Source: a bacterium (GTDB lineage Bacteria > UBA9089 > CG2-30-40-21 > SBAY01). From it: DNA of 33,168 nucleotides. The stretch is from contig JBFLYA010000014.1 in NCBI GenBank assembly GCA_040757115.1, forward strand, positions 1-33,168, in the 5' to 3' direction. The notes beneath the pieces were generated by a model. The model was not told where the DNA came from. It was given only the letters and a program-made list of their open reading frames with translations, and ran no database searches. Every line of letters starts with the position of its first letter. Within the stretch, counting starts at the first letter, position 1. Below are positions 1 to 33,168 of the stretch, piece after piece. Both the position numbers and the translations under genes were made by a program.

Positions 1-36
1 CAGTCCCCCGCCGTCAACTGCAACGCAGGGTTAGAC
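1..36 (-). mobile_element. Partial attC-like site (cut by window edge)
   Basis: Minus strand reads GTCTAAC-CCTGC-GTTGCAGT..., i.e. R'' box, 5-nt spacer, 8-nt L''-like box; rest lies outside the window. Confidence 0.55.
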
Positions 37-149
37 AAAAGCTTTGATTCGCTGTCTTTTCCTTTTTCTCTGCCTCACCGAATTATTGTGCATTCCACAT
101 TCACGGTTTGACCCTAAAATATCTCCTAAAATATCTCCTTTTTATTTTC

Positions 150-223
150 TCACACAAAGCCACAAAGAACACAAAGGTTTATTGTTTTATTCAATTCCTT
201 TGTGACTTTGTGTCTCTGTGTGA
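150..223. repeat. Inverted 9-mer repeat element (CACAAAG.. / ..CTTTGTG)
   Basis: TCACACAAAGCCACAAAGAACACAAAGG ... CCTTTGTGACTTTGTGTCTCTGTGTGA form an imperfect hairpin. Confidence 0.75.
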
Positions 224-303
224 TTATTTTTATTAGTCTAACAAGTTATTATACACTTTTGTTATATTTTATCACAACCCCATCAGAAAAGTCAAGAAAA
301 AAA

Positions 304-332
304 TTGACAAATCGTAATTGGTTTTGTATAAT
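304..332 (+). promoter_or_regulatory. Consensus sigma70 promoter
   Basis: TTGACA (304-309), 17-bp spacer, TATAAT (327-332); AAGGAG at 371-376 and ATG at 387 follow. Confidence 0.8.
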
Positions 333-386
333 CTAAATGGCTAAGTATTACTTTTGGTATGATATCAAGAAAGGAGTGAATTCTGC

Positions 387-452
387 ATGATTAATATACC
401 AACAGATATTTTTGCCCAATATAGTTCGATACTGGCTAAAAGAGGGGATTAG
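387..452 (+). pseudogene. Truncated 21-codon ORF, possibly the 5' remnant of an integron integrase
   Basis: MINIPTDIFAQYSSILAKRGD* has a perfect promoter and an RBS, lies next to attC-like sites, and resembles from memory the N-terminal extension of some IntI proteins. Confidence 0.35.
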
Positions 453-490
453 GATCTTCTCATCCATTTTACTCTTTTCCTTTCAATTGC

Positions 491-554
491 GTATAACACG
501 ATAAAACTCACCTGCCCGAGCGAAGCGAGGGTCAGGTGTAGCGATTGGTTAGAC
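491..554 (-). mobile_element. attC-like integron cassette recombination site
   Basis: Minus strand: GTCTAAC CAATC GCTACACC TGACCCTCGCTTCGCTCGGGCA GGTGAGT TTTATCGT GTTATAC = R''/L''/variable hairpin/L'/R' with an extra base in L''. Confidence 0.75.
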
Positions 555-562
555 TGTTTTTT

Positions 563-649
563 ACCACGAAGAGCACGAAGGTCACGAAGATTTTACAAGA
601 CAAATCTTTTTATGCCTTCTTTCAACCTTTCTACATTGAAATTTATTAA
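563..649 (-). pseudogene. GxxExxY-family 3' remnant with CACGAAG 9-mer flank
   Basis: Minus strand encodes LINFNVERLKEGIKRFVL; near-identical to 12781-12867. Confidence 0.65.
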
Positions 650-715
650 CATATAGCGGTTATTAACTGGAAGTTTACATAGGATAATACCCATAAATAA
701 GGCATGAGAATAATC

Positions 716-790
716 GTTCCGTTAGGAACATAATATCGGTAGGAATAGATAGACAAATCAATCAGTTCCGTAGGAACGATATATTGGTAG
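716..790. repeat. Two REP-like palindromic repeats
   Basis: GTTCCGTTAGGAAC..GGTAG (716-742) and GTTCCGTAGGAAC..GGTAG (765-790), directly before an HUH transposase fragment. Confidence 0.7.
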
Positions 791-798
791 AAAATTTA

Positions 799-897
799 TG
801 GAAAGATGAATTATACAAATACATCATGGGTATTATCAAGAACAATCAACATAACCCGTTGGTGATAAACGGAGTGCCAGACCATGTTCATGTATTG
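799..897 (+). pseudogene. tnpA: IS200/IS605 (TnpA/RAYT-like, HUH) transposase fragment
   Basis: Translates WKDELYKYIMGIIKNNQHNPLVINGVPDHVHVL with the HUH motif DHVH; cut at 898 by a TIR element. Confidence 0.8.
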
Positions 898-1134
898 GTA
901 AGCGTTCAGGTGGTGTAACAAAAGGAGATGTGGAGATTAAGGAGATAGGGAGATATTATTAAAAAAATTGAAATTAATAGAAACTAATAGAAATTTATGG
1001 AAATTTGTTGTTTTCCACAATCAATTTCTACCTATTTCTATAAATTTCAATCTATTTCTATTATCTTATCTCCATATCACTCTTATCTCCTTATCCCCTT
1101 TCTTACACTTTTGATATATAGCCTGAACGGTTAC
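898..1134. mobile_element. MITE-like element, GTAA(G/C)CGTTCAGG...CCTGAACGGTTAC family, copy 1
   Basis: 13-bp TIR; near-identical copy at 27024-27259 and partial copy at 32956-33028. Confidence 0.9.
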
Positions 1135-1262
1135 ATTTGCTTTACATATTCGATATTAGTAATAGTTTTAGGTAGTTTCTTACAGAATAAAGCAACCTCT
1201 TGAGCAAATTGATAAGTTCTTTCTTCTAAATCATATTGTTTGGAATTTTGAATTTTGGTCAT
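1135..1262 (-). pseudogene. Four-helix-bundle protein (23S rRNA IVP-like) 5' remnant
   Basis: MTKIQNSKQYDLEERTYQFAQEVALFCKKLPKTITNIEYVKQ, truncated by the 898-1134 element; preceded by 7-mer repeats. Confidence 0.75.
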
Positions 1263-1398
1263 TGGAATTTATTTGTATTTTGGAATTTGTGATTTGGAAT
1301 TTTGCCACTCACTCCGCTCTCCTGCAATCTCTAATCTCCCGTTTATAGTTTATCCTTGCTTACCTCATCTTGTTACCCAACTTGTGGGTAACGATAAG
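1238..1398. mobile_element. Right part of CTTATCCTTACCCAC-TIR element
   Basis: Highly similar to 21461-21621, ends GTGGGTAACGATAAG; no left TIR found. Confidence 0.8.
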
Positions 1399-1454
1399 AC
1401 TCCCGCCAGCGGGGGACAACGGCCAATCAATCACTTGAATGGCGACAGAGCACT

Positions 1455-1483
1455 AGTATACAATAATCTATTTTATAAGTCAA
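1455..1483 (-). promoter_or_regulatory. sigma70-like promoter with no intact downstream gene
   Basis: Minus strand TTGACT-17 bp-TATACT. Confidence 0.55.
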
Positions 1484-1573
1484 GTTAAATTTTTAGTTTT
1501 CAGGAAGAATCACCTGACAATCGTTGATAGTTGATAGTTTATTATAGACCATAAACTATAAACGATAAACTCT

Positions 1574-2230
1574 TCAAGAAATGATGATAACTATATTTGG
1601 CTCTGCAAAGGATACCTTTAATAGTTCTTCTGGAGAGCCTTTGATAATTCTTTCATCCACCGCCCCGAGTTTTTCACAAACATAGATAACCAGTGGGCAA
1701 TGAACAGTAAGCAGTGAGCACTTTAAAATTTCGGCTATCTTTGATGGTGTATTGTTCCTATCAGTCAGAACAGCTATCTTGTGGTGATGTTGAAGCAGGG
1801 ATGGAAGGTCGCTTATGGTGTATGGTTTGCCTTTCTTTGGGTCAGGCTCACCATGGAGGCTGAGCAAAAGGGCATCATCCCATGTCTCTTTTATCCTTGA
1901 AAAAGCAATCTGGATAGCGGATAAATCCGGAATTACCTCGATAGTATCCCTTCCGAGTTCTTCCATTGCCCTTCTCCCAATCCCAAAAAACATTGGGTCT
2001 CCAGAAGCAAGCACAGTTACATCACAATTCTGACACTTGATATAATCAAGCATCTCATCCATATTATTAATTACCCTGATATTATCCCTAATTGCTTCAA
2101 ACTCTTCGTATCCTTTGAATATCTCAAAGAGTCTATTTGTGGCAAGGATAACCTTTGAATTAAGAGTAATCTCCTTTGCCCTTTTATCAAAAGGTCTATA
2201 GCCAATGCCGATAAGATAGACTTTCTTCAT
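1574..2230 (-). CDS. cbiE: Precorrin-6Y C5-methyltransferase (CbiE-like tetrapyrrole methylase)
   Basis: VYLIGIG, VLASGDPMFFGIG, IQIAFSRIKETW, LSLHG, VCEKLG motifs; start set at 2230 (ATGA overlap with cobF stop). Confidence 0.85.
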   Translation of the reverse strand: MKKVYLIGIGYRPFDKRAKEITLNSKVILATNRLFEIFKGYEEFEAIRDNIRVINNMDEMLDYIKCQNCDVTVLASGDPMFFGIGRRAMEELGRDTIEVIPDLSAIQIAFSRIKETWDDALLLSLHGEPDPKKGKPYTISDLPSLLQHHHKIAVLTDRNNTPSKIAEILKCSLLTVHCPLVIYVCEKLGAVDERIIKGSPEELLKVSFAEPNIVIIIS

Positions 2231-2982
2231 TTTGCCTTCCTCAAAATATAAGTATCCATCATCCAACCCCGCCTCCTTTTTGCCGCTTTTCTTATCGTTT
2301 TAATCTTCTCAATGACTTCGTTTAACCTCCCTGAAACAAGTATCTCTTCCTTATTCCCCAGATAGCCGCCCCAATAGATATCAAGTTCCTCGTCCTTAAA
2401 ACGGTTAAAGGTAGCATAAGAATCTAATAAGACCGCAGTGTTATTAATCTCATTTGCTTGGTATTCCTTCAACCTTCTGCCGGTGGTAATAACAATATTT
2501 TCACCTATCCGATTGAGTGGGATTTTATGTTTTGCGGTTAGTATCTGAACAGAAGTTATCCCGGGGATGACCTCATACTCAAAATCTACAATCCCTTGTT
2601 TAAGAATATCTTGCAGTATCTCTAAATGACCATCATAGAGGCTCGGGTCACCCCAGACGAGAAATGCCCCAATCTGTCCATCTGCCATATTGTTAATCAA
2701 TTTTGTGATAATCTCTGCCTTTTGGACCCGCCACTTCTTAACCCCCTCTTCATATCTGCCGCTTTTTTTTCTCTTAGGAATCTCTGCGACCACAACTCGA
2801 TAACTTTTTTCATCAAGGTATCTTTTTAATATTTCCATCCTTGCTAAAGCAAGCTCATCCTCTTTTTCACCTTCTTTTTCAAGGATAAAGAAGACATCCA
2901 CTTTTTTCATTGTATCAATTGCCTGAATGGTCAGGTAATCAGGGTTACCTGGTCCAATACCGATAAGATATATTTTTTTCAT
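2227..2982 (-). CDS. cobF: Precorrin-6A synthase (deacetylating)
   Basis: IGIGPGNPDYLTIQA, GAFLVWGDPSLYD, VIPGITSVQ, ITTGRRL, IYWGGYLG, GWMMDTYILR; start placed at MKKIYL. Confidence 0.92.
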   Translation of the reverse strand: MKKIYLIGIGPGNPDYLTIQAIDTMKKVDVFFILEKEGEKEDELALARMEILKRYLDEKSYRVVVAEIPKRKKSGRYEEGVKKWRVQKAEIITKLINNMADGQIGAFLVWGDPSLYDGHLEILQDILKQGIVDFEYEVIPGITSVQILTAKHKIPLNRIGENIVITTGRRLKEYQANEINNTAVLLDSYATFNRFKDEELDIYWGGYLGNKEEILVSGRLNEVIEKIKTIRKAAKRRRGWMMDTYILRKAK

Positions 2983-3139
2983 CTTTTCGTTCCTTGTAAC
3001 TTTATTATATTTCACCACAGAGACGCAGAGAGCGCGGAGAGTAAGATTTCCTCTTCTAAACCTAAAACCATTCTTCTCATTCCATGTTTTAGCACATACT
3101 TTAAAATCCTAAATTCCAAATTCTACATTGGAATTTATT

Positions 3140-3560
3140 GGTGGTGTCTTAATCTAGCATAAAGGTTAAAATAGTGTATAGGGTTCTGCAAAATAGGATT
3201 TGAGGGAGACAACAAATAAATATCAAATATAAATATCAAAATGCAAAATTACAAATCAAATTTCAAAAAGGACGGGACGGTTCCTTTTATCGTTTTTCCT
3301 ATGATTTTTGTTGGAAATTGGAAATTAGAAATTGGGCTTTTGTCTCTCTCCCTAATTTCCAATTTCAATCCGCAATCTTTCAAACAAAAGTGAACCGTCC
3401 CAAAAGGATTTCTATTTTAACGCTGAAAGGAAAGAGATAATTTTACATTTTGATATGTAATTTTTATATTTGCTTTTTGCATTTTGCTCTTTGGAGGAAA
3501 TCCCTTTTGGACACCAAATCTGCATAGATTTCACTATTAGAGTTATTTTCAGACACCACC
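3140..3560 (+). mobile_element. MITE-like element, GGTGGTGTCT TIR, 8-bp TSD, copy 1
   Basis: GGTGGTGTCT...AGACACCACC flanked by AATTTATT on both sides; inverted copy at 22760-23262. Confidence 0.92.
3274..3401. mobile_element. Nested mini-element GGGACGGTTC...GAACCGTCCC
   Basis: 10-bp perfect TIR, flanks AAAAGGAC/AAAAGGAT, internal GGAAATT/AATTTCC 7-mer hairpin; absent from copy 2 of the host element. Confidence 0.8.
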
Positions 3561-3636
3561 AATTTATTTATCCACGGATTAATTCATTTATATTCATCTT
3601 CTCTGCGTTCTCTGTGCCTCTGCGGTAAATAGTTGT

Positions 3637-6600
3637 TTAAATTTTCCTTCTAAATCCCAGGGCAATCAACCCAATAAATATGAGGAAGCCAGCAATGAAT
3701 AAATACGGAATTGGGGCAGATGAGATACCGTCTGCCGTCTTCACTTCCTCCATCTCATACCCTTCAACCTGTGCCAGAGGTGCTATCTTTTTTGCCTTAT
3801 CACCAGGGGCTATAGTTTTTTGTTTGGTCTCTGACCTCTGACTTCTGTCCTCTGCCTTCTGCCTTCTGCCTTCTGCCCTCTGCCTTCTGCCCTCTGACAT
3901 CTGACTCTGTGCCTTCATAAACCCTTGCATCTGAACCTTTGAGCCAGGCACAGACATTAGCACCTGGCGGGTAAACTGTGTCAGCAAGGGATTGTTGCAG
4001 GTATGGTCACAGCAGGCAAGACCAACCTCCTGGACGCTCCGGGCATATTCCAGGGCAAGGGTTTCTATTATTTCTTTCTCTGGTTTCCAGTATTTCTTTC
4101 GCACACATTCAAGCATCCTGGCGACAACAGATTGATATGCCCACATATTTTTTGAACTGCGAAACATATCCTTTATTCCCAGTTCGTTTCTATCCAGGAT
4201 GTATGTTTCATACATCTCATTCCATTTAGCCGCATCTATCGCCTCTGGCACGGTTACCTGCCAACCCCAGAGGTATTCGACGACCTTATCTATAAATCGA
4301 GACCCGGCATAGCCCTCGTTCATCATTGCCTTAATCCATTCAGGGTTCAGATACCTTGCACGCATTTCTCGTCCCATAAATTTTTCAAGGGTTTCCTGTT
4401 TTGGTTGACGGGGATTGGACATATTGGTTACATAAACCTCTGGTGTTTTCCCATCAATGGAACGGATTGCCATTGCCGTGCCACCAAGATATTGGAAAAA
4501 GTCGTCATTATCAAGCGTGGCATAGACATTGCCCGAGATGCTGTGCACCGCTACTTTTGTTCCGGAAAGGGCATTCTTAAACAGCAGAAGGCTTATATCC
4601 TCATCCAGCTCCTCCGGTCTGTTACCTTGTTCTATCTTAGTTCCCCAGAACCCCTGTCCATAGAGATGGCTCATCCGCATCAGATAGACATCAGCTACCT
4701 GTTTTTCGTTATCCCAGGTGTTGGATAAAGGAATAAGATTAGATAAGTTTGTTCCGTAAGCACCAGAAGGCACGGTAAAAAGCCGCACCGATGCCAGCCG
4801 TTCTGCCATATCCTCAGAAATGCCTTTTTCCATAAGTATCTTCTTTGCCTTAAGGATATTTAGCCGAATGATGTTGTCCGTCTCATCCTGCTGCTTTGCC
4901 AGGGATACGGCTTTATCCAGCAAATCCATAAGGTTGGAGAACAGGTCACGGTAGAGCCCTGAGGGAACAATAGTCACATCAATTCTTGCCCGACCAAGCT
5001 CATACGCTGGTATTGGTTCAACCCCGACTACCTCCTTTCGCTCATTCCATTTTGGTTTTATGCCCATCAAATACATAATCTGCGATTCCATCACCCCTTC
5101 ATGACGGATGGTTTCTATCCCCCAAAGATTGAAGGTGAGCTTATCCGGATATTTGCCATGCCGATTTTTATACCCATCAATAAGTTCCTTTGCCAATTTC
5201 ACTCCCATCTCGTAGGTGGTTTTGCTGGGTATCCTCCTCGGGTCAAATGAATAGAAGTTCTTGCCTGTGGGCAGTGAATCAGGATTACGAATGGGGTCAT
5301 TGCCCTGACCAGCCGGGATATATCTGCCTGAAAGTGCGGCGATGAAAGAATCAAGCTCCCTTTGTGCTGATTGGATTATCCTCTGCTCGTAATCAGCGAG
5401 TCTCTGGGCAGAAGATTCTGTGCCCAATATTGCTTCAGCCGTAGTCCTGATGTATCTTTCCTCTGGGGCACGGCCAAAGGTATGCATACCAAAAGGTGTC
5501 TGCTTCTCCCCAATATCCTGGAGGTAATGCTCCACCTCCTCAACATCTTCTTCTGTTTTGACTTCGGCAATCTTAAGGTCAGTCAATAACCCAATCCGTC
5601 GGGCAAGGTTATTAATCTCTGCAAGTTTTGTTTCAGCCAAAGACAGACTTTTCTCCCTTGCCACATTGTAATCATTAATCAAGCCTGTTAGCTCTCTCAG
5701 TTCTTTATTCAGCCTCGCCTTATCAAATGGTGGGGTCAAATGGTCAATGATGACCGCCATTCCCCTTCGTTTTGCCTGTAACCCTTCGCCAACATCATCA
5801 ACGATATACGGATAGATATTTGGCAGATGCTGGATTAATGCCTCTGGTGGGTCGTTTTCGGTAAATCCAACCTCTTTGCCCGATAACCACTCATGGGTGC
5901 TGTGTTTGCCGATATGTGCCACTGCATCTGCCGAAAAAACCTTTTTGAGCCACAAATAAAAGGCAACATATTGGTGATGTGGACTAAGGGTAACACTGTG
6001 ATAGAGTTTTTTGACATCCTGCTCCCAACCGCGTGAGGGTTGCGGCATAAAAAGGATATTCCCATACTTCACCGCCGGGATAACAATGTATTTCTTTCCT
6101 CGGTCATCTGTCCATGTCATAATCTTGCTATCCTCTGGCCGTCCCCAGTCTCTGAGCATAGCCGTGGCCATCCCTTGCGGCAGTTCTTCAAACCATTGTT
6201 TGTAGAGGTTCATTGGAATAAGCACTGGTTTGCCTGTTCTCACCAACCTATCCAATTCCCCTGGCGCCCAATTGCCAATATTCCTGCCGTAAGTAAGAAT
6301 ATCATTGAAGAGCATCTCCTTCTTAATTTCCCCGGTCCCAAAATCATATCCTTCTATCTTCATTCGCTGTAATATCTCCCACAGGCTTTCTGGCAGGACA
6401 TTGAGATACGATGCCCCAACATTTTGCTTGCCCGGGGGATAGTTATAATAGATGATGGCAATCCTTTTGTCCCTGTTGGGTTTATCCTGCAAATTTATCC
6501 ATCCCTTTACACGGTCAATGAGTCGCTCAACCCGTTCAGGGATTGGTCGCTCTTCGATGTATTCAATTCCATTTTCAACCATCCTTTCCCTTGAAGCAAT

Positions 6601-7599
6601 AACCGTGGGCTGGCTAATTCCAGCCATCTCCGGACCCGCAATCTGCCAGGAACGCTCAAAGATATTAAGTCCAACTGCAGATGCCTCCCATTCTTCTTTC
6701 GATTGGGTGTAAAGGGGAATGGCATTAATCACTGGCACATTGAGTCTGGTGAGTAAAGGGATAACGACTTCTGGCTTGATCCCTAATTTCATACTATGAG
6801 CTACGAGGCAATGTATCCTGCTCTTGCCTTCTTCATCAAAGAAAAACCGCTCAATGGGAATTTCGGGTGGATAGCCATAAACAGGAAGAACGCTAAACCC
6901 TTCCTGCTCTAAAGATTCAATCACACTATCCACGGTCAAAAGATTACCTGAGTCAAAATTGCTTTTGTAAAAAAGAACCCCAACCCATTTATCACCATTC
7001 GGCTGGTAGGATTTTAAGAACTCATTCAGATTTGCCACCACCCGTCTCTCTTTTCTAAGATAGATGCCAGACTGAGGAATTGGAGATGGCTCTTTCCATG
7101 GTAGTTTAAGCCCAAAATCACGGCTCAAGACAAAAAGCAACATATTCCTGATATTCTCAAAACCATTCTCCTTGTAGTATGCATTAATCTGTTCATCGTC
7201 GATGATTCCCATATCCTGATGCTCTTTGCTATAAATTCCTCCAAAACCATAAACCTTACCGCCATTTTTTACGACCTGTTTAATGTAAGGCTTTGCCAGT
7301 TCCACAACCTGACGGTCCATAATCCGAAGAAGAAAGACAACCTTTGAATCTGCAATCTCTTCCGCGGTTTTGAGTCTATTCTTAATAGAATATGAGGTAT
7401 AGACCTTGAAGGCAACTTTTCCCGAAAGATGTGGATATTCTTTTTGTATGGATTTGACTGTGTCGAGGGCGAGCTTTGAATGGGTATCGCCAGGCATCAG
7501 GCTAATCGTTAAAGGTTGTGCCTGTCCAGAAGACAGAGGACAGAAGACAGAGCACAGAATAATACAAAACATACATATTCTATCAATGGTTTTTATCAT
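3637..7599 (-). CDS. cobN: CobN/BchH-family chelatase large subunit with signal peptide and C-terminal membrane anchor
   Basis: YYNYPPGK, PHHQYVAFYLW, HIGKHSTHEWLSGK, GEGLQAKRRG, LPTGKNFYSFDP, EMRARYLNPEWI, ACCDHTCNNP; hydrophobic N- and C-termini. Confidence 0.88.
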   Translation of the reverse strand: MIKTIDRICMFCIILCSVFCPLSSGQAQPLTISLMPGDTHSKLALDTVKSIQKEYPHLSGKVAFKVYTSYSIKNRLKTAEEIADSKVVFLLRIMDRQVVELAKPYIKQVVKNGGKVYGFGGIYSKEHQDMGIIDDEQINAYYKENGFENIRNMLLFVLSRDFGLKLPWKEPSPIPQSGIYLRKERRVVANLNEFLKSYQPNGDKWVGVLFYKSNFDSGNLLTVDSVIESLEQEGFSVLPVYGYPPEIPIERFFFDEEGKSRIHCLVAHSMKLGIKPEVVIPLLTRLNVPVINAIPLYTQSKEEWEASAVGLNIFERSWQIAGPEMAGISQPTVIASRERMVENGIEYIEERPIPERVERLIDRVKGWINLQDKPNRDKRIAIIYYNYPPGKQNVGASYLNVLPESLWEILQRMKIEGYDFGTGEIKKEMLFNDILTYGRNIGNWAPGELDRLVRTGKPVLIPMNLYKQWFEELPQGMATAMLRDWGRPEDSKIMTWTDDRGKKYIVIPAVKYGNILFMPQPSRGWEQDVKKLYHSVTLSPHHQYVAFYLWLKKVFSADAVAHIGKHSTHEWLSGKEVGFTENDPPEALIQHLPNIYPYIVDDVGEGLQAKRRGMAVIIDHLTPPFDKARLNKELRELTGLINDYNVAREKSLSLAETKLAEINNLARRIGLLTDLKIAEVKTEEDVEEVEHYLQDIGEKQTPFGMHTFGRAPEERYIRTTAEAILGTESSAQRLADYEQRIIQSAQRELDSFIAALSGRYIPAGQGNDPIRNPDSLPTGKNFYSFDPRRIPSKTTYEMGVKLAKELIDGYKNRHGKYPDKLTFNLWGIETIRHEGVMESQIMYLMGIKPKWNERKEVVGVEPIPAYELGRARIDVTIVPSGLYRDLFSNLMDLLDKAVSLAKQQDETDNIIRLNILKAKKILMEKGISEDMAERLASVRLFTVPSGAYGTNLSNLIPLSNTWDNEKQVADVYLMRMSHLYGQGFWGTKIEQGNRPEELDEDISLLLFKNALSGTKVAVHSISGNVYATLDNDDFFQYLGGTAMAIRSIDGKTPEVYVTNMSNPRQPKQETLEKFMGREMRARYLNPEWIKAMMNEGYAGSRFIDKVVEYLWGWQVTVPEAIDAAKWNEMYETYILDRNELGIKDMFRSSKNMWAYQSVVARMLECVRKKYWKPEKEIIETLALEYARSVQEVGLACCDHTCNNPLLTQFTRQVLMSVPGSKVQMQGFMKAQSQMSEGRRQRAEGRRQKAEDRSQRSETKQKTIAPGDKAKKIAPLAQVEGYEMEEVKTADGISSAPIPYLFIAGFLIFIGLIALGFRRKI

Positions 7600-7618
7600 T
7601 TCTACACCTTACCTTCTA

Positions 7619-7761
7619 AAAAATCGGGGTTCGGAACTCGGGACTCGGGGTTCGGGACTCGGGAATAAAAGAATCCCCGACCCCCGAAATCGGAACCCCG
7701 AGTGCCCGAATCCCGATTTTCATCATCCTTGTGAGCCGTAAGACTAAATGAGGGTCTCTCC
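7619..7761. repeat. CTCGGGA 7-mer hairpin plus one ATTTTCAT-type structured repeat
   Basis: ATTTTCATCATCCTTGTGAGCCGTAAGACTAAATGAGGGTCTCTCC (7716-7761) resembles the repeats at 15843-16506. Confidence 0.7.
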
Positions 7762-7887
7762 CTATTTTATCCGTGCTAATCCGTGTTAATATGTAGTAGG
7801 TGGTAGGTGGGATGTGGGATGTATGCTTTCCCACCTACCACCTTCCATCTACTACCTACCATCAGTGGCTGAATAGTTACTTTATTT

Positions 7888-8976
7888 CTATGTCTTCTCT
7901 GTTCCTCTGCGTCTCTGCGGTAAATTACCCCCTGAACGGTTGAAGATTTCCAATAACTGAAGATAAACCTCTTTTGGTGTGATAAATACCCCGCCGGGTT
8001 TGCCATAAAAGTGGACAGGTATTTTGCCTTCGACGGCTAATTTCACATCCTCAACCATTTGTCCTAAATTCAACTCAACCACTAAAAAAGATTCTGGAGT
8101 GGTTTGTTGGATAACTTGTGTGGGAAATGGGTAGAGGGTAATTGGTCTAATCAGACCGGCTTTTATTCCTTGTTTGCGGACTCGGTTTATTGCCTCTTTG
8201 CAAATTCTGGCGACCACTCCAAAGGCAACAACGATTATTTGGGCATCTTCAATTTCATAAGTTTCATAATCTACTTCTTTTTGCATCTCTTGATATTTTT
8301 GGTGTAGTTTCCAATTATGAGCCTCTAAATTTTTAGGGTCAATATATAGTGATTTGATGGTATTTGGTGGTCTATTTTTTGCCCCGGTTAAAGTCCAGGT
8401 TTTAGGTGGGAGGTTAACCTTTTTAATTGGTTTTAATTCAACTGGTTCAATCATTTGTCCTAATAATCCATCGGTTAAAATCATTGTTGGATTACGGTAT
8501 TTATCCGCTAAATCAAATGCCTTTTGAGTTAAATCAACTGCTGACTGAATAGAATCCGGGGCTAAAACAATCAAGTGATAATCTCCATGTCCGCCGCCTT
8601 TGGTTGCTTGAAAGTAATCGGATTGAGACGGTGCAATATTTCCCAGTCCAGGTCCTCCACGAGAGACATTGACAATCACTCCTGGCAATTCACATCCCGC
8701 CATATATGAGAGACATTCTTGTTTCAGGCTAATACCCGGGCTTGAGGAAGAGGTCATTGCACGAGCACCGGTGCACGCCGCACCAAAAACCATATTTATT
8801 GCCGCTATTTCACTCTCTGCCTGTAAAAATACCTTGCCTTCCTGTGGTAGCCTTTTCGCCATATGGGCGATTAATTCATTTTGTGGGGTAATGGGATAAC
8901 CAAAGTAACATTCACATCCAGCTAATATCGCCGCCTCAGCGATGGCTTCATTCCCGGTCATTAATATCTTACTCAT
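7888..8976 (-). CDS. vorB: 2-oxoacid:ferredoxin oxidoreductase alpha subunit (VorB type)
   Basis: GNEAIAEAA, YFGYPITPQNE, QAESEIAAINM, TSSSSPGISLKQE, RGGPGLGNIAPSQSDY; last ~16 codons run into a repeat element. Confidence 0.9.
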   Translation of the reverse strand: MSKILMTGNEAIAEAAILAGCECYFGYPITPQNELIAHMAKRLPQEGKVFLQAESEIAAINMVFGAACTGARAMTSSSSPGISLKQECLSYMAGCELPGVIVNVSRGGPGLGNIAPSQSDYFQATKGGGHGDYHLIVLAPDSIQSAVDLTQKAFDLADKYRNPTMILTDGLLGQMIEPVELKPIKKVNLPPKTWTLTGAKNRPPNTIKSLYIDPKNLEAHNWKLHQKYQEMQKEVDYETYEIEDAQIIVVAFGVVARICKEAINRVRKQGIKAGLIRPITLYPFPTQVIQQTTPESFLVVELNLGQMVEDVKLAVEGKIPVHFYGKPGGVFITPKEVYLQLLEIFNRSGGNLPQRRRGTEKT

Positions 8977-9176
8977 TTATACACCTCAATGGCTATATCC
9001 GGACAGATAATAGCACATAATTTACACCCATTACATTTATCAGAAGGGATAAAATATGCTGGATGAAGACCTGCCTGGTTTAATTCATCACTCATCGCAA
9101 TTAAATTATGCGGGCATACTGTTGTGCATAACTCACAACCTTTACATCTGTTACTATCAATTATTATTTTACCCAT
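8973..9176 (-). CDS. 2x[4Fe-4S] ferredoxin (oxidoreductase delta-like subunit)
   Basis: CKGCELCTTVCP and CNGCKLCAIICP; 4-bp overlap with vorB. Confidence 0.93.
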   Translation of the reverse strand: MGKIIIDSNRCKGCELCTTVCPHNLIAMSDELNQAGLHPAYFIPSDKCNGCKLCAIICPDIAIEVYK

Positions 9177-9228
9177 TGATTTTGCCTTTGGGGGTCAGAC
9201 TTTTCTAATTTCCAGTTTCCAATTAATT

Positions 9229-9386
9229 GTAAGCGTTCAGCCATCAGGTATCAGCAATCAGTTAACATCCAGGAAATCAGGATAGTAACAAATCCTACAA
9301 TTTTGCGTAAAGGGTGTCTATGTGTCTGGTAGTCTATGTAACCCAGACACTTAGACACCCAGATACCAGACTACCTGAACGGTTAC
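9229..9386. mobile_element. GTAAGCGTTCAG...CTGAACGGTTAC element with different interior and 8-bp TSD
   Basis: Flanked by AATTAATT on both sides (9221-9228, 9387-9394). Confidence 0.85.
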
Positions 9387-9388
9387 AA

Positions 9389-10390
9389 TTAATTTACCAG
9401 ACAAGATGCTGGCACGACCTCAATCCCATACTCTTTTAATTTAGGCACCATTTCTACTAATGCCTCTGCCGTCGCGTCTTTAATCGCATGTCCTATGCCA
9501 ATTGCATACCCCTTCTGCTTAGCTCGATAAATAAGTTCATTTATTTGCTCTTTCACATATTCTGTATCGTTAATATTATCTAAGAAAACAGTGCGTTGAT
9601 TGGTCGGGACACCTTTTCTTTTTGCCAATTTATATGCCACAGACCGACCAGTCGTTACACTATCAATAAAGTAAAGATTTTTTGTTTTAACCTTGTCTAA
9701 GACATAAGTCATTGTTACCTCATCTGCCGTGGCTTTAGAACCCATATGGTTATTTATCCCTACAACATGAGGGATGTCATTTATTGCCCCCTCAAGATTT
9801 CTTGCTATCTCTTCTTGAGACATACCAATCAGAACAGCATATTTATAGGGCTTCATATTGTGGCCAGCTTCGCATAATTTATCCTCTTTGGTCATCCTTG
9901 AATTACCACAATTTTCCATTGGCATATGGAGCATTACTTCCATCCCTTTTTCATAACACTGATTAGCAATTTGTCTTGAATATTTTAGTCCTGGCAAAAT
10001 ACTGAAGGTTAAAGGAGCCTGTATGCCAAGTAACTTTTTTGCACAGCCATTCAGACTATATCCGGCATCATCAAGAATAATGGCTATTTTCGCTGTTCCT
10101 GTGCCTTTCCAGGCTCTTTTATCAACCAGAGAAGAATAATAAGGCAAAATTTTTTTTGTCCCTTCAGTTTTTTTTTCTTCTTTAGGTTTTGGGATTCTCG
10201 GCTTTTCAACCACTTTTTCCAGTTCTTTTTCTTCTAATCTTTTGGTTTCTTCTAACGCCATCCCTATCTCTTCTGAAGTTGGAATCTCCTTAGGAATCTG
10301 AAGATACGCTAATGCCATAGTAAAACCAAAGAAAGAGATACTTACGGCTAAAACTGTGATTATGCTGATGAGAAGACTATCTTTTTTCAT
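9389..10390 (-). CDS. Divergent polysaccharide deacetylase (YibQ family), membrane anchored
   Basis: IAIILDDAGY, LHMPME, GINNHMGS, FIDSVT, VFLDN, AIGIGH; N-terminal TM. Confidence 0.92.
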   Translation of the reverse strand: MKKDSLLISIITVLAVSISFFGFTMALAYLQIPKEIPTSEEIGMALEETKRLEEKELEKVVEKPRIPKPKEEKKTEGTKKILPYYSSLVDKRAWKGTGTAKIAIILDDAGYSLNGCAKKLLGIQAPLTFSILPGLKYSRQIANQCYEKGMEVMLHMPMENCGNSRMTKEDKLCEAGHNMKPYKYAVLIGMSQEEIARNLEGAINDIPHVVGINNHMGSKATADEVTMTYVLDKVKTKNLYFIDSVTTGRSVAYKLAKRKGVPTNQRTVFLDNINDTEYVKEQINELIYRAKQKGYAIGIGHAIKDATAEALVEMVPKLKEYGIEVVPASCLVN

Positions 10391-11016
10391 TCCAATTCCT
10401 CTTTCTTCTTTTCTCTGATTACTTCTGGTTCTGCCACTGCTTCTTCTTTTACTACTTCTACTTCTTCTTTAGGTGTGGAAATAGATAATACGATTGCCTC
10501 CGGGTCGGCTTTAAGTTCAATCCCTTTTTCTACAACTAAATCTTTCACATAAACTACTGCCCCTAATTCTAAATTAGTGACATCTACCGGAATGTTGTTT
10601 GGGATTTGTGTTGGGAGAGTGCTAATCTCTATATCCCACATAATTTGTTCTAAAATACCACCTTCTTGTACCCCTTTGGCACTCCCAATTATTTCTATTG
10701 GCACCCTGATGGTTAATTTTTCTTTTAATGATATTCTCAAAAAATCAGCATGCAATAAAAGATTTTTAAAGGGATGGTTTTGCCTTTCTTTTAAAATCAC
10801 CGTTTCTGTCGAAGCAGGTAATTTCAGGTTGATAAGCACATTTGCCCCTCCTTTATGGAGAATATGAATTAAATCTGCTGATTTAAACTCTATTGGAGTA
10901 ACTTCTTTTTTGCCTCCATAAACCACTCCCGGAACAAATCCTTTCTCTCTTAATCGACGACAATATTCTTTGCCTGACTCGCTTCTTGTGGTCGCTTCTA
11001 ATAGTACCTTTTCCAT
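10387..11016 (-). CDS. rplY: 50S ribosomal protein L25/Ctc
   Basis: RRLREKGFVPGVVYG, HADFLRI, GVQEGGILEQ; follows prs. Confidence 0.95.
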   Translation of the reverse strand: MEKVLLEATTRSESGKEYCRRLREKGFVPGVVYGGKKEVTPIEFKSADLIHILHKGGANVLINLKLPASTETVILKERQNHPFKNLLLHADFLRISLKEKLTIRVPIEIIGSAKGVQEGGILEQIMWDIEISTLPTQIPNNIPVDVTNLELGAVVYVKDLVVEKGIELKADPEAIVLSISTPKEEVEVVKEEAVAEPEVIREKKKEELE

Positions 11017-11067
11017 TTTTTTAAATACCCCCTTCTTATTTGTTAATTAGTTAAATAGTTACCAACA

Positions 11068-12015
11068 TTAAATAAATAAAGAGCTAACTGAGGATTCTTG
11101 ATGAGTTCTTGTTATTGCCTCACCTAAGAGTTTCGCTACAGAGAGCACTGTAATTTTATTAGTTTTTTCTGCTTTTTCTCTCAGAGGGATAGTATTGGTT
11201 ACCACCACCTCTTTAATCGGTGAATTATTAATTCGTTCAATTGCTGGGCCAGATAATACTGGATGAGTAGCACAGGCATATATATCTAATGCCCCCTTTT
11301 GTTTCAAGGCATTAGTTGCCTCGGTTAATGTGCCAGCGGTATCAATTATATCATCGAGGATAATTAAATTTTTATCCTCAACCTCACCAATAACATTCAT
11401 TACCTCAGCCTTATTTTTGGTTTGGCGTCGTTTATCAATAATAGCAATAGAGGCATTGAGTTTACTGGCAAGTGCTCGTACTCGCTCGACCCCACCAGGG
11501 TCAGGAGAAACTAAAACTAAATCTTTTATCTCCTTTTTCTTGAAATATTCGACGATGACTGGTGTGGCAAATAAATTATCAACAGGTATGTCAAAAAAAC
11601 CCTGTATCTGTCCAACATGAAGGTCAACGGTCAAAACCCTATCTGTGCCCGCAACGACAATGAGATTTGCAACTAACTTAGAACTAATTGGCACCCGTGG
11701 TTGAACCTTTCTATCCTGACGAGCATAGCCATAGTAAGGTATGACCGCAGTAATCCGTTTTGCCGATGACCGACTAAAGGCATCAATCATTATTAAAAGT
11801 TCCATTATATTTTGATTTCCTGGTGGAGAGGTAGGCTGAATAACAAAAACATCCTTTCCTCGAACATTTTCATTGATATGAACACAGGTCTCTCCATCGG
11901 CAAATGAACTTACTTCTATATCTCCAACAGGTATTTGCAAATAATCACATATTTCTCTGGCTAATTCTGGATTAGCATTCCCAGAAAATACTTGCATATC
12001 GTTAATTTGTGACAT
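11068..12015 (-). CDS. prs: Ribose-phosphate pyrophosphokinase
   Basis: FADGE, PYYGYARQDRK, VSPDPGGVERV, DDIIDTAGT. Confidence 0.98.
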   Translation of the reverse strand: MSQINDMQVFSGNANPELAREICDYLQIPVGDIEVSSFADGETCVHINENVRGKDVFVIQPTSPPGNQNIMELLIMIDAFSRSSAKRITAVIPYYGYARQDRKVQPRVPISSKLVANLIVVAGTDRVLTVDLHVGQIQGFFDIPVDNLFATPVIVEYFKKKEIKDLVLVSPDPGGVERVRALASKLNASIAIIDKRRQTKNKAEVMNVIGEVEDKNLIILDDIIDTAGTLTEATNALKQKGALDIYACATHPVLSGPAIERINNSPIKEVVVTNTIPLREKAEKTNKITVLSVAKLLGEAITRTHQESSVSSLFI

Positions 12016-12754
12016 TAGTTGCCTCCTTTATAATCTCTTCCACCCTTTTCAAGTCATCCTGTGTATTTATCCCTATTACCTCGATTGGGTCAGGTATTTG
12101 AAGGGTTATTATTTTTTCTCCCTGTTTTTTTAGAATTCCAACAACATCAGTTAGATAATATTCGCCTTGTTTATTATCCGCCGTTATCTTTTTTAGGGCA
12201 GAAAATAAATCCTTACTTTTAAAACAATAAGTTCCTGTATTAATTAAGTTAATTGCCTTTTCCTGCTCTGTAGCATCCTTTTCCTCAATAATTTCACATA
12301 CATTACCAGAGGCATCTGTTATTATTCTGCCATATCCAGTTGGGTCATCTATGGTTGTTGTAAGGATTGTTACTGTTGCATTAGATTGTTGATGAGTTTG
12401 AATTAACCTTTCAAGAGTGCTACTTTTTAGTAAAGGAGTATCTCCGCAAAGGACTAAGATATTCCCTTCAAAATCAGACAATATCTTTTCTGTTTGAGCA
12501 ACAGCATGTCCTGTCCCGAGTAACTCTTCTTGAACAACTATCTCTACCTTTTTATTTTTAACTAATTGGGCTACTTTTTCTTTTTGATGTCCAACAACAA
12601 TAATAATTCTTGCCGATAAAAAAAAGGAAAGAGTGTCCAGGACATATTCTATCATTGGCTTATGGCACAGTTTATGAAGCACCTTCGCCAAATCAGATTT
12701 CATCCTCTTTCCTAATCCTGCGGCTAAAATAATTATAGCAATTCTATTTCCCAT
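12002..12754 (-). CDS. glmU: GlmU-like N-acetylglucosamine-1-phosphate uridyltransferase, N-terminal domain only
   Basis: ILAAGLGKRMKS, QEELLGTGHAV, GDTPLL, GYGRII, QGEYYLTD; ends at 250 aa with no hexapeptide domain. Confidence 0.85.
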   Translation of the reverse strand: MGNRIAIIILAAGLGKRMKSDLAKVLHKLCHKPMIEYVLDTLSFFLSARIIIVVGHQKEKVAQLVKNKKVEIVVQEELLGTGHAVAQTEKILSDFEGNILVLCGDTPLLKSSTLERLIQTHQQSNATVTILTTTIDDPTGYGRIITDASGNVCEIIEEKDATEQEKAINLINTGTYCFKSKDLFSALKKITADNKQGEYYLTDVVGILKKQGEKIITLQIPDPIEVIGINTQDDLKRVEEIIKEATNVTN

Positions 12755-12770
12755 GAATTCTTTCTTTCGA

Positions 12771-12955
12771 GTAACTATTCACCACGAAGAGCACGAAGGG
12801 CAGGGAGATTGGACAAGACAAATCTTTTTATGCCTTCTTTCAATCTTTCCACATTGAAATTTATCAATACACCAACTTTGATATTTGCTAACTTTATTAG
12901 ATAATTCATCAAATTTTACTTCGTGCTCTCCGTGCCCTTCGTGGTGAATAGTTAC
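12771..12955. mobile_element. GTAACTATTCACC...GGTGAATAGTTAC element with internally deleted GxxExxY remnant
   Basis: Long TIR extending into CACGAAG repeats; minus strand encodes KFDELSNK and KLANIKVGVLINFNVERLKEGIKRFVL. Confidence 0.85.
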
Positions 12956-12967
12956 GCATTTTTTAGG

Positions 12968-13040
12968 CTGGGGTGGAAGGACTCGAACCTCCGAATGCGG
13001 GAGCCAAAGTCCCGTGCCTTACCAACTTGGCGACACCCCA
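12968..13040 (-). tRNA. tRNA-Gln (TTG)
   Basis: TGGGGTG/CACCCCA acceptor stem, CGGGA-CTTTGGC-TCCCG anticodon arm, GGTTCGAGTCC T arm; followed by CCT, so CCA is not fully encoded. Confidence 0.95.
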
Positions 13041-13113
13041 ATTAACAAAAAGTCAAGGTCGCGGTTAAGAAACACAGCAAAAAAACTCTCTTTTTCCTTA
13101 ACCTATCTCTTTA

Positions 13114-13365
13114 TTATGCCTGCTGGTATGCTTCTAATACCTTGTCTTGCAGTGTTTGTCTAAATTCAGCGCTAATTGGATGGGCAATATCTTTTAATGC
13201 CCCATCTTTTGTCAGTCTATTAGGCATAGCGATAAACATTTCCTCTTGCCCCTGAATGACTTTAATGTTATGCACCACAAATACATCGTCAAATGTTACT
13301 GATACCCACGCCTTTAATTTCGAGTCATTCTCTATTCGTTTAACCCGAATGTTAGTAATTTCCAT
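13114..13365 (-). CDS. spoVG: SpoVG family regulator
   Basis: MEITNIRV, SVTFDDVFVVHNIKVI, FIAMP, DIAHPI. Confidence 0.95.
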   Translation of the reverse strand: MEITNIRVKRIENDSKLKAWVSVTFDDVFVVHNIKVIQGQEEMFIAMPNRLTKDGALKDIAHPISAEFRQTLQDKVLEAYQQA

Positions 13366-13383
13366 TGATTCACCTCTTTAAGA

Positions 13384-13549
13384 GTAGTCAGTAGTCAGTA
13401 GTTAGTAGTCAGTAAAGAATAGTGCTAAGTCAAAATTATTTTTTGTAAGATGCCTCAACCTTAACCTGATAGTACCCATGAATTCAATCTTGAAGAGGCA
13501 ATAGTTATTTCCCTTTACTGACTACTGACTACTGACTACTGTTTACTGT
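13384..13549. repeat. Inverted (GTAGTCA)n / (TGACTAC)n 7-mer arrays
   Basis: About four units per side enclosing ~100 bp between ispE and spoVG. Confidence 0.85.
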
Positions 13550-14392
13550 TTATTGCATATTTTTTGTCACAAAGATTATCTCATCACCCCCCTTTAATTT
13601 ATCATAGATGTTAACTGCCTCTAACTGTGTTTTAACAATTCCAAAAATACTTGACCCACTACCTGACATAAGCGCTCCCAGAGCACCGAGATTAATGAGT
13701 TTTTCTTTTAATTTTTTAATCACCGGATATTGCAGGAGCACAATTTCTTCTAATGTATTGTAAAGCAAATTTGAAATTTGTTCTATATTACCTTCTTTAA
13801 CGACATCTAATATTATTTTACTCTTTATTGGCTCATTTGTCAACATAAAATTTACATTTTCATATACTTTAGCCGTAGAAATTTTTATTTTAGGCCAGAT
13901 TATAATCACCCAGAATTGTGGTAAAGGAGGTAGAGGAGTAAGGGTTGTCCCAATTCCTGTTGCATAAGATAATCCTTGGTTAATGATAAAGAAAGGGACA
14001 TCTGCCCCCAATTTAGAAGATAGGAGAATCATCTCGGTTTGACTCAATCCCAATGACCACAATTTATTCAAGCCAATTAATGTTGTTCCTGCATCAGAAC
14101 TGCCTCCACCTAAACCCGCTCCAATCGGGATATTTTTTTCAATCTTTATTTTTACTCCTTTTTTGACCTCTAATTCTTGTTTTAAAAGATTAGCCGCTTT
14201 ATAGGCTAAGTTTTCTACACCAGGAACCTCTGGACATTCTAACTCAATTCCGTCATCCTTGCTTTCTAAAATGATGGTATCGTATAATTCGACTTTTTGC
14301 AAGATAGTTTCTAATTCATGGTAACCATCCTGTCTTTTAGCGATGACATTTAAAAATAAATTTATCTTTGCGGGGGCTAATAGTTTTATCAT
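13550..14392 (-). CDS. ispE: 4-diphosphocytidyl-2-C-methyl-D-erythritol kinase
   Basis: APAKINLFL, DGYHEL, IPIGAGLGGGSSDA, LGADVPFF, MSGSGS. Confidence 0.97.
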   Translation of the reverse strand: MIKLLAPAKINLFLNVIAKRQDGYHELETILQKVELYDTIILESKDDGIELECPEVPGVENLAYKAANLLKQELEVKKGVKIKIEKNIPIGAGLGGGSSDAGTTLIGLNKLWSLGLSQTEMILLSSKLGADVPFFIINQGLSYATGIGTTLTPLPPLPQFWVIIIWPKIKISTAKVYENVNFMLTNEPIKSKIILDVVKEGNIEQISNLLYNTLEEIVLLQYPVIKKLKEKLINLGALGALMSGSGSSIFGIVKTQLEAVNIYDKLKGGDEIIFVTKNMQ

Positions 14393-14393
14393 T

Positions 14394-15713
14394 TTATAAC
14401 ATATATCTTCTTAATCTAATATTTAAAAGTATGCCTAAAGAAACCATAGTGATACAGAGTGAAGAGCCACCATAACTTACCAGAGGTAAGGTTAGACCGG
14501 TTACCGGCATTATACTCAGAGATATACCAACATTCATAAAGACCTGGACAGCAATCATAGTAATTATCCCCGAGGCTAATAAACAACCAAAATTATCCCT
14601 TGAAGAAAAGGCAATATAAATACCGCGGTAGATAATAATTAAAAAGAGCAATAAAGTAGTAATTACCCCGATAAATCCTAATTCTTCCCCAATAACTGAG
14701 AAGATGAAATCAGATTGACGCTCAGGTAAAAAACCCAGTTGACTTTGTGTCCCTCGAAAAATTCCTTTACCCAGTAGTCTACCGGAGCCTATGGCGATTT
14801 TAGATTGAATAATATTATACCCGGCGCTTAAAGGGTCAATCCCGGGGTCAATAAATACCACAAGTCGTTTTCTTTGATAATCCTTTAAAAAACCATTGGC
14901 AACTAACGAAACAAGAAGGCTGATACTGATGATTCCTAGTATTAACCCAAATTTATTAAAGGTAATACTCCTTCTAAATAATTTTGTCATATAATATATG
15001 GTTACTGTAAGTCCCGATAGACAAAGTAAAGAGATTAAAGTATGTTTAAATGAACTAATAGACCGATATAGAAAATGGATAACAGGTATTTTATGAACTA
15101 TCTGAAGTTGTTCCCAGCTTAAAAATAGGGTAAAAACCATAATTAAAATACTTATCGAGGTCAATGAAACTAAATAGATTGGTTTAGCCCCTGTGATGTA
15201 AAACATAACTAATACTACCGGGAAAAAAACTAATGTAGTTCCCACATCAGGCTGCATCAGAATAAGAAATATCGGTAAGGCAACTAATCCTATTGGATAG
15301 ATAAATTCTTCAATCGAGGTTAATCCTTCTCGTTTAGTCGAAAGGTATTCAGCCAGGATAATAATCGTGGCTAATTTAGCGAATTCTGCGGGTTGAAATG
15401 AAAAAGGACCTATAACTACCCAACTTCTTGCACAACGAATCAAAGGACCTCCCACCAATACAAATATTAATAAAACTATCACCAGAATATACAATATTCG
15501 CGAGTATTTACCTAATAGTTGATAATCAAATGAAACGGCAGCGGTTAACCCCAAAAGTCCTATTCCAAACCACATTGTTTGTTTGAGCCATAAGAAATTA
15601 GAGTCTGAGGATTGAGTAGCACTGTAAATCATAAGTATCCCCAGACAGACAATTAAAATCACACAACTAAAGATAATGTAATCAAACCCTTTTTTTAGAC
15701 TAAAATTAAGCAT
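14394..15713 (-). CDS. rodA: Rod shape-determining SEDS protein RodA
   Basis: QPAEFAK, QPDVGT, GYNIIQSKIAIGSG, SDFIFSVIGEELG, LPLVSYGGSS; downstream of mrdA. Confidence 0.95.
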   Translation of the reverse strand: MLNFSLKKGFDYIIFSCVILIVCLGILMIYSATQSSDSNFLWLKQTMWFGIGLLGLTAAVSFDYQLLGKYSRILYILVIVLLIFVLVGGPLIRCARSWVVIGPFSFQPAEFAKLATIIILAEYLSTKREGLTSIEEFIYPIGLVALPIFLILMQPDVGTTLVFFPVVLVMFYITGAKPIYLVSLTSISILIMVFTLFLSWEQLQIVHKIPVIHFLYRSISSFKHTLISLLCLSGLTVTIYYMTKLFRRSITFNKFGLILGIISISLLVSLVANGFLKDYQRKRLVVFIDPGIDPLSAGYNIIQSKIAIGSGRLLGKGIFRGTQSQLGFLPERQSDFIFSVIGEELGFIGVITTLLLFLIIIYRGIYIAFSSRDNFGCLLASGIITMIAVQVFMNVGISLSIMPVTGLTLPLVSYGGSSLCITMVSLGILLNIRLRRYML

Positions 15714-15715
15714 AG

Positions 15716-16506
15716 TTCTCCTGAAACTCGGGACTCGGGACTCGGGACTCGGGACTCGGGATTCGGGACTCGGGATTCGGGAAGAAAGAAACTCTCAGCA
15801 ATTCCCCCTTAATAAAGGGGGTTAGGGGGTTGTCCTTCTCCCATTTTCATTGCCCTTTGTGAGCCTTGGCTCATGTCCGTTTCCCCTGAAAATGTCTGTA
15901 AGTTATTGTAATTGCTTGACTTAGAAAACCACATTTTCATCGTCATTTGTGAGTCGCAGACTCATGACCGTTTCCCCTGAAAATAGGAAGTAGAAAGTAG
16001 AGAGTAGAAAGTAGAAAGTAAAGAAAACATCACTCCTCCCGCTTATCTCCTTACCTCCCACCTTCTATCTCCTACCACTATTTCCCCTGAAAATCGGGAC
16101 TCGGGACTCGGGATTCGGGAAGAAAGAAACTCTCATCAATTCTCCCTTAATAAAGGGGGTTAGGGGGTTGTCCTTCTCCCATTTTCATTGCCCTTTGTGA
16201 GCCTTGGCTCATGTCCGTTTCCCCTGAAAATAAGGAAGTAGAAAGTAGAGAGTAGAAAGTAGAAAGTAAGGAAAGACAAGCCTCTTCTTTCTCTCTCTAC
16301 CCTCTACTATTTTCATCGTCATTTGTGAGTCGCAGACTCATGACCGTTTCCCCTGAAAATAGGAAGTAGAAAGTAGAGAGTAGGAAGTAGAAAGTAAAGA
16401 AAAGATCACTCCTCACGCTTATCTCCTTACCTCCCACCTTCTATCTCCTATCTACTATTTTCATCTTCGTTTGTGCCCAGTCCCTGTGGGCATGAGCGTT
16501 TCTCCT
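15716..16506. repeat. Array of ~51-52 bp structured repeats (ATTTTCAT...CCTGAAAAT) separated by modular spacers
   Basis: Repeats at 15843-15893, 15933-15984, 16080-16094 (collapsed), 16181-16231, 16309-16360, 16457-16506 (divergent). Confidence 0.92.
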
Positions 16507-16578
16507 TTTTAAAGAAGGTTGAGTCACGGAAGGAGAAGTAATTTTTCTCTGCCGATTTCTTTCTTAACCCTTAACCGC

Positions 16579-18360
16579 TCAACTTTCTTTAAATATCGAC
16601 CAATCCATTTGTTCTAAAATTCTTCTTGCGACTGGAACTGCTTCTATACCTCCTTTACCTCCATGTTCGACAAGAACGGCGATAACTACTTTCGGGTCAT
16701 CCACCGGGGCAAAGCAAACAAAGAGGGCATGGTCTTCCCCGGTAGGATTTTGCACCGTTCCTGTTTTACCACCTATTCTTAAATAAGGTAAATAAGCCTT
16801 TTGACCTGTTCCTTTAGCCACGACATCCTCTAATCCTTTGAATACTACTTTTTGAGTCTGATTTGATAAAGGAATAATCCTTTTTACCCAGGGATTAAAT
16901 ATCTTTATATTTCCAGAAGAATCTATCATTTGTTTAGCTATTCTTGGTGTAATGATCTTGCCACCATTTACAATTGCACTTAAAGCACAGGCCAATTGTA
17001 GTGGTGTGCTTAAAATATATCCCTGACCGATACTCAAATTAACTGTTTCTCCCCAATACCATGATTCTTTAAATTTTTCTTCTTTCCATCTTCGAGTAGG
17101 AACTAATCCACTTGCTTCAGCAGGCAAATCAATGCCTGTTTTCTCTCCTAATCCTACTTGCTGGGCAAATTTTGAGATTTTATTTATCCCCAATTTAATC
17201 CCAACTTGATAGAAAAAGATATTACAGGAATGAGCAAGTGCATCCATAACATCTACAGAGCCATGTTTTTCTTTTTGGAAACAAATAAACCTTTTATTCC
17301 CTAACCAGTATATTCCCCCACAAGAATATCTTGTGCCCTCGTTTATAATTTCATCTTCTAATGCCGCGGTCGCCACGATAATTTTAAATACGGACCCGGG
17401 GGAATATTGTGCTTGAATTACCCGATTAAGTAATGGATATTGTTTATCAGAAAATATCTGTTTAGCCTGAGTAGAAGTCATATGCCCTAAGAACATATTT
17501 GGGTCAAAACCTGGCTTGCTAACTATAGATAATATTTCACCATTATTAGGATTCATCACGACTACTGCCCCGGATTTCTCACCAAGAGCCTCATTGGCTA
17601 TTTCTTGTAACCGCTTATCAATGGTCAAAATTAGATTATTACCAGGGATTGGTTCCATATTACCTAAAACCTGTAATTGTCTTCCACGAACATCGACTTC
17701 AATTTGTTTCCCACCATTTTTGCCTCTTAAAGAAAGGTCATAATATCCTTCAATCCCTGATTTCCCAATTAAATCACCATATTTATATCCATCATTGTAT
17801 TTATGGATAAGTTCTTCTTTACTAATTTCACCAATATATCCTAAGAGATGACTACAAATGGGACCATAGGTATAATATCGTTTTTGATTAACTTGAATCA
17901 TAATACCTGGTAGTTCGGTTGTTCGTTCAGCGACTTTAGTCAGGATTTCACGGTCTACATCAGCAACGATTACCGTGGGTTCAAAAGGCTTATTTTTTTT
18001 CGCCTGAATCTTCTCCATCACCTCTTTTAGATTAATTTCTACTATTTCTTTTAACTTGATTAGTGTTTGTTCTATTTCATTTTTGTTCAAGCCAAGTTGA
18101 ATGATGGCAATGTCAAATGAAGGTATATCTTGGGCTAATATCTTCCCATTGCAGTCATAAATCATTCCTCTTGAAGCAGTAATTGGTATTAACCGAATAC
18201 GGTTATTTTCCGAGACCTTTTGATAATAATTTCCTTTTATTATCTGTAAATAGATTGCTTTAACAATTAATATGGCAAAAGCGATTATAATAATTGTAGT
18301 TAATCGAACAAGTCTTTGCCGTAATCTTTCTAATTCAGATTCAGTCGGTTCAATATGCAT
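16579..18360 (-). CDS. mrdA: Penicillin-binding protein 2
   Basis: SVFK (SxxK), SCN (SxN), KTGT motifs; N-terminal TM; follows mreBCD. Confidence 0.96.
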   Translation of the reverse strand: MHIEPTESELERLRQRLVRLTTIIIIAFAILIVKAIYLQIIKGNYYQKVSENNRIRLIPITASRGMIYDCNGKILAQDIPSFDIAIIQLGLNKNEIEQTLIKLKEIVEINLKEVMEKIQAKKNKPFEPTVIVADVDREILTKVAERTTELPGIMIQVNQKRYYTYGPICSHLLGYIGEISKEELIHKYNDGYKYGDLIGKSGIEGYYDLSLRGKNGGKQIEVDVRGRQLQVLGNMEPIPGNNLILTIDKRLQEIANEALGEKSGAVVVMNPNNGEILSIVSKPGFDPNMFLGHMTSTQAKQIFSDKQYPLLNRVIQAQYSPGSVFKIIVATAALEDEIINEGTRYSCGGIYWLGNKRFICFQKEKHGSVDVMDALAHSCNIFFYQVGIKLGINKISKFAQQVGLGEKTGIDLPAEASGLVPTRRWKEEKFKESWYWGETVNLSIGQGYILSTPLQLACALSAIVNGGKIITPRIAKQMIDSSGNIKIFNPWVKRIIPLSNQTQKVVFKGLEDVVAKGTGQKAYLPYLRIGGKTGTVQNPTGEDHALFVCFAPVDDPKVVIAVLVEHGGKGGIEAVPVARRILEQMDWSIFKES

Positions 18361-18833
18361 TATTCTTCTCCTGATTTTGTTTTGTGGATTATCGGGTAAA
18401 TAAGAATCCCCAGAATGGTATTATAAATGGCAATAAAAAAAACTCTATTCAGTGAGGAAATTCCAGGGGAAATAATGAATATAGATTGAATGGCAAAGAT
18501 TAATAAATTCTGGATGAGTGTAAATATAAAAATAGATAAAGAAATAGAAATCAAATTTTCTTTATGGATTTTTTTTATACTACTTACTGATAATCCAATA
18601 ATCAGTTTTGTAAAGGTATTAATTCCCTGATTAATACCTGAAAGACTATCCTGTAATATCCCGGCGATAAATCCTATTATTCCTGCCTCAAATGATGAGT
18701 GTTTAAAGGCAAAAAAGATTATTATAATCAGGAGTAAATCTGGTTTTATTTCACAAATAGTTAAGACATCTGCGTAGACTGTTTGTCCAACTAAACATAG
18801 AATAATTATTCCAATCCACATTACCCAATACAC
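18360..18833 (-). CDS. mreD: Rod shape-determining protein MreD
   Basis: Hydrophobic, KPDLLLI, GFIAGILQD; position between mreC and mrdA. Confidence 0.9.
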   Translation of the reverse strand: MYWVMWIGIIILCLVGQTVYADVLTICEIKPDLLLIIIIFFAFKHSSFEAGIIGFIAGILQDSLSGINQGINTFTKLIIGLSVSSIKKIHKENLISISLSIFIFTLIQNLLIFAIQSIFIISPGISSLNRVFFIAIYNTILGILIYPIIHKTKSGEE

Positions 18834-18886
18834 TTAACCATTTCCTTTACCATTGGTTGTTTTATTTGTTAAATAATTCTTCTCCT

Positions 18887-19735
18887 CTATTTTTTTAAAG
18901 TGGGTTTAGATATTTCTTTACTTACAATTACCAATACTTCTTCTAATTTAGAGAATTTAATCGCCGGAAGAATATCCACTTCACGAAACAAACCACGGTC
19001 TTTTAATCCAACATAGACTACATATCCTACAAATAATCCTTTTGGAAAAACCCCACCATCTCCTGAAGTAACCACAATATCATTTTTAACCACATCCGCA
19101 TCATAAGGTAAGAATTTTAATTTACAAAATCTATAGTTATCCCCTTCAATAATTCCTTTTTCATTAGAGCGGAGGATTTGTGTGCCAATCATACTATTTT
19201 GGTCATTCAGAAGTAAAACTGAAGCCGAATGATTTTCTACTCCAATGACTCTTCCCACTAATCCTTCTTTTCCATCTTGATAAGTAACTACTGGCGCAAG
19301 TTTATAAATCCCATCCTTTTTCCCTTTATCAATGATGACCGTGTTGGTCCAATTACTTGGGTCGTAACTAATGACCCTTGCCGCTATAGTTTCATAAGGA
19401 AGCCTGCATTTATAGTCTAATAGTTTTTTTAATCTTTTATTTTCATTTAATGCAGATTGCCATTCTTTGCGTTCTGAGGCAAAATATCTCTCTTTTTCTC
19501 TAAGTCTTTGATTTTCATTTCGTATTGATTGAAGTTCTTTAATCGTAGAGAAAAAGTCTTTTGTAGAAAATTTTATTTCTGCCCCCAGAAGTTGAAAAGG
19601 AAGCAGGATATTCATAATTCCTCGTTTTAAATATCCTGTGGATAAGGATGTATGACTAGCCATTAAAATAATAGAAATAGATAGTAAAACAATAATAACA
19701 TTTGTTTTCGCATGTTTCCATAAGAAACCAGTCAT
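18887..19735 (-). CDS. mreC: Rod shape-determining protein MreC
   Basis: ENKRLKKLL, IDKGKKDGI, GLVGRV, VVTSGDGGVFPKGL; start placed at MTGFLW after AAGAGG. Confidence 0.93.
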   Translation of the reverse strand: MTGFLWKHAKTNVIIVLLSISIILMASHTSLSTGYLKRGIMNILLPFQLLGAEIKFSTKDFFSTIKELQSIRNENQRLREKERYFASERKEWQSALNENKRLKKLLDYKCRLPYETIAARVISYDPSNWTNTVIIDKGKKDGIYKLAPVVTYQDGKEGLVGRVIGVENHSASVLLLNDQNSMIGTQILRSNEKGIIEGDNYRFCKLKFLPYDADVVKNDIVVTSGDGGVFPKGLFVGYVVYVGLKDRGLFREVDILPAIKFSKLEEVLVIVSKEISKPTLKK

Positions 19736-19762
19736 TTTTAGTATCCTCTTCTTTGAAAATTG

Positions 19763-20007
19763 GTAACCGTTCAAGTGGTAATTTACCGCAGAGACGCAGA
19801 GGAACAGAGAAGACATAGAAATAAATCACATCACATAAAAGATTATTGATGCAGACATTGAAATACTTATGACCTGCTTGCCGAATGTTCAGCAAGCACA
19901 CCAGATTTGTTAATCCATCCCTGATGAAAATCAGGGATGTTAAACGTTTCGTCCATAGATTTTATTTTTTTTCTCTGCGTCTCTGTGTCTCTGCGGTGAA
20001 CAGTTAC
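19763..20007 (+). mobile_element. GTAAC...GTTAC element with CAGAG 9-mer arms and GxxExxY remnant
   Basis: GTAACCGTTCA ... TGAACAGTTAC; interior reads IEINHIT*KIIDADIEI and DVKRFVHRF; first ~60 bp recur inverted at 7880-7940. Confidence 0.75.
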
Positions 20008-20039
20008 ATACACTCAGAAATCCAAAATCGAAATTTTTT

Positions 20040-21119
20040 TCAGGAACCTTCTTCTTCTGTTCCTGTTCTAAAAGTAGTGCTCCACCTCATCCCTCCTTTT
20101 TTACGAGCCATATGTAAATTTTTCAACTCATCTAAATATCTACCTGTTCCAATAACGACGCATCTCAGTGGGTCATCCGCTAAGATAACTGGTAATCTTG
20201 TTTCTTGAGAAAGTAACCTATCTAACTCGCGTAACAAGGCACCGCCACCAGATAAAACTATACCGCGGTCAACAATATCTGATGCTAATTCTGGCGGTGT
20301 TTCCTCTAATGCTGTTTTAACTACTTCGACAATAAAACTGATAGGTTCTTTTAATGCCTCTCGGACTTCTTCTGATGTAATTCTAAGTGTTCTTGGTAGG
20401 CCAGTCATCGTATCTCGGCCTTTTATTTCCATTGATTGTTCTTCTGGTAATGGATATGCGGAGCCAATTTTAATCTTCAGCTCTTCAGCGGTGCGTTCGC
20501 CAATCAGGAGTGAATGGGTTTTTTTCGTATATTGAACGAGTGCTTCATCCATTTCATTGCCAGCAATCCGAATGGATTTACTTACCACCATCCCCCCTAA
20601 GGAAATGACTGCTACCTCTGTTGTGCCACCACCTATATCAACAATCATATTTCCTGCTGGTTCATAAACTTGAATATTAGAGCCGATAGCGGCGGCCATA
20701 GGTTCTTCAATGAGATAAACCTCTCTTGCTCCTGCTTGTTCTGCGGCTTCACGCACTGCCCTTCTTTCTACCTCAGTTATTCCAGATGGAACACCAATTA
20801 CAATTCTCGGTCTAACCAATGCCCGTCGATTATGGACTTTGGTAATAAAATGACGAATCATTCGCTCCGTAATCTCAAAATCAGCAATTACACCATCTTT
20901 CAAGGGTCTGATGGCAATAATATCTCCTGGTGTCCGTCCTAACATCCGTTTAGCTTCTTCTCCCACGGCTAAAACGGCTCTTGATTCTCGCTCTATAGCT
21001 ACGACTGACGGTTCACAAAGAACAATACCTTCACCCCTAACATGCACCAGAGTATTGGCTGTCCCTAAATCTATCCCAATATCATTAGAAAATAAACCAA
21101 ATAAAGAATTCAGTAACAT
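20040..21119 (-). CDS. mreB: Actin-like MreB
   Basis: [47 protein letters not shown]. Confidence 0.98.
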
Positions 21120-21138
21120 TGTTTACCCCCTTTTTATC

Positions 21139-21621
21139 CTTATCCTTACCCACATCTTTTACTGGACAGATTAGATAGAAATTCCAAATTTCAAGCACCA
21201 AATTCCAAATAAATTCCAAAGACCAAATTCCAAAGTTCATTCTTTCTGTTGGATGCAAGATGAATTCCGCAGATTTTCAAGATTTTAAACATATTAGCCA
21301 CAGATGAACACGGATTTTTTTGTTGTAAGGATAGAGTTTGTTTCTGTCGGGGCCGGGAATCAAATAAAATGCGATGAATAACCGCGTTAATGCCTGTGTG
21401 GCTGAATTATTTAATTTTTTTATTATCCTGATAATCTGCGAAAATCTGTGTCCTATTATGGTTTGGAATTTTGAATTTTGGTCATTGGAATTTATTTGTA
21501 TTTTGGAATTTGTGATTTGGAACTTTGCAACTCACTCCGCTCTCCTGCAATCTCTAATCTCCCATTCATAATTTATCCTTGCTTACCTCATTTTGTTACC
21601 CAATTTGTGGGTAAGGATAAG
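21139..21621. mobile_element. MITE-like element, 16-bp TIR CTTATCCTTACCCACA, 9-bp TSD
   Basis: CTTTTTATC duplicated at 21130-21138 and 21622-21630; interior has inverted AATTCCA/TGGAATT 7-mer arrays. Confidence 0.92.
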
Positions 21622-21678
21622 CTTTTTATCAGAAGTCAGAAGTTTTTCCTCCCCTGTTTTCTGTCCTCTATCTTAAAT

Positions 21679-21707
21679 ACTATACCAAAAATAGTTTTAA
21701 TTGTCAA
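21679..21707 (-). promoter_or_regulatory. sigma70 promoter for the mre operon
   Basis: TTGACA-17 bp-TATAGT on the minus strand. Confidence 0.7.
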
Positions 21708-21716
21708 TAAAATCTT

Positions 21717-22649
21717 TTATCTTTTTTTTAAATTATTTAGTTCTTCTTTTGCCTCTTTATTAGCAGGATTTATTTTTAAAACAGTTTTCAACTCCTTTTC
21801 TGCCGAGGCAATGTCTCCTTGATTTTTATGAATCTTCCCTAATTTATAATGGGCTATCTCTGAACTGCGGTTTAATTTAAGTATTGCTTTATATTCATCT
21901 TTCGCATGCTCCATCAAATCCTGTTGATAATAGAGTTCAGCCATCACTGTCCGAATTTTAATACTAATAGCCTTATCCAAATTTGGTATATTAACCGCAT
22001 TACGAAATGCAGATAAAGCATTATTAGGCATTCCCTTTACTTTATATACCCAGCCAATATTATACCAGGCAGAAACATCATCAGGATTAAGTGTTTTAGC
22101 CTGCGTATATTCCTCAATAGCATCATTATACAACCCTTTTTTGAAGTAAATATGTCCTAAATAAATATGTGTTTCTGGAGTTTCAAATTTCCCTTTTAAT
22201 GATTTTTTTAATGCAGATTGAGCTTGCTCGTAATAATCTTTTCCCTTTGCGTATCTACTTAACTTAAAATATGCTATCCCACATTGATAATGAACTTGAG
22301 GTGAGATTTTCTCCTCTTTTTCATCTAATTTAATTGCATTTTGATAATATTTAAGGCTATTTTCAAGTAAAATCGCTACTTCTTTTTCATTTCCCTTGAG
22401 TTCTTCCTCCAGTGCCTTATGATAATAACACTCTCCCAATGAAATATATGCCTCGATATTAGCCGGGTCTTTTTCTAATATCTTTTTGTATTTTAAAGAT
22501 ATATCTTGTTTGGGAGTATAAGTCTTACTTATCCCTAAAAATATAAGGCTGATGAAAATAAGAAGTAAGATTATTTTTATAATAAAATTAGGTCTTTTGT
22601 CTTTACCTCGATATATACTTTTTTTACGGACCGGGCTATATACTTTCAT
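21717..22649 (-). CDS. Membrane-anchored TPR protein
   Basis: N-terminal TM, multiple TPR motifs (AYISLGECYY, AWYNIGWVY, AHYKLGKIH); start placed at MKVYSP after AAGGAG. Confidence 0.88.
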   Translation of the reverse strand: MKVYSPVRKKSIYRGKDKRPNFIIKIILLLIFISLIFLGISKTYTPKQDISLKYKKILEKDPANIEAYISLGECYYHKALEEELKGNEKEVAILLENSLKYYQNAIKLDEKEEKISPQVHYQCGIAYFKLSRYAKGKDYYEQAQSALKKSLKGKFETPETHIYLGHIYFKKGLYNDAIEEYTQAKTLNPDDVSAWYNIGWVYKVKGMPNNALSAFRNAVNIPNLDKAISIKIRTVMAELYYQQDLMEHAKDEYKAILKLNRSSEIAHYKLGKIHKNQGDIASAEKELKTVLKINPANKEAKEELNNLKKR

Positions 22650-22759
22650 TGTTACTCCTTGATTGAGCCTGTGATTCAGACACTGGACATCAGACACAAG
22701 ACTATAGACTCTATTTATGGAGGAAATTAGTGACATTTGGGAAACCATCCTCAAAACTT

Positions 22760-23262
22760 GGTGGTGTCTGAAAATAACTCTAATAGTGAAATCTATGCAG
22801 ATTTGGTGTCCAAAAGGGATTTCCTCCAAAGAGCAAAATGCAAAACTCGTTTATAGTTTATGGTTTATAGTTTATAGTCTATAGTCCTTCAACTATCTAC
22901 TATCAACTATAAACTATCTTTGCCAAAGTTCAGTAAAATTATCTCTTTCCTTTCAGCGTTAAAATACTTGAAGCAAAGATATTACCAAATTCCTCCAACT
23001 CTTTGAGAAACCATACTACTTCCTATTGCTCACCAATTCTTCTTTGAGAGACACTATCCTTTGGCAACTTATCGATGAATTCTATAAGTCGCAGAGTAAA
23101 GTTATACAGTCTTTTCTTGAAGTCCTTTTTGAAATTTGATTTGTAATTTTGCATTTTGATATTTGATATTTTACAGGTCTAACTCTCAGTCATCTCTCCC
23201 AAATCCTATTTTGCAGAACCCTATACACTATTTTAACCTTTATGCTAGATTAAGACACCACC
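22760..23262 (-). mobile_element. MITE-like element, GGTGGTGTCT TIR, 8-bp TSD, copy 2
   Basis: CAAAACTT duplicated at 22752-22759 and 23263-23270; arms match the 3140-3560 element in reverse. Confidence 0.92.
22939..23154 (-). pseudogene. Internally deleted four-helix-bundle protein gene
   Basis: MQNYKSNFKKDFKKRLYNFTLRLIEFIDKLPKDSVSQRIGEQ*EVVWFLKELEEFGNIFASSILTLKGKR*. Confidence 0.78.
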
Positions 23263-23454
23263 CAAAACTTCACTCCCTGAATTTTTCCTAAACCTTACCT
23301 ATGTCCGTGACAATGTCAGTGAAGAAACTCCTTCAACTCATCCAATACTTCCAACTCTTTCTACTCTTTCAACTCTTCCAGCAGAAGTATAGGCAGGTCT
23401 CCTCATCCTTCATTCTTCTGCAATTTCTGCCTACTTTAGTCTGAAGTCTGATGT

Positions 23455-24162
23455 CTATAGTCTACTGTCTGAATCACAGGCCCCTTGTAAGACAATTGTT
23501 AATTCACCCTTTGGTAGAGTTAAATTAAGTTTTTCAATCACTTCGCTTATCCTTCCTCGAAGGACTTCTTCAAATTTTTTTGTCAATTCTCGCATCACCG
23601 CCATTTGTCTATCTCCAAGAATTTCTAAGATATCATTTAGACTCTTGAGGATACGGTGCGGGGATTCAAAAAATACCACCACCCTTTTTTCTTCCTTTAA
23701 TTTTTTGAGAAGTCTTATGCGGTTTTTGTGAGTAGATGGCAAAAATCCTTCAAAGATAAAATGTTTTGTCGGAAAACCTGAAATGACTAATGCTGTAAGA
23801 ATAGCTGTTGGACCAGGAATCGGAACTATTCGTATTTTATTTTCTATTGCCTGACAGACTAAATCATACCCCGGGTCTGATACGCCAGGCATCCCGGCAT
23901 CCGAAACTAAAGCTATATCCCTACCTTTTTGTAATAAGTTAATGAGATACTTACCTTTTTTAAACTTGTTATGTTGATAGTAAGAGGTAATTTCAGTTTT
24001 GATTTGATAATGATTTAAAAGTTTTTTTGTAACCCTTGTATCTTCAGCGGCAATTAAATCTACCTCTCTGAGGACGCGCAATGCCCTTAAGGTAATATCT
24101 TCTATGTTTCCAATTGGAGTCCCACATAGATAAAGTGTTCCCACTGATACTTTTTTATCCAT
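23455..24162 (-). CDS. rsmI: 16S rRNA C1402 2'-O-methyltransferase
   Basis: GTPIGNIEDITLRA, AAEDTR, SDAGMPGVSDPG, FEGFLP, ESPHR, RELTKKFEE. Confidence 0.97.
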   Translation of the reverse strand: MDKKVSVGTLYLCGTPIGNIEDITLRALRVLREVDLIAAEDTRVTKKLLNHYQIKTEITSYYQHNKFKKGKYLINLLQKGRDIALVSDAGMPGVSDPGYDLVCQAIENKIRIVPIPGPTAILTALVISGFPTKHFIFEGFLPSTHKNRIRLLKKLKEEKRVVVFFESPHRILKSLNDILEILGDRQMAVMRELTKKFEEVLRGRISEVIEKLNLTLPKGELTIVLQGACDSDSRL

Positions 24163-24389
24163 AATTTTATCTATTAAATGATGATGTTGTTAATTATATC
24201 ATAACTATACCTACCTTTGTCAAGAAACTTTTGCACGATAACAAAATATTATAGTAGTTATTAACGAAAATTTCTCATAGAACAGATATAGCAACAGGGT
24301 TGATGGTTTATAGTTTATAGTTTATAGTTGATAGTTTCATAGACTATCAACTATCAACAATACTAATGTGAACTTTTGGTTAATACTTA

Positions 24390-25466
24390 CTATGATTTAA
24401 TAGAAACAGGCAACAGATGAACAGAAGTGGCTTTAAATATTAAATAAACTTCAGAACCTGATTTTAGTTCCAGTGAAATTACTGATTGTTTTGTAACAAG
24501 AGAAGTTAGTGATAAATTATTGCAACTAACCTCAACGGAATAAATTGCGCCAATATTCTCAATTTTTTTAATTTCCCCTTTAAAGCAGTTGCGTGCTGAG
24601 GAAACAATGGGAGTTTTTGAAATTAAGATATCTTCAGGTCTTATAATTCCTGTCACCTTACCGGATAATATATTATTTACAACATTTATTTTTAAGCCAC
24701 CTGCCAGAAGATAAGTTTCTTCCCTTTCTTTTAAAATCTCACCTGAAAATATATTTTCTGAAAGTGAAAATTCAGCAATATCTACGGATAATGGAGTTTC
24801 AAAAATATCTTTACTATTTCCTTCCTGAACGATTTCTCCGTTTTTTAAAAAAAATATTTTATTAGCAAAATGTCTTGCTTGAAGTAAATTGTGAGTGGTA
24901 AGAATTATTGTTTTTTTTGATTGGACAAGTTCAAAAATAATCTCTTGAATCCTTTTTGTAGTTATTGGGTCTAAATTACTTGTTGGCTCATCAAGAAGGA
25001 ATAAATCAGGATTAACCATCAAAACTCTGGCAAGTTGTAATCTCTGTTTTTCTCCACCTGAAAGTTTTTTGGCATCTTTGTCTATTTTATCAGACAATCC
25101 AATCCTATGAATTATCTCTTCGATTTGAGGTTTTTCAATCTTTAATTTGCGATAATTCAAAGGATAAATAATATTCTGGTAAACAGTTCCTTCTAAAATA
25201 ATTGGATTCTGAAAGACAAAACCAATTTTTCGTCGGCAATTCAATTTATCTCTTGAGGTAAATTTAGCCGAAGAATCTCCGTTATAAAATATCTCTCCTG
25301 AAGTAGGTTTATCAAGAAGTCCGATTATTCTTAAAAACGTGGTTTTACCTGCACCATTTGGACCAATGAGGACATTTATATTTTCAGGTCCAAAATTTAA
25401 GTTTATATCTTTTAAGATATTTAATCTACCAATTTTTTTATTTAGGCTTTTTACTTTTATATTCAT
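24390..25466 (-). CDS. tupC: Tungstate ABC transporter ATPase with C-terminal TOBE domain
   Basis: GPNGAGKT, LSGGEKQR, LDEPT; C-terminal SSARNCFKG...IFKATSV. Confidence 0.85.
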   Translation of the reverse strand: MNIKVKSLNKKIGRLNILKDINLNFGPENINVLIGPNGAGKTTFLRIIGLLDKPTSGEIFYNGDSSAKFTSRDKLNCRRKIGFVFQNPIILEGTVYQNIIYPLNYRKLKIEKPQIEEIIHRIGLSDKIDKDAKKLSGGEKQRLQLARVLMVNPDLFLLDEPTSNLDPITTKRIQEIIFELVQSKKTIILTTHNLLQARHFANKIFFLKNGEIVQEGNSKDIFETPLSVDIAEFSLSENIFSGEILKEREETYLLAGGLKINVVNNILSGKVTGIIRPEDILISKTPIVSSARNCFKGEIKKIENIGAIYSVEVSCNNLSLTSLVTKQSVISLELKSGSEVYLIFKATSVHLLPVSIKS

Positions 25467-26149
25467 TTTCCCTGTATTATTTGTAAAGGTATATTTATAA
25501 TTACGGCTATAAAAAGAAGCACAATACCTATGGCAATCCCTGTTTCAAAATTCCCTTTCATTGTCTCAAGTGCAATTGTTGTCGTCATAACTCTTGTCTC
25601 GCCTTTTATATTTCCGCCTACCATTAAAGTCATACCCGTTTCTCCAATAATTCTTGAAAAACCGGTAATTATAGCGGTCAGGAAGGCAAATTTTCCTTCT
25701 TTAATTAATGTTAAAGCCATCTGAGACCTGCTTGCACCCAGAGAGTAAGCAATATCTTTGACATCTTTAGCAATTCCTTTTAAGGCAGAAAGAGAGAGGG
25801 CACAAATTATTGGTGTGGCAAGGAGTGCCTGAGCAATTATTATGGCAGAGGGTGTGAAAAGTAAGCCAAATACACCAGCAGGTCCTTTTCTTGATAAAAA
25901 TATATAGACTAAAAGTCCAATCAATACTGCCGGGAGTGCAAGCCAGGTATTGATTATACCAACAAGGACTCTCTTGAATTTGAATTCTTTGATAGCAAAA
26001 TAGAGACCTATTGGTATTCCAAAAATTCCAGCAATAATAGTTGCACTTCCAGAAACTACTATTGAAAGAAGAACAATTTCAATTATCTCCTTTTTGGGAG
26101 GCAATAAAAGTAAAAATCCCTGTTTTATTCCTTCATATAGATATTCCAT
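25463..26149 (-). CDS. tupB: Tungstate ABC transporter permease
   Basis: SRKGPAG, LLFTP, MVGGNIKGETRVMTTTIALET. Confidence 0.9.
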   Translation of the reverse strand: MEYLYEGIKQGFLLLLPPKKEIIEIVLLSIVVSGSATIIAGIFGIPIGLYFAIKEFKFKRVLVGIINTWLALPAVLIGLLVYIFLSRKGPAGVFGLLFTPSAIIIAQALLATPIICALSLSALKGIAKDVKDIAYSLGASRSQMALTLIKEGKFAFLTAIITGFSRIIGETGMTLMVGGNIKGETRVMTTTIALETMKGNFETGIAIGIVLLFIAVIINIPLQIIQGK

Positions 26150-26979
26150 TAGAATTTCACCACATCAGGAAAATAAAGTGGTTCTCCAAATTTTTTAATC
26201 CCAAAATTTTTAATAATTTTTTGCCCCTCATAACTTCTTATAAAATCTGCAAATTTTTGGGCTAACTTAAAATTTACCCGGGGAAATTTTGTTGGAGAAA
26301 CAACGATTACTGAATACGGGTTATAAAGTATGGAGTCACCTTCAACAAGTATTTCAAGCACATCAATCTCTTTTTTATGAGATAGCCAGGTGGCGCGGTC
26401 AACAAGGCAATATGCATTTTTCTCCTGGGCAATTCTTAAAGTCATCTCCATTCCTGTGCCACTTTCAATATAAAAGTCTCCAGATGGTTTTATATTTAAT
26501 TGTTTCCATATATTTAATTCTTTTTTATGTGTCCCTGAATCATCTCCGCGTGAAACAAAAGGTGTTTTTGATTGATATATTTTTTTAAATGAATTTAATG
26601 CCTTATCCTCTTTTATTCCAGCCGGGTCATTTTTAGGGCCTACAATTAAGAAATCATTATGCATCACATCAAGTCTTTTTATACCATAACCATCCTGGAC
26701 AAATTGTTCCTCTGACACCCTATCGTGAACTAAAAGCACATCAGCATTTCCATCCTTAGCAAGACGAATTGCCTGTCCTGTGCCAACGGCAATTACCTTA
26801 ACAGAACAATCATATTTTTTCTCAAATGCAGGAATTAGCACATCAAATAGACCCGAGTCCAGTGTGGATGTTGTTGAAGTAAGAATAAGTTTTTGTTTTG
26901 CAAAAGATTGATTATTAAATACAACTAAACTAAAAAACATAAACAAGAAACTAATTGAATGAAAGGTTTTAGGATTCAT
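26149..26979 (-). CDS. tupA: Tungstate-binding protein
   Basis: Signal peptide, TTSTLDSGL, VGTGQA, SRGDDSGTH, DRATW. Confidence 0.92.
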   Translation of the reverse strand: MNPKTFHSISFLFMFFSLVVFNNQSFAKQKLILTSTTSTLDSGLFDVLIPAFEKKYDCSVKVIAVGTGQAIRLAKDGNADVLLVHDRVSEEQFVQDGYGIKRLDVMHNDFLIVGPKNDPAGIKEDKALNSFKKIYQSKTPFVSRGDDSGTHKKELNIWKQLNIKPSGDFYIESGTGMEMTLRIAQEKNAYCLVDRATWLSHKKEIDVLEILVEGDSILYNPYSVIVVSPTKFPRVNFKLAQKFADFIRSYEGQKIIKNFGIKKFGEPLYFPDVVKF

Positions 26980-27023
26980 ATTGTTAACTTCCTGATTTCT
27001 GCAATAATGATGTTGTTATTTTT

Positions 27024-27259
27024 GTAACCGTTCAGGTGGTGTAACAAAAGGAGATGTGGAGATTAAGGAGATAGGGAGATATTATAAAAAAATTGAAATT
27101 AATAGAAACTAATAGAAATTTATGGAAATTTGTTGTTTTCCACAATCAATTTCTACCTATTTCTATAAATTTCAATCTATTTCTATTATCTTATCTCCAT
27201 ATCACTCTTATCTCCTTATCCCCTTTCTTACACTTTTGATATATAGCCTGAACGGTTAC
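27024..27259. mobile_element. GTAAC-family MITE-like element, copy 2
   Basis: GTAACCGTTCAGG...CCTGAACGGTTAC, near-identical to 898-1134. Confidence 0.9.
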
Positions 27260-27483
27260 TGTAAAATGAAAATGTATAACTGAAAGGTAATGAGTCTTGC
27301 GAAGGACTAAAATTTCCCATTTTTCATTTCCTATTTTACATTTTACATTTATTTTTCCTTTGCGTCTCTGCGATGAATTAGTCTAATCGCACAGGTTGCA
27401 ATCTTTCATTCTTCTGCAATTTCTGCCCGCTTTAGTCTGATGTCTGAATTACAGTTTCATCAAAATGGAAATGGGAAGAAAGA

Positions 27484-30400
27484 TTATGCTTTTAGAAGAT
27501 TTAGGCACTTCTGATACCAGGGATGCTCTCTGGGAAGGGTCTTCTCAAAGATGCTTAATGCCAGATTAAATAACTTAATCGCCTCCTCCTTCTTCCCTGT
27601 ATCACGATAAGCAATTCCTAAGTTCATCTGGCATAAGGCATAATCTGGATGGTTCTGCATCTGGTTATCTTCATATATCCTTATTGCCTTCTGATATGCC
27701 TCTATTGCCCGCTCATAGTCTAATTTGTTCCGATAAGCCTCCCCTAAGTTCATCTGGCATAAGGCATAGTCAGGATGGTTCTGCATCCTGTTCTGCTCAT
27801 ATATCCTTATTGCCTTCTGATATGCCTCTATTGCCCGCTCATAGTCTAATTTGTTCTGATAAGCCTCCCCTAAGTTCATCTGGCATAAGGCATAGTCTGG
27901 ATGGTTCTGCATCTGGTTATCTTCATATATCCTTATTGCCATCTTAAATGCCTCTATTGCCCGCTCATAGTCTAATTTGGCATCATAAGCAAGTCCTAAG
28001 TTCATCTGGCAGCCGGCATATTCAGGATGGTTCTGCATCTGGTTGGCAGAATAAATCTTAATCGCCTCTTGATATGCCTCAATTGCCCGCTCATAGTCTA
28101 ATTTCTCCCAATAAGCAGTCCCTAAGTTCACCTGGCATTTGGCATAGTCTGGATGGTTCTGCATCTGGTTATCTCCATATATCCTTATTGCCTTCTGATA
28201 CGCCTCTATTGCCCAGTCATAGTTTAATTTGCCAGCATAAGCATTCCCTAAGCTCATCTGGCATAAGGCATAGAATGGATGGTTCTGCATCTGGTTTGCA
28301 GAATAAATCTTAATCGCCTCTTGAAATGCCTCAATTGCCCGGTCATAGTCTAATTTGCCATCATAAGCAATCCCTAAGTTCATCTGGCATAAGGCATAGT
28401 CTGGATGGTTCTGCATCTGGTTATCTTCATATATCCTTATTGCCATCTTAAATGCCTCTATTGCCCGCTCATAGTCTAATTCCTTAGCATAAGCAATCCC
28501 CAGTCTCTGCAGTTCATCAGGAGATATTGGCTCTTGAGGTAATTCTTTCTTTTCTTTTTCTTCCTTAAAAGGCAATATTTGTTTTATAATCTCTGTGATA
28601 ATTTCTCTTACCTCTTTGGTTTGGCGATTGATAATGTCCTCATTGGGTGTTTCTAAATACCCGGCAATTATCCTTAAGGGAAAGAGAAAGGCTACTTTAT
28701 CCTTTATCTCAGATACCTCAAGGGTATCAATGAAATATAGGACACTCTGAGGTCTATTTTCTTTTAAAATCTCAATAAGAAGCTGAACAAGGAGACGCTC
28801 AAAGCCTACCTCCTCTTCCTTGATTTTATTCTTATCCAGGATAATTCTGATTTTAATGAGTTTATTTATATATTCTTTCATCCTTTTAAGATTCTCTTTA
28901 AGGGCTAAATCAAGGGTTGCATCCACATAGAATCTAAGTAATAGTGCCAGGCTTGATTTAATCTCTAATCCCTCTTTTTCTAAAAGTGCCAGGTCAGTAA
29001 TCTTTTCCAGGCAGGTTAGTGTCTCTTCATACCGACCAAGTAAATTCAATACTGACACTTTATTTATCAAGGATTGAATATCTTGCGGGTCTTTCTCTAT
29101 CGCTTTATTAAAGCAATTAAGGGCTTGTGCATAATCACCAAACCTGAGAAATGCCTTTCCCCTACCAGCCCAGAGGGAGGGAATATCTGGATATTGGAAG
29201 ACTGCCTGGTTATAATATTCTAATGCATCTTTGTCCCAGGCTATCTTTAATAGCCTTTCTCCCTTATCTACTATCTCTTTTATCTTCCTCTTTTTTACCT
29301 CTTTGAGATAGCTCAGGTGCACCTCAATCAAGTTTCTCTTTTGAAAAGAATCCACATTTTTACATTCCTCTTCCATATTTTCTATCTCTAAATCAAGTTC
29401 TGGGAGTGAATACCAGAGGCTGATGAACCTTAAAAGCCATTCAAACCTCTTTCTCTGAGTAGTAGATGAGCGCATCTGATACCATATTCTAAATAACTGT
29501 TCTACGACATCATAATAGAATGTGCCTCTTTTTTTCCCTTTTTGCACAGGTTTAAGGTATCCATCATCCACTAATACCTTGATCACAGCGGTTGTCTTAT
29601 TGAGGGGGAACCTCAAGAGTTTTGCAATGTATGAAGGAGAGATACCTTCTTCCATATCAGTAATATCTATCTTAGAAAAGCCTGCCATAATCTGGCGTTT
29701 TTGGGGAGATAATGCCTCCATCTTTGCCTTAAAATATGGGGTCATTTCACTGATAAGTTTATCAAAGGCATCTTCTACCGCGGGGAGTTTACCCGCAGTA
29801 AGTATCTGGAATAGAAAGAGGAGTAAGCGCGGATTCCCACCTGTCAAATGATAGATAGACTTAATCCTCTGTTCATAGGCAGCAAAAGAGGTAAGTATTT
29901 CCTGGTGCTCAATAGCGGTTGCCCAATTTTTAATAAAGATAAGACCTTGCTCAACAGGTAGCTCAACTAAATTTATCCTTTGAAAAAGGTGGTATAAGGG
30001 AGCCTTATAATCGATGACCTCTTTGAATACAGTAGCGGCACTACCAATAAGTAGCAGGATACCTTCATCCATAAGGAATGTCCGTAGCCTCTTTAAGGAT
30101 AAGGAATCCATAAACCCTGAACTAAGGATCTGGTCAATATTATCTACCAAAAGTAGTATCTTCCTTTTATTATTAGTGGTGAACCTTTCAAGAGAGGCGA
30201 TAATCTCATCCACTAACTTGCGGTCATCCTTTTCATCCTTAATTCTTGCTTCAATCCCATTCATCCAATCAGGAAGGCTACCTAACTCATCTCTTATCTC
30301 CTCAACGAGCCGTTCAAAGAAACCCCGTAAATTAACCACAGTATACTCCTCTTCTGCAAATTGGAGAGGGAGCCATTGTTGCGGAGACTCTTCCTTTATC

Positions 30401-30597
30401 CTGAAGTAGAGCATCCTTAAGAGATGTGTTTTCCCAATTCCCCTTGGACCAGTAATAAGATAATGTTGTAGGTTCTTGTAGTCAGATTGGGCTTTGATAT
30501 TAGATACCATCTCTTCAAACAATTCTTCCCTGCCCGTAAATGTGGCTTTGAGCTCATCATATTTATAATTTAGTGGGTCATAAGGGTATATCTTCAT
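27484..30597 (-). CDS. STAND-like P-loop ATPase with probable winged helix and C-terminal TPR repeats
   Basis: FTGRE, Walker A GPRGIGKT, Walker B LLLVDNID, TGGNPR; TPRs near aa 450-540 and 42-aa repeats at the C-terminus; start placed at MKIYPY (ATGA overlap), GTG at 30612 is the alternative. Confidence 0.88.
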   Translation of the reverse strand: MKIYPYDPLNYKYDELKATFTGREELFEEMVSNIKAQSDYKNLQHYLITGPRGIGKTHLLRMLYFRIKEESPQQWLPLQFAEEEYTVVNLRGFFERLVEEIRDELGSLPDWMNGIEARIKDEKDDRKLVDEIIASLERFTTNNKRKILLLVDNIDQILSSGFMDSLSLKRLRTFLMDEGILLLIGSAATVFKEVIDYKAPLYHLFQRINLVELPVEQGLIFIKNWATAIEHQEILTSFAAYEQRIKSIYHLTGGNPRLLLFLFQILTAGKLPAVEDAFDKLISEMTPYFKAKMEALSPQKRQIMAGFSKIDITDMEEGISPSYIAKLLRFPLNKTTAVIKVLVDDGYLKPVQKGKKRGTFYYDVVEQLFRIWYQMRSSTTQRKRFEWLLRFISLWYSLPELDLEIENMEEECKNVDSFQKRNLIEVHLSYLKEVKKRKIKEIVDKGERLLKIAWDKDALEYYNQAVFQYPDIPSLWAGRGKAFLRFGDYAQALNCFNKAIEKDPQDIQSLINKVSVLNLLGRYEETLTCLEKITDLALLEKEGLEIKSSLALLLRFYVDATLDLALKENLKRMKEYINKLIKIRIILDKNKIKEEEVGFERLLVQLLIEILKENRPQSVLYFIDTLEVSEIKDKVAFLFPLRIIAGYLETPNEDIINRQTKEVREIITEIIKQILPFKEEKEKKELPQEPISPDELQRLGIAYAKELDYERAIEAFKMAIRIYEDNQMQNHPDYALCQMNLGIAYDGKLDYDRAIEAFQEAIKIYSANQMQNHPFYALCQMSLGNAYAGKLNYDWAIEAYQKAIRIYGDNQMQNHPDYAKCQVNLGTAYWEKLDYERAIEAYQEAIKIYSANQMQNHPEYAGCQMNLGLAYDAKLDYERAIEAFKMAIRIYEDNQMQNHPDYALCQMNLGEAYQNKLDYERAIEAYQKAIRIYEQNRMQNHPDYALCQMNLGEAYRNKLDYERAIEAYQKAIRIYEDNQMQNHPDYALCQMNLGIAYRDTGKKEEAIKLFNLALSIFEKTLPREHPWYQKCLNLLKA
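27622..28503 (-). repeat. Seven tandem 126-bp intragenic repeats (42-aa TPR units)
   Basis: Consensus LGxAYxxKLDYERAIEAYQKAIRIYEDNQMQNHPDYALCQMN, highly similar at DNA level. Confidence 0.95.
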
Positions 30598-32063
30598 TGC
30601 CTTCTCCACCAATCTTTAAGTATTTTGCAGAAAAAGGAATATTTGCCCTCATTATCCTTTTCAACATAGAACTCATCTGATAGATAGGTAAGTATTTCTC
30701 TGAAATCTTCTTTATCTTCCTTGCCTGAATACTCCTTATACCATTCAAATAATTGGCTTTCAGAGACCTTATCCTCAAGGGAAAGGCGTTTTAAAAGACC
30801 AGCTAAGAAGATATATGGATGAGATTGTAATCTCTGGAAGAAGTAAAAGAAGTATTGTTTGTAGTCTGGACCCAATATCTTCTCCTGATATATCCTTTTA
30901 ATCTCTTCTGGTGTTATCTTTTCTTTGACCTCACAAAGAAGCATCTGGATAAAGTAAGGGACACCTTGTCCAACCAGGTTAAAGACCTCTTCTTTGACCT
31001 CATCTTTAATCCTTATCTTCTTTGAAAGAAGGAGTTCATCAATAAATCTTAATGCCTCATCTTTTGAAAGGGGTGGTATCTTAACCTCTATAAAGTCATT
31101 AAAAAACCTATCAAGTGAGTGAGATTTAAGGTATTGATTAAGGCAGACAGAACTTGCGATAAGGAAACGAAGTTTATTCTTCTTCCTTTGCTCAAAGAAC
31201 CATTCAGCAAAGGAGGAAGCCTCTTCTTTTTTAAAATTCTCCATCATATAGATAAATTCATCGAATAGCAATAGGAAATAACTATGGTTGGGAATCCTTT
31301 CAAGGAGCTTTCCCAGGAAATCTTCACCCATTTTTTGCCAGGTGTTATCCTTTACCATCTCCTCAATCTGCATTTTTAAAGAAAGGTTATCCATGCCACT
31401 GGGATTATACATTTCTATTATCTCCTCAAATCCTCTATTTTTTTCTTGTGTGCAGAAGCGAGCTATCATCTCTGCCACAAATCCTTTTGGGTGGTGGATA
31501 TGTTGTAGTTCTAAATGAAGTGTCTGCCAGGCAGGCTTTGGGTGGTCATAGAGGTAATACATACAAGAGGTTTTGCCAAATCGCCGTGGAGCGCTTAAAA
31601 AGATATTTTCAGTCTTAAGCTTTTCCCATAAACCTTCAATAAATTCTTCGCGATTGTAGAAATTATCCCCTCGCACTACTGCCCCAACAATGTTGTTCGG
31701 ATAGATATACCGCTTACCCTGCTTTAGGCTCAAGAGATGTTTCTTAAACAGGTATTCTTTAATCTTTCCGGAGCTGGCATTGTAAAATTCCTCCTCAAAA
31801 AGGCAATGCACCTCTTCCTTAGTCAACCCATACTCATAAAAAGGGAATTGAAGGAAGCTATAGACAGGAACATTCTCCATTTTCATATCCCCGCCAAATA
31901 CCTCTTTGATGAGTGCATTTACCCCTTTAAAGAGGGCTTCAAATCCAAAAGGGTCTTTTATAGATTCTATACCCAGAAAGAGAGGATAAATCTTTTTTTC
32001 GGTTGGAGATTCAATAAGGACTAAAAACCCACCTTTATCTAAAAAATTATCCATTTTTTTCAT
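30594..32063 (-). CDS. P-loop ATPase (STAND/archaeal-ATPase-like) with unknown ~115-aa N-terminal domain
   Basis: GDNFYNRE, Walker A APRRFGKTS, Walker B LLLFDEF, GVPYFIQ, C-terminal ILKDWWR. Confidence 0.85.
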   Translation of the reverse strand: MKKMDNFLDKGGFLVLIESPTEKKIYPLFLGIESIKDPFGFEALFKGVNALIKEVFGGDMKMENVPVYSFLQFPFYEYGLTKEEVHCLFEEEFYNASSGKIKEYLFKKHLLSLKQGKRYIYPNNIVGAVVRGDNFYNREEFIEGLWEKLKTENIFLSAPRRFGKTSCMYYLYDHPKPAWQTLHLELQHIHHPKGFVAEMIARFCTQEKNRGFEEIIEMYNPSGMDNLSLKMQIEEMVKDNTWQKMGEDFLGKLLERIPNHSYFLLLFDEFIYMMENFKKEEASSFAEWFFEQRKKNKLRFLIASSVCLNQYLKSHSLDRFFNDFIEVKIPPLSKDEALRFIDELLLSKKIRIKDEVKEEVFNLVGQGVPYFIQMLLCEVKEKITPEEIKRIYQEKILGPDYKQYFFYFFQRLQSHPYIFLAGLLKRLSLEDKVSESQLFEWYKEYSGKEDKEDFREILTYLSDEFYVEKDNEGKYSFFCKILKDWWRRQ

Positions 32064-32770
32064 TCCTCCTCGTGTAATATCTTTTTGCGAAGATAATCAA
32101 AGAATTCGTCAGCAATATAAAGCAATTCACTCATTGCACCCATTTTTATCCTATCCTTTTTATCTATCTCTTTTCCAATCCTAATCTTTTCATAGATAAG
32201 ATTATGGTCTTTCTTATCCCATGCCTCCTGAAGCATAGTCATAATCTGTAGTTCTACCTTTCGTTTGGTCTGATTAAGGGTTGACTCCAGGATAAAATGG
32301 TATGCCCGATGGGGTCTATCCCTTTCCATAAAGACATAATCCGTTTCTTCAACAATTCTACAGATTCCTTTTATGACCTCATTATCTCTTATAGAGTTGG
32401 CTATCTCAGATATATCAGAGAGATAATTACAGACTATTCTCATTCTGGCAATATCCTCCATCTCTTCGGCAAAATTATCTTGATTATACTTATTTGGGTG
32501 TTGAATAATCTTTTCTACAATCCGTCTTGGGGATTTTATATCCTCTTTACCTTGAATAACCCGAGCAAATTCCCTGTTTTCTTTTTCGCGGTATTTTTTA
32601 TTCAGCGTATTGATGATATCTTCTATTGCAGGCTTAACAGCCCCCAGGATAGATTTATTGAGTTGTATTTGCTCTTTAATGTCCTCCTCCCACTTTTCTG
32701 ATGAAGGGAAATTTGTGTTTATGAATTCCTGGAAACATTTTTCATCTACAGGTTGCTTGTTGTGTTTCAT
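32060..32770 (-). CDS. RelA/SpoT-type synthetase-domain protein (small alarmone synthetase-like), divergent
   Basis: IKSPRRIVEK, EDIARMRIVC, DYV, HRAYH, VELQIMTMLQEAWDKKDHNLIYE; start placed at MKHNKQ after AAGGA. Confidence 0.82.
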   Translation of the reverse strand: MKHNKQPVDEKCFQEFINTNFPSSEKWEEDIKEQIQLNKSILGAVKPAIEDIINTLNKKYREKENREFARVIQGKEDIKSPRRIVEKIIQHPNKYNQDNFAEEMEDIARMRIVCNYLSDISEIANSIRDNEVIKGICRIVEETDYVFMERDRPHRAYHFILESTLNQTKRKVELQIMTMLQEAWDKKDHNLIYEKIRIGKEIDKKDRIKMGAMSELLYIADEFFDYLRKKILHEEE

Positions 32771-32895
32771 CGTTGCATTCCTTTGGTGTCTATATGTCCT
32801 GCTATCTGGAGGTCTATGTAGTTCAGGCAGATAGACATTCAGGCACCAGGTTACTGAAGAGTTAAAATTGCACAATAATTTTATTGCACAATATA

Positions 32896-32924
32896 TTTAT
32901 AGCATAACATATCTATTTTGTCAA
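32896..32924 (-). promoter_or_regulatory. sigma70 promoter for the SAS-ATPase-ATPase/TPR operon
   Basis: TTGACA-17 bp-TATAAA with extended TG. Confidence 0.7.
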
Positions 32925-32955
32925 GAGGCTGACCGAGAATTTTTTAAAAATATTG

Positions 32956-33028
32956 GTAAGCGTTCAGGTGGTGTAACAAAAGGAGATGTGGAGATTAAGG
33001 AGATAGGGAGATATTATTAAAAAAATTG
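32956..33028. mobile_element. Truncated GTAAG-family element, copy 3
   Basis: Matches the first ~73 bp of the 898 element, then is interrupted by a GTAACTATTCACC end at 33029. Confidence 0.85.
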
Positions 33029-33133
33029 GTAACTATTCACCATTCACCATTCACAATTCACCATTCACAATTTCTTCCCTAAATTTCCTTAATAATGGTG
33101 AATGGTGAATTGTCAATTGTGAATTGTGAATTA
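33029..33133. repeat. GTAAC end followed by inverted (CATTCAC)n/(GTGAATT)n 7-mer hairpin
   Basis: About five units per arm. Confidence 0.8.
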
Positions 33134-33168
33134 TCACTCTTCACGGTGTCAAGCAAACCTGGCCCAAG

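Follow-up and report, generated by a model that had tools for sequence, protein, structure and literature searches.

Between rodA and mrdA this bacterium carries an array in which short repeats alternate with variable inserts, and the question that it raises is what has been repeated there, and by what agent. Within the window (the whole 33,168-nt stretch of DNA analysed), rodA, of the FtsW/RodA/SpoVE family, is read from the minus strand at 14394..15713 (ORF list; Pfam PF01098, 319.9 bits); it lies directly downstream of the array on the array's own strand, with the complement of its start codon, CAT, at 15711-15713. Upstream on the same strand is mrdA, which encodes PBP2 with transpeptidase and PBP dimer domains (16579..18360, minus strand; PF00905, 225.5 bits; PF03717, 164.7 bits). 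The original prediction described the intervening DNA (15716..16506) as a non-CRISPR repeat-spacer array built at a structured ssDNA or RNA recombination site. We find that it consists of six short gene-less units arranged head-to-tail, and they are probably non-autonomous elements made of IS110 ends that inserted site-specifically at AGGAGAA and next to one another.

On the gene strand the repeat core runs for about 50 nt: AGGRGAAAC, 3 nt, CATG, a covarying hairpin of 6-8 bp, and a purine-rich stretch ending GATGAAAAT. Every core on that strand has AGGAGA, then 7 nt, then ATG. The pattern is far above chance, with the 3' motif (at most 2 mismatches) occurring 114 times in the genome and its reversed control not at all. 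The repeats had been catalogued accurately: variant A is identical at 15843-15893 and 16181-16231, variant B at 15933-15984 and 16309-16360, a divergent terminal repeat C is present at 16457-16506 and a collapsed one at 16080-16094, the three inner hairpins read exactly as they had been written, and heptamer arrays lie at 15726-15782, 15979-16020, 16094-16120, 16236-16268, 16355-16396 and 16420-16458. It is the division into repeat and spacer that was wrong. Hairpin class in the core goes with the module to one side of it (mutual information 1.34 bits versus 0.50 permuted, with none of 1000 permutations as high); for the module on the other side the values are 0.76 versus 0.70, with 144 of 1000 permutations as high. 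This one-sided association means that the copied unit is module plus repeat, bounded between ...TTCTCCT and GAAAAT..., and that a spacer is not a separate entity; it is rather the variable body of a unit, co-inherited with the repeat on one side.

Parsed between CCT and GAAA, the array opens at the host-side boundary TTCTCCT (15716..15722, minus strand), the complement of the rodA Shine-Dalgarno sequence AGGAGAA, in a flank also found in the sister species, G001. The units that follow are all on the minus strand. Unit 1 (15723..15887, 165 nt) joins a module of CTCGGGA heptamers and a CCCCCTT/AAGGGGG hairpin to core A, a pairing that recurs, 34 AGCC-class cores being placed behind this type of module. 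Unit 2 (15888..15978, 91 nt), a 39-mer module with core B, appears to be a minimal derivative of a left end and a right end. Unit 3 (15979..16088, 110 nt) has a long GTAGAAA-type heptamer hairpin and the collapsed core ATTTCCCCT, of which the identical collapsed form is found at other loci. Unit 4 (16089..16225, 137 nt) is of the same type as unit 1, with core A (repeat-search family D2, 98% identity over 138 nt); unit 5 (16226..16354, 129 nt) has a second GTAGAAA-type hairpin module and core B; and unit 6 (16355..16506, 152 nt) has a long GTAGAAA hairpin and core C, terminates in an element-borne TTCTCCT (16500-16506) and has unique DNA beyond it. The right flank, TTTTAAAGAAGG, is common to the sister species. 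An inverted repeat in the mrdA-rodA gap (16508..16593, 16-nt arms, 94% complementary; repeat I3 of the search) is native to that gap: it overlaps the stop of mrdA, G001 conserves it, and it therefore stands outside the array.

The units belong to a dispersed family. When the profile of the 51-56 nt repeat was scanned across the genome with nhmmer, 215 matches were returned, 139 of them near full length, so that the feature occupies some 150 sites and not one locus. The matches form 151 clusters (105 single, 34 double, seven triple, four quadruple and one quintuple), and the sole quintuple cluster is the array in the window. The arrays are cassette-like and head-to-tail, as had been proposed, no two neighbouring cores being on opposite strands. 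Four of the array's modules, tested genome-wide, have 66, 12, 6 and 6 copies, and the 39-mer at 15894-15932, once thought unique, has five further copies, 94-97% identical over 80% or more of its length. Units of 91-165 nt carry no ORF. Their tips on the gene strand, AGGRGAAAC... and ...ATTTTC, are not inverse complements, and there are consequently no terminal inverted repeats; the 7-nt inverted pair TGAAAAT/ATTTTCA is internal to the unit and closes the body hairpin.

The covariation claimed for the inner hairpin proved to be real. Among 41 distinct cores 97.0% of cells are paired, against 72.9% after shuffling, and none of 500 shuffles reached that level; two of the four outer pairs change on both sides. 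A set of 39 metagenome cores and five from this genome gave 96.5% paired against 65.9%, with four of six pairs covarying. Non-Watson-Crick stem pairs in distinct hairpins number 40 G.T and 7 A.C on the plus strand, which is antisense to the transposase, or nearer 12 to 10 when counted by eye as independent events; an excess of G.T on that strand is a poor fit to a simple role as the 5' stem-loop of a sense RNA. Cores fold better on the plus strand in 103 of 126 cases, for the long GTAGAAA module the gene strand gives much the better fold in all 41 copies (-40.1 versus -22.0 kcal/mol), the remaining modules are about evenly divided, and the isolated core as DNA folds weakly (-4.5 to -9.4 kcal/mol). 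A single-stranded DNA mechanism, which was part of the original prediction, gained nothing in its favour, the tests of which strand is structured contradicting one another; the available text of Durrant et al. (2024, PMC11208160) describes IS110 elements as moving via double-stranded circles.

No cognate enzyme is encoded in the window, as the first examination had said. IS110 was among the enzymes proposed for a wider search, and it proved to be the link. The conserved half of the repeat together with the hairpin occurs in at least 120 metagenome contigs, which were found with a looser left-half pattern (the strict full-core pattern gave no metagenome matches); 80 of the 120 have a 6-bp stem and a GTTTC-type tail, with 39 distinct hairpins. 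An IS110-family (DEDD) ORF lies 75-110 nt downstream of the motif in 18 of the 53 metagenome contigs that have at least 330 nt of flank, one such transposase (locus L203) scoring 108.4 bits to PF01548. Of the remaining 35 contigs, 24 have a hairpin body with ATTTTYRRR as its closing sequence; other organisms thus share the plan of these units. On a plasmid of Alicyclobacillus dauci the equivalent motif begins about 12 nt inside the left boundary of a multi-copy element annotated as an IS110 family transposase, whose right end finishes ...ATTTTCAGGATAG. The same plasmid has a head-to-tail tandem of IS, IS and a 130-bp fragment; its second copy is without the 33-nt hairpin segment, so that in some events the boundary of the mobile DNA may fall beyond the hairpin. 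In this genome a decayed cognate IS110 copy survives on contig C90; it is 65% identical, N-terminally truncated and interrupted by stops, and it scores 92.7 bits to PF01548 and 50.7 bits to PF02371. Its right-end tip adjoins a further unit and matches the gene-strand end of the 39-mer at 23 of 26 nt, which marks the 39-mer, on sequence grounds, as a family member homologous to an IS110 right end. The ends of the units are thus homologous to the ends of full-length insertion sequences, the left motif in the metagenome and A. dauci copies and the right tip in C90, and the view of the repeat as a structured site related to recombination is supported by this link. The original prediction had named as its own refutation that the repeat be simply the joined ends of a known IS-derived MITE with no covariation: joined ends are essentially what was found, although the covariation signal is genuine.

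What counts against the IS110 reading is that an active cognate transposase was not found in the same genome, only the truncated C90 copy. No intact transposase of the cognate subgroup was detected (E<=1e-20) in this genome or in 24 other genomes of the phylum, and none was found in viral contigs. This genome is assembled into 462 contigs, and IS elements often stay unassembled when they are present in many copies. Four IS110-type, 10 tyrosine-recombinase and seven Y1 matches were found in this genome and none adjoins a core. The three other IS110-type genes are on contigs without cores; the tyrosine recombinase (PF00589) nearest to a core, at 939 nt, is a fragment at a contig end; and there is no core within 4 kb of any HUH/Y1 match (PF01797). 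A 'peel-and-paste' (PATE) element of the IS200/IS605 type was dropped from consideration once the IS110 link appeared; the sole canonical TnpA (contig C119) has unrelated flanks, and the genome has no match to the TnpB domain PF07282. At gathering threshold Rfam reported only tRNA in the window, and at E<=1 it found nothing relevant in eight IS-bearing loci, where no bridge RNA was identified. The array had no DNA similarity match among plasmids and phages.

The boundaries of the arrays suggest where the units may insert. Of 56 strict array starts, 36 abut the Shine-Dalgarno sequence and start codon of an ORF that is 50 aa or longer, compared with 1533 of 6602 YCTCCT control sites. The host-side consensus is TTCTCCT, present at about 88% of the 56 starts, with T, T, C and T at positions -7 to -4 in 50, 49, 50 and 49 of them; the far end of an array is the near-constant, element-borne GTTTCTCCT. 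Simple duplication of the target was ruled out as a model: the left boundary copy differs from the right one (in three of the 10 arrays read, on contigs C186, C105 and C189), and the right copy is constant. The sequence that donor and target would share is the 7-nt AGGAGAA, the exact crossover point not being placeable; the available text on IS621 gives that element a 2-nt core (PMC11208160), and the greater length here counts against an IS110 origin.

Each unit thus comprises a conserved IS left end (the former 'repeat'), a hairpin body that varies and in many units consists of heptamers (the former 'spacer'), standing in place of the transposase gene, and the right-end tip ATTTTC. If the units are IS110-end elements, they would be mobilised in trans by a DEDD recombinase of the bridge-RNA-guided IS110 type, probably via circles, and would integrate at the AGGAGAA common to donor junction and target, a sequence that in intergenic DNA is usually a Shine-Dalgarno site. 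Since AGGAGAA is re-created at each unit's own end, new units would land beside old ones and stacks would grow. Movement in trans, circular intermediates, guidance of target choice by RNA and any role for the hairpin are steps that we infer; the data themselves establish the anatomy of the units, their spread through the genome, the kinship of left motif and right tip with IS110 elements, and the fast turnover between sister species. The family resembles IS110/IS621, as set out in the portion of the bridge-RNA report available (PMC11208160), in several respects: a DEDD transposase beside the motif, here in the autonomous relatives; the lack of terminal inverted repeats; insertion, probably site-specific here, around a sequence common to donor and target; and a structured non-coding end starting with a stem-loop. 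In that system a short donor can also move in trans, 22 bp being enough when the bridge RNA is given in trans. The family described here differs in having neither a transposase nor an identified bridge RNA in its units, in exceeding 200 copies per genome, and in targeting a Shine-Dalgarno sequence and not a REP.

The best-surviving alternative, which we nevertheless consider unlikely, is that cores and arrays are palindromes of the host, similar to REPs or BIMEs, and are the preferred target of an IS110 element rather than its end; modules and IS copies alike would then have inserted at a site flanked by GAAAAT and ATTTTC. There are far more cores than transposase genes of any kind, IS bodies and hairpin modules take the same position after GATGAAAAT, and in the A. 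dauci tandem the body recurs while the 33-nt hairpin segment does not. IS110 elements often target REPs, examples in the consulted parts of two reports being IS621, ISPpu9 and ISPpu10 (PMC11208160, PMC12288879). Against this alternative, empty TGAAAAT-ATTTTCA junctions with a gap of 0-12 nt number zero, one unrelated match aside. The class of the core is co-inherited with the adjacent module within one genome, and the three A. dauci copies, which have unrelated flanks and so set the left boundary, are 100% identical from about 12 nt before the hairpin, and the IS-bearing metagenome contigs, compared at their left ends, are conserved from TGAAAC, with flanks upstream of it that vary from contig to contig. 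REP, BIME and REPIN-RAYT systems resemble the family in being extragenic, hairpin-forming and highly repeated, with mosaic clusters of palindromic units and conserved linkers. REPINs, however, are inverted pairs according to the available text (PMC3116915), whereas the cores here are strictly direct, are never seen as inverted pairs, have no GTAG/CGTC tag and have no RAYT-like gene within 4 kb.

The IS110-end reading predicts mobility, and comparison with the sister species, a test suggested for the rodA-mrdA gap, is in keeping with this. The flanks of the gap are the same in G001 and units are present between them. At all five orthologous sites compared, the two genomes carry different sets of units between flanks that are 93-99% identical, which points to rapid turnover of units between sister species; at one site the gene's own Shine-Dalgarno region has apparently been replaced by a core-derived one. 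A search of G001 for empty sites gave a single candidate, and this proved to be a different MITE, whose target is TTAA.

The comparison bears also on the suspicion, which we think quite improbable, that the six-unit order is an assembly artefact, a wrong path through the repeat graph, and that the real locus has fewer or reordered units. Units recur elsewhere at 98-100% identity, the internal repeats of 138 and 142 nt are 98% alike, 603 of the genome's 924 contig ends fall within repeated 13-mers, and public contigs reach into the array no further than 15754 on its left side and 16439 on its right, with none that spans the interval; the inner order given here is that of the assembly. Against an artefact, each of the two unique flanks continues into the array at the depth of a single copy (about 283-293), units also lie between these flanks in the sister genome, whose assembly was independent, and arrays of several units are found within contigs at many loci here, in G001, in a further genome (G003) and in foreign metagenomes. 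An estimate that repeated 13-mers make up 44.5% of bases was set aside, since chance k-mers inflate it.

Least probable of all, we believe, is that the array mainly has a function, as a structured leader or as an intercistronic element of RNA or DNA, and is kept by selection, with mobility secondary (as an mRNA stabiliser, a translational decoy of SD-AUG mimics, a terminator or insulator, or a source of junction promoters), for although arrays lie exactly upstream of Shine-Dalgarno sequences that are preserved or, at the one site, replaced, although every core has its AGGAGA and ATG and the long GTAGAAA module its gene-strand fold, and although seven terminator-like matches lie on the plus strand against 1.6 expected, the content of orthologous sites is unrelated in five of five cases, which argues against a conserved site-specific function, the SD-like tail is not kept in the family's other genera (where it reads GTTTCAT...), the frames of the mini-ORFs, read by eye, differ between core types, the strand signals of cores (plus) and modules (minus) conflict, and the absence of promoter-like matches on either strand of the array leaves the junction-promoter idea unsupported.

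A bolder extension of the IS110-end reading is that an RNA-guided IS110 lineage that seeks Shine-Dalgarno sites is widespread in uncultured bacteria and spawned a modular family of mini-donors, in which a left end of constant 50 nt and a right tip of 6 nt enclose an exchangeable hairpin body, and whose head-to-tail stacks in front of genes act as evolvable promoter or leader cassettes. This is doubtful. It would be similarly venturesome to claim jointly that the unit boundaries copy the circle junction of the parent IS, where IS110 promoters are assembled, that about 150 genes have been retuned, and that turnover has outpaced point mutation between the sister species.

The units are no new kind of system, since both MITE-like satellites of IS110 and tandem repeat units of IS110 have been published before. 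MITEPpu9 of Pseudomonas putida is likewise a MITE-like element without a transposase, whose flanking boxes resemble the ends of an IS110-family element, ISPpu9; it occurs head-to-tail behind the IS or alone, forms minicircles, and is tandemly duplicated in some strains (PMC12288879). It is described, in the sections of that report available, as having eight copies, with one sRNA gene, in REPs, in contrast to hundreds of copies here, with a dozen or more unrelated hairpin bodies, stacks up to at least six deep at Shine-Dalgarno sites and no intact IS detected in the genome. The family also has features in common with the expansions in the accessible part of a preprint by Hu et al. (2026, 10.64898/2026.08.14.744561): partial IS110 modules that insert locally again and again and build up in tandem, unit boundaries that retain matches to donor ends, and a lack of target immunity. 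Those expansions adjoin a transposase module, whereas here some 150 dispersed loci are without one. If the IS110-end reading holds, the family represents a natural, highly amplified set of IS110 donors that lack a transposase, carry exchangeable cargo and have a target falling on the ribosome-binding site; it would offer bridge-recombinase biology hundreds of natural donor/target junctions and a covarying left-end hairpin, and would be evidence that such systems can reshape intergenic DNA genome-wide, two species having genomes of 4.3-4.7 Mb against 2.4-2.9 Mb in sister genera. For genome annotation, it would explain why these assemblies fragment, most contig ends in this genome lying in repeats.

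On that reading the array also cautions that CRISPR-like 'repeat-spacer' patterns can be pile-ups of IS ends. A conserved, partly palindromic repeat alternates regularly with variable inserts in both, but the array was correctly set apart from CRISPR: its inserts are reused genome-wide, the family occupies 151 loci, the repeat varies by compensatory changes and no cas genes are adjacent. The CRISPR-like array that this genome does have, on contig C430, uses an unrelated 37-nt repeat. Integron attC arrays, like the arrays here, consist of head-to-tail cassettes that each end in a structured site with inverse-complement outer boxes, and crossover occurs inside the last box, so that the box is common to neighbouring cassettes. 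Unlike integron cassettes, the units have no ORFs, no integrase or attI is nearby, and the isolated core folds only weakly. Small dispersed hairpin repeats embedded in heptamer arrays, the STRR and SDR of cyanobacteria, were reportedly described by Elhai in 2008. TAACTGA heptamers occur as direct repeats just upstream of start codons in Beggiatoaceae and cyanobacteria in the available text of MacGregor (2015, PMC4679880), and resemble the arrays here in being concentrated between the upstream region and the start codon. The heptamers in this family, by contrast, make up both arms of the hairpin bodies that IS110-end units contain. Nor is the organism a cyanobacterium: that origin, which the heptamers had suggested, was rejected when the best matches of RodA proved to be unclassified MAGs at 62-63%, followed among public matches by Elusimicrobia and Spirochaetota at 40-48%.

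The window holds, besides the array, a separate and apparently decayed unit of the same family on the plus strand at 7620..7776, which was recognised by eye and is absent from the nhmmer matches at E<=0.01; it has a CGGGAC-type heptamer hairpin and a degenerate core.

The array at 15716-16506 occupies most of the interval between rodA (14394-15713, minus strand) and mrdA, encoding PBP2 (16579-18360, minus strand; both genes from the gene list and Pfam), with mreC and mreD farther upstream on the same strand. The best-supported interpretation is that it consists of lineage-amplified, non-autonomous IS110-family derivatives stacked before the ribosome-binding site of rodA. We located in it all of the components named in the original prediction: two identical copies each of a 51-nt repeat A (15843-15893 and 16181-16231) and a 52-nt repeat B (15933-15984 and 16309-16360), a divergent terminal repeat C (16457-16506), a collapsed repeat (16080-16094) and, between the repeats, arrays of heptamers. 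An Rfam search of the array found no known RNA family. The observation holds except for the 'unique' 39-nt spacer, of which five further copies exist at 94-97% identity.

The framing of the array as CRISPR-like repeats and spacers was wrong. In the orientation of the window, the stem class of a core (the conserved repeat of about 50 nt with its hairpin) is strongly linked to the module 5' of it (mutual information 1.34 bits versus a permuted mean of 0.50, with 0 of 1000 permutations as high; n=185) but not to the module 3' of it (0.76 versus 0.70, a value reached in 144 of 1000 permutations; n=127). Because core class travels with the module on one side only, the unit limits fall between ...YCCT and GAAAAT..., and what is copied is a module together with its repeat rather than a repeat with a spacer. 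As assembled, the six units in the window measure 165, 91, 110 (that with the collapsed core), 137, 129 and 152 nt, and the 39-mer forms the body of the second of these, the 91-nt one. Cores in the source genome (4.32 Mb, 462 contigs, 36.8% G+C) form 151 groups, made up of 105 single, 34 double, 7 triple and 4 quadruple groups and 1 quintuple group, which is that of the window; no two neighbouring cores lie on opposite strands. These copy numbers and stack sizes are lower bounds since the assembly is broken at the repeats, 55 of 924 contig ends being no more than 300 nt from a core and 603 of 924 lying in repeated 13-mers.

An nhmmer profile of five window copies matched the contigs of the source genome 215 times at E<=0.01 (139 near full length), and the 3' motif, allowing up to two mismatches, occurs there 114 times versus 0 for a reversed control. 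The frame of the core is near-invariant (ATTTTCAT...TTTGTG / CATG...GTTTCYCCTGAAAAT) and the stem between its two halves exists in many complementary versions. Among the 190 matches beginning no later than model position 2 there are 75 distinct hairpins (5 matches unparsed); counted once per distinct hairpin, their stem pairs are 384 Watson-Crick, 40 G.T, 7 A.C and 7 other. We aligned 41 cores, in which the 40 commonest of the 51 distinct full-length hairpins are represented by one core each and window copy C is added, and 97.0% of cells were paired versus 72.9% after shuffling (0 of 500 shuffles as high), with the proviso that copies related by descent lead shuffle controls to overstate independence. 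Both-sided change was seen in two of the four outer stem pairs, to which the count was confined because MAFFT misaligned the inner pairs of long-stem forms. In the core stems the G.T excess is on the transposase's antisense strand, whereas sense-strand folding is far more favourable for the main body hairpin, and these opposed signals permit no conclusion about the strand of the structure.

The left half of the core, with hairpin and CATG, has at least 120 matches in metagenome contigs, one per locus. Among the 120 matches listed, 85 have all six outer stem pairs, 106 a GTTTC-type tail and 80 both, the last representing 39 distinct hairpins; the rest include some evident chance hits that have long unpaired inserts. 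In a joint alignment of 39 metagenome cores and five from the source genome, 96.5% of cells were paired versus 65.9% when shuffled, and four of six pairs covaried (covariation score 0.661 versus 0.125, 0 of 500 as high). On the opposite strand the motif reads TGAAAC-nnn-CATG-hairpin-CACAAAGGAGGATGAAAAT. Of 53 loci among the matches listed with at least 330 nt downstream, 18 have, after 75-110 nt, an ORF with IS110 signatures, one of which scores 108.4 bits to PF01548 across profile positions 1-152 of 155. The other 35 run into hairpin bodies, 24 of them closed by ATTTTYRRR within 300 nt, which is the unit plan of the source genome occurring in other organisms.

The source genome has one copy of this transposase subgroup, 65% identical, on contig C90. 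It is without the N-terminal 24 profile positions, carries a stop inside its Transposase_20 domain and has behind it about 340 nt of non-coding DNA, the tip of which agrees at 23 of 26 nt with the end, on the gene strand, of the 39-mer in the window; this right tip adjoins another unit and then the Shine-Dalgarno (SD) sequence of a gene. An intact cognate transposase was found neither in the source genome nor in the other genomes of the phylum that were searched, and of 21 recombinase or transposase matches in the source genome not one adjoins a core.

Searching with a covariance model gave at least 150 hits each in the source genome and in G001, the only other species of the genus, fewer in the family's other genera (26, 9, 2 and 1) and 0-2 weak hits in the remaining genomes of the 25 from the phylum. 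Those other genera retain the left half and hairpin and have the tail GTTTCAT... in place of GTTTCTCCT. The mrdA-rodA gap of G001 has just two units, with other bodies and the same flanks as in the source genome; that of the relative G003 is 47 nt long with a small heptamer hairpin inside, and those of the relatives G004 and G005 hold other heptamer hairpins. Unit sets differed between the two species of the genus at all five orthologous sites compared, where the flanks are 93-99% identical. At two of the five, both species share the 3' half of the terminal core and everything to its left is different, so exchange takes place inside cores too. The two unit-rich species have genomes of 4.3-4.7 Mb versus 2.4-2.9 Mb in the family's other four.

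We took 488 [CT]CCTGAAAA sites that are 80 nt or more from any contig end and found 56 array starts (where unique DNA meets repeated DNA), 116 internal junctions, 71 intermediate cases and 245 sites without a downstream repeat, the last being mostly chance matches. Thirty-six of the 56 array starts adjoin, at a distance of 3-21 nt (10-12 nt in most cases), the opposite-strand start codon of an ORF that is 50 aa or longer, and several of the other 20 are at contig ends. The control proportion is 23% (1533 of 6602 YCTCCT sites), drawn from the whole genome rather than from intergenic DNA only, so part of the enrichment is positional. On the host side, positions -7 to -4 are T, T, C and T in 50, 49, 50 and 49 of the 56 starts, with -4 limited to C/T by the search and -3 to -1 fixed, and conservation beyond -7 was absent in these starts. 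At the far end of a stack comes a near-constant, element-borne GTTTCTCCT and then unrelated A/T-rich DNA (18 ends; 10 complete arrays). The rodA stack is bounded by CAT-AG-TTCTCCT on one side and TTCTCCT-TTTTAAAG on the other and, viewed on the gene strand, lies directly 5' of rodA's AGGAGAA. Some arrays have unlike left and right copies, so this is not plain target duplication.

The closest plasmid-borne relatives are annotated IS110 family transposases with up to 55% identity. On a plasmid of Alicyclobacillus dauci the element is 1575 bp long, in several copies that are 100% identical. Three copies with unrelated left flanks start about 12 nt before CATG, followed by a 7-bp hairpin and ...GGATGAAAAT, so the motif is the extreme left end of this IS; the right end is ...ATTTTCAGGATAG. 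On the same plasmid, NZ_CP104065.1 (about 56563-59805; L286/L290), IS, IS and a 130-bp right-end fragment stand directly head to tail. The second IS begins past the hairpin segment, so that 33 nt at the start of its left end are missing, and thus the left boundary of tandem events may be elsewhere. A further plasmid copy (about 96875-98301) carries an internal deletion in its left end.

Passages of Durrant et al. (2024, PMC11208160) describe IS110 elements as excising to double-stranded circles, with a promoter re-formed across the right-end/left-end junction, and recombining with the target around a short core; a non-coding end encodes an RNA that has two guide loops besides a 5' stem-loop, and a 22-bp donor is enough when the RNA is given in trans. 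ISPpu9 is described by Pares-Guillen et al. (2025, PMC12288879) as having a MITE-like satellite with IS-end boxes, minicircles and tandem duplicates. Hu et al. (2026 preprint, 10.64898/2026.08.14.744561) describe a tandem build-up of non-coding repeat units next to IS110 transposases. By analogy, the window units are interpreted as mini-donors mobilised in trans. The unit junction ATTTTC-AGGRGAAAC and the target AGGAGAA have seven nucleotides in common, which would account for both SD location and stacking. A full-text literature search of incomplete coverage returned no account of dispersed transposase-less IS110-end stacks at SD sites.

Other repeats were also seen. A decayed unit of the core family, with a CGGGAC-type heptamer hairpin and a degenerate core, lies at window positions 7620-7776 and is absent from the nhmmer matches. 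At 13383-13548, directly upstream of the SD of a minus-strand ORF (13114-13365), an (AGTAGTC)n ... (GACTACT)n hairpin has neither a core nor GAAAAT/ATTTTC ends. A 274-nt element on contig C50 (1813-2086), with GGACGCAGAT-type inverted ends and a TTAA site and missing from G001 (L109), is a MITE different from the core family; its sequence doubles as a 'module' within some stacks. One short-tandem-repeat block (AAGGAGATAGGGAGATT, AATAGAAATT and others) occurs three times in the window (922-1100, 27048-27225 and 32980-33013) and is probably another dispersed element, and a tandem repeat of seven 126-nt copies (a 252-nt period also scored; 82-85% matches) lies at 27606-28500. A 73-aa open frame at 697-918, with a weak Y1_Tnp (PF01797) match of 24.6 bits, looks like a transposase fragment; it has no relation to the array. 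A CRISPR-like array on C430 (about 13090-13280 and 13980-14010), with a 37-nt repeat unrelated to the core and spacers of about 35-42 nt, adjoins a 156-aa Y1_Tnp-like ORF. Seven copies of a GATTGAAATCCCCTGAAAAC-containing repeat (C6, C13, C230, C255, C311, C384 and C462) include several at contig ends. On C119 (1804-5166) a stop-free frame of 1120 aa ends in a canonical IS200/IS605 TnpA domain (151.8 bits), as though this had been fused with a large gene or had inserted into one, and a palindromic repeat family of about 130 nt is found nearby and also upstream of an IS110-type gene on C311.

Follow-up and report, generated by a model that had tools for sequence, protein, structure and literature searches.

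A RelA/SpoT-type synthetase encoded in a conserved trio with two paralogous P-loop ATPases: a candidate sensor–helper–effector switch

The window considered here, that is, the whole stretch of DNA that was analysed, is 33,168 nucleotides long. On its minus strand, three open reading frames followed one another in tandem in the order A, B, C and were joined by two ATGA stop/start overlaps, at 32060–32063 (A/B) and 30594–30597 (B/C), as the preliminary description had reported. The features of the locus were the following:

27024–27260, no strand: palindromic MITE copy of 237 nt, downstream of the operon
27484–30597, minus strand: gene C, 1037 aa from the ATG at 30597 (longest open reading frame 27484–30612)
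27484–29277, minus strand: C-terminal TPR region of C (TPR families of Pfam, E-values down to 1e-57)
29278–30597, minus strand: N-terminal module of C, an AAA_16/PF01637 ATPase with a MarR-like winged helix (Pfam; the winged-helix matches are of the MarR type)
30594–32063, minus strand: gene B, 489 aa
30594–31679, minus strand: core of B, a PF01637-like P-loop ATPase with helical and winged-helix parts (Walker A PRRFGKTS, Walker B LLLFDE)
31680–32063, minus strand: N-terminal alpha/beta domain of B, approximately residues 1–128, found only alongside gene A
32060–32770, minus strand: gene A, ATG start, 236 aa, a single-domain RelA/SpoT-type synthetase (divergent small alarmone synthetase)
32896–32924, minus strand: promoter-like motif upstream of gene A, TTGACA (32924–32919), 17 nt, TATAAA (32901–32896), recognised by eye
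32951–33028, no strand: shared 78-nt end of the MITE family D6, upstream of the operon

Counted from a TTG codon, the open reading frame of gene A covers 32060–32875 (271 aa); the ATG at 32770 was preferred and agrees with the starts of the homologues. An own sigma70 promoter had been attributed to the operon. The TTGACA-17-TATAAA motif is indeed present, although absent from the list of the promoter scan, which required a T at position 6, but it carries no statistical weight, as 15 promoter-like sites were seen in the interval 27000–33168 when 19.3 were expected from shuffled sequences. The bracketing by copies of one MITE family was real on both sides: a 78-nt end is common to 893–970, 27019–27096 and 32951–33028, and the segment 960–1134 equals 27085–27259. 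As a sign of mobility it did not hold, and the idea of a mobile cassette was rejected. The genome carries 40 or more copies of the element at 98–100% identity (523 first-look candidates, of which 40 were scored), three of them within the window, so that the bracketing says little about the mobility of the trio.

The product of gene A matched the Pfam model PF04607 (RelA_SpoT) with 46.6 bits (cut-off 27, E-value 4.7e-12), and the three copies present in the own genome all scored above the cut-off. The nearest solved structures were those of RelP/RelQ (PDB 6fgk, 6fgj and 5dec, E-values from 9.6e-15 to 1e-10). The match to CapRel (PDB 7ztb, 8.6e-6) covered profile positions 70–197 only, in the synthetase domain. 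The suggested likeness to toxic small alarmone synthetases was thereby weakened, as CapRel stands further from A than RelP/RelQ, which are non-toxic. The RelQ/YjbM equivalog NF053588 (NCBIfam) gave 58.2 bits for a cut-off of 320, and the PHROGs matches were weak (1e-07). No fused A-B or longer form of A was found among proteins of 518–2000 residues, in a search that was weakly informative. The AF2 model of A had a pLDDT of 93.9.

Nine residues of A were invariant in the 41 sequences compared (K79, K87, D106, R109, R111, R155, E173, Q175 and H189), among them the Mg-binding D106 and E173 and the ATP-phosphate lysines K79 and K87. The Arg of EIQIRT is a defining motif residue of (p)ppGpp synthetases. 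At this position the family showed Met in 40/41 sequences (EIQIMT) and Thr in one, never Arg, and in the column of the G-loop Tyr it showed Glu (20), His (19), Val (1) or Ile (1), with Tyr in 0/41. Gene A thus lacks two marks of strict (p)ppGpp synthetases. The residue roles were taken from SaRelP (PMC5794853) and transferred via the alignment. Of the adenine-stacking Arg residues, the second was conserved in the family, as was the ribose His, but the first was not. We propose from this residue pattern that A is probably a pyrophosphokinase with intact Mg and ATP-donor residues and a remodelled acceptor pocket.

The earlier domain calls stood for A (PF04607) and for C (PF01637/AAA_16 followed by TPRs), and B showed only sub-threshold AAA matches in Pfam. 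Residues 120–489 of B matched PF01637/AAA_35 models with a TM of 0.65–0.70 in an Atlas structure search, and G163, K164, S166, D268 and E269 were invariant. The Walker B motif ended in DE in 35/35 sequences. The N-terminal domain of B had no Pfam match in 10/10 sequences and no relative in the PDB; AF2 modelled it with a pLDDT of about 78–92 (89.8 for B overall). A profile of this domain retrieved 36 proteins among 1.84 billion representatives, always at the N-terminus and only in this architecture. Its presence followed that of the synthetase: a median of 157 residues preceded Walker A in loci with A (n = 46), compared to 38 in loci without A (n = 52), and all the A-bearing B sequences had 137–158 residues there. 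In the B tree, the A-bearing sequences (45 rows) formed one side of a single branch (SH-aLRT 93). The possibility that this domain resembles A, in the manner of a homotypic adaptor or effector-associated domain, was discarded (hhalign probability 0.6%).

In C, Walker B was degenerate ([ED]N), with Asn at the second position in 30/31 sequences and Glu (22) or Asp (9) at the first. The TPR part diverged faster than the ATPase module and varied in length among close relatives; at least one TPR match was present in 8/10 of the homologues sampled and none in 2/10. The tail of C contains eight near-identical units of 42 aa (126 nt) at 27508–28515, picked up as direct repeats spaced by 126 nt (family D1), and these units were recently amplified. 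The PHROGs matches of C were its TPR matches, and Pfam showed no effector domain in C or in the homologues sampled.

B and C are paralogous (hhalign probability 98%, E-value 1.8e-13 over 318 columns). Both fit the layout of STAND/NLR-like NTPases, with a P-loop bearing Walker A and B and with helical and winged-helix modules, and C has in addition the C-terminal repeat sensor of such proteins in the form of its TPR array. PF01637 is presumably a member of a STAND clade. B adjoined C in 59/80 genome loci, which together with their paralogy upheld the description of the two ATPases as a pair. The pair without A is far more widespread than the trio: it was seen in 53 further genome loci, and it occurs in bacteria, archaea and plasmids. 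An all-against-all BLAST of the genes beside these A-less pairs showed no recurrent family, and the ten genes scanned upstream of them were of housekeeping types in eight cases and without family in two.

The three genes make up a genuine, conserved module that is rare and patchy and occurs in several bacterial phyla. Metagenome loci were retrieved by the synthetase A alone and the counts were limited to loci with room for neighbours. A was followed by B in 44/47 of them, and B by C in 28/28, so that the synthetase homologues proved to be linked to the ATPases elsewhere too. The order A-B-C was kept in six loci of relatives (G001, G006, G009, G018, G020 and G024), and the own genome holds three diverged trios, each in a different subclade. 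The trio was present in 6/25 genomes of the phylum and in 2/201 of a Desulfobacterales-type order. In two trio-like loci, L022 and L106, A and B looked decayed and C remained long. In an outlier, L145, a related synthetase was followed by a 105-aa gene at the place of B.

The genomic context lent little to the defence reading of the preliminary description: the neighbours of the trio loci (70 ORFs) were mostly metabolic or housekeeping genes, and a search of 50,697 phage records turned up no relative of B. The window itself belongs to the core chromosome, with MreB, PBP2, RodA, CobN and an ABC transporter, and no hydrolase or antitoxin partner recurred near the trio among the neighbours scanned. 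Some defence-related neighbours were seen. One of the three own-genome trios, copy 3, was adjoined by DUF4143/PDC-S01 ATPases, and a plasmid B-C pair was adjoined by a QatD gene. A PADLOC scan covered 124 neighbouring ORFs, the first ones of 150 drawn at random from the 210 that reached 150 aa; here archaeal B-C pairs were adjoined by type I R-M genes (these are related Methanoculleus-type loci and not independent).

The view that the trio is not a named system was supported, as no system of PADLOC-DB 2.0.0 matched and literature searches yielded no description of it. Against the PADLOC candidate PDC-S33, A scored 40.3 bits over positions 42–174 only (133 of 349). C matched mad8 of the MADS system weakly (31.5 bits, positions 28–175 of 314, ATPase part only), and the operon contains no other mad gene. 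RelP/RelQ share with A the single-domain RelA/SpoT synthetase fold, a similar size and the best sequence matches, but A has lost the G-loop Tyr, carries EIQIMT and invariably comes with the genes of two ATPases. CapRel is also a RelA/SpoT-type synthetase acting as effector under a sensor part, as proposed for the trio. It is described as a single chain whose C-terminal part is a pseudo-zinc-finger sensor/antitoxin and which retains the G-loop Tyr (Y155) (PMC9712102), whereas the 236-aa A has no such fused domain and no Tyr, and the sensor of the trio would be a separate ATPase-TPR protein with a second ATPase between them. The toxSAS modules (FaRel, FaRel2, PhRel and PhRel2) resemble the trio in their small synthetase and tightly overlapping operon. 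The partners in the trio are two large P-loop ATPases rather than a small antitoxin, with the 489-aa ATPase adjoining A in the 44/47 loci and a 105-aa neighbour in L145 alone. For toxSAS, the main text of PMC7229694 names no ATPase or TPR partner.

Avs proteins carry their effector fused to the N-terminus of a single NTPase. The comparison of the ATPases with Avs/AVAST and other bacterial STAND/NLR-like proteins, made in the preliminary description, held for the P-loop NOD-like module, the winged helix and the variable TPR sensor of C. In other respects it was loose: no Avs model of PADLOC matched at E-values up to 0.1, C lacks a fused effector, the sensor-less paralogue B is obligatory, the effector is a separate gene and the ATPases are of the PF01637/AAA_16 type. 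In eukaryotic sensor-helper NLR pairs (NAIP-NLRC4, plant paired or helper NLRs), one NOD paralogue senses and the other adapts to the effector. B and C likewise are two paralogous NOD proteins, and this is meant as an analogy only, not as common descent of the pairing. The vWA-MoxR ternary conflict systems are described as NTPase-regulated, with three components and, rarely, RelA-domain effectors (Kaur et al. 2020, PMC7159879). There the RelA domain is part of a fused effector, unlike the free-standing gene A, and neither A, B nor C had a Pfam match to a vWA or MoxR component.

We propose that the trio is a three-component nucleotide switch with C as sensor, B as helper and A as effector, most likely in a conflict or defence role, and we give this reading a probability of about 0.5. 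In this model, C would be an ATP-binding and probably slow-hydrolysing NOD-like module whose variable TPR array binds the trigger. B, hydrolysis-competent by its DE Walker B and lacking a sensor, would act as helper or adaptor. It would pair with C via the homologous ATPase/winged-helix modules, and hold or recruit A via its family-specific N-terminal domain. Binding of the trigger to C may alter the B-C assembly and switch A on. A would then make an alarmone-type nucleotide, or pyrophosphorylate another acceptor, and growth would stop in an abortive-infection-like manner. Growth arrest driven by (pp)pApp or by tRNA pyrophosphorylation, in the style of the toxSAS, would be a plausible output. 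In most B-C pairs no effector could be recognised, a situation uncommon among abortive-infection systems that counts against the defence model. Other points against defence are the housekeeping neighbours, the absence of phage copies and of a PADLOC match, and the fact that A is nearer to the housekeeping RelP/RelQ (E-value 1e-14) than to CapRel. On the other side are the patchiness, the TPR divergence and the neighbouring DUF4143/PDC-S01, type I R-M and QatD genes.

More tentatively, a prokaryotic NOD-like sensor-helper pair, C with its switch-type Walker B as sensor and B as hydrolysing helper, could have captured a free-standing pyrophosphokinase by means of a domain seen in no other setting, and be a counterpart of NAIP-NLRC4. 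The loss in A of the otherwise universal G-loop Tyr would then mean a new nucleotide signal or a new acceptor and, if the sensor-helper reading is correct, a new immune or stress output. To our knowledge, obligate sensor-helper hetero-pairs of NLRs are so far known mainly from plants and animals. If the switch model is correct, prokaryotic NLR-like NTPases can act as such pairs, a new adaptor domain can recruit an effector in trans, a single evolutionary event being visible in the tree, and one branch of the RelA/SpoT fold has had its acceptor pocket rebuilt. The trio could also help to explain the far wider two-gene system formed by the effector-less B-C pair in bacteria, archaea and plasmids.

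A role in housekeeping or stress signalling is the alternative that survives best, and we hold it to be somewhat unlikely. B and C would form a STAND/MalT-like switch sensing an endogenous protein or metabolite via the TPRs, and A would supply a (p)ppGpp-like messenger with a physiological function. The kinship of A with RelP/RelQ, the mainly housekeeping neighbours with no recurring hydrolase or antitoxin, and the wide occurrence of effector-less pairs in bacteria and archaea are consistent with this. The MarR-like winged helices could even bind DNA, and alarmone signalling exists in the own genome, which also encodes one ordinary long RSH. A physiological function fits poorly, however, with the very patchy presence among close relatives, with the three diverged copies in one genome and with TPR arrays that evolve fast and vary in length.

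An addiction module of the toxin-antitoxin kind is improbable. In such a module, the N-terminal domain of B would neutralise a toxic A stoichiometrically, while the ATPase parts and C would only tune the stability or turnover of the antitoxin. The overlapping, translationally coupled genes and the restriction of the B domain to loci with A point in this direction, as does the classical layout of L145, and toxSAS modules of this kind are known (PMC7229694). But the putative antitoxin is fused to a conserved ATPase of 360 residues with invariant Walker motifs, and C is kept in 28/28 loci, which is far more machinery than neutralisation requires. The decay of A and B beside a long C in L022 and L106 is not what addiction predicts either. 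An explanation by chance adjacency, or by reading frames that are no genes, has only the low Pfam score of B to recommend it and is already refuted by the order and overlap conserved across phyla, in relatives as in metagenome loci, along with invariant catalytic motifs and confident AF2 models (pLDDT 89.8 and 93.9).

The three co-directional minus-strand genes A (synthetase), B (ATPase) and C (ATPase-TPR) were joined by two ATGA overlaps, exactly where the preliminary description had placed them. The features of the region were as follows.

32060-32875, minus strand: gene A, from TTG (ORF listing); 236 aa from the ATG at 32770
30594-32063, minus strand: gene B, 489 aa
27484-30597, minus strand: gene C, 1037 aa, from its ATG
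32924-32896: TTGACA-17-TATAAA motif, read by eye
27024-27260: copy of a palindromic 237-nt MITE
898-1134: copy of the same MITE
32951-33028: shared 78-nt end of the same MITE family

The ATG at 32770 matched the N-termini of A homologues, and an AAGGA was read from the sequence approximately 8 nt upstream. A promoter upstream of A is plausible. The motif of the proposed sigma70 promoter is visible by eye but carries no weight, because it was absent from the consensus scan's list of promoter-like sites and the operon region contained fewer such sites than shuffled sequences (15 vs 19.3). The MITE copies said to bracket the operon were real; the 4.3-Mb genome carried the element at least 40 times with 98-100% identity (40 scored of 523 first-look candidates), three times in the window itself. 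The bracket is therefore no evidence for a mobile cassette, and that interpretation was rejected. The remainder of the window corresponded to core chromosome (MreB, PBP2, RodA, CobN, PFOR), with a TOBE-type ABC transporter directly downstream of the operon.

Gene A encoded a single-domain RelA/SpoT synthetase, as previously suggested (PF04607, 46.6 bits for a cut-off of 27). With a 41-sequence profile, its closest solved relatives were RelP and RelQ (E 9.6e-15 to 1e-10), and the match to CapRel was far weaker (8.6e-6). A was not a RelQ equivalog (58 bits vs a cut-off of 320). Residue roles described for SaRelP (PMC5794853) were carried onto the family alignment via an intermediate alignment. 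The Mg ligands D106 and E173, the phosphate lysines K79 and K87, the second adenine-stacking arginine R111 and the ribose histidine H189 were present in all 41 sequences. The first adenine-stacking arginine was retained in just six, EIQIMT took the place of EIQIRT in 40, and the G-loop tyrosine was found in none, its column being occupied by E (20), H (19), V (1) or I (1). From this residue pattern, A looks catalytically competent, with an acceptor pocket that appears to have been rebuilt. The AF2 model of A was confident (pLDDT 93.9, pTM 0.89). A search of 5.8 billion proteins (E up to 1e-10) placed 113 clusters in the family, every one with a generic name.

The assignment of C as an ATPase-TPR protein was borne out by an AAA_16/PF01637 ATPase domain (E about 5e-12), followed by a MarR-like winged helix and a long TPR region terminating in eight 42-aa units with 79-85% DNA identity. 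B gave only sub-threshold Pfam hits; its identification as an ATPase relied on invariant motifs (Walker A PRRxGKTS, Walker B hhhhDE), on the resemblance of residues 120-489 to PF01637/AAA_35-type models (TM 0.65-0.70) and on its paralogy to the N-terminal module of C (profile-profile probability 98%, E 1.8e-13, 318 aligned columns). The AF2 model of the whole of B had a pLDDT of 89.8 and a pTM of 0.87. The Walker B motif was asymmetrical, being DE in 35 of 35 B proteins vs [E/D]N in 30 of 31 C proteins (E 22, D 9), from which we infer that B would hydrolyse ATP and that C would serve as a binding switch.

The A-B-C trio is a genuine unit. The window's own genome contained two more trios in the same order (contigs C166 and C412; A identity 45% and 37%). 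Among 61 relatives, B was matched in eight genomes including its own, and in six good loci elsewhere (genomes G001, G006, G009, G018, G020 and G024) A lay upstream and C downstream of B. Metagenome contigs scanned with an A-specific peptide pattern alone yielded 57 loci, ten of which were too short for the adjacency count. B adjoined A in 44 of the 47 loci whose sequence continued for at least 600 nt past A (the exceptions being L145, L153 and L158), and where at least 400 nt followed B, C was present in 28 of 28. The pairwise identities of A and of the B core co-varied (r 0.87, 210 pairs, 21 loci), as expected for co-inherited genes.

The pairing of the two ATPases extended much further than the trio. 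A scan with the B alignment, using one genome per species, gave 80 loci, and C immediately followed B in 59 of them (counted from the table), which upholds the paired-ATPase claim. The hosts included Acidobacteriota, Armatimonadota, Chloroflexota, Nitrospirota, Planctomycetota and Methanomicrobia/ANME, among others, and pairs were also carried by plasmids of Moraxella osloensis and Clostridium tagluense (L163, L164). A was present in only six of the 59 loci (one WOR-3-type, four Desulfobacterales-type and one MAG labelled Enterobacteriaceae); the pair stood without a synthetase or other recognisable effector in 53 of the 80 (counted; L026-L088 series). Of ten genes scanned upstream of these A-less pairs, eight were of housekeeping types (among them pyruvate kinase, PPDK, MutS2 and QRPTase) and two had no family; no recurrent alternative third gene was found beside the pairs by all-against-all BLAST. 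Some loci, L078 for example, held two B-C pairs in tandem.

When the B core (115 rows) was placed in a quick maximum-likelihood tree, a single branch (SH-aLRT 93) separated all 45 A-linked rows from the others, a topology that points to one gain or loss of the linkage to A. The three B copies of the window's genome belonged to three different subclades of the A-linked group; its trios either go back to old duplications or were acquired separately.

The first 128 or so residues of B formed a well-modelled alpha/beta domain (AF2). None of ten diverse members had a Pfam hit in this domain, and no sequence relatives were found in the PDB. A resemblance to A was rejected, profile comparison showing no likeness. 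The domain profile matched 36 proteins among 1.84 billion representatives, never in another architecture: 22 were 447-514 aa long with the domain at the N-terminus, and the other 14 (68-281 aa) were probably fragments. A-linked B proteins had 137-158 residues before Walker A (median 157, n=46), and A-less ones a median of 38 and a maximum of 108 (n=52). This domain, we infer, physically connects B to A. Most simply read, a B-C pair lacking an effector acquired A and the dedicated domain together.

We propose that a trigger would be bound by C through its TPRs and that C would exchange or retain ATP. B and C would associate via their homologous ATPase/winged-helix modules and B would hydrolyse ATP, whereupon the B N-terminal domain, holding A, would shift state and render A active. 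A would move pyrophosphate from ATP to an acceptor, probably outside the canonical guanosine mode, and growth arrest would result. NAIP-NLRC4 and the plant sensor-helper NLR pairs offer an analogy to the B-C pair, a functional one only.

In its proposed mode of action the trio resembles an NLR/Avs-type sensor tied to a CapRel- or toxSAS-type effector, but it belongs to none of these families. In Avs the effector is fused, whereas the trio has no fused effector and matches none of the PADLOC Avs models; it also lacks the small antitoxin of toxSAS and the pseudo-zinc-finger domain of CapRel, and its A is without the G-loop tyrosine. Ternary vWA-MoxR systems in rare cases use RelA domains as effectors (Kaur et al. 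2020, PMC7159879), but neither a vWA nor a MoxR gene is present in the operon. The combination is not mentioned in the text of the 2026 STAND survey (PMC13581612) or of the toxSAS survey (PMC7229694); the supplementary tables of both may list the families. Nothing in a full-text literature search described a synthetase accompanied by two ATPases, and no PADLOC system matched, in keeping with the earlier view that the trio is not known as a named system. Rare and conserved, the three-gene system appears not to have been described before and stands out for its paired paralogous ATPases, unique adaptor domain and atypical synthetase. It is a putative system of the NTPase-sensor-plus-effector type.

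The preliminary description was confirmed in its observation and partly supported in its interpretation. In favour of a role in conflict or defence, the trio was patchily distributed: it occurred in 6 of 25 genomes from the phylum, in 2/6 and 1/3 genomes within two genera, and in 2 of 201 from the order to which a Desulfonema-type genome belongs. Genomes carried several diverged copies each. The TPR part evolved faster than the ATPase module and varied in length among close relatives: loci L111 and L120 shared 80% identity in A, 84% in the B core and 77% in the C module, vs 53% in the TPR part (520 vs 756 residues). The C repeats were recently amplified, with variation concentrated at unit positions 7, 10 and 11. 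Copy 3 of the window's genome lay amid DUF4143/PDC-S01 ATPases and other large P-loop/TPR proteins, type I R-M genes adjoined some archaeal B-C pairs (interrelated loci), and a QatD gene adjoined the Moraxella plasmid pair. Against it, the neighbours of trio loci (70 genes) and of A-less pairs (124 sampled) were mostly metabolic or housekeeping, the window is core chromosome, no relative of B was found in 50,697 phage records, PADLOC recognised no system, no known toxic synthetase is as close to A as RelP/RelQ, and most B-C pairs have no effector. Weighing these points, we therefore put a conflict or defence role at about one half. The same balance leaves a non-immune signalling module as a tentative second reading, and makes an addiction module of the TA type improbable.

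Several minor observations concern individual loci. The related synthetase of L145 (1958-3141; E 2e-40 to the A profile, over profile positions 75-239 only) was followed by a 105-aa gene and no ATPases, a classical toxin-antitoxin-like layout. L022 (G024:C178) and L106, with A/B frames shortened to 91/116 and 157/190 aa and a C still long in the former and of 424 aa in the latter, are probably decaying trio copies. In the second trio of the window's genome (L004, G000:C166, 1362-2936), C was broken by a run of N (X), leaving the TPR region incomplete. The third (L005, G000:C412, 2-6594) had as neighbours two DUF4143-type AAA ATPases (PADLOC PDC-S01). Reading the translation by eye suggested two more: a partial NACHT-like ATPase, and an 832-aa protein whose start is HNH-like and which carries a P-loop and TPR-like repeats. 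A homologue of A with 59% identity (P0059) came from a MAG labelled Candidatus Desantisbacteria at NCBI, and a groundwater metagenome was the public run listed as containing the window's stretch. Within the window, a 370-aa TPR protein unrelated to the operon was encoded at 21717-22829 among core genes. Several further repeat families were present, including inverted copies approximately 19-20 kb apart (3131-3565 vs 22755-23271) and short intergenic tandem arrays of a 7-nt GGGACTC-like unit (7620-7664, 15710-15796 and 16076-16134), adjoined by 128-142-nt repeats at 15756-16450.

Follow-up and report, generated by a model that had tools for sequence, protein, structure and literature searches.

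The question raised by this locus is whether a synthetase of the RelA/SpoT fold, whose substrate-binding motifs depart from the familiar pattern, can still transfer pyrophosphate and, if it does, to which acceptor and under the control of which partners. Enzymes of this fold were long regarded as makers of (p)ppGpp only; (pp)pApp synthesis and tRNA pyrophosphorylation have been shown recently. In the window, i.e. the whole stretch of 33,168 nucleotides that was analysed, the gene concerned (gene 1) occupies 32060..32770 on the minus strand and encodes a small synthetase of 236 amino acids, placed in the RelA/SpoT fold by its match to PF04607, an AF2 model and fold comparison scores. The frame is intact and runs from an ATG at 32770 to a TGA stop at 32062-32060, with AAGGA lying 9-14 nt 5' of the ATG. 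A TTG further 5', at 32875, would lengthen the protein by 35 residues for which homologues show no counterpart, and for this reason 32770 is likely to be the true start. About 100 nt 5' of the gene, two tandem 16-mers, ATTGCACAATAATTTT and ATTGCACAATATATTT (32867..32898, no strand assigned), form a possible candidate operator. The Pfam RelA_SpoT model (PF04607) covers residues 78-194 of the product (E 4.7e-12, 46.6 bits against a cut-off of 27). Besides this match above cut-off, the protein has the SYNTH fold and the catalytic Asp and Glu of the RelA/SpoT superfamily, and it is missing the Arg pair that sandwiches the adenine, of which the first Arg is replaced by D77, and the G-loop Tyr, replaced by H154.

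An earlier note on this DNA had read the motifs of gene 1 as DIKS, DIARMR, PHRAYH, ELQIMT and a terminal YE, and all of these substitutions were found when the protein was placed by HMMER alignment against the solved RelP and RelQ chains. Family counts were taken from the best hits of a profile search, using rows with at least 140 aligned residues, which split into 85 ‘altered’ and 73 ‘canonical’ sequences; the motif coordinates given here are all on the minus strand. The R-x-K-S motif appears as D77-I78-K79-S80 (32531..32542), with S-R-V-K-S of RelP opposite E-D-I-K-S. The Arg of this motif, which serves the adenine clamp and the alpha/beta-phosphates, is mostly lost from the altered family (R in 7/85 rows versus 68/73 canonical rows), and its Lys, K79, is retained in 81/85. 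Chain 3l9d alone aligns differently, its RxK Arg falling on K75 with an insert of two residues, and the K75 column is unconserved in the family. D-x-x-G-x-R, which reads DIAGVR in RelP, becomes D106-I-A-R109-M-R111 (32438..32455); the catalytic D106 and the second clamp Arg, R111, are each present in 85/85 altered rows, as is Arg at position 109, where the 73 canonical rows have Gly (67) or Ala (6).

The changes are equally marked on the acceptor side. The G-loop, G-Y-R-S-x-H in the canonical pattern, is P153-H154-R155-A156-Y157-H158 (32297..32314), and R-P-H-R-A-Y-H (R152-H158) stands opposite N-G-Y-R-S-L-H of RelP, which makes H154 the equivalent of the Tyr that stacks on the acceptor. This Tyr occurs in 0/85 altered rows (H in 38, E in 31, V in 6, I in 4 and N in 3) versus 69/73 canonical ones, and an aromatic residue anywhere in the G-loop is found in only 44 of the 85. 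The altered loop is longer and more basic, with a median of four basic residues versus two in the canonical loop, and its Arg, R155, is kept in 81/85 rows. E-I-Q-I-R-T is represented by E173-L-Q175-I-M177-T178 (32237..32254), in which E173 (84/85) and Q175 (83/85) are retained; position 177 is never basic in the altered rows (M62, Q9, V8, A2, T1) and always so in the canonical ones (R70, K3). The terminal Y-K is Y193-E194 (32189..32194; H..Y-K opposite H189..Y193-E194), with Glu at 194 in 79/85 altered rows versus Lys in 56/73 canonical rows. Two other residues of the ATP site, K87 (79/85) and H189 (84/85), are kept, and the altered family has acquired invariant charged residues of its own, viz. 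R66, D185, K187 and R197. The view that the catalytic Asp and Glu are kept and the substrate-binding positions changed thereby extends from a single gene to the whole family of 85 rows, the members of which share the signature at identities of 36-60% and below. Judged from these alignments, the substitution pattern is far beyond chance and is held across a family under selection.

These proteins also stand apart as a group. In a tree built without the ten motif columns from 171 rows (88 altered and 83 canonical), the altered/canonical label changes only twice, and in a tree on all columns the split has an SH-aLRT value of 88, which makes it a supported split, though not a starred one. On its canonical side lie two rows with long branches, P0140 and P0168, in which R109 occurs although the Tyr is still there. 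The NCBIfam model for YjbM (NF053588, GTPPhKinYjbM) gives gene 1 58.2 bits against a cut-off of 320, and the five members of the altered clade that were scanned reach at most 64 bits or no score; among 14 single-domain canonical neighbours, eight score 117-257 bits and six 80-117. By sequence, the gene 1 family is a clade distinct from the canonical RelQ/RelP-like enzymes, and a grouping with ordinary ppGpp-making small synthetases that share the substitutions, which had been entertained earlier, is contradicted by both the tree and the YjbM scores. At 50% identity the best hits include about 85 clusters of the family, from several phyla, and no characterised member was found in the literature and databases searched. 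It may already bear a subfamily name in Jimmy et al. 2020; the motif strings of the altered family gave no relevant match in the supplementary text of that paper, in which long sequence runs are incomplete, and the host organism names led there to long RSH entries only.

RelQ and RelP make (p)ppGpp from GDP or GTP and are homotetramers. These housekeeping enzymes, RelQ (SAS1/YjbM) and RelP (SAS2/YwaC), are the best matches of gene 1 in both sequence and fold. The AF2 model of the gene 1 product has a pLDDT of 90; Foldseek returns RelP/RelQ at E 7e-11, and fold comparison (VIA) gives Z 18.9 for RelQ and 18.3 for RelP over about 190 residues, the C-terminal helix included. The same comparison with toxSAS and (pp)pApp enzymes gives 14.3 for CapRel, 12.9 for SaEAS (8vx3), 11.1 for Tas1 and 6.6 for FaRel2, so that the modelled fold is nearer RelQ/RelP than CapRel, Tas1 or FaRel2. 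The best sequence match among solved chains is 6fgk (E 1.9e-13, or 7.3e-19 using the family profile), and CapRel matches the family profile at E 1.2e-5. In common with RelQ/RelP, the family has the catalytic Asp/Glu, the Gln, two Lys that bind phosphate, the second Arg of the clamp, the His of the ribose site and the Arg of the G-loop; unlike them, it has lost the R-x-K-S Arg, the G-loop Tyr, the EIQIRT Arg and the Y-K Lys, and has Arg in place of the Gly of DxxGxR. It further differs from them in being patchily distributed, multicopy in one genome and paired with a STAND-like ATPase gene in 16/17 loci.

The importance of the missing residues is documented for other enzymes of the fold. In FaRel2 the equivalent positions given in the accessible part of the source are R64, K66, D90, G93, R95, E145, Q147 and Y128 (PMC11782079). 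The acceptor-stacking Y128 is described as essential, Y128A being inactive, in the sections available of two reports (bioRxiv 10.1101/2021.04.30.441581; PMC11782079), and the second of these, in the same sections, states that Rel, RelP and Tas1 have the acceptor Tyr as a conserved residue, together with a large positive patch. For Rel, the available part of a further report gives strongly reduced activity for combined substitutions at R249, D272/R272 (both spellings occur), R277 and Y329 (bioRxiv 10.1101/670703). The toxSAS enzymes that target translation by pyrophosphorylating the tRNA 3'-CCA (CapRel SJ46, FaRel2, PhRel2) share the SYNTH fold with gene 1, lie like it in compact operons that also encode partner proteins, and for both a role in growth arrest is plausible; unlike the gene 1 family, they keep the stacking Tyr, as far as the accessible text goes, and the fold of FaRel2 matches only weakly (Z 6.6). 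Their antitoxins, in the parts of the sources at hand, are small structured domains (pZFD, PAD1/Panacea) and not ATPases (PMC11782079, PMC10440598). The (pp)pApp synthetases, viz. Tas1/Apk1, FaRel and the exported SaEAS, have the fold in common and provide a precedent for changed acceptor specificity, but their partners are Tis1-type immunity proteins, SAH partners or export signals, none of which is present in the cassette, and the acceptor Tyr reported as conserved in Tas1 in the available part of PMC11782079 is missing from the gene 1 family. The analogy drawn previously to pApp-making or tRNA-pyrophosphorylating toxSAS is thus a loose one, as those enzymes, in the published portions consulted, keep the Tyr that this family has lost, and the fold of gene 1 is nearer RelQ/RelP.

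Gene 1 opens a cassette of three translationally coupled genes; in the window, stop and start overlap as ATGA at each of the two junctions. Gene 2 (30594..32063, minus strand) begins at an ATG that overlaps the gene 1 stop, with GGAGGA just 5', and encodes a 489-aa STAND-like P-loop NTPase of ATPase_2/Arch-ATPase type, assigned from invariant Walker residues and fold matches. Its N-terminal domain, of about 130 aa, is specific to the family; Walker A reads APRRFGKTS, Walker B is DE, and a winged helix lies at the C-terminus. Residues P159, R160, R161, G163, K164, S166, D268 and E269 are invariant in its family, 13/15 members of which match ATPase_2, and the top fold matches are 2qen, 2fna, ORC/Cdc6, Avs3, NLRs and CED-4. 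Residues 1-128 gave no usable match against the protein atlas, and polar residues that are invariant are almost absent from this domain. Gene 3 (27484..30612, minus strand) encodes a STAND-like NTPase with a TPR array, about 1040 aa in all, with Pfam matches to ATPase_2 (4.7e-12), AAA_16 (6.6e-12) and TPR families, and also matches MalT-type TPR and AfsR models. Its listed open reading frame opens at TTG 30612, and the likely start is the ATG at 30597, which overlaps the gene 2 stop as ATGA. A 126-nt (42-aa) TPR unit is repeated in tandem inside the gene in seven copies (27606..28481, minus strand) with 82% matches between copies. The two ATPase profiles align by hhalign over 326 columns (probability 97%, E 1.1e-10), Walker A and B are invariant in both families, and genes 2 and 3 are, on this profile evidence, paralogues, of which gene 3 has the C-terminal repeat sensor and gene 2 is without repeats. 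Domain searches found no DNA-binding output domain in either ATPase. A complex prediction for gene 2 with the synthetase returned a score of 0.00, which is no verdict and speaks neither for nor against binding.

The link between synthetase and ATPase, proposed earlier as gating, is borne out at the level of gene order by the overlap of the synthetase stop with the ATPase start and by their adjacency elsewhere. A gene 2 homologue lies directly 3' of the synthetase in 16/17 loci examined, with a gap of -20 to +36 nt, and 13/17 have the complete trio, two further loci ending inside gene 2. By their record titles, the hosts belong to Bacteroidota, Desantisbacteria, WOR-3, Deltaproteobacteria/Desulfobacterales, Lentisphaeria, Nitrospinae, Acidobacteria and Archangium. 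The source genome has three paralogous, divergent cassettes together with a long RSH, and the family was found in 7/61 genomes searched, the source genome and its relatives counted. No gene is common to the flanks of the 14 loci compared, which are mostly housekeeping or metabolic, with a few defence-type neighbours; the exceptions of that type are HEPN_LA2681 (locus L008), DUF4276 (L016), RhuM (L001) and Fic (L010). No family member was found on 72,556 plasmids or in 50,697 phage records, in which the only hits were distant canonical small synthetases at <33% identity.

PADLOC has no model that covers genes 2 and 3 as a system, and it gives two matches only: its PDC-S33 model matches gene 1 at positions 42-174 of 349 (E 6.1e-11), which reflects the shared SYNTH domain and nothing more, its mad8 model matches gene 3 weakly, and ‘PDC-S33’ occurred in no paper in the literature search. 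Longer, fused forms of the synthetase were not found in the homologue search, which is weak evidence on this point. The cassette contains no small ORF or HD hydrolase, no small antitoxin of toxSAS type adjacent or fused to the synthetase, and no recognisable nuclease, TIR, pore or protease effector. With STAND/NLR-like sensors such as Avs and bNACHT, and with NTP-dependent conflict systems of the Aravind type, it shares a P-loop NTPase, a winged helix and a sensor made of C-terminal repeats; unlike Avs and bNACHT, its NTPases are of ATPase_2/Arch-ATPase and not NACHT type, there are two paralogous NTPases of which one is sensor-less, and the putative effector is a separate, translationally coupled gene instead of a fused domain. 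Alarmone synthetases have been listed as effector domains in bacterial NACHT and conflict systems (bioRxiv 10.1101/2022.07.19.500537; PMC7159879). The trio itself was undescribed in the literature searched, which covered toxSAS/STAND/TPR, conflict systems and three-gene RelA-SpoT systems.

The explanation that we prefer, and to which we would give about an even chance, is that gene 1 encodes an active pyrophosphokinase with a non-canonical acceptor, and that in a defence-like system this enzyme is the output controlled by a pair of ATPases, one a sensor and the other a helper. Its product would be a catalytically competent member of the distinct RelQ/RelP-like clade, in which the Mg2+/ATP pyrophosphoryl-transfer set on the donor side (D106, E173, Q175, K79, K87, R111 and H189) is retained. 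The adenine clamp appears to have been rebuilt, with the R-x-K-S Arg lost and the invariant R109 replacing the Gly on the same strand face as R111, and R109 may stand in for the first clamp Arg. On the acceptor side the stacking Tyr, the EIQIRT Arg and the Y-K Lys are gone, the G-loop is more basic, and R66, D185, K187 and R197 are new invariants. From a donor machinery that is kept and an acceptor side that is changed we infer that pyrophosphate is still moved from ATP to a 3'-OH, and that the acceptor is probably not free GDP or GTP bound in the canonical way. Together with the two sensor-type ATPases, gene 1 is likely to constitute a putative immune or stress switch: gene 3, with its STAND-like NTPase and fast-evolving TPR array, would sense the trigger, gene 2, the repeat-less paralogue with a unique N-terminal domain, would act as helper or adaptor, and the pair would switch the synthetase on, leading to a growth stop in the style of abortive infection or conflict systems. 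Counting against this reading are the flanks, which apart from the few exceptions named are housekeeping genes and not recognisable defence islands, the lack of family members among the plasmids and phage records searched, the want of a PADLOC model for genes 2 and 3 as a system, and the two rows P0140 and P0168 on the canonical side of a split that has no star.

Several other readings have to be set against this one. STAND-TPR proteins include non-immune regulators, and the metabolite- or stress-sensing regulators of MalT type supply the model for a physiological, non-immune module, in which the STAND-TPR protein would sense a metabolite or stress and the ATPase pair would tune a synthetase of (p)ppGpp, pGpp or a near-analogue to adjust growth. 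We consider such a module unlikely. In its favour, the fold is nearest that of housekeeping RelQ/RelP, C-terminal helix included, gene 3 matches the MalT-type TPR and AfsR models, the flanks are mostly metabolic, and R155, equivalent to the G-loop Arg that mediates allosteric ordering in RelQ (PMC5794853), is in place in 81/85 rows. What it does not readily accommodate is the absence of the stacking Tyr from all 85 rows and the loss of the basic residues at 177 and 194, the presence in the same genome of a long RSH and of three divergent cassette copies, the patchy distribution (7/61 genomes searched), and two ATPases neither of which has a DNA-binding output domain. The synthetase might instead be a generator of signals and not a killer, making a novel pyrophosphorylated nucleotide for which the gene 2 N-terminal domain, or a receptor encoded at another locus, would be the reader; published surveys of conflict systems place RelA-type domains among the generators of nucleotide signals (PMC7159879; bioRxiv 10.1101/2022.07.19.500537) and gene 2 does have a family-specific domain of about 130 aa, but the cassette offers no recognisable nuclease, TIR, pore or protease effector, that domain has almost no invariant polar residues with which to form a ligand pocket, and we rate this reading as distinctly less probable than the physiological one.

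Loss of activity is possible, because the clamp Arg and the G-loop Tyr are missing and mutation of these residues cripples characterised RSH enzymes: in the accessible parts of the reports cited above, their equivalents abolish or strongly reduce activity when mutated in Rel (in combination) and in FaRel2 (Y128A). A pseudo-enzyme that has given up pyrophosphate transfer, and whose role is to bind ATP or to act on behalf of the ATPases as a scaffold or adaptor, was one of the options named in the earlier note; it is unlikely because the Mg and ATP ligands are invariant, with D106 and R111 in every row and E173, H189, Q175, K79 and K87 in 79 to 84 of the 85, and because the new invariant charged residues beside the motifs mark the active site as rewired, not relaxed, and we would put it slightly below the signal generator. 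Strain-specific decay of an ordinary small synthetase gene, the other outcome foreseen there, is rejected with near certainty: the frame is intact, the signature is carried by 85/85 rows of a family held under selection, the operon partners are conserved, and no point in its favour was found.

A more specific version of the pyrophosphokinase reading, which we regard as improbable as a whole although less so than the signal generator, has the Tyr-less, Arg-rich G-loop serving a polyanionic substrate and the enzyme being activated by a hetero-oligomer of a TPR-sensor STAND protein and a repeat-less helper. The acceptors to be considered in that case, as speculative as the scheme they belong to, would be the 3' end of an RNA, though not the tRNA CCA as read by toxSAS, or a non-purine or protein-linked acceptor. 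If true, this cassette would match, in bacteria, the sensor/helper NLR pair of plants, and its executioner would be an enzyme of the RelA/SpoT fold.

This clade keeps the catalytic core, is without two residues that published work, in the parts available, treats as invariant and essential, and has gained charged invariants of its own, so that it would be a good place to seek another class of substrate for the RelA/SpoT fold. Its partnership with two paralogous STAND-like ATPases, only one of which bears a sensor, may likewise offer a simple three-gene system in which an NLR-like pair controls a separate enzyme.

The first gene of the cassette is read on the reverse strand from an ATG at 32770 to a TGA at 32062-32060 and encodes 236 amino acids; a longer form from TTG 32875 is unlikely, since homologues start at the ATG position and an AAGGA sits before it. 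Residues 78-194 match Pfam RelA_SpoT (E 4.7e-12, 46.6 bits, cut-off 27). The earlier note had listed substitutions throughout the synthetase motifs, and all of these were recovered in HMMER alignments to solved RelP and RelQ chains, from which the motif positions were read: D77-I-K79-S80 stands in place of R-V-K-S, D106-I-A-R109-M-R111 in place of DIAGVR, P153-H154-R155-A156-Y157-H158 in place of G-Y-R-S-x-H, E173-L-Q175-I-M177-T178 in place of EIQIRT, and Y193-E194 in place of Y-K.

In published accounts, S. aureus RelP stacks the donor adenine with R78 and R112, binds the phosphates through K80, K88, R91 and S84, holds Mg2+ with D107 and E174 and binds the ribose with H190; in FaRel2 the equivalents are R64, K66, S70, K74, R77, D90, G93, R95, E145, Q147 and Y128 (PMC11782079), with toxicity and tRNA labelling lost in Y128A and D90G (bioRxiv 10.1101/2021.04.30.441581). 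In T. thermophilus Rel, combined substitutions at R249, D272/R272 (the source writes both), R277 and Y329 strongly affect activity (bioRxiv 10.1101/670703). Measured against these roles, the residues that hold Mg2+ are present in the window protein, as are two phosphate-binding Lys, the second Arg of the adenine clamp, the Gln and the His that contacts the ribose; the first Arg of the clamp and the Tyr at the acceptor are missing.

A word-index search returned 21 further proteins at E <=1e-3 (among 181 candidates), of which 20 were aligned, the 133-aa fragment P0010 being left out; they have the same signature, at 36-59% identity to the window protein. Searching 1.84 billion cluster representatives with a profile gave 4998 matches at E <=1e-3, 608 at 1e-10 and 53 at 1e-30. 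Aligning 169 proteins (the word-index homologues and the best profile-search matches) to the family profile, and keeping rows with at least 140 aligned residues, yielded 85 altered and 73 canonical rows. Position 77 is Arg in 7/85 altered rows versus 68/73 canonical ones, and only 24/85, versus 73/73, have an Arg somewhere in the segment preceding K79. Position 109 is Arg in all 85 altered rows, whereas the canonical rows have Gly (67) or Ala (6); position 154 is H38, E31, V6, I4 and N3 with no Tyr, compared to Tyr in 69/73; position 177 is M62, Q9, V8, A2 and T1 with no Arg or Lys, compared to 70 Arg and 3 Lys; and position 194 is Glu in 79/85, compared to Lys in 56/73. The altered G-loop has roughly two extra residues, and its median count of basic residues is four versus two. 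The altered rows keep D106 (85/85), E173 (84/85), Q175 (83/85) and K79 (81/85), as well as R111 (85/85), H189 (84/85), R155 (81/85) and K87 (79/85), and they alone carry the near-invariant new charged residues R66 (81/85), D185 (83/85), K187 (76/85) and R197 (82/85). Judged from these alignments, the altered active site is rewired under selection rather than relaxed. Strain-specific decay, which the earlier note had named as a possible refutation, is not borne out, the signature occurring in 85 rows with the catalytic residues retained.

In a quick maximum likelihood tree of 171 rows, a split (SH-aLRT 88, not starred) separates the 85 altered rows, together with three that have Ala109, from 75 canonical rows. 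When the 10 signature columns were removed, the label (88 altered versus 83 canonical rows) needed two changes on the tree, and a single origin is compatible with its starred branches. On the NCBIfam YjbM model (cut-off 320), eight of 14 scanned single-domain canonical neighbours score 117-257 bits and the other six 80-117, compared to at most 64 bits or nothing for the five altered members scanned (the window protein, P0008, P0042, P0126 and P0158). The tree separation and the low YjbM scores thus keep the protein apart from ordinary ppGpp-making SAS, a grouping by shared substitutions that had been proposed as the outcome counting against an altered enzyme. Two homologues, P0140 and P0168, are intermediate forms, in which Arg replaces the Gly of DxxGxR while Tyr is still present in the G-loop and Lys in Y-K; both lie on long branches on the canonical side. 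Among the next-best listed matches beyond the altered family, many are 412-464 aa long and contain a tandem pair of SYNTH domains (P0064, P0069, P0074, P0079-P0081 and others); the motifs in both halves of these proteins are mostly canonical, and their YjbM scores reach 309 bits.

The AF2 model of the synthetase (pLDDT 90.1, pTM 0.86) was matched by VIA to RelQ 5ded (Z 18.9), RelP 6ewz (18.3), CapRel 7ztb (14.3), the exported SAS 8vx3 (12.9), B. subtilis Rel 8acu (11.6), Tas1 6ox6 (11.1) and FaRel2 8pu3 (6.6), with Foldseek in agreement; these Z-scores place the predicted structure nearest to housekeeping SAS and not to known toxic SAS.

The synthetase stop and the ATG of gene 2 (30594..32063, reverse strand) overlap in GAATGA, with GGAGGA shortly upstream, and the gene 2 stop and gene 3 ATG (30597) overlap likewise: CAATGAAG. 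In gene 2 (489 aa), an N-terminal domain of about 130 aa is specific to the family; the protein further has the Walker A APRRFGKTS, the Walker B DE and a winged helix at the C terminus. Of 15 family members, 13 match Pfam ATPase_2 and 14 match AAA_14, and the AF2 model of gene 2 (pLDDT 88) finds the archaeal Walker ATPases 2qen and 2fna first, followed by ORC/Cdc6, Avs3, plant NLRs and CED-4. In gene 3, ATPase_2 and AAA_16 domains precede the TPRs, and the TPR region includes seven tandem copies of a 126-nt unit. The NTPase modules of the two genes are paralogues by profile-profile comparison (97% probability, E 1.1e-10, 326 columns).

Scanning a single genome for each species yielded 17 loci, with Bacteroidota, Desantisbacteria, WOR-3, Deltaproteobacteria/Desulfobacterales, Lentisphaeria, Nitrospinae, Acidobacteria and Archangium named in their record titles. 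A gene 2 homologue directly follows the synthetase in 16/17 (gap -20 to +36 nt), and the three-gene set is complete in 13/17; in L004 and L013 the sequence ends within gene 2, L015 has an HpaB gene where gene 3 would stand, and L017 holds a synthetase remnant only. The window's genome encodes one long RSH and three altered-family synthetases, each first in its own cassette (contigs C46, C166 and C412), the two paralogues being 46% and 35% identical to that of the window. Both other cassettes are complete (C166:1362-5114 and C412:15180-19949); the third gene on C166 encodes 524 aa and is followed by a separate 309-aa TPR ORF (431-1360), and the C412 cassette has two ORFs downstream of it, one of 832 aa with an HNH-like Cys/His motif and one of 375 aa with a P-loop. 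Including the window's own genome and 60 relatives, 7/61 contain a family member; L023 and L024 duplicate L001 and L002, L025 and L026, two additional loci in relatives, again have the synthetase followed by gene 2, and L027 (G024:C178) is a decayed copy in which synthetase residues 66-141 and gene 2 residues 289-397 are matched, adjoining an intact gene 3 start. No close member was found in the plasmids and phages searched.

No flanking gene is shared among 14 loci compared; the flanks are mostly metabolic, with HEPN_LA2681, DUF4276, RhuM and Fic as defence-type neighbours in a few. Downstream of the window cassette (23455-26979, reverse strand) are genes for a periplasmic-binding protein, a permease and a TOBE-domain ABC ATPase, together a molybdate/tungstate-type transporter set, and then for a tetrapyrrole methylase, none of which occurs in the other flanks of the 14-locus comparison. 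At gathering score, Rfam matches the window only once, at a tRNA gene (12968-13040, reverse strand). A 79-nt dispersed repeat is present at 32950-33028, 893-970 and 27018-27095, on either side of the cassette and once elsewhere; it is REP/MITE-like, has 159 matches of at least 60 nt on 125/462 contigs of the genome, and has no Rfam match at gathering score. An inverted repeat at 33029-33168, with 38-nt arms of ATTCAC[AC] heptamers (33035-33072 and 33094-33131, 89% complementary), belongs to a second dispersed element with 78 matches on 42 contigs, 21 of them less than 300 nt from a contig end, which may be the cause of the fragmented assembly.

The synthetases form a conserved clade of their own in which the catalytic core is intact and the substrate periphery changed, and their genes are tied to those of two paralogous STAND-like NTPases in a trio that is mobile and self-contained. 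The earlier note, which proposed an altered acceptor, gating by an ATPase or a pseudo-enzyme, is supported in part: the kept catalytic residues and changed substrate periphery stand, and are now seen to be family-wide in a separate clade. The pseudo-enzyme is a rival explanation that draws on the changed periphery; we infer instead that the enzyme is active, with the lost clamp Arg possibly replaced by R109 and/or R66 (in the AF2 model, R109 and R111 share a face of strand 108-114) and an acceptor that would be other than GDP/GTP bound canonically.

The TPR protein would be the sensor, its repeat-less paralogue a helper or adaptor, and the synthetase the executor of growth arrest. A putative role in defence is suggested by the accessory, multi-copy, cross-phylum distribution and agrees with the literature, in which alarmone synthetases are listed among the effectors of NACHT and conflict systems. 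The surroundings of the loci are unlike typical defence islands, and the PADLOC match of the synthetase is at domain level only (PDC-S33, positions 42-174 of 349, a name in no paper of the literature searched); a physiological alarmone switch under STAND control and a second-messenger generator are the rival readings here. No description of the synthetase and two-NTPase trio was found in the literature searched. A subfamily name may already exist for the clade in the RSH tables of Jimmy et al. 2020; its active-site signature is not described in the literature searched, and its members may represent an effector or signal enzyme of the SAS fold within a STAND-type system.
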